The translations under genes and the position numbers were made by a program. A stretch of DNA of 62,679 bases, counting the filler, from Nemertoderma westbladi (taxonomy: Eukaryota > Animalia > Xenacoelomorpha): the NCBI GenBank assembly GCA_032718475.1. It is 3 parts of 3 records of this genome, joined end to end, with 100 filler letters (N's around TTAATTAATTAA, not from the genome) between each part and the next. Parts side by side here need not be neighbours in the genome. Positions count along the whole stretch, not along the records: positions 16,947 to 46,072 come from JAUCBJ010006499.1; 2 more parts are not named here. One strand, given 5' to 3'. Below the pieces are notes generated by a model. The model saw nothing but the letters and a program-made list of their open reading frames with translations. It had not been told where the DNA came from and did not search any database. Each line of letters begins with the position of its first letter. The first letter of the stretch is position 1. Positions 1 through 62,679 of the stretch are shown here, in pieces.

Positions 1-1639
1 AGGTCTGTAATAATTACCATTCTGATACTATTAATATCATCAATGCCAATTATTCTTGCTTTTAATCTCTTCACCAAACCAGCAGCAAATCCATTCTGAT
101 TCCATAGCAATGCAAGTAGGCCATTCATCATGGAAGGCAGGTATTTTTTAGGATTAAGAGCTGTAATTTTATCAGCATGATTATAGCTGAATGGCCCTGT
201 ATGTAAATGGGATTTCTCACCAAACTGCATTGAACCAAGCCAAAGGTTTCCTGCAGAGGCTTTTAGATTAAGTTACTAATGAACCTAAGGGGTTACTTCT
301 TTCAAATCACCTCCATTGGTAGAATCCTATTTACCAACTCAACCGAACTATTCATTCCCGCTTGTACTGTACAATGTACTGTATGTTTAGTCTCCATTTA
401 ATATTAGTGTGTGCGGTGATAGGGAATTTAGATGGTACTCCTGTATCATGTTAGCCATATCTTTGTTGGTTGAGGAATATTTTTACCAAGTTGGGAAATC
501 TTGTTCAACGCGCTGCTGTTGAAGTTCAATATATTATGCAGATCTCGCAAGGAAGAACAACATTAATCCTTAATCAAGGATGTAAAGGATACATAAAAAT
601 ATGGTAAACCGTGAACCGCAAGATTGATCAACACAAACACACATTATACAGAATCAAAGACTGTGTGATTCCGAATGCCTCCTTGAATTAATTAATACAA
701 TGAAATTGGGTAAATATCCAACGTTATCTGCATGCAAGGTGAAAGACGACACTTGTATACACAAAGGGGAAGTGGCAAATTTGATCCGACCAGGATATAT
801 ATTTATTTATATATATATTTTATATTGTTTTATTTTATTTGTTGATATATATTTTATTTAAAAAAGGCACGTTTTCTCACTAATATTTTAAAAATTGAGT
901 TAATTAATCGAACTTTTTTTCATCAATTATTCAGAAAATTCGATAAAAAGTATTTATTTTAACTAGTTTTTCATCATACACCTCACACATTAAGAAAATG
1001 AAACTAAATAGTTTATACCGGGACCATTTCGGAATATCGACAGGTACAGACAGGCTGTAGACTACAATGTGTAAAAAGGAATTACCAGTACTTAGATAGA
1101 TGTCAATAAACCATTTGTACTGTTTGTAAACAGTAAGACAGTAGTACCGGTACCCTAGTACATATTACTGTACAATTATGTAATTACTGTACTGGTATTT
1201 GAATTAAGCTAGGGCCATCCAGCAGAATGGCACCGAGATGTACCGGACCTATGGTACAGTAGGCCAAAGGCCTAATACACTAATAGTAACATCCTTCTTG
1301 ACGATACGGAGGTGCTCAACAATTTTAATGAGAAGGCTCTGACGCTACTCAGACTCTGACGCTCAGAGTTTGAGCTCAGAGAGTAGCGTCAGGCTCTGAC
1401 GCTACTGAATCTTTTAAGCTCAAACTCTGCTATTTCTGCTTTAAATCTATTTTTCCTTTCCATTTCATGGATTCATTTGATACTGATATTTTCAGTGACA
1501 ATAACTATTCTTCTGACCAAGTGACGTACACCGATCAAACTAATCATAATCTAAATTACTCTTTAAACACTTCGGATTACTTTACTTCAGAAATATTTAA
1601 TTCTGACTTTTTAAACAAATTGTTAGAAGGGCTGTCTAT

Positions 1640-3700
1640 TTTTCATGTGAACTTCTGAGGCCTTGCACCAATTTTAATGGGCTTATATTATTTCTCTCCA
1701 CTCTTAATACACAGTTTGATGTTATAACAATTCCGGAAACTTTCTTGAAAATGATTCAAAAGTGAATGCATTAACTATCAATGGTTATCAAAATCCCATC
1801 GTTTGTAACAAAGAAAAGGGTACGACTCAGGGTGGTATTGCGGATTACGTACGGGATGGACTGAGTGCTAACCATAGGGCAAATATGACCTTAAAGGGTC
1901 TGGAAAATGTTTGGGTGGAGATAGATACCGGTGAAGAGAAACCTATTATTATTGGTGCTGTTTAACGTCAAGGCTTCTTCCCTCTTGATACTTTTCAATC
2001 CTTAATATAACGAAATTTCAAGCTACTGACTGGTAAACTCGAAAAATCCAGTAGTCTTATTTTGTGACTAGGGGCCGTCCAAGTATGACGTCTGCACTTT
2101 TCCCCAAAATGTTGACCCCCCCCCCCCCCCCCCTACATCAGATGCCATCAGATAGGCGTTGACCCCCCCCCCCCCTCCCCTAAATCAGATTAAAACAAAT
2201 TTCGCGTCCTAATCACTGAAACATGGTGACTGGTAACTGAAACAGAAGGTCGTGCTACGGGCCTTCGGGGGCTTCGAACAATTAAAATAGGGAAGCTATT
2301 TACTCTTCTGCTATATCTCTTCTAGCACCTATAAATGAACATGCTGACGTCAGATTTTGGCTGACCCCCTCCCCTCCCCTCATCAGCACGTCATCAGATT
2401 TTCCCAACCCCCCTCCCCCCCTAAAGTGGTGAAGTCATACTAGGACGGCCCCCTACAATGTTTATCTACTTAAAAATAATGAATACATATTGATTGAATT
2501 ACTTAAGTAATATGGGTATAGTCTGCTGATAAAGATAGAAGAAGATAAAGGAACATCTTTCCGAATTGTTCTCTACAAATCGCTTATCGTTAAACATCGA
2601 GAAAACTGTTTACTGTATGTACTCCTGTAATCCTCGTAACTTAGATTCATTACCAAAGGTGAAAATTAGGGATTCCGACTTAAATCATAGCAAAAACGTT
2701 AAATACTTAGGGCTTACAATTGATAATCTGCTAAATTGGAAGGCTTATAGCTTGTCCGTATTATCTAGTATATCTAAATAGGTTGGGTGGTTTTTTAGGA
2801 TACGTTACAAACTACCTCTTTTTATTTTGAAGATCATTTTTTACAGCTTGGTATACTCCAAGGTTACTTACGGTTTAGTGTTATGGGGTAGTACTTATGA
2901 TACTTACTAAAATCCGTATCAAAATAAATAAAATATTGCGTGCAATTACGTTCAGTAAATAGGATGACCATTCGCTGCCTTTATACCGTAAGCTAGACAC
3001 ATCTTACCAATACAGGCGTTATATAAACTACAAGTAGGTCAATTTATGTACGATGCATATCATGGAAATTTGCCAGAAGGGCTTAAAAACTTATTTAAAA
3101 GGTCAAACATTTCCCCACGTATTCAACTAGGAGCGTATCAAACTTGAATTTTTTCATCCCACGTTTCCAGACAGCCCACAGCCAGATGTCGATTCAATAC
3201 ACGGGACCTCATATATGGAACTGTATTGATTTTTCAATAAAGAATCAGCCAACCATACACAAGTTTTCAACCTGTTTCAAAAGGAACTTACTCAGAAACT
3301 TTGATAATGAATAAAGATTTACGGTTTGCTCGGAAGTTACACATCCTTTTAATTAGACACAAATATATTGATTAGTAAAGTCATTGTACAGTATCTTGTT
3401 TTTCACGTTTCTCGATTAATATAAAAAGACAAAAACTCTACTCACTAAAAACTTTTCGGCGCCTCGGCCTCACTCATATTCTTATCCTTGTCACATACTC
3501 ACATAATCACTACTAACACGTAACACGCTAGAGGCAACAACCTTCTAGCTCCGGCTTCTGTGTTGCCTTCATTTCCTCGTTCTATCACCCATCACACACA
3601 CTGGCCACGTCTATAATTATAATAATATTGTTTGTAGTGCAATGAAATTTATCTGGTGGTGGGTGAAACACTTGGAAATTAAAATGATTGATTGATTGAT
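1640..3700 (+). mobile_element. Decayed, internally deleted CR1/L2-group (Crack-like) LINE
   Basis: Endonuclease-like fragments (GGIADYVRDGL...ENVWVEI...IIIGAV, 1762-1965). RT C-terminal fragment (NRLSLNIEKT...VKYLGLTIDNLLNWK, 2566-2781) with broken coding continuing to ~3310. 3' end attaaaa followed by a (TGAT)n tail at ~3678-3700. The RT core is missing and there are many stops. Confidence 0.75.
2071..2452. mobile_element. PIF/Harbinger-type MITE inserted in the LINE
   Basis: TIRs ggggccgtccaagtatgac / gtcatactaggacggcccc. 3-bp duplication CTA at 2068-2070 and 2453-2455. Internal poly-C tracts. Confidence 0.75.
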
Positions 3701-3726
3701 CTACGTTTTTTCCGGAGATATGGGTC

Positions 3727-3897
3727 CTACGAATTACCCAAAATTCACCAAAATACCTACCCCAATAACAGTTCAAAAATACCTTATTAACTGTAAGTTG
3801 GTAAGGGAACGACGGATCTGGTTACAGTTTTTAGGTATTTTTGAATAATTTTGGGTCATTTGGTATCTTTTGGGGGTGTTTCTTGGTAATTCGTAGG
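3727..3897. repeat. Imperfect ~170-bp palindrome, probably a MITE remnant
   Basis: Outer arms cctacgaattacc / ggtaattcgtagg. Inner arms aaaaatacc..aactgtaa / ttacagtt..ggtattttt. Confidence 0.45.
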
Positions 3898-6456
3898 AAA
3901 TTCTAAGAAGCCTAAGAAATCCAAGGACACTGTGAGAACACTGGTGATACTTTTTTCAAATAAAACAATATATTCGATATAAAAACATAACGGAAAACAC
4001 TATTTTCCACTCATTTTCTTTAGCAAAATTCAGATATTCTGCCCTCGTGTGTTGAGTTTTCCACTCGTTGGCATTTTAACACTTTCTTCGCTCGTGCTAA
4101 AACCCTGCCAGCCAACTCGGACAGAATAGTTGAATTTCGCTAACTTTTTATCTAATAATAGTCCTTACTTATTTTTTTAATCAATGAGTGCTAAGATATC
4201 TGTGTAAGAGATTTTGCTTGTGCATTTCCATCCACCTGAACCCAACAAGAGGATCCCTTAGGGTTGCCTCGGGTGTTTCGAGGTACATCTTCAATAATTG
4301 CGAAAATAACCCTTTTGAAAAACACAAGCTAACATTATAAAACACTACTGTAGCTACCTTAAACTCGTAAGTCAGATGACAAATTTCAAGTCAATTATAT
4401 TATATTTCTTTATTACAACAAAGCGTTGTGTGTTAAAATTAAATTAAAATTAATTATTAAAAGTCATTAAATTCAAGAATCAAATTTCAAGAATAAAAAC
4501 AATAAGAAACACTTTTGATTAAGTACAATTTGAAATTGGGGTAGGCCTACTCATATCGTACAATTGTCTATAGCACGGAATGAGTTACATGGTTTATAAA
4601 TAACCGGCAAAAGTTTGTAACAGAATACTTTTATAATAATTAATGTCCAAAGATAGGAGCATAGCATTGGTGTTCAACCATGCACAATAATTTAGTGAAG
4701 GTTGTGGGTGGTAGTATATCTGGTTGTGCTTAAACAGGAATTGTTTTAATCAAGAACTTTAATGAGTTTCCTAGCATTTGCTGTTGAGATGTAACATCTG
4801 ATACGGCGTGTGTTGCGAATATGGCAATTCATCAATGATGTTGTTGCCTATTATTTGTTCATTCAGTTCGTAATCAGGAGTAACACCTAGAGTGTACAAT
4901 AGGAATCTCAACCAATAATGCAGATGCACCACGCGGATGTATCATGAGTCAAAATTATAAAATAGATAACATAGGATAGTAGGAGAGTAGCTTAACATCT
5001 GTGTCTCTAGGGCCGGTAAAAAAATCTCTGACCTAATTTGGGGACATATCAAAATAATAGCTAGCATCGAAATATTTGAGGGTATAAAATATCATTGCAA
5101 GAAAATTGACTTAGTACCAAAGCAATAAATCAAAATGTACTAATAAGTCCATCTGGTAGACAAGTGTTTTTTTCAGTAGCGGTCTGGTCAACAAAGCAGC
5201 AAGAAGATGTAGGCCTACCAGAAGCTGTAGTCTTCCATACATACTGGAGGTCCAGTGAGGATAGTTGGGTAGTACATGGACTGTTCTATGTGTGTACAGA
5301 ACAATACCAGAGTATCATATATACCATTACGTAGTTCAGCATTACTGAGTCAAGAGACAAGGTGACTCAAAACTACCTAGTCATGCATTCATTCATTGAT
5401 TACCATTACAGTAGTGTAGGTTATGTATATTAATTAATAAGATAACTACTACTTTATGTAGCAGAATATTTGTATTATTGCTGAAGTATTCTGCATTTTT
5501 ACTTAATTTATTGTAATTAATGTATTATGCGTAAGCACTATTGTGTTGTGTATACAGCAGTGATATGGTAAACCATTGGAAACCCGGGTGGAGTTGTCAA
5601 ACTGCTCAACTGCCTCTGTTTTTCACTTGTGAAAGAGAGCAATGGATTTATGGACTACCTTGAAATTGTGACTAGGTGATGAGACGGTTTACCATATAAA
5701 TATTCATTGATCCAGATAACTTGGCACCTCCATGCAGTATAAAGGAGGAGCTTCCAGTGGCTGCATAGACCCTCTTACTAAGGGCACAATCTGGTCCTGT
5801 AACTCAGCTCCCCTTCATTCTGGGAAGAGTGCTATCATCTCCAATTTGAGTGCACTCCACTGTACCAGACGGCAGGGGTATAGAGCATGGCCTATTAGCA
5901 GATTATCAGCAGATTAGCTACATAGCCAATGGTCGGTCATGTGCTTCAGAGTAGGTATGGGTGATGGGCTCCATATCTGACGCAACTGCGACACCCTCCC
6001 TATGGAATGGCAAACCAGGTGTGGTATTTGCCCCGAGAGCTGACTCAGCAAAAAAGCACCCCAAACCCGTACTATAGCCAGCAATTCTGTTAGTCCCTTT
6101 CCCAAAGCTTTCTGGCCCAAACCCAGGGTTACCAGGAAGGCCAGATATCGAGGGGTGAATGAATCTGTAGTTGGTGGCTACTCTAATGTTTCACCCCGAC
6201 CAACCAAGCCATTGGTGAATCTGAGGTGAGTCACTAGACTAGCCTCAGTTAATACCAGGAACACTGCTCCCATTCAAAACCGCCAGATCATCAGATGGTT
6301 GGAGTTACAGGAAGTTTTTCTCTACTGTGCAATGTAATGTTGTATCTATATATGTATGTATATATATGCATATCATCTGGCTCCCTCACCATTTTCCATC
6401 AACGACATAATGTGATATTATCACTGAAACACCCCACTGTTGGTGGAGACAGCTAT

Positions 6457-7805
6457 CACTACTACTAGTATCGGCATGCTGCATTGCAGCTGCATTTTTA
6501 AGAATGCTGTGCCGGCTTGTCGACAAAATTGCGCCGCCACAACTCCCTATCACCCATGACATTTGCTAGATCATCCGCATCTTCAAGACCAGTGTCCTTT
6601 AAGATGCGTCTCAAGAAAGTCATGGGCTGTCTACCATGCTTATTCACTCCATGAGGCTGCCAAAGAACAAGATTATGCACTGGCTGGTCCTCACGGCGAA
6701 AGCAATGTCCTGCAAAGCGGAGGCGATTTTGTTCTAGTGTCAAGCTTGGGGGAACCAATGAGACACCTCCAATGTTATATAGTGTCTGGTTGGAGATGTG
6801 TGCATTGTACTTGACACAATGAACCCGGCGTAGCATTCTTGGGAATGTGGCATCCAGAGATTTGGTGTCCTCAGCAGTTAGAGCCCAGCTTAGACTCCCA
6901 TAGAGGAGTACTGGAACTACTGCTGCTCTAAATAATCGGACCTTAAGTTTCCGACTAATTCTCGGTGACTTCCAAATCCTGGAAAGCCTATTCAAGGCTG
7001 CCCATGCCTTTCCCTTACGTATTCGAAGGGCCTCACCTGACTTCCGGATCCATGATCCCAGACAACAGAAGTCGTCCATATGCTCAAGCATACCATCTTT
7101 TGAGCTTATGCTCATCCGATCAGAGACTTGCTGAGAACTTTCAAAGTTAACTGTCAAAATTTTGGTCTTTCTGGAGTTAATAAAAAGACCAACACTAGAA
7201 GCAGCATGTTCTAATGATTCTGAGAGTACTCCTAAATCATCAGCAAAGTCTAGATCAGTTAGGTACTTGGCAGGATTTCCTCGACTTCTGGAGCCATTAG
7301 GTGGAGTTATCATCACCCCATCATCATTATGATGATCTAAGGACATGCGTAGAACATAGTCAACCACAATTATGAACAAGAATGGTGCAAGTGTGTCTCC
7401 CTGGAGGACGCCCCATAACACTTCAAATGGTTCTGTGTCACCATCAACAGTAGACACAAATGTTGTCGAACCATCGTATATTGATCTGATTGCTGCAATA
7501 ATTTCATCAGGAATCCCATATAATGAAAGTATGCTGAACATATGTGAGCGGGAGACTGAATCAAAGGCCTTGAAGAAGTCAACAAAGATAACAGCCAGAT
7601 GCCTGTCTTTCTTTTTTGAAAACTCTTCAATTATCCTTATAAGTGCCAAAATGGGTTCCATGGTCCCACGACCTTTACGGAACCCATTCTGATTTCCACA
7701 GAGCAGTCTCTCAATGGGATCCCTGATGCGATTTAATATAATTCTATTGTTATCTATACTACAGCTATCAGAAAAAGATGATCGAAGTTGCCTTTGCCCT
7801 TCCAA
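6457..7805 (-). mobile_element. 5'-truncated RTE-clade LINE with an open 435-aa reverse transcriptase fragment
   Basis: Motifs QNGFR, FVDFFKAFDSV, GVLQGDTLAPFLFIIVVDYVLR, DLDFADD and RLRFAGHCFR. Short (TAG)n tail downstream of the stop at ~6457-6470. Confidence 0.92.
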
Positions 7806-8371
7806 TCCAGGTACATTGTCACATCGTGGTATGGTCGATGGTTGGTTGTCACACTCATTCTAATCTAAGGTTAACTCGGATGAAACAACTATACTCACCA
7901 CAGCTGTTCTGTGCCCTTTGGGGTGTTGAAGATTCATAGTGGCTCCTCTGTAATTATATAGATTTAAACAAGATTGGATTTAAGAATAATTTCTTATTTA
8001 TTTAATAGCCAAATACTGGTATAGCATTTATATATATACCATTCCTACTTATTTCCATTGTTTACCAGATTGACTCCTAAAGCCAGTCAAATATCTCGAA
8101 AGCCACGGGGCACCAAATCAAAATTTTGATTTTTTTGGGCTATTTGGGCCAGGAGTAAATGATAATTATGATAGGCATTGTTTGGCATCCATTTTTAAAA
8201 TGTGGTAGATAAAGCGTTAATAATGAGGTTACAGCATATTATATACTCACAACTAATATCCATACTAGCAGCCTTTCCAATCCTGAGGCTCGGATTGGCC
8301 CAGCGTTTGCGTCAGCTGATTAACGTCCAGCTACTAAATCTGGCTTTCTCTGTAGTTATATGGATACACGT

Positions 8372-8989
8372 TCGTGGGGACTTCGCGCAGCACGTAGTCG
8401 GCAAGCCTTGGCATACGGTTCATATAGAGCAAATGGGGCATGTCTAGTTTGGACCCAATATCCCATGCTATAAATGTATTCATTCGATATACAATCATAT
8501 GTTAATCCGCTAGGTGGTGTCAAATTGTTATTCTGCAATTTCGTACTTACCAGTGCAACACTGTACAGCAGTACCGTACCGGTAGGCCTATGTCATTACT
8601 TCTGAGTCTCTAGCGGATCCCCAATTAAATGTCTTAACTTTTCAATTTCGTAAAAGATAGACTTCATGATTCTCTACAGGCCACCAAAATTTCAGCTCAG
8701 GAAAATGAGGCCTTCCCGAGAAATTTAACATTTTCTAAAAACCACATAATCTGTCGTAGCTGACGTCAGACTGCATGATTTTTCACCAAACTTTACAAAC
8801 TTTCTAAACTTTCTCTCTACTACTTACCTACTAAGTTTGGTTCAATTCCGAACGAGCGATGCCGAGAAATTCGCGTTCAAACATTTACCAGACGGACGGA
8901 CGGACAGACAGACAGACAGACGGACATGCCCCATTTGCCCTATATGAACCGTATGCAAAGGCTCGCCGACTACGTGTCTCGCCCCACAC
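8372..8989. mobile_element. Non-autonomous inverted-repeat element with (GACR)n microsatellite (DINE/HINE-like architecture)
   Basis: ~55-bp inverted repeat cacgtagtcggcaagccttggcatacggttcatatagagcaaatggggcatgtc (8391-8444) against its complement at 8923-8976. gacggacgg/acagacaga tract at 8890-8925. No clear TSD. Confidence 0.6.
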
Positions 8990-9296
8990 ATATTGTTATA
9001 CATTATTACCTACACTATACTGCACCCCATGGGGTTTAATAGTGAGATTGTTCCCCTTACTTGTGTTGTGTAATATATTTAGTGCCAACTAAATCTATCA
9101 TTGTAGTTTTGGGTTGCCAATCTGGGTTGGCTTCCCTTCCATTGGCTGCTTTGTTTATTGCTTAAACTCTCCAGTAGCTTGGTAACTACGGTAACAATTT
9201 TCTTCATTACCATCATTATTCTTCATTTCTACATTGTATCATTTGACAGATATATATTAGACTTTTTATATTAAACTACAACCTTTTGTTTTGTAG

Positions 9297-9444
9297 AGTT
9301 TTGTCATGTAACCGGGTGAGAATCCACAGGAACCTATTCATAGCATATTTCATTTGGCTTATTGGCGCTATAGTTACCAACACAGATGTGAAAATTCACA
9401 ATTCCCTGTCACAAGATCAGCAACGGAATACAATATTTCGTACG
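9297..9444 (+). CDS. PDFR: Class B (secretin-family) GPCR, PDF-receptor-like: ICL1-TM2-ECL1 exon
   Basis: tttgtag acceptor and gtaagt donor. Encodes (R)VLSCNRVRIHRNLFIAYFIWLIGAIVTNTD..., which matches the class B R-x-x-I-H-x-N-L-F motif. Ends in phase 0, compatible with the next exon. Confidence 0.85.
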
Positions 9445-11443
9445 GTAAGTATTATGCTATGTCTCAAACATGGTAAAAAATTCAGATAGGGGGAATATAA
9501 TCAAAATTCATTTGTCTCTCTTAGTGCTTTGTTGTCCGGATCATTAATTATCCGCTAATAAGGAGTCCGAAACGGCTAGGGCCGTAAGGGTCAAAGAGTG
9601 TCTATGTATGTAGCCTGACTATGAATATATAGGGGTGCACTAAAATAAGGGCTTGCAGTGTGCCAAGTTGGGGAAACAGTCGATTATTCCTAAATGTTTA
9701 AGGCATTGGCCAGGGAAATCACTGTTACATCTGTTACATCACTGTTAAGTTAAATCACTGGTAATACAACAATTGTTTCCCACTACCGCATTAATTAATT
9801 TTACATAGAGCCTGGGAGGTAGCAAATATTAATTATTTAATGAAAATTCATAAGATAAATATGGAAGGAAATACTCAACAGTGGAAAATTAATGTTCTGC
9901 CATAATAGTGCTTTGATTTTACCTACAATTTGTCGTGATTAGCTTTAGCTTAAGATCCTACACAACACATGCCTTGACTTGCACTTGCCTGGTGGATTAT
10001 ACATCTTTGCAGCATTCTCTTGTAATTTAGTCAATGCATTATCATTGAATCTGTTAGCAACTTCCAGGTCAGAGTCATGTCTTTGTAAGATAACATTTTT
10101 TGTCTATGAAGAACGTTTTTCATAACTTGAAAAGTGTTTAAGGTCCCCAGAGTTATTTTTAATAAGCCCACTATAATATTGTTCCTTGGTATTGAGATTG
10201 AAATTACCATTTTAATGATCATGATCATAATGGATCGTATTGCAAATAAGAAAACGAAATTGTAAGTTCTTCTAGAATCGATTACAAACAAGGTATATAT
10301 TGACCAGATATTGACCCTTACAGATCTTGAAAAGAGGAAGATTAATCCCCATTCTTGTACTGGTTTTAGTATCATCTCTGAAAAATACCTATTACCTTTG
10401 TGGTGACTCTCATCACTCATTGCATCACATACAATGTCGTCCACGAGATGACAAATATGCCTAACCAGTTCCACTTCCTTGTTTTTATTCATTCATTATA
10501 TATATTACATAACATATATTCGGTTATTTATACATCATTGATGTTTTTGTCAATACCACACCTCCATCTTCCACCACTGCATCCCGAAGTTAGATGGCAT
10601 CACTTTATTAAGCAATAAGAAATACAAACACGTCTCAAAAAAGTACAAATACAAGTTATATGGTTGTAGCATATGTAAGTTAAGTATTTATCTCTTGTGC
10701 AATTTATAGTAATCCCTCCACTGAATCCATTCAAACTTCCAGGCACAGTAATTACCTTTAGCATAGGGTCAATTTCCCTACTATCAAGCACCCCTGTTGA
10801 CTTCAAAGGATCTGATTGGGTATCCTAGGCAACCAGTTTGTTATTAACTAAAGGTAATTAATATTTCGGCTTTTGGTATGGATTATGTTTTGGTGGGAAC
10901 TTGTCCCCGGACACCGTTGCATTATTCCAACCCAATTAATTTATTTAGTTGGTGGGATCCCGTTTGCTGAATCGAAACTCCGTGGGCGATATCCACCCTG
11001 ACCTCTCCACCTGCCATAACAATGTTGTTTCTTAAGGGAGCAAGTGTTCAAGAAAATGTGGTAATTTCATGCCCATCAGTAAACTAATTACTGAAACTAC
11101 AACAACTGTACCTGTTACAGCTAACTGCTTCCAGTCTCTGACCTGCTGGTATTAAATTATCATCATTCCGAATCATGTATAATGCACCCACAATCATGGA
11201 TAAAACGATTTACATGAGAATGGTAATTAGTTTATTGGCTCTAACTAAAATAAATAGGCTCAATTTTCCAATTATTTCACCAACCAAAATTATATGATGT
11301 AATGGATTTTTAAAATAATCGTAATTGTGCTTAAAATTTTTTTGAAAGCCAACTAATTGTTCGATTAACCAAATTCTAACGTTCTCTTCATCATAATTTA
11401 TTAAAACTACAGTAATAATTAATAAAAATAATTGTTTTTTTAG

Positions 11444-11594
11444 AAATACCTTTGTGAAGGAATCAAAGTTCTCATCGAGTATTGCCGATTAACTGTGTTC
11501 ACATGGATGTTTCTCGAAGGATTGTATTTACATACAGTGTTGATATCGATACAATGGAGACCAAACTTTGTGCTATATCATGTAATTGGATGGT
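11444..11594 (+). CDS. PDFR: PDF-receptor-like GPCR: TM3-ICL2-TM4 exon (absent from the ORF track)
   Basis: ttttttag acceptor and gtaagt donor. Translates KYLCEGIKVLIEYCRLTVFTWMFLEGLYLHTVLISIQWRPNFVLYHVIGW, with class B signatures WMxxEGLYLH and IGW. Starts in phase 0 and ends in phase 1. Confidence 0.92.
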
Positions 11595-12229
11595 GTAAGT
11601 CATGAAATATAGAAAAATATTGGAATAGAATTTGTTTTTTTTTTGGGAAAATTTGCACTGCACATCATGTTACTTAATTATCTGCAGATTCAAGTGTGTA
11701 ATAGACTCATGATTTGCACCTTTGAATAAGGTCATGAATATATTAGTTCATATTGACATTTGTGATAAATTTAAGCCAGTAGTGGATTCTCTGTTCATGG
11801 ACCGATTTATGGGTATAATCGACAAATCATGAAGACTTTGCTCCCCAATCCATGAGGTTGTTCTCATTTTGCTTTAAAAAGTTTGACAAAAACAAGGGAC
11901 TCATTTCAATTTCTTTCCCCCGATTTGAAACTGAATAAATTAGTTAATATGGAGATAATAGATAGGTACTACTATGTTTACAAGATTCTCTATGTATCTT
12001 CTCTATGCATCTTCTCCATGCATCTTCACTGTAAATCATGTGTCCTCCACAGTACTCAAAGACATCACCATATGTAATATCACATTTTCTGAAGTAGAAC
12101 CTACTGTACAGACTCTATTAAGCAAATAAAGCCTGTGGTATCGATAGTGTACCCCCATGATGTAATCAACATCCATGAATACTTACTCCTAATCGATCAC
12201 ATTCTCCAAGACATATACTGCGCAATGAT

Positions 12230-13050
12230 TGAACCTTATCGAGTTGCAGCTAATCTATTCAACAGAATAATGATGAACCTCATCATAAGGTATCCTGTTT
12301 AAAGGCGCATGCCTTATCTGAAACAAAATGGGTCCACAACATTTGTCTCTACAACGATGGAGATACAGACTCATTTGAAATGTCGAATGGACTTCTTCAG
12401 GGTGACACTCTGGTGCTTTTCATCTTCATTATGTATTGTGGTGGACTATGTACTACAAATGTCTCTCGACAAACATTATATAGATGGGGTACGAATACAA
12501 CCAGCCAGTATTAGTAGAATAAGAGGAAAATCACCAATACAATTGACTTAGCTTGACTTTGCTGATGATCTTGTTTTAATGTCAGAAACATTGGATTGTG
12601 CTCAAGGGACTACTCAGCACTAGTCTAGAACAAGTAGCATCCAATGTTGGTCCATTTGTAGATGCCATAAAGACCTATTGTTAACTTCGATTCTCCCTAG
12701 CAGGTCATCATTGCCTTTAGTCATAGCTCCTAGTTGGTTACCAAGAGGTTCTGCTACCTAGAGTCTTGTATTCGAAGATGTGCTGAATACCTCCGAATAT
12801 GGAAAGGCTACAAGTCATGGTTTACATTAAATAAACTATCAAGGGTATGAAAATCACACAGAATCATCTTATCTTAAGTTAAATTTATTCTGGACAGTAG
12901 AAGAAACTGTGCTGCCATTTGGCAGACCCTACTATGCACTTCCGATTGCCTGATTGTACTGTACATGTACTTACATACAGCAGGATGATGCGCATGGTTA
13001 ATGGCATGTAATATATAATTCTCATTTATCTAATGAATCATTCTATGATA
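12230..13050 (+). mobile_element. Heavily decayed RTE LINE fragment related to the 6457-7805 copy
   Basis: Broken frames give GSTTFVST, IVVDYVLQMSLD and LDFADDLVLMS, paralleling the 435-aa RT. Confidence 0.75.
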
Positions 13051-13054
13051 TTTA

Positions 13055-14040
13055 ATTCCGAATTTAGCGAATTTAGTTCCAATGGAAACCAATTTAGTTC
13101 CCATTTTGGCGAATTTAGTTCCAATTTAAGCGAACTTAGAGTTCCAATAACTAGAGAAAAACGAAAACGAATTGAATTCCAATGCATGCGAATTTAGTTC
13201 CAATGGATGCGAATTTAGTTCCAATGGATGCGAACTTAGTTCCAATGCAAGCGAATTTAGTTCCAATGGAAGCGAATTTAGTTCCAATGTTTCAGGTGTG
13301 GGGCGAGCCACGTAGTAGGCGAAGAATATGTTTAATGACACTATTAGGTGGATGGTTAAATAATAATTGTAAATACCTAACCCAAAACGCCCAACCTCCT
13401 AACCAAAACAATCTTATCCCAAACAACGCCCACCCTATTAACCCAAACAACGCCCATACACCTAAACCGAAACAACTGGTAAATATTGTATTTGGTGTGA
13501 AAAAGGCACAATGTGCATGTGCATGACTTGAGTATATAATACTACAGATTCAGTAAGTCAGTATCAGTATACTCGTGATTAATATATATTTCAAAATATA
13601 TAATAATACATTTAATTCATTAATACAAATTCGTTTTCAAAAATGACAGAAGGGTTTTACATTTATTTACAATTATTGTTGACCCTGACCCTCCTCAAAT
13701 AGTGGAAATACGCAATAGGCTTCGCCTACTACGTGGCTATCCCCACGACTGAAACATTGGAACTAATCCGTACCTATTGGAACTAAGTTTGTACCCATTG
13801 GAACTAAGTTTGTACCCATTGGAACAAAATTCGCTTCCATTGGCTTTTGAACTAAATTCGCATGCATTGGAACTAAATTCGCATACATTGGAACTAAGTT
13901 CGTTTTGATATTCTGGGATTGGAACAAAGTACGCTTCAATTGGAAAATTTTGTAAAATTTATTTTGGAACTAAATTCGTTTCAATTGGAACCAAGTTCGC
14001 CTTTGAAAATGTGCGATTGGAACTAAGTTCGTGCTACCCT
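13055..14040. mobile_element. Foldback-type element with arms made of 21-bp tandem repeats
   Basis: Left arm (gcgaatttagttccaatggat)n at 13055-13295. Right arm (attggaactaaattcgc...)n at 13749-14035. The inverted match continues inward to gtggggcgagccacgtagtaggcgaag. The right end is gtgctaccc; the matching left terminus is not visible. Confidence 0.7.
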
Positions 14041-15044
14041 TTTGTCACATTATATAGAGGAAATTGTCTGCAATTGATGATAAGTTTTAGTGGACTGTAG
14101 CTCCAGTCCACATTCAAAATAATATTTAATCTGTCAAATTCAAATGTTTGCAGAATATGTTTCTAGTAAATGTTTTTTGAGGTAAATGTACTAAAGCTGC
14201 AACTGGATATCTAAGAAATCATATAAATCAATTACGTTTCCACCAGCACACAATTAATTCACCTATGTCCAAGTAATAATACTGGCCATCAGTTGTTGTA
14301 CATCAGTTTTGCAGCCCGCAGTTGAATTACACATCTACAAATCTCAACCTATAAGTTTAGAAGACACACCGCCTGTAGTCCATTTGTTTCATATCATTTT
14401 GTTTATCATAAGCAATTAATAATATTTGTAGAATTTCAATAAGACTGGAAACACAATAGTTATCGCGCTAGTAGCTAGACTGCTGTACAATGGAAATTAA
14501 TTGAATAAATTTGAAGATCGACAACAATAACAATCACAACATAAAGAAAACTGATTCCTTATAGCTAAAATGCAACAAAAAAACAAGAGAAGCAAAACTG
14601 TTGCTCTTATTCAGTTTTAATGGTTTTGTAAATATATTTAGAGAAAATATTTTTTGCAATATTTTATTGCGATTATAATTATTATTATTGTGATCTAATT
14701 GGTAATTGATTGCAGGACATTCTCATATATTAACTTAATGGTAAGCACAAGAGTCTTACACCCCATAAACTTCGAAAATATATAGAATCAGGACATTAAG
14801 CCCAAATTAGTACTCAGTCCCTAGGTCCATCAAAGGACACAATCAATTTGATTAATTTCTCATGGAAAGTGTTTTGCACATGCACAGGCCATGACTTTCA
14901 TAAGTCTCAGCTTAAAAAGCACTGGCCTTAGAGGTGCAGATAATCTAGCGAAAGTCATGGGTGATTGGAAATTGTGCAACTTAGTTCATAAGCAGGCATA
15001 GCATTCGAAATGAGTTGCAAGGCGCAAGTCGATTATATATATAA

Positions 15045-15391
15045 CTAGCTGGCAATACCCAAGGCGGGTTACCTGGTATCCCTCCGGTCCCGGTACCAGT
15101 ACCAGCACTCCACTACCAAACATGAATTAAACTTTTCGAAAAGTGGCCTATAACGACCGCTAGTTAAAGTTATACACACATGCCAAGTCCCAGCGCAATC
15201 CCTCCACCCGTCATCCCACTGGTACCCGTATGCCGGTACTGTACCGAAGGTGAATTAAACTTTTCGAAAAGTGGCCTATAACGACCGCTAGTTAAAGTTA
15301 TACACACATGCCAAGTCCCAGCGCAATCCCTCCACCGGTTTTGGAGGAGTTCGAACACAGACAAAGAGAATTTGACTTTTATAGGTATAGA
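15045..15391 (-). mobile_element. Non-autonomous Helitron
   Basis: The minus strand starts TCTATACC and ends CTAG, inserted between A and T. Small GC hairpin (accc-aaggc-gggt) ~11 nt from the 3' end. Internal ~86-bp direct duplication at 15123-15208 and 15251-15335. Confidence 0.7.
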
Positions 15392-15742
15392 TAGATAATT
15401 ACTCAGCATGATATATTCATAATCTTTGTATAAAGGCACATATAATGAAAAATTTAAAAGCAGGGAAGCTGGTGACGCTATCCAGCACAATGTTTTTAAT
15501 GAGGCGGCTGATATTTTTTAATTTACAAGATTATGTAAATATTATTGAAAATCCATTAATCCTAATCTTTACATGTGAAGGCCCCGCCCCGCCCATTCTC
15601 CTAATTTTTTCTTTGATTAAAGAGGAAATGAGTTTTCTTCCTATGTAGGTACATTTCAATTTTACTCCAATTATCTTTTTTTCCTCTACATTTTCTTCAA
15701 TTAATTACAATGGTAAAGGTTATCCATGGAACTATCTTCTAA

Positions 15743-16628
15743 ATCCTGGCTTGTGTACTGCAAGGTGACACATTGGCGCCATTATTATTCATATTTATAC
15801 TGGATTACGCAATGAGGACTTCAAGGAAGGGTGAAGATCTTGGATTCACACTACAAGAACGCAGAAGTAGTAGATATCCGGCAACTACAGTCACAGAACC
15901 GACTTTGTGGATGACATCGCCCTGTTCTCTTATACGCTAGCAGATGCACAGCTTCTACTAAATAAAGTGGAGAGGGCTGCTAAGGAGGTTGGATTGCATA
16001 TAAATGTTACCAAGACCGAATTCATGACCTTTAATGTTGATGGAAACTTGACAACCAATGATAATAATCAACTAAGGAAGGTCGATGACTTCCAGTACCT
16101 TGGGTCATGGATAGAGAGTAGCAAAAAGACATAGAAGTTCGGAAAGCCAAGGCTTGGGTAGCTCTATCAAAAATGGATACCATGATCTGGAAGTCCAGGA
16201 TCTCCAGGCACCTGAAGACTTAAGTTCTTTCGAACCACATTGGAAAGTGTAAGCCTACTTGTATACGGGGGTGAGACCTCCCTTGACACTTTAACAAAGA
16301 ATTAATGGTTGTTACAAGACTACTAAGGTAGCCCAAAACATCAACTGGAGACAACACTATACCACCAGTATCAACAACCCTCGTGAACGCAGATTAAGAT
16401 TCCGCGGGCACTGCTGGAGAAGTAGACGAGGTCATACCAGATCTACTTTCCTGGCAACCAACACAAAGAAAGCGTACCCGCCGTGGACGACCGGCTATAA
16501 CATTTAGACCAACTTGAAAGGGAACTGGAATTGAGAGAAACGAAATTGCGACAACTATGGAGAATCGGGAAGCCTGGAAGGATCTCATTTCCACTGTCCG
16601 AGCTCGCTCGACCTAGTAGTAGTAGTAG
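15743..16628 (+). mobile_element. Decayed 5'-truncated RTE LINE (second family) in the GPCR intron
   Basis: Motifs VLQGDTLAP, DDIAL and DDFQYLGSWI. Ends cgctcgacc followed by (TAG)n. Highly similar to the copy at 46755-47620. Confidence 0.88.
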
Positions 16629-16671
16629 CATGTAACTATAGTAACTACAACACTGACTGTTACCATTTCAG

Positions 16672-16846
16672 TGTTCCCAATACCAATTGTATTAACATGG
16701 ATGGTTGTGATGATAGTTTATGACGAAACCACCATATGCTGGTTGGATTTCTACAAACTAGACTACTACTGGATCGTCGAAGGAGTTCGTAATGCTATCC
16801 TCGCAATCAATTTGTTCTTTTTGCTGAATATAATCCGGGTGCTTAT
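16672..16846 (+). CDS. PDFR: PDF-receptor-like GPCR: TM4-ECL2-TM5 exon, truncated by the assembly gap
   Basis: catttcag acceptor in phase 1. Translates (L)FPIPIVLTWMVVM...ICWLDFYKLDYYWIVEGVRNAILAINLFFLLNIIRVL. YYWIxEG-x-R and FLLNIIRVL are PDF-receptor-type motifs. Confidence 0.9.
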
Positions 16847-16946
16847 NNNNNNNNNNNNNNNNNNNNNNNNNNNNNNNNNNNNNNNNNNNNTTAATTAATT
16901 AANNNNNNNNNNNNNNNNNNNNNNNNNNNNNNNNNNNNNNNNNNNN
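16847..16946. other. Artificial scaffold linker (N44-TTAATTAATTAA-N44)
   Basis: Exactly 100 nt, with stops in all six frames. The same structure recurs at 46073-46172. Confidence 0.97.
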
Positions 16947-19900
16947 AATTTGTAATCCAAGTTGAAACTCAAGTAATTTGTAATCCAAGTTGAAACTCAA
17001 GTAATTTGTAATCCAAGTGAAACTCAAGTCATTTGTAATCCAAGTGAAACTCAAGTCATTTGTAATCCAAGTGAAACTCAAGTAATTTGTAATCAAAGTG
17101 AAACTCAAGTTATTTGTAATCCAAGTCAAACTCAAGTTATTTGTAATCCGAGTGAAACTCAAGTCATTTGTAATCCAAGTTGAAACTCAAGTCATTTGTA
17201 ATCCAAGTGAAACTCAAGTCATTTGTAATCCAAGTTGAAACTCAAGTCATTTGTAATCCAAGTGAAACTCAAGTCATTTGTAATCCAAGTGAAACTCAAG
17301 TAGTTTGTAATCCAAGTGAAACTCAAGTTATTTGTAATCCAAGTGAAACTCAAGTAATTTGTAATCCAAGTTGAAACTCAAGTAATTTGTAATCCAAGTG
17401 AAACTCAAGTCATTTGTAATCCAAGTTGAAACTCAAGTCATTTGTAATCCAAGTTGAAACTCAAGTCATTTGTAATCCAAGTTGAAACTCAAGTAATTTG
17501 TAATCCAAGTTGAAACTCAAGTAATTTGTAATCCAAGTTGAAACTCAAGTAATTTGTAATCCAAGTGAAACTCAAGTCATTTGTAATCCAAGTTGAAACT
17601 CAAGTCATTTGTAATCCAAGTTGAAACTCAAGTCATTTGTAATCCAAGTTGAAACTCAAGTAATTTGTAATCCAAGTTGAAACTCAAGTAATTTGTAATC
17701 CAAGTGAAACTCAAGTCATTTGTAATCCAAGTTGAAACTCAAGTAATTTGTAATCCAAGTGAAACTCAAGTCATTTGTAATCCAAGTTGAAACTCAAGTC
17801 ATTTGTAATCCAAGTTGAAACTCAAGTCATTTGTAATCCAAGTTGAAACTCAAGTAATTTGTAATCCAAGTTGAAACTCAAGTAATTTGTAATCCAAGTT
17901 GAAACTCAAGTAATTTGTAATCCAAGTGAAACTCAAGTCATTTGTAATCCAAGTTGAAACTCAAGTCATTTGTAATCCAAGTTGAAACTCAAGTCATTTG
18001 TAATCCAAGTTGAAACTCAAGTAATTTGTAATCCAAGTTGAAACTCAAGTAATTTGTAATCCAAGTGAAACTCAAGTCATTTGTAATCCAAGTTGAAACT
18101 CAAGTCATTTGTAATCCAAGTGAAACTCAAGTCATTTGTAATCCAAGTGAAACTCAAGTAATTTGTAATCCAAGTGAAACTCAAGTTATTTGTAATCCAA
18201 GTGAAACTCAAGTTATTTGTAATCCAAGTGAAACTCAAGTCATTTGTAATCCAAGTTGAAACTCAAGTCATTTGTAATCCAAGTGAAACTCAAGTCATTT
18301 GTAATCCAAGTTGAAACTCAAGTCATTTGTAATCCAATGAAACTCAAGTCATTTGTAATCCAAGTGAAACTCAAGTCATTTGTAATCCAAGTGAAACTCA
18401 AGTAGTTTGTAATCCAAGTGAAACTCAAGTAGTTTGTAATCCAAGTGAAACTCAAGTCATTTGTAATCCAAGTTGAAACTCAAGTCATTTGTAATCCAAG
18501 TTGAAACTCAAGTAATTTGTAATCCAAGTTGAAACTCAAGTAATTTGTAATCCAAGTGAAACTCAAGTCATTTGTAATCCAAGTTGAAACTCAAGTAATT
18601 TGTAATCCAAGTGAAACTCAAGTCATTTGTAATCCAAGTTGAAACTCAAGTCATTTGTAATCCAAGTTGAAACTCAAGTCATTTGTAATCCAAGTTGAAA
18701 CTCAAGTAATTTGTAATCCAAGTTGAAACTCAAGTAATTTGTAATCCAAGTTGAAACTCAAGTAATTTGTAATCCAAGTGAAACTCAAGTCATTTGTAAT
18801 CCAAGTTGAAACTCAAGTCATTTGTAATCCAAGTTGAAACTCAAGTCATTTGTAATCCAAGTTGAAACTCAAGTAATTTGTAATCCAAGTTGAAACTCAA
18901 GTAATTTGTAATCCAAGTGAAACTCAAGTCATTTGTAATCCAAGTTGAAACTCAAGTCATTTGTAATCCAAGTGAAACTCAAGTCATTTGTAATCCAAGT
19001 GAAACTCAAGTAATTTGTAATCCAAGTGAAACTCAAGTTATTTGTAATCCAAGTGAAACTCAAGTTATTTGTAATCCAAGTGAAACTCAAGTCATTTGTA
19101 ATCCAAGTTGAAACTCAAGTAATTTGTAATCCAAGTGAAACTCAAGTCATTTGTAATCCAAGTTGAAACTCAAGTCATTTGTAATCCAATGAAACTCAAG
19201 TCATTTGTAATCCAAGTGAAACTCAAGTCATTTGTAATCCAAGTGAAACTCAAATAGTTTGTAATCCAAGTTGAAACTCAAGTAATTTGTAATCCAAGTG
19301 AAACTCAAGTTATTTGTAATCCAAGTTGAAACTCAAGTCATTTGTAATCTAAGTGAAACTCAAGTCATTTGTAATCCAAGTGAAACTCAAGTCATTTGTA
19401 ATCCAAGTTGAAACTCAAGTCATTTGTAATCCAAGTTGAAACTCAAGTCATTTGTAATCCAAGTTGAAACTCAAGTCATTTGTAATCCAAGTTGAAACTC
19501 AAGTCATTTGTAAAGTTGAAACTCAAGTCATTTGTAATCCAAGTTGAAACTCAAGTAATTTGTAATCCAAGTTGAAACTCAAGTAATTTGTAATCCAAGT
19601 GAAACTCAAGTCATTTGTAATCCAAGTTGAAACTCAAGTCCTTTGTAATCCAAGTGAAACTCAAGTCATTTGTAATCCAAGTGAAACTCAAGTAATTTGT
19701 AATCCAAGTGAAACTCAAGTAATTTGTAATCCAAGTTGAAACTCAAGTCATTTGTAATCCAAGTGAAACTCAAGTCATTTGTAATCCAAGTGAAACTCAA
19801 GTCATTTGTAATCCAAGTGAAACTCAAGTAATTTGTAATCCAAGTGAAACTCAAGTCATTTGTAATCCAAGTGAAACTCAAGTAATTTGTAATCCAAGTG

Positions 19901-22900
19901 AAACTCAAGTAATTTGTAATCCAAGTTGAAACTCAAGTCATTTGTAATCTAAGTGAAACTCAAGTCATTTGTAATCCAAGTGAAACTCAAGTCATTTGTA
20001 ATCCAAGTGAAACTCAAGTAATTTGTAATCCAAGTGAAACTCAAGTCATTTGTAATCCAAGTGAAACTCAAGTAATTTGTAATCCAAGTGAAACTCAAGT
20101 AATTTGTAATCCAAGTTGAAACTCAAGTCATTTGTAATCTAAGTGAAACTCAAGTCATTTGTAATCCAAGTGAAACTCAAGTCATTTGTAATCCAAGTGA
20201 AACTCAAGTAATTTGTAATCCAAGTTGAAACTCAAGTAATTTGTAATCCAAGTGAAACTCAAGTCATTTGTAATCCAAGTTGAAACTCAAGTCATTTGTA
20301 ATCTAAGTGAAACTCAAGTCATTTGTAATCCAAGTGAAACTCAAGTCATTTGTAATCCAAGTGAAACTCAAGTAATTTGTAATCCAAGTGAAACTCAAGT
20401 CATTTGTAATCCAAGTGAAACTCAAGTCATTTGTAATCCAAGTTGAAACTCAAGTCATTTGTAATCCAAGTTGAAACTGAATTCATTTGTAATCCAAGTT
20501 GAAACTCAAGTAATTTGTAATCCAAGTGAAACTCAAGTCATTTGTAATCCAAGTTGAAACTCAAGTCATTTGTAATCCAAGTGAAACTCAAGTCATTTGT
20601 AATCCAAGTGAAACTCAAGTAATTTGTAATCCAAGTGAAACTCAAGTAATTTGTAATCCAAGTTGAAACTCAAGTCATTTGTAATCTAAGTGAAACTCAA
20701 GTCATTTGTAATCCAAGTGAAACTCAAGTCATTTGTAATCCAAGTGAAACTCAAGTCATTTGTAATCCAAGTTGAAACTCAAGTCATTTGTAATCCAAGT
20801 GAAACTCAAGTCATTTGTAATCCAAGTTGAAACTCAAGTCATTTGTAATCCAAGTTGAAACTCAAGTAATTTGTAATCCAAGTGAAACTCTAGTCATTTG
20901 TAATCCAAGTGAAACTCAAGTCATTTGTAATCCAAGTGAAACTCAAGTCATTTGTAATCCAAGTGAAACTCAAGTCATTTGTAATCCAAGTGAAACTCAA
21001 GTCATTTGTAATCCAAGTGAAACTCAAGTCATTTGTAATCCAAGTGAAACTCAAGTCATTTGTAATCCCAGTGAAACTCAATTCATTTGTAATCCAAGTG
21101 AAACTCAAGTCATTTGTAATCCAAGTGAAACTCAAGTCATTTGTAATCCAAGTGAAACTCAAGTCATTTGTAATCCAAGTGAAACTCAAGTCATTTGTAA
21201 TCCAAGTTGAAACTCAAGTAATTTGTAATCCAAGTGAAACTCTAGTCATTTGTAATCCAAGTTGAAACTCAAGTAATTTGTAATCCAAGTGAAACTCAAG
21301 TCATTTGTAATCCAAGTGAAACTCAAGTCATTTGTAATCCAAGTGAAACTCAAGTCATTTGTAATCCAAGTGAAACTCAAGTCATTTGTAATCCAAGTGA
21401 AACTCAAGTCATTTGTAATCCAAGTGAAACTCAAGTCCTTTGTAATCCAAGTGAAACTCAAGTCATTTGTAATCCAAGTTGAAACTCAAGTAATTTGTAA
21501 TCCAAGTTGAAACTCAAGTCATTTGTAATCCAAGTGAAACTCAAGTCATTTGTAATCCAAGTTGAAACTCAAGTCATTTGTAATCCAAGTTGAGACTCAA
21601 GTCATTTGTAATCCAAGTGAAACTTAAGTCTTTTGCAATCCAAGTGAAAATCAAGTCATTTGTAATCCAAGTGAAACTCAAGTCATTTGTAATCCAAGTT
21701 GAAACTCAAGTCATTTGTAATCCAAGTTGAAACTCAAGTCATTTCTAATCCAAGTTGAAACTCAAGTCATTTGTAATCCAAGTTGAAACTCAAGTCATTT
21801 GTAATCCAAGTTGAAACTCAAGTCATTTGTAATCTAAGTGAAACTCAAGTCATTTGTAATCCAAGTTGAAACTCAAGTCATTTGTAATCCAAGTTGAAAC
21901 TCAAGTCATTTGTAAAGTTGAAACTCAAGTCATTTGTAATCCAAGTGAAACTCAAGTCATTTGTAATCGAAGTGAAAATCAAGTCATTTGTATCCAAGTG
22001 AAACTCAAGTCATTTGTAATCCAAGTGAAACTCAAGTCATTTGTAATCCAAATGAAACTCAAGTCATTTGTAATCCAAGTTGAAACTCAAGTCATTTGTA
22101 ATCCAAGTGAAACTCAAGTCATTTGTAATCCAAGTTGAAACTCAAGTCATTTGTAATCCAAGTGAAACTCAAGTCATTTGTAATCCATGTGAAACTCAAT
22201 TCATTTGTAATCCAAGTGAAACTCAAGTCATTTGTAATCCAAGTTGAAACTCAAGTCATTTGTAATCCAAGTTGAAACTCAAGTCATTTGTAATCCAAGT
22301 GAAACTCAAGTCATTTGTAATCCAAGTGAAACTCAAGTCATTTGTAATCCATGTGAAACTCAATTCATTTGTAATCCAAGTTGAAACTCAAGTCATTTGT
22401 AATCCAAGTGAAACTCAAGTCATTTGTAATCCATGTGAAACTCAATTCATTTGTAATCCAAGTGAAACTCAAGTCATTTGTAATCCAAGTTGAAACTCAA
22501 GTCATTTGTAATCCAAGTTGAAACTCAAGTCATTTGTAATCCAAGTGAAACTCAAGTCATTTGTAATCCATGTGAAACTCAATTCATTTGTAATCCAAGT
22601 TGAAACTCAAGTCATTTGTAATCCAAGTTGAAACTCAAGTCATTTGTAATCCAAGTGAAACTCAAGTCATTTGTAATCCAAGTGAAACTCAAGTCATTTG
22701 TAATCCAAGTGAAACTCAAGTCATTTGTAATCCAAGTTGAAACTCAAGTCATTTGTAATCCAAGTGAAACACAAGTCATTTGTAATCCAAGTGAAACTCA
22801 AGTCATTTGTAATCCAAGTTGAAACTCAAGTCATTTGTAATCCAAGTTGAAACTCAAGTCATTTGTAATCCAAGTGAAACTTAAGTCTTTTGTAATCCAA

Positions 22901-25570
22901 GTGAAAATCAAGTCATTTGTAATCCAAGTGAAACTCAAGTCATTTGTAATCCAAGTTGAAACTCAAGTCATTTGTAATCCAAGTTGAAACTCAAGTCATT
23001 TGTAATCCAAGTTGAAACTCAAGTCATTTGTAATCCAAGTTGAAACTCAAGTCATTTGTAATCCAAGTTGAAACTCAAGTCATTTGTAATCCAAGTGAAA
23101 CTCAAGTCATTTGTAATCCAAGTGAAACTCAAGTCATTTGTAATCCAAGTGAAACTCAAGTCATTTGTAATCCAAGTGAAACTCAAGTCATTTGTAATCC
23201 AAGTGAAACTAAAGTCATTTGTAATCCAAGTGAAACTCAAGTCATTTGTAATCCAAGCGAAACTCAAGTCATTTGTAATCCAAGTTGAAACTCAAGTCAT
23301 TTGTAATCCAAGTGAAACTCAAGTCATTTGTAATCCAAGTTGAAACTCAAGTCATTTGTAATCCAAGTGAAACTTAAGTCTTTTGTAATCCAAGTGAAAA
23401 TCAAGTCATTTGTAATCCAAGTGAAACTCAAGTCATTTGTAATCCAAGTTGAAACTCAAGTCATTTGTAATCCAAGTTGAAACTCAAGTCATTTGTAATC
23501 CAAGTTGAAACTCAAGTCATTTGTAATCCAAGTTGAAACTCAAGTCATTTGTAATCCAAGTTGAAACTCAAGTCATTTGTAATCCAAGTTGAAACTCAAG
23601 TCATTTGTAATCCAAGTTGAAACTCAAGTCATTTGTAATCCAAGTTGAAACTCAAGTCATTTGTAATCCAAGTTGAAACTCAAGTAATATGTAATCCAAG
23701 TGAAACTCAAGTCATTTGTAATCCAAGTTGAAACTCAAGTCATTTGTAATCCAAGTTGAAACTCAAGTCATTTGTAATCCAAGTTGAAACTCAAGTCATT
23801 TGTAATCCAAGTTGAAACTCAAGTCATTTGTAATCCAAGTTGAAACTCAAGTCATTTGTAATCCAAGTGAAACTCAAGTCATTTGTAATCCAAGTTGAAA
23901 CTCAAGTCATTTGTAATCCAAGTTGAAACTCAAGTAATATGTAATCCAAGTGAAACTCAAGTCATTTGTAATCCAAGTTGAAACTCAAGTCATTTGTAAT
24001 CCAAGTTGAAACTCAAGTCATTTGTAATCCAAGTTGAAACTCAAGTCATTTGTAATCCAAGTTGAAACTCAAGTCATTTGTAATCCAATTGAAACTCAAG
24101 TCATTTGTAATCCAAGTTGAAACTCAAGTCATTTGTAATCTAAGTGAAACTCAAGTCATTTGTAATCCAAGTTGAAACTCAAGTCATTTGTAATCCAGGT
24201 TGAAACTCAAGTCATTTGTAATCCAAGTTGAAACTCAAGTCATTTGTAATCCAAGTTGAAACTCAAGTCATTTGTAATCCAAGTTGAAACTCAAGTCATT
24301 TGTAATCTAAGTGAAACTCAAGTCATTTGTAATCCAAGTTGAAACTCAAGTCATTTGTAATCCAAGTTGAAACTCAAGTCATTTGTAAAGTTGAAACTCA
24401 AGTCATTTGTAATCACAGTTGAAACTCAAGTCATTTGTAATCCAAGTGAAACTCAAGTCATTTGTAATCCAAGTGAAAATCAAGTCATTTGTATCCAAGT
24501 GAAACTCAAGTCATTTGTAATCCAAGTGAAACTCAAGTCATTTGTAATCCAAATGAAACTCAAGTCATTTGTAATCCAAGTTGAAACTCAAGTCATTTGT
24601 AATCCAAGTTGAAACTCAAGTCATTTGTAATCCAAGTTGAAACTCAAGTCATTTGTAATCCAAGTGAAACTCAAGTCATTTGTAATCCAAGTGAAACTCA
24701 AGTCATTTGTAATCCAAGTGAAACTCAAGTCATTTGTAATCCAAGTTGAAACTCAAGTCATTTGTAATCCAAGTTGAAACTCAAGTCATTTGTAATCCAA
24801 GTTGAAACTCAAGTCATTTGTAATCCAAGTTGAAACTCAAGTCATTTGTAATCCAAGTTGAAACTCAAGTCATTTGTAATCTAAGTGAAACTCAAGTCAT
24901 TTGTAATCCAAGTTGAAACTCAAGTCATTTGTAATCCAAGTTGAAACTCAAGTCATTTGTAAAGTTGAAACTCAAGTCATTTGTAATCCAAGTGAAACTC
25001 AAGTCATTTGTAATCCAAGTGAAACTCAAGTCATTTGTAATCCAAGTGAAACTCAAGTCATTTGTAATCCAAGTTGAAACTCAAGTCATTTGTAATCCAA
25101 GTTGAAACTCAAGGCATTTGTAATCCAAATGAAACTCAAGTAATTTGTAATCCAAGTTGAAACTCAAGTCATTTGTAATCTAAGTGAAACTCAAGTCATT
25201 TGTAATCCAAGTTGAAACTCAAGTCATTTGTAATCCAAGTTGAAACTCAAGGCATTTGTAATCCAAGTTGAAACTCAAGTCATTTGTAATCCAAGTGAAA
25301 CTCAAGTCATTTGTAATCCAAGTTGAAACTCAAGTCATTTGTAATCTAAGTGAAACTCAAGTCATTTGTAATCCAAGTTGAAACTCAAGTCATTTGTAAT
25401 CCAAGTTGAAACTCAAGTCATTTGTAATCCAAGTTGAAACTCAAGTCATTTGTAATCCAAGTTGAAACTCAAGTCATTTGTAATCCAAGTTGAAACTTAA
25501 GTCATTTGTAATCCAAGTTGAAACTCAAGTAATTTGTAATCCAAGTGAAACTCAAGTCATTTGTAATCCG
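16947..25570. repeat. Satellite array, 27/28-bp unit gaaactcaagtcatttgtaatccaagt(t), roughly 310 copies
   Basis: Continuous, highly homogeneous tandem array whose left end runs into the gap. Confidence 0.98.
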
Positions 25571-26976
25571 ATCTGAACTGATATGAGTGGAGCGAATATT
25601 GGATTTTACTTGGAATTATGCTTAAGAGTTACGACCTACTAAATTCAGAGGGATTCTCGGAATTATAATGTCCATAGGCCTCTATGCTGTAAGTAGTTGG
25701 TAGACAAACCCGTCACCATATCAAAGTACAACGCGATAATAACGCAAGCCGACATCACTATATAAATGGTCGATGGAACTGTAGGTGTGATTATATCTTA
25801 TTAAAGTAAGAATGTACGTTGTAATTAGACGACAGATATGATGGCTAAACTTCTATAATTTAAAATAAAGCTTTATTGTTTGAGTACCTGTAGTGGAACA
25901 TGTGATGGGATTCGAGCTCGTACTTGTGGTACATAAACGGTCAAAAAGGAATAAAAGCTTTGTTTTTCGTATTATACGCAATTCATTTTCACCTCCAGTT
26001 GTTGTCTGAAACCGAATAGTAATGGTCGAGAATCCCGGTGTTGCCAGGGATATGTAGTGTGACTGATACCGATAGTACGATAGTACATGGTAGAGGACGG
26101 TCTGTCAGTTTTAGGAAACTAAGCAACGTATTTGAAGATATAATTATTTATTACATGGTAAAAAATGAGAACTTTTTTTACTATTCTCGAGGCATTTTAT
26201 TTACCGAGCTCCAACGAGGTTAATAAAGGGTCGAGAGAATATTGAATTTCCATAGTTACTGCGATTCAAATTACTGTATTCTTCAAGTCATGATGCTGCC
26301 TAACTCAATGTTAAATAATTTAGTGTTCTCGAATATTTATTACGTAATAACTAGAGAGCTGCTTAACTACATACACCAATATTGAATATTTTGGAGTACC
26401 CCTTGCAGACACTAAAGTTGCAATAACTTTTGAGTTTTTGCTTTTGGGATTTTGCTCAAATTACTTGCAAACAACAACATCGATGCTCTTTCAACACATG
26501 TAATAAAATTTAAGAAATTCCACCAAAATATTTTATTTTACTTTTTTCGCCGGAAAAAAGGAAAATTATTATAATCATAAAAAAAGTAAAATCAATACAA
26601 TCCGTTTGGTTACTTATTTCCCTGGAGAAATTTACTTTTATTTTGGGGTACATTTGAACCAAAAAGTAACAATTTAAGAATATAAATTCATTCGTTATTT
26701 TATGAAAATAAGTTAGTAGTTGTTATTGGTTTAGTTCTATCAAAGCATGTATTCGTAGGAAAAGTCGAATCTTTATTCCTTAAAAGCCGACTATAAATCA
26801 GTTAATTTATATTATTATTATTCCAGTTGCATTAACAGCTCAATACCAATTTGTATATTTACATACTACCGTAGAAGGCATTTTGAAACTGGTCTACACT
26901 CTACTCTGAGACTGATATTCTTTAACAATGAGTAGGGCCTAATCTCGCCAGTCGCGTTAACTGCAAGAACAACGAC

Positions 26977-28023
26977 ATGAATATAACCGGTACTAAGATT
27001 CGCGTCGAAACCGACGTGGTTATAAAGATACTCGCCAATGACTTCAACCATCATACGTCATCCATGACGTCACTGAACAGCTATGAAGATATTAACTACT
27101 TGGTTCCCACAGCAACGGGGAAATTTGTGTTGAAAATTTCGAATCCCAGAGACTCTAAGAATGCCAATTTAATGGACGGATTAACTGAAGTTATGATTCA
27201 TTTAAGAGATCGAGGTGTTGTGTGTCCCGTACCGCAACGTTCTACAGGAGGAGATTATATTGTGTACCGCGAATTCCTCGACAAAAACAACCAATCACAT
27301 CAATGCGCAGTTCGGCTTCTCTCTTACGTAGAAGGGGAGATATTATTTAAAGCGTCAGTAATAACAGATAACCTGTTGAAACAGCTGGGCGGATTTCTCG
27401 CGGATATTGATAAAGGGTTGATGACGTACACTCATCCGGGTGTTACGTCACGCACTGATTTTGATTGGGACATGAGGAATGCGCAACGAATGCGAAAATA
27501 TATTGAATATATTCCAGAACCGAATCGAAGGCAACTCATTACTAACGTCTTGGATAGATTCCTGGAAAAGTTTGCAATTCATCAAGTTAATATGACGGGG
27601 GGGATTATTCACGGCGACTTTAATGGCCATAACATTTTAGTTGATGAAGATTGTAAAATGCGTGGCATTCTAGATTTTGGTCACACAGTAAATTCCTTCC
27701 TAGCATTTGACCTAGGAATCGCTATAATGTATATTTCTAAGGAATTATTTAGCAAGTACGATGAAGAACGCTTTCTGAATGCACCACGTTACTTCCTCCA
27801 ATCATATTGCGCGAAGATAATCCTCAACCAATCAGATTTGGAAATGGTTGTCGTAGCAACAATGATGCGTTATGCAATGTCTTTAACTAAAAGCTGGTAC
27901 AACCTAACGTTGGATCCGGATAATATTTATTTATTAGACACAGAACGGGGCGGCGGTTGGAAATGCCTCCAATTATTGGCTGATCAGGACGCTGATGCGT
28001 TACTTCGACGGTGGATGGCGTAG
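26977..28023 (+). CDS. HYKK: Hydroxylysine kinase-like protein (aminoglycoside-phosphotransferase fold, AGPHD1/HYKK family), single coding exon
   Basis: Intact 348-aa ORF with SYEDINY, FVLKISN, VRLLSYVEG, the Brenner-type IIHGDFNGHNILV, GILDFG, FDLGIAIMY and C-terminal YLL..GWKCL motifs. Confidence 0.88.
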   Translation: MNITGTKIRVETDVVIKILANDFNHHTSSMTSLNSYEDINYLVPTATGKFVLKISNPRDSKNANLMDGLTEVMIHLRDRGVVCPVPQRSTGGDYIVYREFLDKNNQSHQCAVRLLSYVEGEILFKASVITDNLLKQLGGFLADIDKGLMTYTHPGVTSRTDFDWDMRNAQRMRKYIEYIPEPNRRQLITNVLDRFLEKFAIHQVNMTGGIIHGDFNGHNILVDEDCKMRGILDFGHTVNSFLAFDLGIAIMYISKELFSKYDEERFLNAPRYFLQSYCAKIILNQSDLEMVVVATMMRYAMSLTKSWYNLTLDPDNIYLLDTERGGGWKCLQLLADQDADALLRRWMA

Positions 28024-28766
28024 TGAGTGACTACCGTACCGCATTTATTCATTAACTAAACAATTATTGCTCGTAAACGGTGTAAACAGTTAGACATTAA
28101 TTAATTACATAGGCCCTAATTATTTTTCTAAGACTTTAACTGACTTAAGTTCGAGTCACACTATCACATGAGCTTTTCACTTTCAATTAAAAGATTTAAC
28201 ACATGGTAGCCTGAGGACGATCTCAGAAAAACAGTCAACATTCAACATGAAACTTTCAAAATCCACTTTAGTCATCTTCTTATTGAAAGTTGGCATTTTT
28301 AGTATTGACAACCAATCAAAATAACAACTATTTACCGACTAAGTATTGTGCAACAATATAGCTAATTATTTTTTATGAGATGAAAGTCTATATGTGAACG
28401 AAGTTGATAAATGAGCACTGCACGGATCCACAGATTACACCCTAAAAAGGTAAAACCAGTTGACTTCTATAGAGACAATGTTTAATGATAGAAACCGGAT
28501 ACTGATCCGTATCCCTGACCCTGCTCCAGGTAAGGAGTTACAATAATGTAAAACGAATTCCTGTTTATGGCTTGATTATAATTTAATTTGTTTTGTAAAT
28601 AAAGATGATAATAAAGATATAATCTTCAGCTCCAAATAGGCTCTCATCAAGCAACACGATAAATCGCGCAAAATTAATCAGACGTCTATATTTTATTATT
28701 AATATATTATTATTTAATTACTAATACTTGCAGCCACCAAATAATGAAAAACTATCTTATTTTTAA

Positions 28767-30035
28767 GGGGAGTAGTACAGGCATCCAATTTTTTTTCAAA
28801 TTTTTTTCCTGTTTCATCTAGAGCAAATTTTTATCAAGATTCCAAATTTGAAAACCGTTTAGCAAGATCTGCCTTACCTCTCGAGATGTCCGATTGACTG
28901 TCGGTTTGTCCATCAGTATGTCTGTCCGTCAATAAAAACTATCTATCTAAAAAAAATTACCTATTAAAGGTTTTCGTGGTCGTTGACTTCATTTCTGATG
29001 TCATTCTTCAAATTTGGCCTCGTCGTTTCTGTCTGTATGCCTGTCAGTATCTCCGTCAAAATATAACCGACAGACTGACTGCCAAACAGACAATTTGGAA
29101 GTCATCAAATGTTAAATCTGACACACGAAATGAATTATGCGACCAGGAAAACCCCTCTAGCTAAACTTTTTACAAGATTGTATGACCTTTTCTTATATTT
29201 CCAGAGGTAGTTCCTTGCCCAGACCACCGGTGTAAACATACTTAAAGGATTAAAGGCGGGTAGCGGATCTACGGGTGGCCAAAATTGAGTTTATTGCCAA
29301 TATTTCGGCCCAAACATGATATTGGAACAATATAAAAATATAATAAAATAATAAAATCTTATATTCTTCTAATAAAATCTTATATTTGACGGACAGATTG
29401 TCGGATAGTCAGAAAGTCCGACAGACAGACGTACAGACTAACAAGATTTCATTAAAAGTGAAAACTGACCTCAGAAATCGGACCTCAGCGACCACGAAAA
29501 CCCCATAGCAAAATTCTTAGCATGGTTTTGTGCTTTCTTTTTGCTAGGTATATATTGACAGACATTATTTCATAATAACAGACAGTTTTTGCGCGGGAAG
29601 GTTCAAATTTTAACTGGATTTTTCTCAAAATGAGATTTTCGAATTCTTTCGGTACATTTTTCTCAGCTGCCATTTGATTTATAGACTTGTACTTGTCAAT
29701 TTCTCACTAGGATCATTTTTTTACCGTAGAATAATAAGGTATACCAATTAGTTGTTTTATATTATTTACCAATAAGTACCGATTGTGATTTTAATGTTTG
29801 TGACACAAATTATTTGGCTAATTTTTTTTAATTTGGTCTTTTCAAAAAATAAGCTAAATATATGACAAAAAAATAGAAATTCAAAATAAACCAATTGGTC
29901 TACCTGAAAGCCCGTTAAATTCCGGTTGAATGCAAGAACAGTTGGCCTATAAAGTAATCTAAAGCGTTCTAAAAGTGTACGGAGGCTTAATAGTAGTTTG
30001 TATGGATATTGGATAAAATGCCTGTACTACTCCCC
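28767..30035. mobile_element. Non-autonomous DNA transposon with TTAA target duplication (Kolobok-like)
   Basis: Perfect 18-bp TIR ggggagtagtacaggcat / atgcctgtactactcccc. TTAA at 28763-28766 and 30036-30039. The GG termini fit Kolobok rather than piggyBac (CC). Confidence 0.8.
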
Positions 30036-30192
30036 TTAAGTTTGGAGTTACATTATATTTCAACTTTTATCTGAATACCTGACTATTTTTTTTATATTAG
30101 AAAAAATCGATTATATATATTTAATTATAATTTAATTATAATATATTTAAGGAATATTGATTAATATTAGTGCCTCTGTCTTATAAATACAA

Positions 30193-30477
30193 ATCGTAGC
30201 TTAAGTGTCATAAGGAACTAAGTCAGAAATTGCAATTGTTCAGGAGAGCCAATAAAATATAATATAGAGATATATATAGGGCCTTTCTGCAGTAAAATAT
30301 TTCCCAATAGGATTATTGGGTATCACTTTACCACGCAATAATCATCACATTCCATTGGTTAAAGTGTTCAAAATTCACCAGCTGATAGAGCATGTCTTAA
30401 AGTTTGGAATTGTATGAAAAAGTAAAATGTCACAAAAATAAACTTAAAGGGCCTTTATGACACTCTTAAGCTACGAT
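30193..30477. mobile_element. Small inverted-repeat element (unclassified, possibly Crypton-like)
   Basis: atcgtagcttaagtgtcataagg against cctttatgacactcttaagctacgat. No clear TSD. Confidence 0.45.
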
Positions 30478-30844
30478 ATGTGGTATTCAATAAAACTATT
30501 TAGCATAAAAAATGGACATTATGTTCATGTAACTAAGTAGTAATGGGTAAAGCCTTAATAGTGCATAATTATATGCATAATTAGTTAAAGCGTCGACCAT
30601 TTAAGAGGATACAATACTTATTAAATGTAATGCATATAGTACTCTCCTCACTACAACAGTGCCAGACACAAATTATTAAATTAAATTATTTACCGATACG
30701 CCACGCAAACAATTTTATATGTAAATTATATTGATAATTACAAAATATGTATATTTATCTAATCGTTATATAGAAAAAAATAAAAAATAAATTAGATTAT
30801 ACGATAGAGTTGGGGTAGGCTGCAGTATTTAATGCACTCTGGCT

Positions 30845-31710
30845 AAACAGTGCTGCCCATCTAGGGATCGAACCAGGGCCTTCTGGATGGGGAGCCCAAA
30901 CAGTGCTGCCCCATCTGGGGATCGAACCAGGGCCTTGTGGATGGGAAGTCCAAACAGTGCTGCCCCATCTAGGGATCGAACCAGGGCCTTCTGGAACGGG
31001 AGCCCAAACAATTCTGCCCCATCTAGGGATCGAACCAGGGCCTTCTGGATGGGGAGCCCAAACAGTGCTGCCCCATCTAGGGATCGAACCAGGACGTTCT
31101 GGATGGGGAACCCAAACAGTACTGCCACATCTAGGGATCGAACCAGGGCCTTCTGGAACGGGAGCCCAAACAATTCTGCCCCATCTAGGGATCGAACCAG
31201 GGCCTTCTGGATGAGGAGCCCAAACAGTGCTGCTCCATCTAGGAATCGAATCAGGGCCTTCTGGATGGGGAGTCCAAACTGTGCTACCCCATCTAGGGAT
31301 CGAACCAGGACGTTCTGGATGGGGAACCCAAACAGTACTGCCCCATCTAGGGATCGAACCAGGGCCTTCTGGATGGGGAGCCCAAACAGTGCTGCCCCAT
31401 CTAGGGATCGAACCAGGACGTTCTGGATGGGGAACCCAAACAGTGCTGCCCCATCTAGGGATCGAACCAGGGCCTTTTGGATGGGGAGCCCAAACAATGC
31501 TGCCCCATCTAAGGATATAACCAGGGCCTTCTGGATGCGGAGTCCAAACAATGCTGCCCCATCTAGGGATCGAACCAGGGCCTTCTGGATGGGGAGTCCA
31601 AACAATGCTGCCCCATCTATGGATCGAACCAGGGCCTTCTGGATGAGGAGCCCAAACAGTGCTGCTCCATCTAGGGATCGAAAGAGGACCTTCTGGATGA
31701 TGAGTCCAAA
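30845..31710 (-). repeat. Tandem array of 16 x 54-bp tRNA/SINE-derived units, each with a Pol III B-box
   Basis: The minus-strand unit gggctccccatccagaaggccctGGTTCGATCCctagatggggcagcactgttt resembles a tRNA 3' half. No A-box or D-arm is seen. Confidence 0.8.
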
Positions 31711-31732
31711 ATATCGCAATTTTACCCAATAA

Positions 31733-32957
31733 ACTGCAGCCACTAATACTACAGCGCTATTAATACTGCAGCTATTAATACTACAGCTATTAACACTACA
31801 GCTATTAATACTGCAGCTACTATTACTGCAGCTACTAATACTGCAGCTAATAATATTGCAGCTAATAATACTACAGCTACTAATACTGCAGCTATCAATA
31901 CTGCAGCTATCAATACTGCAGCTATTAATACTGCAGCTACTAATACTGCAGCTATTAATACTGCAGCTATTAATACTGCAGCTATTAATACTGCAGCTAT
32001 TAATACTGCAGCTATTAATACTGCAGCTATTAATACTGCAGCTATTAATACTACAGCTACTAATACTGCAGCTATCAATACTGCAGCTATTAATACTGCA
32101 GCTACTAATACTGCAGCTATTAATACTGCAGCTATTAATACTGCAGCTATTAATACTGCAGCTATTAATACTGCAGCTATTAATACTACAGCTATTAATA
32201 CTACAGCTATTAATACTACAGCGATTAATACTGCAGCTATTAATACTACAGCTATTAATACTGCAGCTATTAATACTGTGCAGCTACTAATACTGCAGCT
32301 ACTAATACTGCAGCAGCTATTAATACTGCAGCTAATAATACAACAGCTATTAATACTGCAGCTACTAATACTACAGCTATTAATACTGCAGCTATTAATA
32401 CTACAGCTATTAATACTGCAGCTATTAATACTGCAGCTATTAATACTACAGTTACTAATACTGCAGCTAGTAATACTGCAGCTATTAATACTACAGCTAT
32501 TAATACTGCAGCTAATAATACTCCAGCTATAATACTGCAGCTATTAATACTGCAGCTATTAATATTACAGCTATTAATACTGCAGCTATTAATATTACAG
32601 CTATTAATACTGCAGCTATTAATATTACAGCTATTAATACTGCAGCTATTAATACTGCAGCTATTAATACTGCAGCTATTAATATTACAGCTATTAATAC
32701 TGCAGCTATTAATATTACAGCTATTAATACTGCAGCTATTAATATTACAGCTATTAATACTACAGCTATTAATACTGCAGCTATTAATATTACAGCTATT
32801 AATACTGCAGCTATTAATATTACAGCTATTAATACTACAGCTATTAATACTGCAGCTATTAATACTGCAGCTATTAATACTGCAGCTACTAATACTGCAG
32901 CAGCTATTAATACTGCAGCTAATAATACTACAGCTATTAATACTGCAGCTATCAATA
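31733..32957. repeat. 15-bp satellite (gctattaatactgca)n, left block
   Basis: Direct tandem array that resumes in phase at 37840. Confidence 0.97.
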
Positions 32958-35900
32958 CTGCCGTGATAAGGCAAAACACCCTATCTCAAGAAAACTCATT
33001 TCGAGAAAATTGGCAAAGAATATTTGGAACTTTAAGGCCTAATATCTATTTTGTAAAATGGGTAAACAGTAGAAATATTAGGTCATAGGGTAATAAAACA
33101 TGGTTAAAATTGTCGTGATATTTAAATTTTATCTAATTTTCGAATGGAACTCCCAAAAAACGCGATAGGGTGTTTTGCCAAAAATATTTTACTTTGAAAA
33201 TTAGATAGGGTGATTTTAGCGCCACCCTATCTTTCACTTTATGAGATAGGGTAATTCTTGTACTTACACTTTGCTTTCATTATTTTGAGCATATTATTTT
33301 AGTTTTATTTATTAATTTGGCTTTTATTTATAATTTTATGGCTTTCAAAAAACCGATATAACTTCAAAAATAAAATTGTATCAATATGTGCTTCACTTTT
33401 AACTATAATAGTATTACATTATTTCATTTTATTTTAAACAAAGAAATAGGTTTAATAACATTTCATTACAATAATAATCAGCACAATTATTAATCAGCAC
33501 AAAACTTATCGACTGCATAATATTTAAACAGGTCTTTGCTATTAGACGACCGACTAATTGAATTTAAAAAAAGACTCAAGGTGGCATCTTTTGTTACATA
33601 CAAGTGATTTATCATGTTAAAAAGTATCCTTATCCATCACAAAGTTACTTTATGCCAGATAACATCGATGGAAATGACTCTCTCGGCAGATATCTCTTAA
33701 AGATTGAAAATGTGGATGACAGCTTGTAACAAAAAATGCCACCAACGACCTTTTCAACCCACATTTTTGTTCTTTGGCCGGCTGTCTATATTATTATTTA
33801 TCGTTTATCGTCACATATAAAAATTAAAATAATACAAATTATACACAATGTAAAAATCAGCTATACTATACAAATAATTGTGAAGCAAAATATTTACAAT
33901 TTTCAACATTTTTTGTCCAAGAAAGAATACTAAATAATACTACTTCGTAATCTCTAATAATTGTACTAAAATTATTGTTCTACACCTATCAAATAAAAAT
34001 ACTAAATAAGAATCCAAAAATATGTGCCCAAAAAAGAATACTAAAAATACTAATTCGTCATCTCTAATCTTGCTAAAATTGTTGTTCTATTCCTATTAAA
34101 CCATATTATTGTCGTAACATCAATTTCAAATAAAATTAATGAATTACAAAATAATAATAGAGTCCTTCCAGAGTCTGAATTAGTTATTATATCCTATGTA
34201 AATTGTTCCAGAAGGTAATACGATCGCGAGGTATTATTGGCCCAAGACGGTCAATGAGAGCGTCGAGTTTTTGAGATTCAATACCAGATGGCATTTCGAC
34301 GCGATCGGGTTCACATAGAACATTGAAATCTCTCTTCATCGTGCTGGTCGACGTTTCCCATCCTTCCTGATTATAACACGTTTTCCATGACATGAAATGA
34401 GAACCTCTTTCAAACTTGATCGCAACAATCGACTTGAGATATGGAAAGTTGTTCTCTTGTCTCTCTTTATTGATTTTGTACATGGAGAATTCGTTCATCC
34501 AAAGAGAAAAGTCACTGAATTGAAGATCTTTGACATTTGACTTAAAATTGGCGGCAGAACGTACACACGACTTGAAATCTTGAAAATCGTACACATTCTT
34601 CATGGTTGTAATTTCCTTGTTCACGAGTCTGTGGAGGTTGTCGCTGCTCATGAAACTGTGGTGTGGTTCGAAATACCACAGTTCTATCGATTGAGGTCCA
34701 ACGAATTGTACTAGTGGTATTAAGGTCGTGAAGAGCGTGTAATTTTTGTTTTGGGAACTACAATTATCAAGCCATATCTTCACTGTTTTTCTGTCTCGAG
34801 CAGCAGGTGACTGGAGGAACGCTTGAAAGGTCGAAGCCATCCTCGTCATTTCGACCACGTATTCCATCATGCCATATTGCACTAAATACCTCAGTATTGT
34901 CTCTCTTTTTACCAACAGGGACAAAGGACTCGTGATACGCAATAATTCGTCGAAGGAAGGCAACATCTTTGAATTGGTCCAATACGGGTAACATTATAAC
35001 TTTTTGCAGGTCCGCTGACACAACAATTTCGTCCTTGTCAATATTGCCGTCAACATATTTTTGATAAGTTGCTCGTGATAGTTTTGCACGATTTAAATGA
35101 CCAGTATGAGCAGTACAAATGTCACAATCCACTGAACTCTGACAAACACCTCCGCTACAATGCATTTCAAAACCCTCACATTTTATGCACTCTTCATTCC
35201 CGAGTTTGGCCAGAGAAATTCCCATCTCCTTAAATACTTCGAAATATTTCGAATATGACACTTCAGTGGTTTTATATTTCTCTAAAAAGTCGCGGTGCAA
35301 TTTTGTGACGGTAAATTCACTAGGCAGGTACCGTCGATTCGGTGCATGTTCATATCGGTAGTGGTGATGTTGGGGGTTATAGGATTCTATATGAGCCTTT
35401 ATATCATCATCATTGATCTTATTTGATGGCGGATGTTGGCCACGTTTATCTGCTGGAGGAGTAGTAGACCCAATATCCCCGGATAAATTTGTTTTAATCA
35501 CTTGATTGTTGGTGGATTTGTATCCAAGTGTTGTCAAGAAAAATGGTTGGCATACACGTACCTTACTCCCAGTTATATCAGTGAACATGTATTTAAAACA
35601 CTTTGTCTTTCGCTCATTGGTTAAGGTGTTGGTTGCCTCCACACTATTCACAATATATTGCTTTCGTTGTTCGGCACTCATCTCCTTCCAATAGCTATTG
35701 CGAAGTTGTGAACGTCTCGATTCTAAAATTTTAACTTCACAATTTTGTTTACACTTGCACTCTGCTGGTCTTAACGGATGCCTTTCATTATCTCTTACCA
35801 TACGAGCCATTTTGGTGCGTGCTCTGTTCTCTTTTGGCGGTTTGCTGCGTTTTTTCTTTCCTCTAATAATCAAATGGTCAGATTGTTCTCCACTTGCCGA

Positions 35901-37839
35901 GTCCCCTAGATCTTCATCTGGTTCCGCATTGTTGTCACCTGAGTCTGCATTATCGTCATCCGAGTCCCCAATGTCGTCACCCGAGTCCGCATTGTCCTCA
36001 TCTGGGTCATAATCAGGGTCTGGATCGCTACTATCTTTTTCTTTATTAATAGTATTAAGTGGAATTGGTAATAATACAGTAACTGGTAATTCGGGTGTTG
36101 GTTTGTTAGGTTCATCGAATGAATTAAATAGTGAATCAATAAAATCAAGATCAATTGTCGAAGTATCAACAGAACTTGGGATGTTTGAAAGAGAAATGTT
36201 GAAGGAATCACTGTCTTTGTGAGTTTGTAAGTTGTTGTGAGAGATCGGTGAAGTGTCTGCAGGAGGACCAAGGTAAACGTCAAAGTTCGCATTCTTTGGA
36301 TCAACACCCAGAGGTTCTTTTCTGGGGTTGTCGAACCCGACCTCGTAATGGGGGTTTAAAGTTCGAAGGGTGTCTGGACTTATAATAGGAAGGTTATCAC
36401 CACTGTCAAGACCTGTTTCTCTCGAGGCTAATGGGATGTACGTGTGAGTGTTTGTGTTCAAAGTAGGACGGACAAGACCATCTGTGTGGAACTGCGGAGA
36501 TGGTTCACATTGTGAATCTGTAAATCCGGGGAATTCTACATTATTGTAGACAGACTGACCATATTCAATAATGTTATTACTGGTACCGTTCTCGGCGGAA
36601 ATGAATGGAAAAAGCTGTCCTTCCGTCGTTACAGGTAAATTTGTATTGGTTACACGTATTTTTTCTAAGGTGTAGCGCTGTGGGTGTGCCCATCGAGTTC
36701 CGTAAATGGCTCTGTCGAAAGTTATAGAACACGTTTTTTCATGTACCGCATGTATAACACCACCAGTCCACCACTTATTTCTCCATAACACATCCACTTT
36801 ATCTCCAACGTGATACATATCTTAGATATAAAGATTAGTTAAAAGGAATGTAACAAATAAATATAAATAAGGTAAAAACAGAAACTACAATTTAAATTTA
36901 ACAATTCGCGCTCTAAAATAGGCCTAGAATAACCAACCAGTATCACTAAGATAGATAGCTGTCTAAACTAGGTTTCTAATGATTCAAACGATCAGTTGCT
37001 ATGGTAACAGCTTTTACACTATAACAACCGTGCACCACCAGCTGGCAACCATGCCGTGGATGTGCAACGAACAATCTCGCTGCTATGGAAACTGCGTTTA
37101 TATTTGAATTAAATTCCACGCTGTGCAGTTAAAGTCCGGGAAATTTATTTATTACTGCTTAATTATTATATACAGTATAATTCCGTCATTCCAATTTTCC
37201 AGGGCTAATATTCCTATTTTAGAAATTCGTTTAGAAGACAAGAAAACTCTGTTATAACCAATGGACAATTAATTGTTGTTTATATTACTGTGTTTAAAAT
37301 AATCCTACAAATTGTGAGACCATACGGACGGAACTAATTAAGGTAAATAGCCTACTAAAATTACGATAGTTGAGCTGGATTCAGATAACTATTTCAACCG
37401 CTTCACTATACTTTTTATTAGAAACGGTTTCAGTTTAAAACTTTTAAAGCAATCTCAGTTCCTAATATACTAAACATTAGAAATACTGTCCTCCTATTGG
37501 CTGTTACAAGTTTACTCAAAGGCTCTGATTGGATTAATTACATAAGATACTTAGATGTTTACGGTAAATTACCCTATCTCAAAATTTCGAAGATAGGGTA
37601 TTTAATAATTTTTTGGCAAAACACCCTATCTCATATAAATAGAAATAAGGTGTTTTGCCGTAATAAATTTCGTATTTATCATACATAGGGTGTTTTAGTC
37701 CACCAAAAACTCAATATTGCGATGGGATTAAGGATTTCTAACATGGCTCATTCGAAAGAGCATGCAAAAATACCATTAAATAGAAAATAAATTTTTTTTT
37801 AAATTTTTAAAGATAGGGTGTTTTGCCTTATCACGGCAG
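32958..37839 (-). mobile_element. Full-length Sola1-type DNA transposon (4.9 kb)
   Basis: Perfect 29-bp TIRs ctgccgtgataaggcaaaacaccctatct. 4-bp TSD AATA at 32954-32957 and 37840-37843. Repeated subterminal accctatct/gatagggt motifs at both ends. Internal transposase. Confidence 0.85.
34187..36818 (-). pseudogene. Sola-type DDD transposase (~877 aa) with an N-terminal Tudor/Agenet-like domain and one frameshift at ~34840
   Basis: ORFs 36818-34767 and 34966-34187 join at GRNDED/MASTFQ. Motifs SADLQKVIMLP, WHDGIRGR, WLDNCSSQNKN and HSFMSSDNLH. Cys-rich RVCQPFFLTTLG and CIKCE segments. Confidence 0.85.
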
Positions 37840-37893
37840 AATACTGCAGCTATCAATACTGCAGCTATCAATACTGCAGCTATTAATACTGCA
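37840..37893. repeat. 15-bp satellite, 54-bp remnant between the two transposon insertions
   Basis: aatactgcagctatcaatactgcagct..., in phase with both flanking blocks. Confidence 0.9.
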
Positions 37894-38783
37894 GGTCATT
37901 GGTCAATAAACGTGGCTCAAAGCGTTGCAAAATATTTTTTTTTTATTTCTTACCGAACCCCAATATATTATATACCATTGGAATCGTCTTTTTGAGCTCT
38001 TTCCAGATCTGGCCAAAATATATAAATATACTCAAGTCTAAAAGTTTTATAGGCGAAGTAACGCTAAATGCTATCCAAGGTAGACATCCAAGGTATACAT
38101 GGGTTCAAGGTATACATTTTTGTGTACCAAGGTATACATTGGTTAAATTTTCAAGGTATACGTTTTGTGTACCAAGGTATACAATTTGTGTACCAAGATA
38201 TACATTTTGTGTACCAAGGTATATATTTTGTGTTCCAAGGTATACATTGGTTAAATTTTCAAGGTATACGTTTTGTGTAGCAAGGTAGTGTACCAAGGTA
38301 TACGTGTTGTAGCAAGGTATTCTTCGTTTGTTTGGTGTAACAAGGTAAACATGGGTTCAATCTTTAAGGCATAAGATTTGTGTATCAAGGGTTACGATAT
38401 TAGTGATTTTGAAAACAAGTGAACAAGGAAGGTAGGCTATCTGGGGTCAATATATTCAGTTCAATATTCAGAGTAAGCCTTTGTACAGTATGTATTTAAA
38501 GTTTCGGGAGACAGATGCACTGTAACTACTTAATTATTGATAGTAATTTACATGTCTGTTTTTTGTATGTGTTGTGTACGAAATCATTTGCTATAAACAC
38601 GACAAATCATTACAAATAAACAAATTAAATATGTTCATTAACTTATCACAATAGTTAACTGAAGCCCAAGAAAAGCTGTTTGTTCGACTAGTTTGCGTGT
38701 TTCATCGCCTCTAAGTTTACATGGTGGTAGGGGCTAGCTAAGCTAGTTCCTTTGAAATGCTATGTAAGCATGCCTCTCGCGGT

Positions 38784-39095
38784 TTAGATTTTGGGACTAG
38801 CAATTTTCGACAGCCTGTTTTTCGTGGCTCTTTGAGGAAGTTTGTTCGGATTAAAATACCTCAGATGGTTCTTGTTACAGAATTTACCTTGCAGGTAATG
38901 AGAACAGTAGCACGAGGTATTCCTTCTGGGACGGGATCCATTCTATCTGGTGAATTTGTCTCGTTTTTGGAATGAGTTTCGGGGAAGTTAATGTTTCTGG
39001 AAGACTATCATGTTCACCCTTCAAATCAAATAGCGAAATGATCGAGTAATGGCAACTGCTTATATTATCTTTTGCGAATGATTGGAACTCTTCAG
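38784..39095 (-). pseudogene. C-terminal transposase-like remnant (Sola2-like by recollection of motifs)
   Basis: Manual translation SEEFQSFAKDNI...KLIPKTRQIHQIEW, then after a frameshift CYCSHYLQGKFC. This resembles the F-x-F-A-K...IPGTR-x-x-H...CxC C-terminus. The catalytic core is absent. Confidence 0.45.
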
Positions 39096-39280
39096 ATACC
39101 CCACCCCCACTCTTGAACGCGTGCCTTTATGATTTATGAACGCCCCTTAAGTTATTTTACCAAGTACCGGTAAATGAATTATAACGGTATTATGATTTCA
39201 AGCCTGGAGATACTTGAGTTAAATACGTGGCACATCACAGTAACTAAGGTCCGTGATAGAATGCTGATTGAAATCCCTAT

Positions 39281-39736
39281 AGTGGGGCTGTTAAACGCCT
39301 AGCGTGTATTAATTGTATTGTATACCTTGGAGTCGTTGTTGAAGCTTGACCCCATTGTTTATATCGTATTGGGGCTGTTAAATGCCTATGTACCGTGTAT
39401 TAATTGTATTGTATACCTTGGAGTCGTTGTTGAAGCTTGGCCCCATTGTTTATATCGTAGTGGGGCTGTTAAACGCATATGTACCGTTTATTAATTGTTC
39501 TAAGTTGTTGTTGAAGCCTGGCCCCATTGTGTACCGTAGTGGGGCTGTTAAACGCCTACCGTGTATTAATTGTATTGTATACCTTGGAGTCATTTTTGAA
39601 GCTTGGCCCCATTGTTTATATCGTATTGGGGCTGTTAAACGCCTATGTACCGTGTATTAATTGTATTGTATACCTTGGAGTCGTTGTTGAAGCTTGGCCC
39701 CATTATTTATATCGTATAGGGGCTGTTAAACGCCTA
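39281..39736. repeat. ~87-91-bp minisatellite inside the Sola-like element, resuming at 42649-42840
   Basis: The unit ggggctgttaaacgcctatgtaccgtgtattaattgtattgtataccttggagtcgttgttgaagcttggcccc... contains the reverse complement of the ccaaggtatac motif. Confidence 0.9.
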
Positions 39737-42648
39737 CACTGAAAAATCGTACCAGTGGTTCTTTTTTAAAAAACCTCTGGTTTTCGAAAATAACCCCAGG
39801 TTAATTTGGTGAATTTTTGACCTGCGGTTAATTCGAGGAACCAGAGGTTTATCGATTCAAAGATAACCTGTGGTTAAATTTTATAAATTAAACCTCAGGT
39901 TGTTTTTCGTATAACAACCAGTGGTTGTGCTCAAGTTCAATGGTGTTTCAGGTTTCAAATAAATGATTTAACCTGTGGTTAATTTAAGGTAAACAGGTGT
40001 TTAGGTTTCAAAATAAATGGATAAACCTGCGTTTAATGTGGATCAACCGTTGTTTCAGGTTTCAAATATATGGTTTAACCTGTGGTTAATTTAAGATCAA
40101 CCGGTGTTTCGGGTTTCAAATATGGGTTAACCTGTGGTTAATTTAAGATCAACCGGTGTTTTTTTTCAAAATAAATGGTTAAACCTGCGTTTAATGTGGA
40201 TCAACCGTTGTTTCAGGTTTCAAATATATGGTTTAACCTGTGGTTAATTTAAGATCAACCGGTGTTTCGGGTTTCAAATATAGGGTTTAACCTGTGGTTA
40301 ATTTAAGATCAACCGGTGTTTTTTTTCAAAATAAATGGTTAAACCTGCGTTTAATGTGGATCAACCGTTGTTTCAGGTTTCAAATACATGGTTTAACCTG
40401 TGGTTAATTTAAGATCAACCGGTGTTTCAGGTTTCAAATGAGGATCAAGTCGGTGTTTTAGATTTCAAATAAATGGTTTATTGAATATCAAATATAATAT
40501 CAAATATCAAATATGTTTATCAAATATAAATGATGATCAAATTATTGAATAAATTAATTTACAGTTTCCTAAATCCTAAATGATAATGTATTGAACCATT
40601 CACTCTTCCTGATATGGACAATCATTTTTCCTAACAGACATTGCGGTATATTCTTCATCAATGTCATCAAGTCCCTTTAGAAATTTGACTGTAGACGAAG
40701 CCTTCCTTTTCCCATGCTGCTCGCGATTTTCAAAATATGGAACAATGTATTCCGCAGTGTCTTTAATCCATGAGAAATTGTTAGAACCAAAGAAGTAAAT
40801 CCACTTGAAGTTGTCCCCTGGACTGCTGGATGCTTTGGCTTTGGCATTGCGGAACCCTCTGGAGCTCTTTCAGTTCGGGCAGGCCAGAATGGTTTTGTTA
40901 TACGTTGCCGCGCCCAAACCAACTCACCAACATAGTCACCCTCATCTCGACTATCAGATGGCTGGATGGACCACTGCAGGTACTAGACGATTTAGATCCA
41001 TAAGATAATTCCGAGGATTCATCATCAGAAGAAGAATAAAAAATGCTTACTTTCCTCTTTGCACCTCGTGGATGTGGGACTATCTCCAATTAGGTAGGCC
41101 TAATTTCAGAATTTCATAATTGGGGAGTGAGTAGGCCTGCCAGCCTACCGCAGTTACGGCTGACCGGTAGGTACTGGCAGACTGGTGTAGCAGAGAATTT
41201 CCACCCCTGCCCCCCTAAAATTTCACCACCCGGTTACGCCTACTGCAGTACTGGCCTATGTGACAGTTTTAATTACTGAATTAGGGTTAAGGCCTGGCCA
41301 ACTACTGAACTACAGAACTAACCAACCGCATAGCTGCATTCCTGCATAGGCCTAACCAACTGACCAAACCAAAATAATAAACCAAATACAGAAATATAAT
41401 ATACCGTACTCAGGTACCGTAGGGGTACTCATAATACAGTAATATACACACAGATATAGCTACAATCCAAGAAATACAGAAATAGTACCGGTACAACAAC
41501 AAAACAAAAAGAGTACACTAGGCCTACCCTACACAGCCCTACTACAGCAGTACTGTAAACTGTTCTGTACTACCGGCAACCAGTACCACTACTGTACCAG
41601 TGGCAGTGAAACACTGCATCACTGTAATCAAATTTCAGGATTGTACCGGTACCGATTCTGCGATTGCAGGACAACGCAGGATGGCAATGGCACTTTCACA
41701 AAAAATGACTGAATTATGATAGGCCTATGACAGTATGAACAAATTGCAGAATTAGCGGTCAACTTATGGCGGTTTATTCAAACATCCCTAAGACATACAT
41801 TGTAATTTATAACACATTTTTGTTCAACATGACATAGTAGCATTCAACAAATATAAGGGAATGCTTGATTTATGTTATAAATAATCTAAAACATGTAAAT
41901 CATGTTAAACAATCGTTAAATATTTACCTGATAAAACATGTTACATAAAAACGTACTTAACAAACGTATTAAGATTGTTTACATGATTGGATATTATGTT
42001 ATTGGATGTTCAATTAACATGTGGATCAACAACATTTTAGAAAGAAACTATGAAACATGAGCATGTTTACTATATGTTGTCAACCACAGGTTGTTTTAAG
42101 TTTTCAACCACCGTTCCATGTAAGTTGTAGACCACCGGTTATTCTAAGTCTTCAACCACCGTTACCTTGTAAACATACGGTGATTTAATTTTTGTAAACC
42201 ACCGGTTAAGTTATCCACTACCGTTTACTGTGTTGTAAACAAACTGTGATTTGAATTTTTGTAAACCACCGGTTATTCTAAGTTTTCAACCACCGTTTAC
42301 TGTGTTTTAAATCAACGGTTATATGTATTTTTCAACCAATCGATTTATGTAAGTTTTAAACCACCGGTTACTTTGTATCAAATAATATGAACCGCCGTTT
42401 ATTCCTAAGTCAAACACTGTTTCTGTTTTATGATAGCAATTACAATCCGGAAAACCACCGTTTCAATGTAACACTGCAGTTTGGGAAAATTTAAACCACC
42501 GTTTCAATGTAACACTGCACTTTGGGAAAATTTAAACCACCGTTTTAGCATATGCCAATTTGTAACCAGCGGTTTTAAAAGAGCAACCATCGGTTGAAAA
42601 TTTTATACCAGAGGTTAAAAAAAGAACCGCCGAACAATTTTTTCAGTG
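39737..42648. mobile_element. Non-autonomous CACTA/EnSpm (CMC) element, 2.9 kb
   Basis: Termini CACTGAAAAA...TTTTTCAGTG. 2-bp TA duplication; the empty site cgcctatgtaccg is seen in neighbouring minisatellite units. Subterminal aacc-nnn-ggtt arrays at 39760-40480 and 42080-42630. Confidence 0.85.
40600..41089 (-). pseudogene. Frameshifted PWWP-domain gene remnant inside the CACTA element
   Basis: Joined frames give YVGELVWARQRITKPFWPAR...(frameshift ~40815)...FKWIYFFGSNNFSWIKDTAEYIVPYFENREQHGKRK...KFLKGLDDIDEE. All PWWP consensus blocks are present in order. Confidence 0.8.
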
Positions 42649-43718
42649 TATGTACCGTGTATTAATTGTATTGTATACCTTGGAGTCGTTGTTGAAGCTT
42701 GGCCCCATTGTGTAAATCATATTGGTGCTGTTAAACGCCTACCGTGTATTAATTGCATTGTATACCTTGAAAACATTGTAGAAGCTTGGCGTGTTGCTGT
42801 CCCATTGTTTATCACACTGATAGAGTATACCTTGAACATTATAATATGTATAATGAGCTAAAACTGTCTACCTTGGTATAAAAATGTCTACCTTGGAACG
42901 AACAAACTCTTTCACTTCCAAGGGATACAAATTCCAAGGGATACCATACCGTCTTATACCAAGGTATACCAATATACTGCAGTATCATAGAAACGGGAAG
43001 GGCAGCGACAATTTATCTTAGCCAACACAAAGGGCTCTATATAAGTAATTAAAATGGTAAGAGCCGATATAAACCCGTTCGTTTATAGAAAATGACAGGC
43101 AGTCAAAGTTATGTTCCAAGGGTATACATATTTATCCAAAATCCTGTCCTACCCTCCTTAAACAGATTGTGTGGTCAAATTGCAGGAAGTAGGAGGGTCG
43201 AATAGATATAATTTGGGAAGCAGAATCAATACTCATTACAATAAATGTTTATTTGGCGGCATTCCGACACCATGTAGACAGTCTGTAGATGTTGTTTATA
43301 CACCATTTTTTTTAAAGAAAAAAGTGAAATTCTATATAGTTTGTTATGCTAGACGTTGTTTTAAGCCATGGGTCATGTTTATGTGCCCTTTGTGATTAAA
43401 TGAAGAAGCAACGTCCACTCTATCGATTGGTATATAATATTGGCCAAGATATTCAAGTCATATATTTGTGTGGCAGCTTATTTCATGGGGACTATATTTT
43501 GCAACGCCCAAGGTAGACACCAAGGTATACATTTTTATGACTTGACTTCTTGTAGTGAAAATACAATATTAGTGTGCAGCTCAGATTTTATCTATGTTGT
43601 AGAGCGCGCTCTAATCTTCCAAACGAGCCATCAACCATTAAAATCGGTTGATGTAAAATGGATTTATAAGCAAAAGTGTGAATTTGCAAAAATGTGCCAT
43701 CCTTACTGACCAATGACC

Positions 43719-46072
43719 TGCAGCTATTAATACTACAGCTATTAATACTGCAGCTATCAATACTGCAGCTACTAATACTGCAGCTATCAATACTGCAGCT
43801 ATTAATACTACAGCTATTAATACTGCAGCTATTAATACTGCAGCTAATAATACTCCAGCTATAATACTACAGCTATTAATACTGCAGCTATTGATACTAC
43901 AGCTATTAATACTGCAGCTATTAATACTGCAGCTATCAATACTGCAGCTATCAATACTGTAGATATTAATACTGCAGCTATCAATACTGCAGCTATTAAT
44001 ACTACAGCTATTAATACTGCAGCTAATAATACTCCAGCTATAATACTACAGCTATTAATACTGCAGCTATTGATACTGCAGCTATTAATACTGCAGCTAT
44101 TAATACTGCAGCTATTGATACTACAGCTATTAATACTGCAGCTATTAATACTGCAGCTATTAATACTACAGCTATTAATACTGCAGCTACTAATACTGCA
44201 GCTACTATTACTGCAGCTACTAATACTGCAGCTAATAATACTACAGCTATTAATACTGCAGCTACTAATACTGCAGCTACTAATACTGCAGCTATTAATA
44301 CTACAGCTATTAATACTGCAGCTATTAATACTGCAGCTAATAATACTGCAGCTCAGCTACTAATACTGCAGCTATTAATACTGCAGCTAATAATACTACA
44401 GCTATTTATACTGCAGCTACTAATACTGCAGCTACTAATACTGCAGCTATTAATACTGCAGCTATTAATACTGCAGCTATTAATACTGCAGCTATTAATA
44501 CTACAGCTACTAATACTGCAGCTATTAATACTGCAGCTAATAATACTGCAGCTATTAATACTGCAGCTAATAATACTACAGCTATTTATACTGCAGCTAC
44601 TAATACTGCAGCTACTAATACTACAGCTATTAATACTACAGCTATTAATACTGCAGCTATTAATACTGCAGCTACTAATACTGCAGCTATTAATACTGCA
44701 GCTAATAATACTGCAGCTATTAATACTACAGCTATTAATACTGCAGCTATTAATACTGCAGCTACTAATACTGCAGCTATTAATACTGCAGCTAATAATA
44801 CTGCAGCTAATAATACTACAGCTATTAATACTGCAGCTACTAATACTACAGCTATTAATACTGCAGCTACTAATACTGCAGCTATTAATACTGCAGCTAC
44901 TAATACTACAGCTATTAATAATGCAGCTACTAATACTGCAGCTACTAATACTGCAGCTATTAATACTACAGCTATTAATACTGCAGCTATTAATACTGCA
45001 GCTACTAATACTGCAGCTATTAATACTGCAGCTAATAATACTGCAGCTAATAATACTACAGCTATTAATACTGCAGCTACTAATACTGCAGCTATTAATA
45101 CTGCAGCTAATAATACTACAGCTATTTATACTGCAGCTACTAATACTGCAGCTACTAATACTGCAGCTATTAATACTACAGCTATTAATACTGCAGCTAT
45201 TAATACTGCAGCTATTAATACTGCAGCTAATAATACTGCAGATATTAATACTACAGCTATTAATACTGCAGCTATTAATACTACAGCTATTAATACTGCA
45301 GCTATTAATACTGCAGCTAATAATACTGCAGCTATTAATACTACAGCTATTAATACTGCAGCTATTAATACTGCAGCTACTAATACTGCAGCTATTAATA
45401 CTACAGCTATTAATACTGCAGCTATTAATACTACAGCTATTAATACTGCAGCTATTAATACTGCAGCTAATAATACTGCAGCTATTAATACTACAGCTAT
45501 TAATACTGCAGCTATTAATACTGCAGCTACTAATACTGCAGCTATTAATACTGCAGCTAATAATACTGCAGCTACTAATACTGCAGCTATTAATACTGCA
45601 GCTAATAATACTGCAGCTACTAATACTGCAGCTATTAATAATGCAGCTACTAATACTGCAGCTATTAATACTGCAGCTAATAATACTGCAGCTACTAATA
45701 CTGCAGCTATTAATAATGCAGCTACTAATACTGCAGCTACTAATACTGCAGCTATTAATACTACAGCTATTAATACTGCAGCTATTAATACTGCAGCTAC
45801 TAATACTGCAGCTATTAATACTGCAGCTAATAATACTGCAGCTAATAATACTACAGCTATTAATACTGCAGCTACTAATACTGCAGCTATTAATACTGCA
45901 GCTAATAATACTACAGCTATTTATACTGCAGCTACTAATACTGCAGCTACTAATACTGCAGCTATTAATACTGCAGCTAATAATACTGCAGCTATTAATA
46001 CTACAGCTATTAATACTGCAGCTATTAATACTGCAGCTAATAATACTGCAGCTATTAATACTACAGCTATTA
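43719..46072. repeat. 15-bp satellite (gctattaatactgca)n, right block, running into the gap
   Basis: Direct tandem array. Confidence 0.97.
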
Positions 46073-46172
46073 NNNNNNNNNNNNNNNNNNNNNNNNNNNN
46101 NNNNNNNNNNNNNNNNTTAATTAATTAANNNNNNNNNNNNNNNNNNNNNNNNNNNNNNNNNNNNNNNNNNNN
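46073..46172. other. Artificial scaffold linker (N44-TTAATTAATTAA-N44)
   Basis: Identical in design to 16847-16946. Confidence 0.97.
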
Positions 46173-46754
46173 TTCTCCTACTACTTACGCTTCACACGAA
46201 CTCACACAATATCTTTATTTTTCACACGATTTAGCTTATTTAAAGGTCATTTGCGTATTTTTATTTAATGTCAAAATACGGTCCAAAAGACATATTTAAT
46301 ATTTACCAGAATGTCACTATTTTATGTATCCATAAAAACAGGTTGTGTTTCTGTAATGCAAACTGTACTAAAGGTTGCATTTACAGTTATACGGACACCA
46401 TTTGTTTTTGTAGAAAAACACGTTGTTTCGGTTTTTATTAATCCAAATTGTTCGGTAACATGTTGGTAAATGTAGAATTAGAACGCTCAGCTCTCACACT
46501 TATTTCACACTAGTAACTACTGTAATAGTTATTTGATCATTTATAGCAATATTTTATTTGGTTGTTTTAATTTTGGTTATTATTATTAATTTGAATTAAA
46601 TACAGAATTTTTGAAAATTTTTCGTATATTTCGATGCTCGTAACGTCACACAAATCCGCTTCCATGATTGAGTATTGCCGTTAGTAATTAGCCATTACTT
46701 TTAAAATTATTTAAATTTTAAATCAAATTTAAAAAAAATTAGCACGATTACTAT

Positions 46755-47620
46755 TTGTAATTGTGCTGGATTACGCAATGAGGACGGCCACAAAGGGTAA
46801 AGACCTGGGATTCACACTTCAAGAACGCAGAAGTAGTAGATATCCGGCAACTACAGTCACAGACACCGACTTTGCGGATGACATCGCCCTGCTCTCTAAT
46901 ACCCTAGCAGATGCACAGCTTCTACTAAATAAAGTGGAGAGGGCTGCTAAGGAGGTTGGATTGTATATAAATGCTACAAAGACCGAATTCATGACCTTTA
47001 ATGTTGATGGAAACTTGACAACCATTGATAATAATCAACTAAGGAAGGTCGATGACTTCTAGTACCTTGGATCATGGATAGAGAGTAGCAAAAAGGACAT
47101 AGAAGTTAGGAAAGCAAAGGCTTGGGTAGCTCTATCAAAAATGGATACCATCTGGAAATCAGATCTCTCCAGGCACCTGAAGACTAAGTTCTTTCGAGCC
47201 AGTGGAAAGTGTATTTTTATATGGGGGTGAGACCTGGACACTGACTAAATCACTTGAACAACGAATTGATGGTTGCTACACAAGACTACTAAGGGCAGCC
47301 CTAAACATCAGCTGGAGACAACACATGACAAATGCCGAGCTTTATGGTACAATACCACCTGTATCAACCACCCTCCGTGAACGCAGATTAAGATTCAGTG
47401 GGCACTGCTGGCGAAGTAAAGACGAGGTCATATCAGATCTACTTTTCTGGCAACCAAGTCATGGAAAGCGTAGTCGTGGACGACCGGCCATAAAATATAT
47501 AGATCAACTTGAAAGGGATACTGAACTTAGGAGAAACGAAATTGCGACAACCATGGAGAATCGGGAAGCCTGGAAGGATCTCATTTCCACTGTCCGAGTT
47601 CGCTCGACCTAGTAGTAGTA
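46755..47620 (+). mobile_element. 5'-truncated RTE LINE, same family as 15743-16628 and better preserved
   Basis: Motifs DTDFADDIALLS, LYGGETW and RRLRFSGHCWR. One premature stop (~47060) and one frameshift (~47200). The stop codon runs straight into the (TAG)n tail. Confidence 0.92.
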
Positions 47621-47779
47621 AATCAAATAATTTGCTGTTAAATTAAATTGTTGCATATGCAGCTGTCATATACAACGTACAATTAATTTAATTAATTAAT
47701 TTTAATTAATTTACGTTGCTACCTGCAGTGTAGTCTAATACTAATACCTATGCTATATTAAATGGTTAATAAATAATTA

Positions 47780-49690
47780 CACACTCAATCGTAACCTTCT
47801 ACAGGACGTTACTCTAGTTTGTAGGTTAGACTCCTTGGCCTAACACGTTTGTTGCCCGTAGTTACCAGAACGTTCCCTTGCCAGTTCTAATAAACAAAGG
47901 CGGCCGGTTGGTCGATTGAAATAGTGTACCTTTGGCTTAAACGGTGGATGATAGTAGTCAACTCTTTTCTTAGGGGGTGCCGCTTCTGACTGCGTCACTG
48001 GTCCGCCACAAATCCCCCCGCAAGGTATACAACTCCGCAATGTCCGGCCCAGAGAAGGGGGATCTGAGTTTGGGTTGTCCAATTTGTTTACATAATTATT
48101 GGTTACAGTGTCAATGGGTTCTCCATATTCGTCCGTATTAAATCGGGATGTCGGTTGATTGTTGTCGCTGGATTTATTGGATTCACCGCAAAATTTTGAA
48201 TACTTTGTCCCAAAATCGGGTCCTCCCACTGCGAATTCCTCCGCTTCCACGATATAACTGGGTTTAGGAAAATGGATGTAATTGGTCGATATGTTTTCCG
48301 AATGAATTTGGTTAGTTGATATGTTCTCACTAGACATTCTTTCGTTTAAAGTCTTTATCGATGGGCCAGTGCAGAACCAACCGATCCTGGTTCTGCCAGC
48401 GTATGTGGTTAAAGGCAGAGGCGAACTAGGGAGTTTTTGTAAAATTTCCAGGGCCTCTGGTGCGTTCTGGCCGATTAATAATCGAACTCCGGATCGATCA
48501 AGTTCAGATCGAGGGATGATATTACGTTTCATAAAGTCATCGTTGTCCCAGTTATACACAGGTGCTTGACTATCTGTTAAGTTATTAATCGAAACCACCT
48601 TGATGTTATTCAATTTACATATTTCATTTATATCACCGGGGTCAGATAAAGAAATTTTGTAATAACGAGTTTGTATAACTGATTGCCAGGTTTGCATTAC
48701 ACCGGATAGATTTAATTTCATTGGATGTCCGTCTGCCTTGCTAAATATCTCCTCTGCAAGGTCTTGATCAATGAAGGATCTAGAGCTTCCTGTATCCATT
48801 AGGGCGTTCACGACGACGCTACGGTTGTTGCAGTGTAGTCGAACTCTCTAAGAGGGAATTCTCTAACACCAAGCGATTTTGGGTCAGAGGTCTTTAATGA
48901 TATATGACGGTTTATAGGCTGTTCTGGGGGTAATGGTGGCTCATACGTGACGGCTGTACAGACCACTACATTATTGCAACTTTCCTCGTCCATAGAGAAC
49001 TCGTCCGTATAGAATTCCTGTTCAGTACTTCCCTCATATCATAAGGGGAATAATCGGTAAATTGAACCTTTATTTCCACACGGGGGTCTATATCCTTCTG
49101 ATGCAATAGGTATTGATGTTTTCCATTACATTTAACACATTTGTAGGTGTCCCGTAAATAACTTTTGCTTTCTATTATGTCTGGCGCACAAGCAGTTACA
49201 CATACATTTAAAGCGGTTACAGTTTCTCTCCGTTTCTCCAAAGACATTCGAATAAAGTCTGGACAGTGCGGGAGCCTATGGGACTCTTTACTACATAATA
49301 AACAGCCAGCGTTATAGGTCGCTGATTTAATTATTGGTTTTAGTTGTTTCAGGCTTTTACAATGTTGGTTGCTGCGTTTCTGGCTATCGGAGGTATTATA
49401 TGAGTTTTCACTTTCTTCGGATTCCTCCTCACAGGTTGATAGATCAGTTTGATAAAATTGCTCCCGACGACTAGTTGGGGTTGTTTTGTCGGATTTCAAA
49501 TCTAGGTAACGCTTGCGCGCTGAGTAATCATCAGCAATGAGGATTCATAAAAAATCGAGGTATTCCAGGAATTCCTTCATGCCTAAAGCTGGTTTACCGC
49601 GAAGTTTAGCGTTTAGCACATTGCGGTCCCATCTTGTAGATAAACTCCCCTTAAGTAGGGCTGCAGAAATCATGTACTCGTGGGGCTTTC
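47780..49690 (-). mobile_element. Internally deleted BEL/Pao LTR-retroelement derivative (Gag C-terminus, protease, integrase scraps)
   Basis: Gag knuckles CLLCSKESH...CVKCNGKHQYLLH, protease NALMDTGSSRSFI, C-terminal NRPTGRLCLLE. A purine-rich gattgagtg is followed by TGTAAT at ~47781, the probable 3' LTR start. Confidence 0.82.
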
Positions 49691-50929
49691 TTTGTTCGGC
49701 TCAGCCAATCAGAGCGATTTTCATTTTATTTGCACAGAAGCCTCCGGGAAATTGCGCAATGCATTATGGTCTATGTTTACCTTTTTTCCTGATGCCAGAA
49801 CATCGGCTGTGGAATTATTCTGTGTTTCAGACTTTAGCCAAACATTAGAACGGCTTTGATTATAGAAACGTATAACTGTTATCTTACTTAACTCAAATCT
49901 CATACAAGTCATATCAACTCACAACAGCCTATATCATACTGTGCATACCTTTCACCGCATTATTTTACTGCTATTTTACTGTTGGTTATTAATTGTATCA
50001 GTTGATGGAATAATGTTATATTTGGATAATATCGATAAATAATCATAAAACCCCCATCTTCTTGATATACTGAAGGTAAGAGACCGGTTACATATAGCAA
50101 TTGCGACTTATATTATATTGGTTTTGGAGTGAATCTAATGCTATTTCATAGGCACTACAGGTGTCAGTTGTTATTCTCTTTATGTATGATCAAATTCAGT
50201 GACGGTCGGCAGATCAGTGGGCAGTATTGTGCGGTGGTGGGCATGAGTGTGACTGATAACAAAGCATTTCCTAAAGAATGCGCCTTATACGTGAATCATA
50301 AGCCATCCCGTTGTGTTTAGTATAAGTCATAACTCTGTTTACATATTTAGAGCGCCACGTCCTAAAGGAACTGTTAGTATTTCCCGAAAGTGAATAATAT
50401 TTGTCAGAAATTATATATATTACCGATCAATCGAATAGTACAGTAGGCCTACACTGCAATAAGGTCAGAGCTTCCGAATCCAGTCTCCCGGGTAAACCAG
50501 CGGGTGAATGGTCGCGCATAGGCTGGCTTCGGCTAATGTAGTGTTTATTTGTATCAAATACTAGTCATAGGCTAAAGTCGATTTACAAACTAAAAGACAC
50601 CTAAAATTAGCGGGTTAAACTGCTAAAGGTCTAAAAGCGCAAACAATAACAGTTATTGTTTTTTTTTATTGCAGCGTAGGCAATAAAGTCGAAAAGTACC
50701 GGTCGACCGGTAACCTGTAGGCCTAACTACCTAACCACCCGAACCGGTACTTACAGCAGTACAGGTACAGCAGTATTATTTCGATTGTGATATTGTATAT
50801 TGGTAGGCTGCTTAAGAGATTATGGACTGTACACCCCTTGTTTCTTTTGGAGCTTATTTATTTCAGTCAGTTTTATTTATCTGCAAGAGTAATATTGAGC
50901 AGAAGACGTGTAAGCCTGCTCAAATTGTA

Positions 50930-51513
50930 CAGATAATTTGTAGGCTGGATTGTTGTCTGACTGTTGTTAAGTCTGAACGGATTGCAGTATGCGTAGAGTG
51001 TAGGTCCGATAAAGTACTAGTTAGGAACGTAGGGGCATCTTGAGTTGTAAGGTAAATCCCCCCCGAAAGAATAAGTCGTACTACTCGGTTAGAACGCATA
51101 CTAACTAACCATTTCGGAATCTGCATATACTGTAGTTTATTTAGGCTTGATAGTAGTCTGCCAGCGTTTAGTCTGTATTTTGTTTGTGTAGTCTGTGCGG
51201 GTACCGTAATATTTATTATTCAGATAATTTGTAGGCTGGATTGTTGTCTGGCTGTTGTTAGGTCTGAAGAGATTGCGGCATGTGTAGAGTGTCTGTCCGA
51301 TAAAGTACTAGTTAGGAACGTAGGGGCATCTTGAGTTGTAAGGTAAATCCCCCCCCGAAAGAATAAGTCGTACTACTCGGTTAGAACGCATACTAACTAA
51401 CCATTTCGGAATCTGCACATACTGTAGTTTATTTAGGCTTGATAGTAGTCTGCCAGCATTTGGTTGTATTTTGTTTGAGTAGTCTGTACGGGTAGCGTAA
51501 TATTTATTATTCA
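50930..51513. repeat. Two ~291-bp direct tandem copies upstream of the BEL ORF (probably LTR or 5' UTR)
   Basis: cagataatttgtaggctggattgttgtctg...tatttattatt starts at ~50930 and again at ~51221. Confidence 0.85.
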
Positions 51514-52839
51514 GAGTTTATGCGATTATTCGCAACATTCATACCCCCAAGTTTATTCCTACAGTAATTGTGCTTGTTATACATACCGTTATAGTTAAAT
51601 TAACCCCGGTACTACATCAGGGCTGCTTGGCGTAGGTAAAGACTGGTGATTTTGTGCCCCGCGGTCACTCCAGCAGATACCGTGGTTCTTTTAGCTGTAC
51701 AAGTATTTCTAACTGCTGGTTATTTGTTGTATAAGTACTTGTACCTAATTTAGGGTTTAGTGTACAGTGCTTTCCGAAGGTAATTAGTGTGTGGGCAGTA
51801 TATTTGTGTTGTAAAGTGGTTAATAGGCACGTTGGCTCTGGTAGGCCGCGGTAATTGACCTCTAGGTAGGAACACTCCGTGAAACATAACGTAGTACTTA
51901 TAGCAATACGGCTATAAGTCGTCAGACGGTGGTATTTTTCTTATCTGGACAACGCAATATATTTACTACTGCTTATTATTTTCAAATACCGTAGTATCCT
52001 GTCCGTTGTAATAACCAGATTTTCTAACCCTTTGTTAGGCTGGTTTGTAGACTTCTTGTAAAATTACCCTAAAAATTTGTACGTGTAATTTTGTGTTTAT
52101 TTAGAGATTGTAATCTCACCCTGAATTGTACATAATTTGTAGTAATAAGTAACTTAGGCAAGTAGAAATTATTTGTTTAGTGTCCAACAAGTAGCACTTC
52201 AGAGAATACAGCTTCTGTGTAGTGACTCCTTCCCAGAAGTAATAACATTTATTTCAAATATTGTAACAAAACCCATTAAACGGGTATATATATTATAAAT
52301 CAATTCAAACCGATTTATAAAATAGTAGGCCTGTCATACAACAATTAGGTCTTAATATCAGTTGGACTACTGCTTAAATAACGGTAATAAAGTAAAGTAA
52401 AGTAACCAAGTAACCCCTAAAATTCAGAAATTCAATTATTCTAAAATAATTGACATACCGGTATTTACAATAGGCTTATTATATTTATTTCTATAAATTT
52501 TAGCTGAAATTATATACCGGTATTCTAAAATTAATTCTAGTTTATAATTATACTTATATACTATAAGTGTAAGTTGTATACCGGTATTCACAATAGGCTT
52601 ATTATATATTTATATATATTTGCACTGAAATTATATACCGGTATTCTGTGACAAACTTAGTCAATAATAATACTTATATATACTATAAGTGTATACCGGT
52701 ATTCTGATACATTGTATATATATCACGTTACACTGAGTAACGGTATCGGTAATTAATTAATAGGCTAACAGTGATACTGAATTACTAGACTCACTTTAAC
52801 TGTAATTATAGCAGTAGGCATTCAACTGTACAAACAAAC

Positions 52840-55800
52840 ATGTCTGACACAAAGCAAAACCTGTCAGACAGTCTCTTAGATACAACCATCTGTGACCCAG
52901 ATAGGAGTGTGGAACGTTTGAGACCAAAGTTCAACTCCCCTCCTACTGTAAAAAAGGTCATCCCTCCAGTAATAGTATCAGACCCTAGGCTAGTTCAACA
53001 CCATAGGTCTATCGTAGGCACTCGGGCTCAAGTCAAGCGGGATCAAGAAGCAGCTGTCAAACAGCAGTAACACCCGAGCCGAGAACTTATTTCTCAGCGA
53101 CCAGATAGCTCCAGTAGTTCAGATACTGTAGAGCTGACACCCAAGCGCGGAGCAAAGATGGCAAATGCGGTTTATTCGGATCCCCTTCTCATTCTTCCTG
53201 CAGCCATACTCACTAGGGTATTGATTGCGGTGGAGGAACACCAAATTGATTGGGCGAGAAGTAAGCGATCGACCAAGGACAGTTATGCGGGATACACCAA
53301 GGAGGAACTGAAGTCTATTGTCGAGTCGCAATGGAACTTCCCCGGACCCGGACTCCCGTTTGACTTATCGGAAGCTGCCTGGGAGGACATATACAGGATG
53401 GGAGTGACAAAAGACACTAGTGATCCAGCTGTGTGGAAGAGGTCAGCAGCAGGATATGTACAGGGATTCTTCAGCTCTTTGGAGCGATTAGAAGAACAAC
53501 TGTTTCGACAACCCCAAGGACCTCAAGAGCAGGGAGAGCTGCTTTATCAAGTTAGAGAAAGAATTCTAAGAATCAGATTAATCCTATCGGCCTTTGAGGA
53601 GGCTTTGAAAAGAAGACAAGACACATTGTTGCAAGTTGCCGTAAAGACTTGGTTTCAGCGTGTGAGTCTCAAAGTTCAAGGAACAGCCCAGTGGAAATCT
53701 CAGCTGGCTGAGCGCTCAGCCCATGGAGAATCAACAGACGCTACCTTCTCTCAAGTGGAAAGCGAAGCGACAGCAGAGAAACCGCAGACGAGGGATGCTA
53801 TTGACATCTATCTGTCAGACTATCAAAGATTTCTAGGTGATGAAGAGTTGAGGAGACGGCTGGCTGGACTTCGCCCTAATAGTGAAGGAGCCAAGCTTGT
53901 GTTGGATGCAATAGATGCGGAAATGTTAGCTGCGAACCAAGCTAAATTTGATGAAAGCATCCGCATTGCTAGGGTTCAAGAAGAACAAGTAAAGAAAAAA
54001 CGTATAGAAGACAGAAGATAGCAGCAGCGGCAGCAGCAGAGGCAGAAGCAGAAAGAAAAGCTGCATTGGCAGAAGCAGAAAGAAAAGCTGCATTGGCAGA
54101 GGCAGAAAGAAAAGCGGCCATAGCAGAGGCAGAGGCAGAGGCAGAAAGAAAGGCAGCAGCAGCAGAAGCAGAACGAAATGCGTTTGAAGAGACTGCCCAA
54201 CTAGAGTTGGAAAATCTTCAAGAGAAGCAAGATTACATCGATAAACAGAGAACAGCGAGTCAGTGGCAGATGATAAGTAAATCTACTCCCAAAAGACAAG
54301 GATTTACATCATCCGATGAAGGCGACTCCACAGATCCTGAAGGTGGAGGAAATAGATCTCGTACCAATAGGCGTAGAAGAACGCCCCATTGTCAGAAATT
54401 GCCTAATTTGCCCCCCGCCGTGAGAAGGCAACTAGCTAGCACAGACTTAGGTAGTACAGAACCGACAGACCAAATTATTATAGTCGAAAGACTCCCTACT
54501 ATAGTAGATAAGCCTGAAATAATTAGGCCTGTTCTCGAAGCCACCCCTTCGGTGATAGAGACACCTGTACTTCCCAGAACCTACCTCTAAATTCCCTTTG
54601 CACAGTACTAAACTTCCTGTGCCCAGTAGAACAGTCCCTGAGACGATTCAAGGCCTGGACGCCGAGCGAGACATAAAAGATTTGTCCCCGGTCGTACCTC
54701 GTCTACCCGCTACTATGTTGGCGGCTCCTGCTTCGGCGGTTGAGTGGGTGGATGAGGGACGGCAGGGGATGGATCTCCTGCTCGGGCAGATGCAGGAGAC
54801 TGTTCAACAGTTCAAGGGAACAGTAAGGGAAAGTAGGTTAGAGTTGCAAGAAGTGCAGCAGAATATCGCGTTAGAATGCGATAAATTAGTAAATACACAA
54901 AGGGGTATACCACCACCCTCTGTAACAATGTGTCAACCTGTTAGGTCTGAAGTATTTCATGCGCAAGGTGTGGAGCCTACACGCATCTATACTGCTAGTG
55001 AAGTAGAAACTCCTATAGTAAACCCTATTAAAGGTAATTATAAACCTGTTGACAATGATATTCCATACCGACCTGATCACAATCCGAGAAATTTATATAC
55101 CGATAACTCGATATTAAATAACACGATGGCCCAAGAAAGTTTTACGCATCAAATGGCTAGAACAGAAGCCCGTCAAGCGGTAAAGGTGGGAGAGATCGTC
55201 AAGTTCAACGGAGATGAGATGAAATGGTTACCTTTTAATGAATATTATAAAGATAACATACAGAACTCTGTGCTCTCTAACGGAGAGAAACTTAGATTCC
55301 TCATCGAGTGCTTGGAAGGATCTCCCAAGTTAATGGCGTTAAAATTGATTGGACATCCAGATGGATTAAGACAAGTTTGGGATACACTAAACATCAGGTA
55401 TGGTAATAGGAATAACATAGCTAGATATTTGTATGCGAAATTGGTAGCGCCCCGAAAGTTCATTAGCAGCGGGATTATAGAGTTTTCCGATGAGATTCAG
55501 GATATCTGTAGACAATTAGATTGGCTAGGTAAGTCTCATGAATATCAGAGTTCTATGGTTATTGGAGCCGTGGCCTCTACTTTACCAAAGGGTGGAGTAG
55601 GTACACACTGGGACAAAAAAGTGTTATATATGATGGAACAACAACGACGAGACCCTACCATGGCTGATCTCATGTCATTCTTGGATGGAGAGGTAAAATT
55701 ACAGCTCCTAAAGCAGTCCAGAGAGAAGACACCGGAAAATAAGGTAAGTGAGAAACCCGTTTCTAGGAGAAAGGTAACACCAGTGTGTTATACAGACGAC

Positions 55801-58800
55801 GGCGAAAGCCAGGCCTCTCAAGAGGAAGGCAGCGGGAAAGACACTGAAATATCTTACTATGTCAATAAAGCGCCTAAAGACGTAAGTAAATTTAAGTCTC
55901 GAACCAATGACAGGAGAGAACAGGTAACCAAAACTCCTCCTACGTCTCCTAATAGAGTTCACGGAAGAAAGCCCGAGGAAAGAACGAGAGTGCACAACGT
56001 TACGCCAGGAAAGGTGAGTAACATCAAACCAAAATGTGCGCTGTGCGACGGGCCCCAACGTTTAAGTGTGTGTGATAAATTTTTAAAGAAATCCCTGATA
56101 GATAGAGGTGAAGTCATGTGGGATAAGCGGTTGAGTTATAATTGCCTCAGACAAGGATACCAACGGCAAACCTGTTACTCCGATGCAAGGTGTGCAAAGT
56201 GTGGCGCGAAACATCATATCTTGTTGCACGCTGAATTCGAAAGAAATAGCCCGAGTCAGGTAAGTGAGTCCGAACTACATGTCCAATTCAGTGATGTGAA
56301 TGACACTGACCAAAGTTCTGAGATGGAAGGATTCTATACGGACGAATTCTCAGATGAAAACGAATCCTGTTACCTAATAAATACCGCAGTGTATCGAGCA
56401 CTTACGTATGAAAAGGACACCGACAGTGAGTCCCCCCTAACTACTCTTGACTGGCAACCATCTTGGAAAGCACCAACTTCCAACGTAGGAATCCGAGAAT
56501 TTCCCGTAGTGCAGTTGAGAGTCCACGGTCCTGACAAAAGTTATATAGTGAACGCCCTCCTTGACTCCGGCAGCACAGGAACATTCATCGACAAAGAACT
56601 AGCCGAAGACATCTTTGCTGGACAACCCAAGTTCCGAACTAAGTTAAACATGTCAGGAATTATGCAGGTTTGGAAATCTACAATAATTGCAGATTATTAT
56701 GTAGGTGCGTTGTCCACCCCCCAGGATGAACTAGGAGAACACAGTATAAGGTCAGTAAAAATGGTGGCGATAAAGAACTTCGCTACCAGCCAAGTGGAAC
56801 CTTATAACTGGGATGAGGACGAGTTCACCCAGCAGTTTAAGATACCTAGATTCAACACAGACTACCCTGGAGTGCAAATACTCATCGGCCAAAATGCGCA
56901 TGAGGCGCTTGAATATTGGAGAAACGGCCTGCTCAACCGCAACCACTACAAGCCTATGCGGGAAGAACTAGAGTAGGTGGGTACTTTACTGACCCTTCCC
57001 GTAGAACTCTCATGGAAAGGTTACCCAAAGAACGGGTCTACCAAGTAAGTGAATGGGAAGCGGAGAGCAGTGAGGTGGACGACCCAACTGAGGGAACACC
57101 ATACTCCTCAGACAATGACGATATCCACCAACTCTTCGACGAAGAGAATACTATCGACCTCCTTACGGAAAACGAAACTTAGCAAAACCAAGTGAACCTA
57201 TGCCAACTCATTCGTCCATCAGGACAAGTCAACTATAATGACGAACTGAATGACGTGATAGATCGCTACAACGCAAAGACTCGGGATGAACACGCCGTAC
57301 GATTCTTTACTCAAGAGGCTGTAGAGCCCAACTCCTACGATAAGGCCCTATCGGTAGAAGAAGAAAGAGCCAAGCAGATCCAGGAGACAACTACACGTTT
57401 TCTTAAAGATCAAGGTAGATATGAAATCGGTCTACCATTTAGAAAGCGAGAATCTAAATTTATAAACAACCGACCCTTGGCGGAGAAAAGAATTGCGCAA
57501 CTACATCGACGCCTTATGGCAAATGCTTCAGCTAAGGAAATGTATAAGACTCAGTTGAAGAAATTTATTAACAAAGGATATGCGGAGCGAGTACCGGAAG
57601 AAACACCCATAACTGAGAGAACGTACTATCTAACACATCATTACGTTCCCAAACCCGGTAAACCCCATGAAGTCCGTGTAGTATTTGATGGTTCCGCCCT
57701 CTACATGGGCCAATCACTTAATTCCGAGTTGTTACCAGGACCCCACTTACTCCAATCCTTGTTGGGAATACTCTTAAGATTACGACAATATTCAATCGCT
57801 TTCGCCTCAGATATAGAAGGCATTTTCTTATAAGTCAAGGCGCTGGATAGGGATCGAGACAGCCTACGATTTCTGTGGCGGCCTGAAGGAGACCTCAACC
57901 AGAAACCGGTGGAGTACTGGATGACCATCCAGGCTTTTGGGATCATCTCAAGCCCTTCAAACAGCTGCTCAGTGGTGCGAACCACTGCTGACGACAACCG
58001 GGACGCCTTATCTAAAGAGGTGATCGACAACATCAAACGGGATATATACATGGACGACAATTTAAAGTCCCTCCTATCAGTGGAAGAAGCCATTGATGTC
58101 GCCAAGGGAACGGTAGAGTGCTTGAAAAGAGGTGGATTTCGATTGAATAAATTCACCAGCAACTCCCATGAGTTTCTGGAATCGATTCCAGTAGAAGACC
58201 GAGGAGCGAAAGATTTAGACCTAATCAAGGACGATCTTCCAGAAACCAAGACGCTTGGTTTGAAATGGGACACAGAGAGAGATATCCTGTTTTTTTCAGC
58301 TAAAACAGCGAGATAATCCAGTTTGGACTAAACGAATTTGTTTAAGTATCCTGAGCACTTATTTCGATCCATTGGGATTTATTAGCCCAGTTATATTGAT
58401 TGCTCGGAGTTTAGTACAACAAATGTGGCTTGAAAACCACTCATGGGACAATCCACTTAAGGGAGAATTATTAAAGAAGTGGATGAAATGGGAAGATTCT
58501 CTACCAGCCATCGAGAACTTTATAATTTCCCGTAGGATGGAATCAAGGTCGCCTTGGTTACCTCTAAAGCCTTGATTAACAACAAGTTGAAGGTTCCTCG
58601 AGCGGAGTTAAAAGCGGCTCTATACGCTACAGCCATCGGCCAGAATGTAACAGAACAGATCGACTATCCACTGGAGAAAACTGTTTATTGGACCGATGCT
58701 TTACTCGTGTTGGAGTATGTAACCAATGAAGTCTGTCAGTTCAGCGTCTTTGTTACCAACAGAGTAGCCATTATTCTTAGTTGCACGAAGATAGATCAAT

Positions 58801-60845
58801 GGAGACATTGCCCCGGAACGATTAATCCAGCCGACATCGCCTCCAGGGGAGCAACTCCACAGGAACTGATAGATACTCCAGACTGGTTAGGTGGACCCGA
58901 CTTCCTGAGCAAGGAAGAGGATGAATGGCCTCCTCACCTTACTACGGCAGAGATTAGACAGGCCAAGGGAGCGGAGAAAGTCAAACCTAAAACCCAGGCG
59001 AGTAAATCAAAGTTATTTAAACCTATGATAGATCTGTCGGTACTACACACTTCCAGAGACGACGCTTTGGATCCACAATTCCCCGCCACAAATAAGTCTG
59101 TTGTGGAAATCAGAGAGAGAGATTGGAAATCTGGAACGCCAGGCGTCTCGCAAGGACTCTTACCCCTCCTGCAGAGAGCGATACATCACTATAGTTCCTG
59201 GAATCGGCTCTGTAAGGCCGTTACATATTTAAAGCGATGTTTTCATCATCACTACTCCAGTACGAAGACCACTAGTGATACTGCTCCACTGACATCCGCG
59301 CAGGTCCATGTTGTTAAAGATCTTCCCAAATACAAGATATCCGACAGGTTTCTGAAGGAGAAGATCAGTTACCAGGAGCATGAAGAAAGCAATAAGCAGA
59401 TACTGAGACTCCTGCAATGCTATGAGAATCCCGATAAGTATTTTCTGTTGTTGAGAAATCCACAGATGCGTTTAAGGGATCGTTTCTCTAGCACAATGAT
59501 AGATGGGTTAATACGCGTTGGAGGAAGACTAACTAATGCTCCATTATCCTTTGACACTAAGTTTCCCATACTTATTAAAAATCTTGAAATACAAATCAAG
59601 ATGATTGTAGATGTTCACAGTAAACTTTATCATGCTGGTAGAGAACGAGTTCTTAGCGAAATTCGAACTCGCTATTATTTTTATAAACCCCGTAGAGCTC
59701 TGAACCAAGTTCTTAGGAACTGCATACCCTGTAGGAAAGCATTCAGTAGGCCTTTAACACAGCGAGAGGCAGAGTTACCTAGGGAACGAGTAAGCTTCTA
59801 TGAATCACCCTTTACTAATACCGGTGTGGATTTATTTGGCCCTATTGAAGTATATCGTGGTAGGACTATAGTCAAGAGATGGTGTGTCATCTTTGTCTGT
59901 ATGACTTGTAGAGCTATCCATCTCGATATGGTGAACGATTTATCTACCAATAGCTTCATCTTGAGCTTACGCCGACAGATTGCTTGCTTTGGAACTAGTA
60001 ACACGATGAAATCTGATAAGGAAACAAACTTCATTGGTGCCAATAATGAAATCAAGGCTTACGTCAAAGATTGGAACCAAAGACAGGTGGACGATCAGCT
60101 AAGGGTAACAGCATCTAGCTGGACCTTCAACGCCGCCGACGCCCCTTGGTGCGGAGGAAGTTGGGAGAGATTAATCCGGAGCGTGAAGACCGCATTTCAC
60201 TTTATAGTGCCGTGCCGCGCGTATCTCACCGACAAACTTTTGCGGACGTTAATGGAGGAAATCGCCGCCTATCTCAACGAAAGACTGCTTATGCCAGTCT
60301 CATCGAGTCCCGATTCCCTGGAAGCGCTAACAACCGCGCACTTCCTACTGAAAAAACCTGTAGCCATGCTCCCACGATCGGAAATCACAGATGGAGACGA
60401 ATACTGCCGGCAAACTTGGCAACTTATGCAGTTGTTATCCCGTTGTTTCGCTGACCATTTCGAAAAACATTATCTGCCCACGCTACAACTTCGAACTAAG
60501 TGGTTTGCGCAGCAAGAAAACGTCAGCGCTGGAGACATGGTCCTTATTGTGGATTCAGACCTTCCACGTAAGCGGTGGCAGACAGGTCGTATCATCGAGA
60601 CTCATCTCTCGGACGATGGTTTAGTGCGATCGGTAGAACTCGTCGTCATGCGACGTAACTTTAAGAAACCGGGAATTGTTTTCGAGACACAGCAACTCAA
60701 TCGCCCAGTTGGTCGTTTATGTTTACTGGAAAGAGACAGAGAACTCTCCGGAAACTATGGAAAGCAAGATACTCTTCCCACGACCACCTCCCTAATCCAA
60801 CAAACATCTAGGGACTCCCCAACGTAATAGCGTCTGGAGTGGGTG
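52840..60845 (+). mobile_element. BEL/Pao LTR retrotransposon internal region; gag-pol polyprotein broken by about 8 stops/frameshifts and an RNase H deletion
   Basis: Gag core KFNGDEMKWLPF...KLRFLIECLEG, three knuckles, protease ALLDSGSTGTFI, RT YLTHH/RVVFDGS/YMDDNL, VPRAEL and YWTDA, integrase HHCC, GVDLFGP, SDKETNF, GGSWERLI, C-terminal RPVGRLCLLE. PPT-like ggagtgggtg followed by TG at ~60846. Confidence 0.93.
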
Positions 60846-62679
60846 TGTGACTATATTATTTCATATATTTTTATTATTTTATATTATGTATAAAACTAGA
60901 TATCATATATGTTTATTTATATGTTTATTTAGTAAATCCCTATTGAAAAATCAGAGTAGACTAACTAAGCCCATGCCATTTACAGTGTAAATATTTGTTA
61001 AATTTGTTAAGTCCGAAGTACTTTTGTAATCTACAATGTTTTAAAAATCGTGTACTAGATATTCCAAGTACTTATCAGTACTTAACAAATATACAAAAAT
61101 ATTTCCAATCCTTATTATATTTGAAAAAATTTAGCAAATTTGACAAATTTTTAAGTGGAATTAATAACAAATTTGTGAAGTCATTTAATGGAATTACAGA
61201 GGGGGAGAATTTCATACCTACATAATTTCCCGCTTTTTTTTCAATTAAAATTGTCCAATAGAAGTGAAGTATGTTGTAGGCCTACACTGGATAGCAATGT
61301 TTTGGCGGGCATTCCATATCATACTACTGTACTAGGCTTTGAAGATTTGTTGTATTGTACTGGTGGTACCAACTACAGGTTACTTTCTGTCAAGGACTAC
61401 TATAATAAGGACTGCTGGCACATCAGATCTTCAGGTACCGCTAGCAGGGGGCCATTCTGTATGTAATGCTGCAATTACACTGATACATGCAGTATACTGA
61501 ATTACCAATGCAGTCTCTATCGTCTAGCTATGGCGTATGGTACTAATTTTTATAGGCTGAGGCTGCTAATTCTTTGTTTTATCTGTTTATCTGTTTATAG
61601 TCAGATAGTAGTAGTAGGCCTACTGTAGTAATTTAATACAGTAATAATGAATAAGGTGATATTAATTATTGCTGATTATCAGATAGTGATAGGGGCCTAG
61701 TGGATAGCCTAGTCTAGTGATACTTAGAAGTGCTGTGTTGTTTGTTGCACTGGCAACAACTCTGGCATCTGGAAACACAGTGCGGACTGTTAAACCGCCA
61801 CGCCACTTGTCGGGTCGCCCAAACGCGATCCGTGGATTGCTGCTATCGCCCTGTAGGAAGGAGACTGACGGCTCTGCGTATATTTCAGTATCGCACTCTG
61901 TAGGCCTACCGCATATGAAAGTCGCTGGAGGTACTTACGATACGACCATCGGTTCCGCCATTCCACTTCCATGGGGTCCCGACGCCTTGCGTTCCTGCAC
62001 CTCCTTCAGCGTTACGAGTAAGTTGCCGATTCCGATTGAAAACCGGCAAATTTCTTACCTCAATGCAGCAATGAGAAGGACCGTATCGGTTAGTTATGGT
62101 AAACTCGTTGCCTGGTATCGATTTGTGGGTGGCTGATATTCCCGGAGTTGGTAAAAATGGATTCATGGACGTTTTTATAAAGCGGAAAAACCACTGAATG
62201 CTGGAATGCGGTTCTTTTTATATTTGAAAACGAGAGATATTTTGGACGGATTGATCTAAGTCAGAGAGAACCTGAGAACTCTTGTGCACTGATATCTACA
62301 GATCTACGTTTCAGCACAGAGTTCTACCGACGAGAAACTCTCTCTGTATTACTGTCTCGGTTGTTATAACCAACTTTTCCGATGGCCACGACTGACAGAA
62401 GTCGTTGCTGCGTTTCGCCGTTCTCCGGATTCAACCACTAAATAATGGTAATTTAAAGAAGGCCCACCTCACCAACTCGTTCGGAGTGTGGTTGAATCCG
62501 GTTTCTGAAAATATGAGAGCCAGTTGGAGTTCTTGTCCCGTCATCTGGAACTTCATTGAGGCTCTAAAACGTACTCCAAGTCTGACTACCTGGTGGCGAT
62601 ACAGGGATTCCCGAAGATGCCGTATACGATCTTGAGTCTGACTACCAACTGTACAGCAATTTTATTATACGCCATTCTG
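60846..62679 (+). repeat. Probable 3' LTR region of the BEL element (right end not defined)
   Basis: Begins TGTGAC directly after the PPT-like tract. No matching 5' LTR copy or PBS could be identified in the window. Confidence 0.4.

What the first reader, a model, noticed from the sequence alone, without database searches (positions are those of the whole stretch)
36651..36818. Sola1 transposase with an N-terminal Tudor/Agenet-like histone-reader domain
Seen: the first ~56 aa (MYHVGDKVDVLWRNKWWTGGVIHAVHEKTCSITFD...YTLEKIR) follow the Tudor/Agenet pattern GDxVxV...WWxGxI..V....xIxF...IR, with aromatic residues where a methyl-lysine cage would lie. A ~260-aa low-complexity, acidic linker joins this segment in frame to the Sola core. 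The element has perfect TIRs, a TSD and only one frameshift, so it is young, and it sits inside satellite DNA. Known: Royal-family domains bind methylated Lys/Arg, and chromodomains target chromoviruses to heterochromatin. Inference: this may be a chromatin-guided cut-and-paste transposon. I know of no described Tudor-Sola fusion but cannot exclude one.
Basis: partly seen in the sequence, partly recalled or inferred. Interest (0 to 1): 0.75.

Follow-up and report, generated by a model that had tools for sequence, protein, structure and literature searches.

The report
Sola transposase with Tudor-like reader domain
A complete, recently inserted cut-and-paste jumping gene in an animal genome encodes, at the front of its cutting enzyme, a small domain predicted to fold like a Tudor methyl-mark reader that none of the relatives examined carry and that likely tethers the enzyme to methylated chromatin, although binding and any steering of insertions are untested.

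Summary
Observation confirmed. A 4,882-bp Sola-type element (32958-37839) has perfect 29-bp TIRs and a 4-bp AATA duplication. Its transposase frame opens with a 57-aa segment, runs stop-free through a 260-aa linker into the core, and breaks once near 34839. The segment folds alone as a five-strand Tudor/SH3 barrel (pLDDT 76), and its best PDB matches are Agenet and Tudor domains (E 0.005-0.02, sub-threshold). W12/W17/F34 align exactly with the AGDP1 cage Y122/W127/F144; the acidic cap is not kept. None of 245 related proteins or 75 related loci carries it, and no close relative of the domain was found. Targeting is not supported. The satellite is 3-fold enriched in the 4-mer that Tudor-less relatives often insert into. 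A second insertion has a non-array flank. A sister subfamily (about 89% identical core) shows no match of 80% or more to the Tudor DNA. Reader domains on transposon proteins are known (chromo-Gypsy, PHD-Ginger1, chromo-hAT, one Tudor-Gypsy); I found no Tudor-Sola fusion in print. Unreviewed notes of this scan report Tudor/Spindlin-like domains on Kolobok, hAT and Ginger2 transposases in other genomes. Verdict: new variant of a known kind, function inferred.

The parts
32958..37839 (-). Whole Sola-type DNA transposon, 4,882 bp
   Evidence: TIR pair and TSD; only copy in the window
31733..32957 (.). 15-bp satellite array, left flank (about 81 units)
32954..32957 (+). Target-site duplication AATA, left copy
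   Evidence: sequence and satellite phase
32958..32986 (+). 3' terminal inverted repeat, 29 bp, begins CTGCCGT
   Evidence: same terminus in related elements
33164..33252 (.). Subterminal GATAGGG/CCCTATC repeats, likely transposase binding sites (inferred)
34187..34840 (-). Transposase C-terminal part (frame 2, residues 52-268 of P0002): DUF7869 region with the second and third conserved acidic residues (D76 in DNC, D118 in SSD)
   Evidence: PF25273 E 1.8e-06, above its cut-off; motif conservation
34838..34840 (-). Frame break between the two transposase pieces
   Evidence: adjacent alignment to homologs; also present in contigs of runs X1 and X2, while an X3 contig has two more bases here
34839..35867 (-). 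Transposase core in frame 1 (residues 318-660): basic stretch, Cys-rich and helical/winged-helix-like region, Cys/His cluster, first acidic residue D603 (ADLQK)
   Evidence: 160 homologs at E<=0.001; confident model for most of 321-660; weak winged-helix matches for 462-542
35868..36647 (-). 260-aa predicted disordered linker, acidic at its end, with the family's DPDYxP motif at residue 267
36648..36818 (-). Tudor/Agenet-like five-strand barrel, residues 1-57; cage-position residues W12, W17, F34, and possibly Y39
36821..36846 (-). Possible 3' splice or trans-splice acceptor (branch-like ACTAAT, pyrimidines, AG) just before the ATG; pattern recalled, untested
   Evidence: sequence only
36995..37008 (-). 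RFX X-box-like motif upstream of the ATG (consensus recalled)
   Evidence: only match in the window, but 13 of 100 shuffles also give one
37559..37696 (.). Subterminal repeats at the 5' end
37811..37839 (-). 5' terminal inverted repeat, 29 bp
37840..37894 (+). Right TSD AATA (37840-37843) and 3.7 further satellite units

Best explanation
This is a full-length Sola-type cut-and-paste element whose single transposase frame begins with a domain predicted to be a Tudor-type barrel, likely gained only in this lineage, which would bind a methylated lysine or arginine on chromatin and so tether the transposase through a 260-residue, predicted flexible linker. SHOWN: element ends, TSD, in-frame fusion, one frame break, absence of the domain from the relatives examined. 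PREDICTED: barrel fold (about 0.85) and cage geometry. INFERRED: methyl-mark binding (about 0.55). In this model the tether raises the local concentration of the transpososome on marked nucleosomes, while the core still picks the exact site by a short (C)WRYW-type DNA preference shared with Tudor-less relatives. Bias toward heterochromatin in particular is the weakest step (about 0.2-0.25). This copy is frameshifted inside the catalytic domain and would be non-autonomous.
For: Fold: the single-sequence AlphaFold2 model has five strands, pLDDT 75.7, pTM 0.58. Foldseek's top 10 PDB rows are all Agenet or TDRD3 Tudor (E 0.005-0.013). VIA-align gives PHF19 Tudor Z 8.3, rmsd 2.1, 54 aligned. In phmmer against PDB the top 5-6 rows are all Agenet (best E 0.015). 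Most Atlas neighbours are Tudor, Agenet or Tudor-knot clusters (0.81-0.88). Pfam's best match is the MORC2 chromo-like domain (E 0.009-0.03). Cage: the ungapped alignment to 5zwx puts W12, W17 and F34 on Tyr122, Trp127 and Phe144, named as the H3K9me2 cage in PMC6208443 (passages). Fusion: 317 stop-free codons, 0 of 20,000 shuffles, enclosed by the TIRs; contigs of X1 and X3 show the same element end beside a different flank, so the family has moved. Lineage-specific gain: 0 of 245 proteins and 0 of 75 loci. The N-terminus of this family does pick up domains: OTU on P0236 (E 2.4e-08). No near relative of the barrel turned up in two word-based searches, which fits long residence in the element better than a fresh capture of a conserved host exon (weak).
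Against: No Tudor score reaches a curated or E<=0.001 threshold. Only 2 of 5 single-sequence models exceeded pLDDT 70. In the full-length model built on 112 sequences, residues 1-60 were low-confidence (block means 32-34), although no other row has a homologous N-terminus. VIA-align's top row is Spt5 KOW (Z 8.6), tied with PHF19, and PsaE and integrase barrels score about 7, so the fold alone is not reader-specific. AGDP1's acidic cap Glu149 maps to Y39 and its Asp124 to N14, and AGDP1 reads H3K9me2 with tandem domains, whereas this one is single. The 15-bp satellite is about 3-fold richer in WRYW than the other stretches measured (0.32 against 0.10 per base), and 16 of 18 ends of Tudor-less relatives have NRYN flanks (9 of 18 WRYW). 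The second insertion's flank is not the array. A sister subfamily about 89% identical over the core start continues about 900 nt upstream with only a 38-nt match in the linker and none in the Tudor DNA at 80% or more. Constraint could not be measured: 1 substitution (K28R) in 171 nt.
Confidence: 0.42

Rival explanations
1. Passenger capture: the element picked up the 5' end of a host gene (promoter and a Tudor-like first exon) in frame. The domain is tolerated at the tip of a disordered N-terminus but does nothing for transposition.
For: Confined to one lineage (0 of 245 proteins, 0 of 75 loci). Not detected in the sister subfamily. N-termini of this family are long, variable and unalignable. 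An X-box-like motif and an acceptor-like site lie upstream; the motif occurs in only 1 of 75 related loci. The Atlas's best named cluster is a kinesin-13 (KIF2A-like) N-terminal domain, 0.88.
Against: No host-like donor was found. All three cage aromatics are intact although the domain resembles nothing closely. The Atlas flags its top family as probably wrong (1 of 10 best hits share it), and Pfam did not list PF22923. The X-box is not significant (13 of 100 shuffles).
Confidence: 0.25
2. The barrel is a methyl-arginine reader of the SMN/TDRD3 type. It binds non-histone germline proteins (Sm, PIWI or polymerase tails) to localise the transposase or blunt silencing, not to choose insertion sites.
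For: TDRD3 Tudor takes 5 of Foldseek's top 10 rows, and SMN and SPF30 also appear. SMN's cage has four aromatics, W102/Y109/Y127/Y130, plus N132 (PMC9481570, passages); the query has a candidate fourth aromatic, Y39-G40, after F34. The domain is single, like SMN and TDRD3.
Against: Spacing fits Agenet exactly (5 and 17 residues) and SMN less well (7, 18, 3 against 5, 17, 5). No Asn at the matching place (T41). Sequence hits are Agenet only. PIWI binding usually needs an extended Tudor domain (recalled).
Confidence: 0.15
3. The barrel is a generic SH3/KOW-like module that grips DNA or RNA or helps multimerisation, like the C-terminal domain of retroviral integrases, and is not a methyl reader.
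For: VIA-align ranks Spt5 KOW first (Z 8.6) and RSV integrase at Z 7.2, rmsd 1.6. Many unannotated phage SH3-like barrels match as well (best E 0.0015). The segment has several Lys/Arg.
Against: Every sequence-level method points to Royal-family domains. Cage positions are aromatic. All examined relatives transpose without it.
Confidence: 0.11
4. The segment is not a folded domain: a Trp-rich stretch of recruited non-coding DNA that happens to resemble the Tudor pattern.
For: All scores are sub-threshold; 3 of 5 single-sequence models were below pLDDT 50; low confidence in the full-length model; no homologs.
Against: Four methods converge on one fold family. A (post hoc) cage-spacing pattern arose in 26 of 200,000 shuffles of the 57 residues and in 0 of 245 homologs. 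The match starts exactly at the first Met.
Confidence: 0.07

Closest known systems
Sola1 subgroup of Sola DNA transposons (Bao et al. 2009, not held; features from PMC3845634, PMC10294476, PMC4455052, passages)
   Same: TIRs, 4-bp AT-rich TSD, single DDD/E-type transposase with the DUF7869 region, length 4.9 kb (bivalve Sola1 mean 5,445 bp), long disordered N-terminus.
   Different: N-terminal Tudor-like barrel. TSD AATA does not fit the AWWT hallmark quoted in PMC3845634, nor do 18 of 18 ends of related elements. The core sits on a long branch, about 45% or less identical over most of the core.
Gypsy-10_Ec32 of Ectocarpus (PMC12477816, passages), described as the first reported TE carrying a Tudor domain
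   Same: Tudor domain fused to the DNA-integrating enzyme of a transposable element; targeting inferred, not shown.
   Different: That is an LTR retrotransposon with a C-terminal Tudor, conserved to Tribonema. This is an animal cut-and-paste transposase with an N-terminal barrel seen in one species.
Chromodomain-bearing Gypsy integrases (MAGGY, chromoviruses) and other reader-TE fusions, including chromo-hAT in Ephydatia (bioRxiv 10.1101/2021.11.30.470311, section 10); PHD on Ginger1 and Mutator transposases (PMC2836005, passages)
   Same: A Royal-family or PHD reader carried in cis by a transposase or integrase; the proposed tethering logic is the same.
   Different: Different reader fold subtype, superfamily and position. 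Heterochromatin targeting is reported for MAGGY but has no support here.
AGDP1/ADCP1 tandem Agenet domains (PDB 5zwx, 5zwz, 6ie4-7; PMC6208443, passages)
   Same: Best sequence and fold match; the three cage aromatics are in identical register.
   Different: Plant host protein with paired domains. The acidic cap Glu149 and the partner domain that reads H3K4/R8 are missing here, so H3K9me2 specificity cannot be transferred.

Membership tests
Sola superfamily / Sola1 | Terminal inverted repeats | tested here: met
   29-bp perfect TIRs; CTGCCGT termini shared with related elements
Sola superfamily / Sola1 | 4-bp target-site duplication | tested here: met
   AATA by satellite phase; 4-bp TSDs AACA, ATGT, AGTG in 3 distinct related elements (4 of 14 end pairs listed, two of them the same element)
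Sola1 | AWWT (or AWDT) target preference, called a hallmark in PMC3845634 | tested here: not met
   AATA here; 0 of 18 ends of relatives are AWWT, 16 of 18 are NRYN. So I file it as Sola-type and Sola1-like, not as a proven Sola1
Sola superfamily / Sola1 | Three conserved acidic residues in an RNase H-like domain | tested here: inconclusive
   DLQK, DNC and SxD motifs are present and conserved in 219, 176 and 160 of 245 homologs, truncated ones included. The fold was not confirmed because the domain is split by the frame break; Mos1 was top but at E 0.41
Sola1 | Phylogenetic grouping with named Repbase Sola1 transposases | not testable with these tools
No named Sola1 sequence was available; supplement searches gave none.
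Tudor/Agenet (Royal family) | Five-strand SH3-like barrel of about 55 residues | tested here: met
   Predicted only. Not reproduced in the full-length alignment-based model
Tudor/Agenet (Royal family) | Score above a curated Pfam Tudor or Agenet cut-off | tested here: not met
   Best 16.2 bits against a cut-off of 27 (Chromo_MORC2_6th); Tudor_2 12.8 against 31.4; Agenet PF05641 not listed
Methyl-lysine-reading Agenet/Tudor | Aromatic cage residues at the three canonical positions | tested here: met
   W12/W17/F34 = Y122/W127/F144 by ungapped alignment; 3D geometry not inspected
AGDP1-type H3K9me2 reader | Tandem domain pair and acidic cap (Glu149) | tested here: not met
   Single domain; Y39 at the Glu149 register
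Methyl-mark readers | Binding to methyl-Lys or methyl-Arg peptides | not testable with these tools
   Needs a peptide array or ITC
Chromatin-targeted transposons (chromovirus-like) | Insertions enriched in marked chromatin | tested here: inconclusive
   Two sites known, one in satellite and one not in the array; no assembly or chromatin data

The most novel reading that the evidence does not exclude
This is the first Tudor-armed cut-and-paste transposase of the Sola group. Its N-terminal cage reads a repressive methyl-lysine mark and steers insertions into satellite heterochromatin, so DNA transposons have converged on the chromovirus strategy and provide a 57-residue portable targeting module.
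Probability: 0.2. Interest if true: 0.8.

Novelty: new variant of a known kind. Interest (0 to 1): 0.5.

Why it matters
Target choice by chromatin tethering is established for a few retrotransposons but is barely documented for cut-and-paste elements, and a 2025 paper still called a Tudor-bearing Gypsy the first TE with this domain. A compact single Tudor on a transposase is easy to test (peptide binding, cage mutants, grafting onto a laboratory transposase). A positive result would show independent recruitment of Royal-family readers by DNA transposons, or a new anti-silencing route if it binds methyl-arginine. If it is a passenger, it is only an example of how Sola N-termini sample host domains (OTU in one relative, Tudor here).

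Tried and rejected
No whole genome is held, so sibling copies could be seen only through run contigs. No RNA holder was listed, which says nothing on expression. Searches for relatives of the barrel found 1 and 3 word-sharing candidates, none at E<=10 (weak evidence). The whole-library HMMER search was run with the full protein, so its 150 rows (of 3,172 at E<=0.001) are core-driven; the two long multi-stretch hits I read (P0123, P0124) repeat part of the core and have no Tudor. Pfam was run on 83 of the 125 new representatives at E<=0.05 (the rest were mostly short or began inside the core) and listed no Royal-family domain; the 120 proteins show only PF25273 or nothing in precomputed Pfam. 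The viral-contig scan gave no relative. The full-length model did not fold the barrel and gave no significant PDB match. Run X4 has no cover over the Tudor region (not evidence of absence). Alternative element boundaries inside the satellite were rejected because only CTGCC...GGCAG restores the array phase. An assembly error at the frame break is unlikely because contigs of X1 (possibly the source) and X2 span it unchanged. A kinesin-13 N-terminal origin was considered and not supported. Contig depth was not used as copy number. No complex prediction was run, because a methylated peptide cannot be modelled. Literature: 10 searches; those pairing Tudor with Sola or transposase showed no Tudor-Sola or Tudor-DNA-transposase report among the listings and passages seen. 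The library lacks most subscription papers and Repbase Reports, Bao 2009 was not held, and the supplement of the chromatin-evolution preprint (its table of 823 TE fusions), which I could not see, may list Tudor fusions. PMC9587614 has 0 occurrences of Tudor or Spindlin; the 'Tudor' in PMC9976928 is an author name.

Full report
Element. The finding lies in a 4,882-bp element from 32958 to 37839 with perfect 29-bp TIRs (2 matches in the window, 0 in 100 shuffles) and subterminal GATAGGG/CCCTATC repeats at both ends. It interrupts a 15-bp satellite; keeping one copy of the flanking AATA restores the array phase, which fixes a 4-bp TSD. The array is 1.2 kb on the left but only 55 bp on the right. 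The window is repeat-rich: at least 15.7 of 62.7 kb in the tandem arrays I summed, plus ORFs I read as RTE-like and BEL/Pao-like from recalled motifs. The host is likely an invertebrate animal (inferred); no assembly is held.

Transposase. A 683-codon minus-strand frame starts at 36818, and a second frame matches PF25273 DUF7869 above its cut-off. Residue 660 of the first and residue 52 of the second align to adjacent positions in 3 of 3 intact homologs, so there is one break and no missing part. The core has 160 hits in one search (120 listed) and 3,172 in another (150 listed), giving 245 distinct proteins. Named ones come from insects, Hydra, molluscs and a fish. Three acidic motifs are conserved in 219, 176 and 160 of 245. 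A Gly present in 140 of 141 EPGH-type matches is His here. Related elements share CTGCCGT ends and 4-bp TSDs. The AWWT preference called a Sola1 hallmark in PMC3845634 (passages and section 13) is not met here or in 18 of 18 related ends, and no named Sola1 sequence was available. The label is therefore Sola-type and Sola1-like, partly from recalled motifs. In a FastTree tree of 188 cores (57 shorter hits left out) the query is a long single branch (0.91) with no close sister.

The N-terminal segment. The first 317 codons are stop-free, against 11-35 stops in the other frames and 0 of 20,000 shuffles, so the fusion is in frame. Folded alone, residues 1-64 give five strands, pLDDT 75.7; the five models scored 75.7, 71.7, 46.2, 42.3 and 37.1. 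Foldseek's top 10 PDB rows are Agenet (5) and TDRD3 (5), E 0.005-0.013. VIA-align ties Spt5 KOW (Z 8.6, rmsd 2.1, 58 aligned) with PHF19 Tudor (Z 8.3, rmsd 2.1, 54 aligned), followed by Tudor, chromo-barrel, PWWP, PsaE and integrase barrels; the tool notes that Z of 7-8 is common. phmmer against PDB returns Agenet domains first (E 0.015-0.11). Pfam gives only sub-threshold MORC2 chromo-like and Tudor_2 matches. The Atlas lists an unnamed 74-aa cluster (0.91), a KIF2A-like N-terminal domain (0.88-0.89) and then Tudor and Agenet clusters. In the full-length model built on 112 sequences, residues 1-272 were below pLDDT 50, the barrel included; this counts against, though no other row has a homologous N-terminus. 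These lines are not independent; together I put the fold at about 0.85.

Cage. PMC6208443 (passages) names Tyr122, Trp127 and Phe144 as the H3K9me2 cage of radish AGDP1 AGD2, with Glu149 as cap and Asp124 contacting H3R2. The ungapped alignment to 5zwx maps these to W12, W17, F34, Y39 and N14. The aromatics are kept, the acidic contacts are not, and the partner domain is absent. SMN's methyl-arginine cage is W102/Y109/Y127/Y130 with N132 (PMC9481570, passages); Y39-G40 could supply a fourth aromatic. So a methyl-binding pocket is plausible, but H3K9me specificity cannot be inferred.

Distribution. The barrel matches none of 245 proteins (best E 0.039, inside a core region) and none of 2,787 six-frame ORFs from 75 loci (best E 1.8). 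A post hoc cage-spacing pattern occurs in 0 of 245. Long N-termini are normal (120 of 245 at 100 or more residues, 8 at 300 or more) and 40 of 245 share the DPDYxP-like motif, so the linker is ordinary. One relative, P0236, has an N-terminal OTU domain. Direct searches found no relative of the barrel.

Sibling copies. Three runs of one organism hold most of the element. X1 (possibly the source) and X2 match the Tudor region with 0 differences, and X3 with one, K28R, too few to test constraint. X1 and X2 carry the frame break. An X3 contig has two more bases there, but X3 contigs show other frame-shifting indels, so no intact copy was seen. Eight of the 39 listed X3 differences I examined (40 shown, 75 not shown) are CpG-type transitions. 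Contigs in X1 and X3 run 246 and 331 nt beyond the left TIR into non-array sequence, showing a second insertion site; the X3 flank ends in TATA and holds one 10-of-11 match to the satellite unit (read by eye). A sister subfamily is about 89% identical over 35394-35856. Its contig continues about 900 nt upstream but matches only a 38-nt linker island and nothing in the barrel DNA at 80% or more. Its sequence could not be retrieved, so a diverged barrel is not excluded, but this leans against strong shared constraint.

Targeting. Ends of Tudor-less relatives are flanked by NRYN in 16 of 18 cases and WRYW in 9 of 18. The 15-bp satellite has 0.32 WRYW sites per base against 0.10 elsewhere, and about 7-fold more C-WRYW or WRYW-G. 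The satellite insertion therefore needs no chromatin reader, and survival bias in repeats adds to this (inference).

Mechanism. Most likely (0.42) the barrel is a lineage-specific methyl-mark reader that tethers the transposase to chromatin through the disordered linker, while the core sets the DNA site. Rivals are passenger capture (0.25), a methyl-arginine reader of non-histone proteins (0.15), a nucleic-acid-binding SH3 barrel (0.11) and no real domain (0.07).

Known context. PMC12477816 (passages) calls an Ectocarpus Gypsy the first TE with a Tudor domain. The chromatin-evolution preprint (section 10 and passages) reports 823 chromatin-TE fusions, mostly PHD and chromo, including chromo-hAT; its supplement was not available. 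PMC2836005 (passages) shows OTU, Ulp1 and PHD on Ginger1. Searches showed no Tudor-Sola report. PMC5751038, PMC4455052, PMC10294476, PMC3985635, PMC9587614, PMC9976928 and bioRxiv 2021.09.26.461848 were seen as passages only. Unreviewed notes of this scan describe Spindlin- or Tudor-like domains on Kolobok, hAT and Ginger2 transposases in other genomes; I did not test them and do not count them as support.

Verdict. A real, in-frame and apparently undescribed Tudor-Sola fusion, a new variant of a known kind. It is seen in one species, in broken copies, with function inferred and targeting unsupported. Interest 0.5.

Noticed in passing
window 39736-42648; PWWP pieces at about 40603-40930 (-): A 2.9-kb element with CACTG-type inverted ends, TA flanks and subterminal repeats (EnSpm/CMC-like, label recalled) carries a frameshifted PWWP domain (Pfam E 5.6e-05 and 0.13 for the two pieces; best PDB match Drosophila 6kco, then LEDGF/PSIP1). 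A second Royal-family reader inside a mobile element, 2 kb from the Sola element.
   Followed up: partly
P0236: Sola-type transposase with an N-terminal OTU cysteine-protease domain (E 2.4e-08), like Ginger1 and Helitron OTU fusions.
   Followed up: partly
P0123, P0124, P0173: Proteins with repeated copies of the Sola pre-catalytic region (2, 2 and 5 matched stretches), possibly domesticated genes.
   Followed up: no
window 36821-37100 (-): Upstream of the ATG: an X-box-like motif (36995-37008), two weaker X-box-like words, CCAAT boxes further up, and a branch-point and acceptor-like site just before the start (motif consensus recalled). L001 has five palindromic X-box matches.
   Followed up: partly
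window 31733-32961, 37840-37894, 43718-46072: The 15-bp satellite unit is nearly palindromic, and two arrays switch orientation internally; it reaches very high summed depth in the runs.
   Followed up: no
window 26932-28023 (+): Intronless 363-codon APH-family phosphotransferase ORF (PF01636 E 1.5e-24), hydroxylysine-kinase-like by recall; the only host-like gene among ORFs of 150 aa or more.
   Followed up: partly
window 33926-34100 and 37789-37874: An 80-bp direct duplication in the 3' non-coding part of the element at 33914-33993 and 34025-34100 (84% identical); run contigs skip 145 nt across it. Other contigs share only the TIR or subterminal words, suggesting related MITEs.
   Followed up: no
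P0068, P0079, P0188: Some Sola relatives have a small Cys/His cluster in the N-terminus (weak Tc5 C-terminal match on P0188, E 0.004; others by eye).
   Followed up: no
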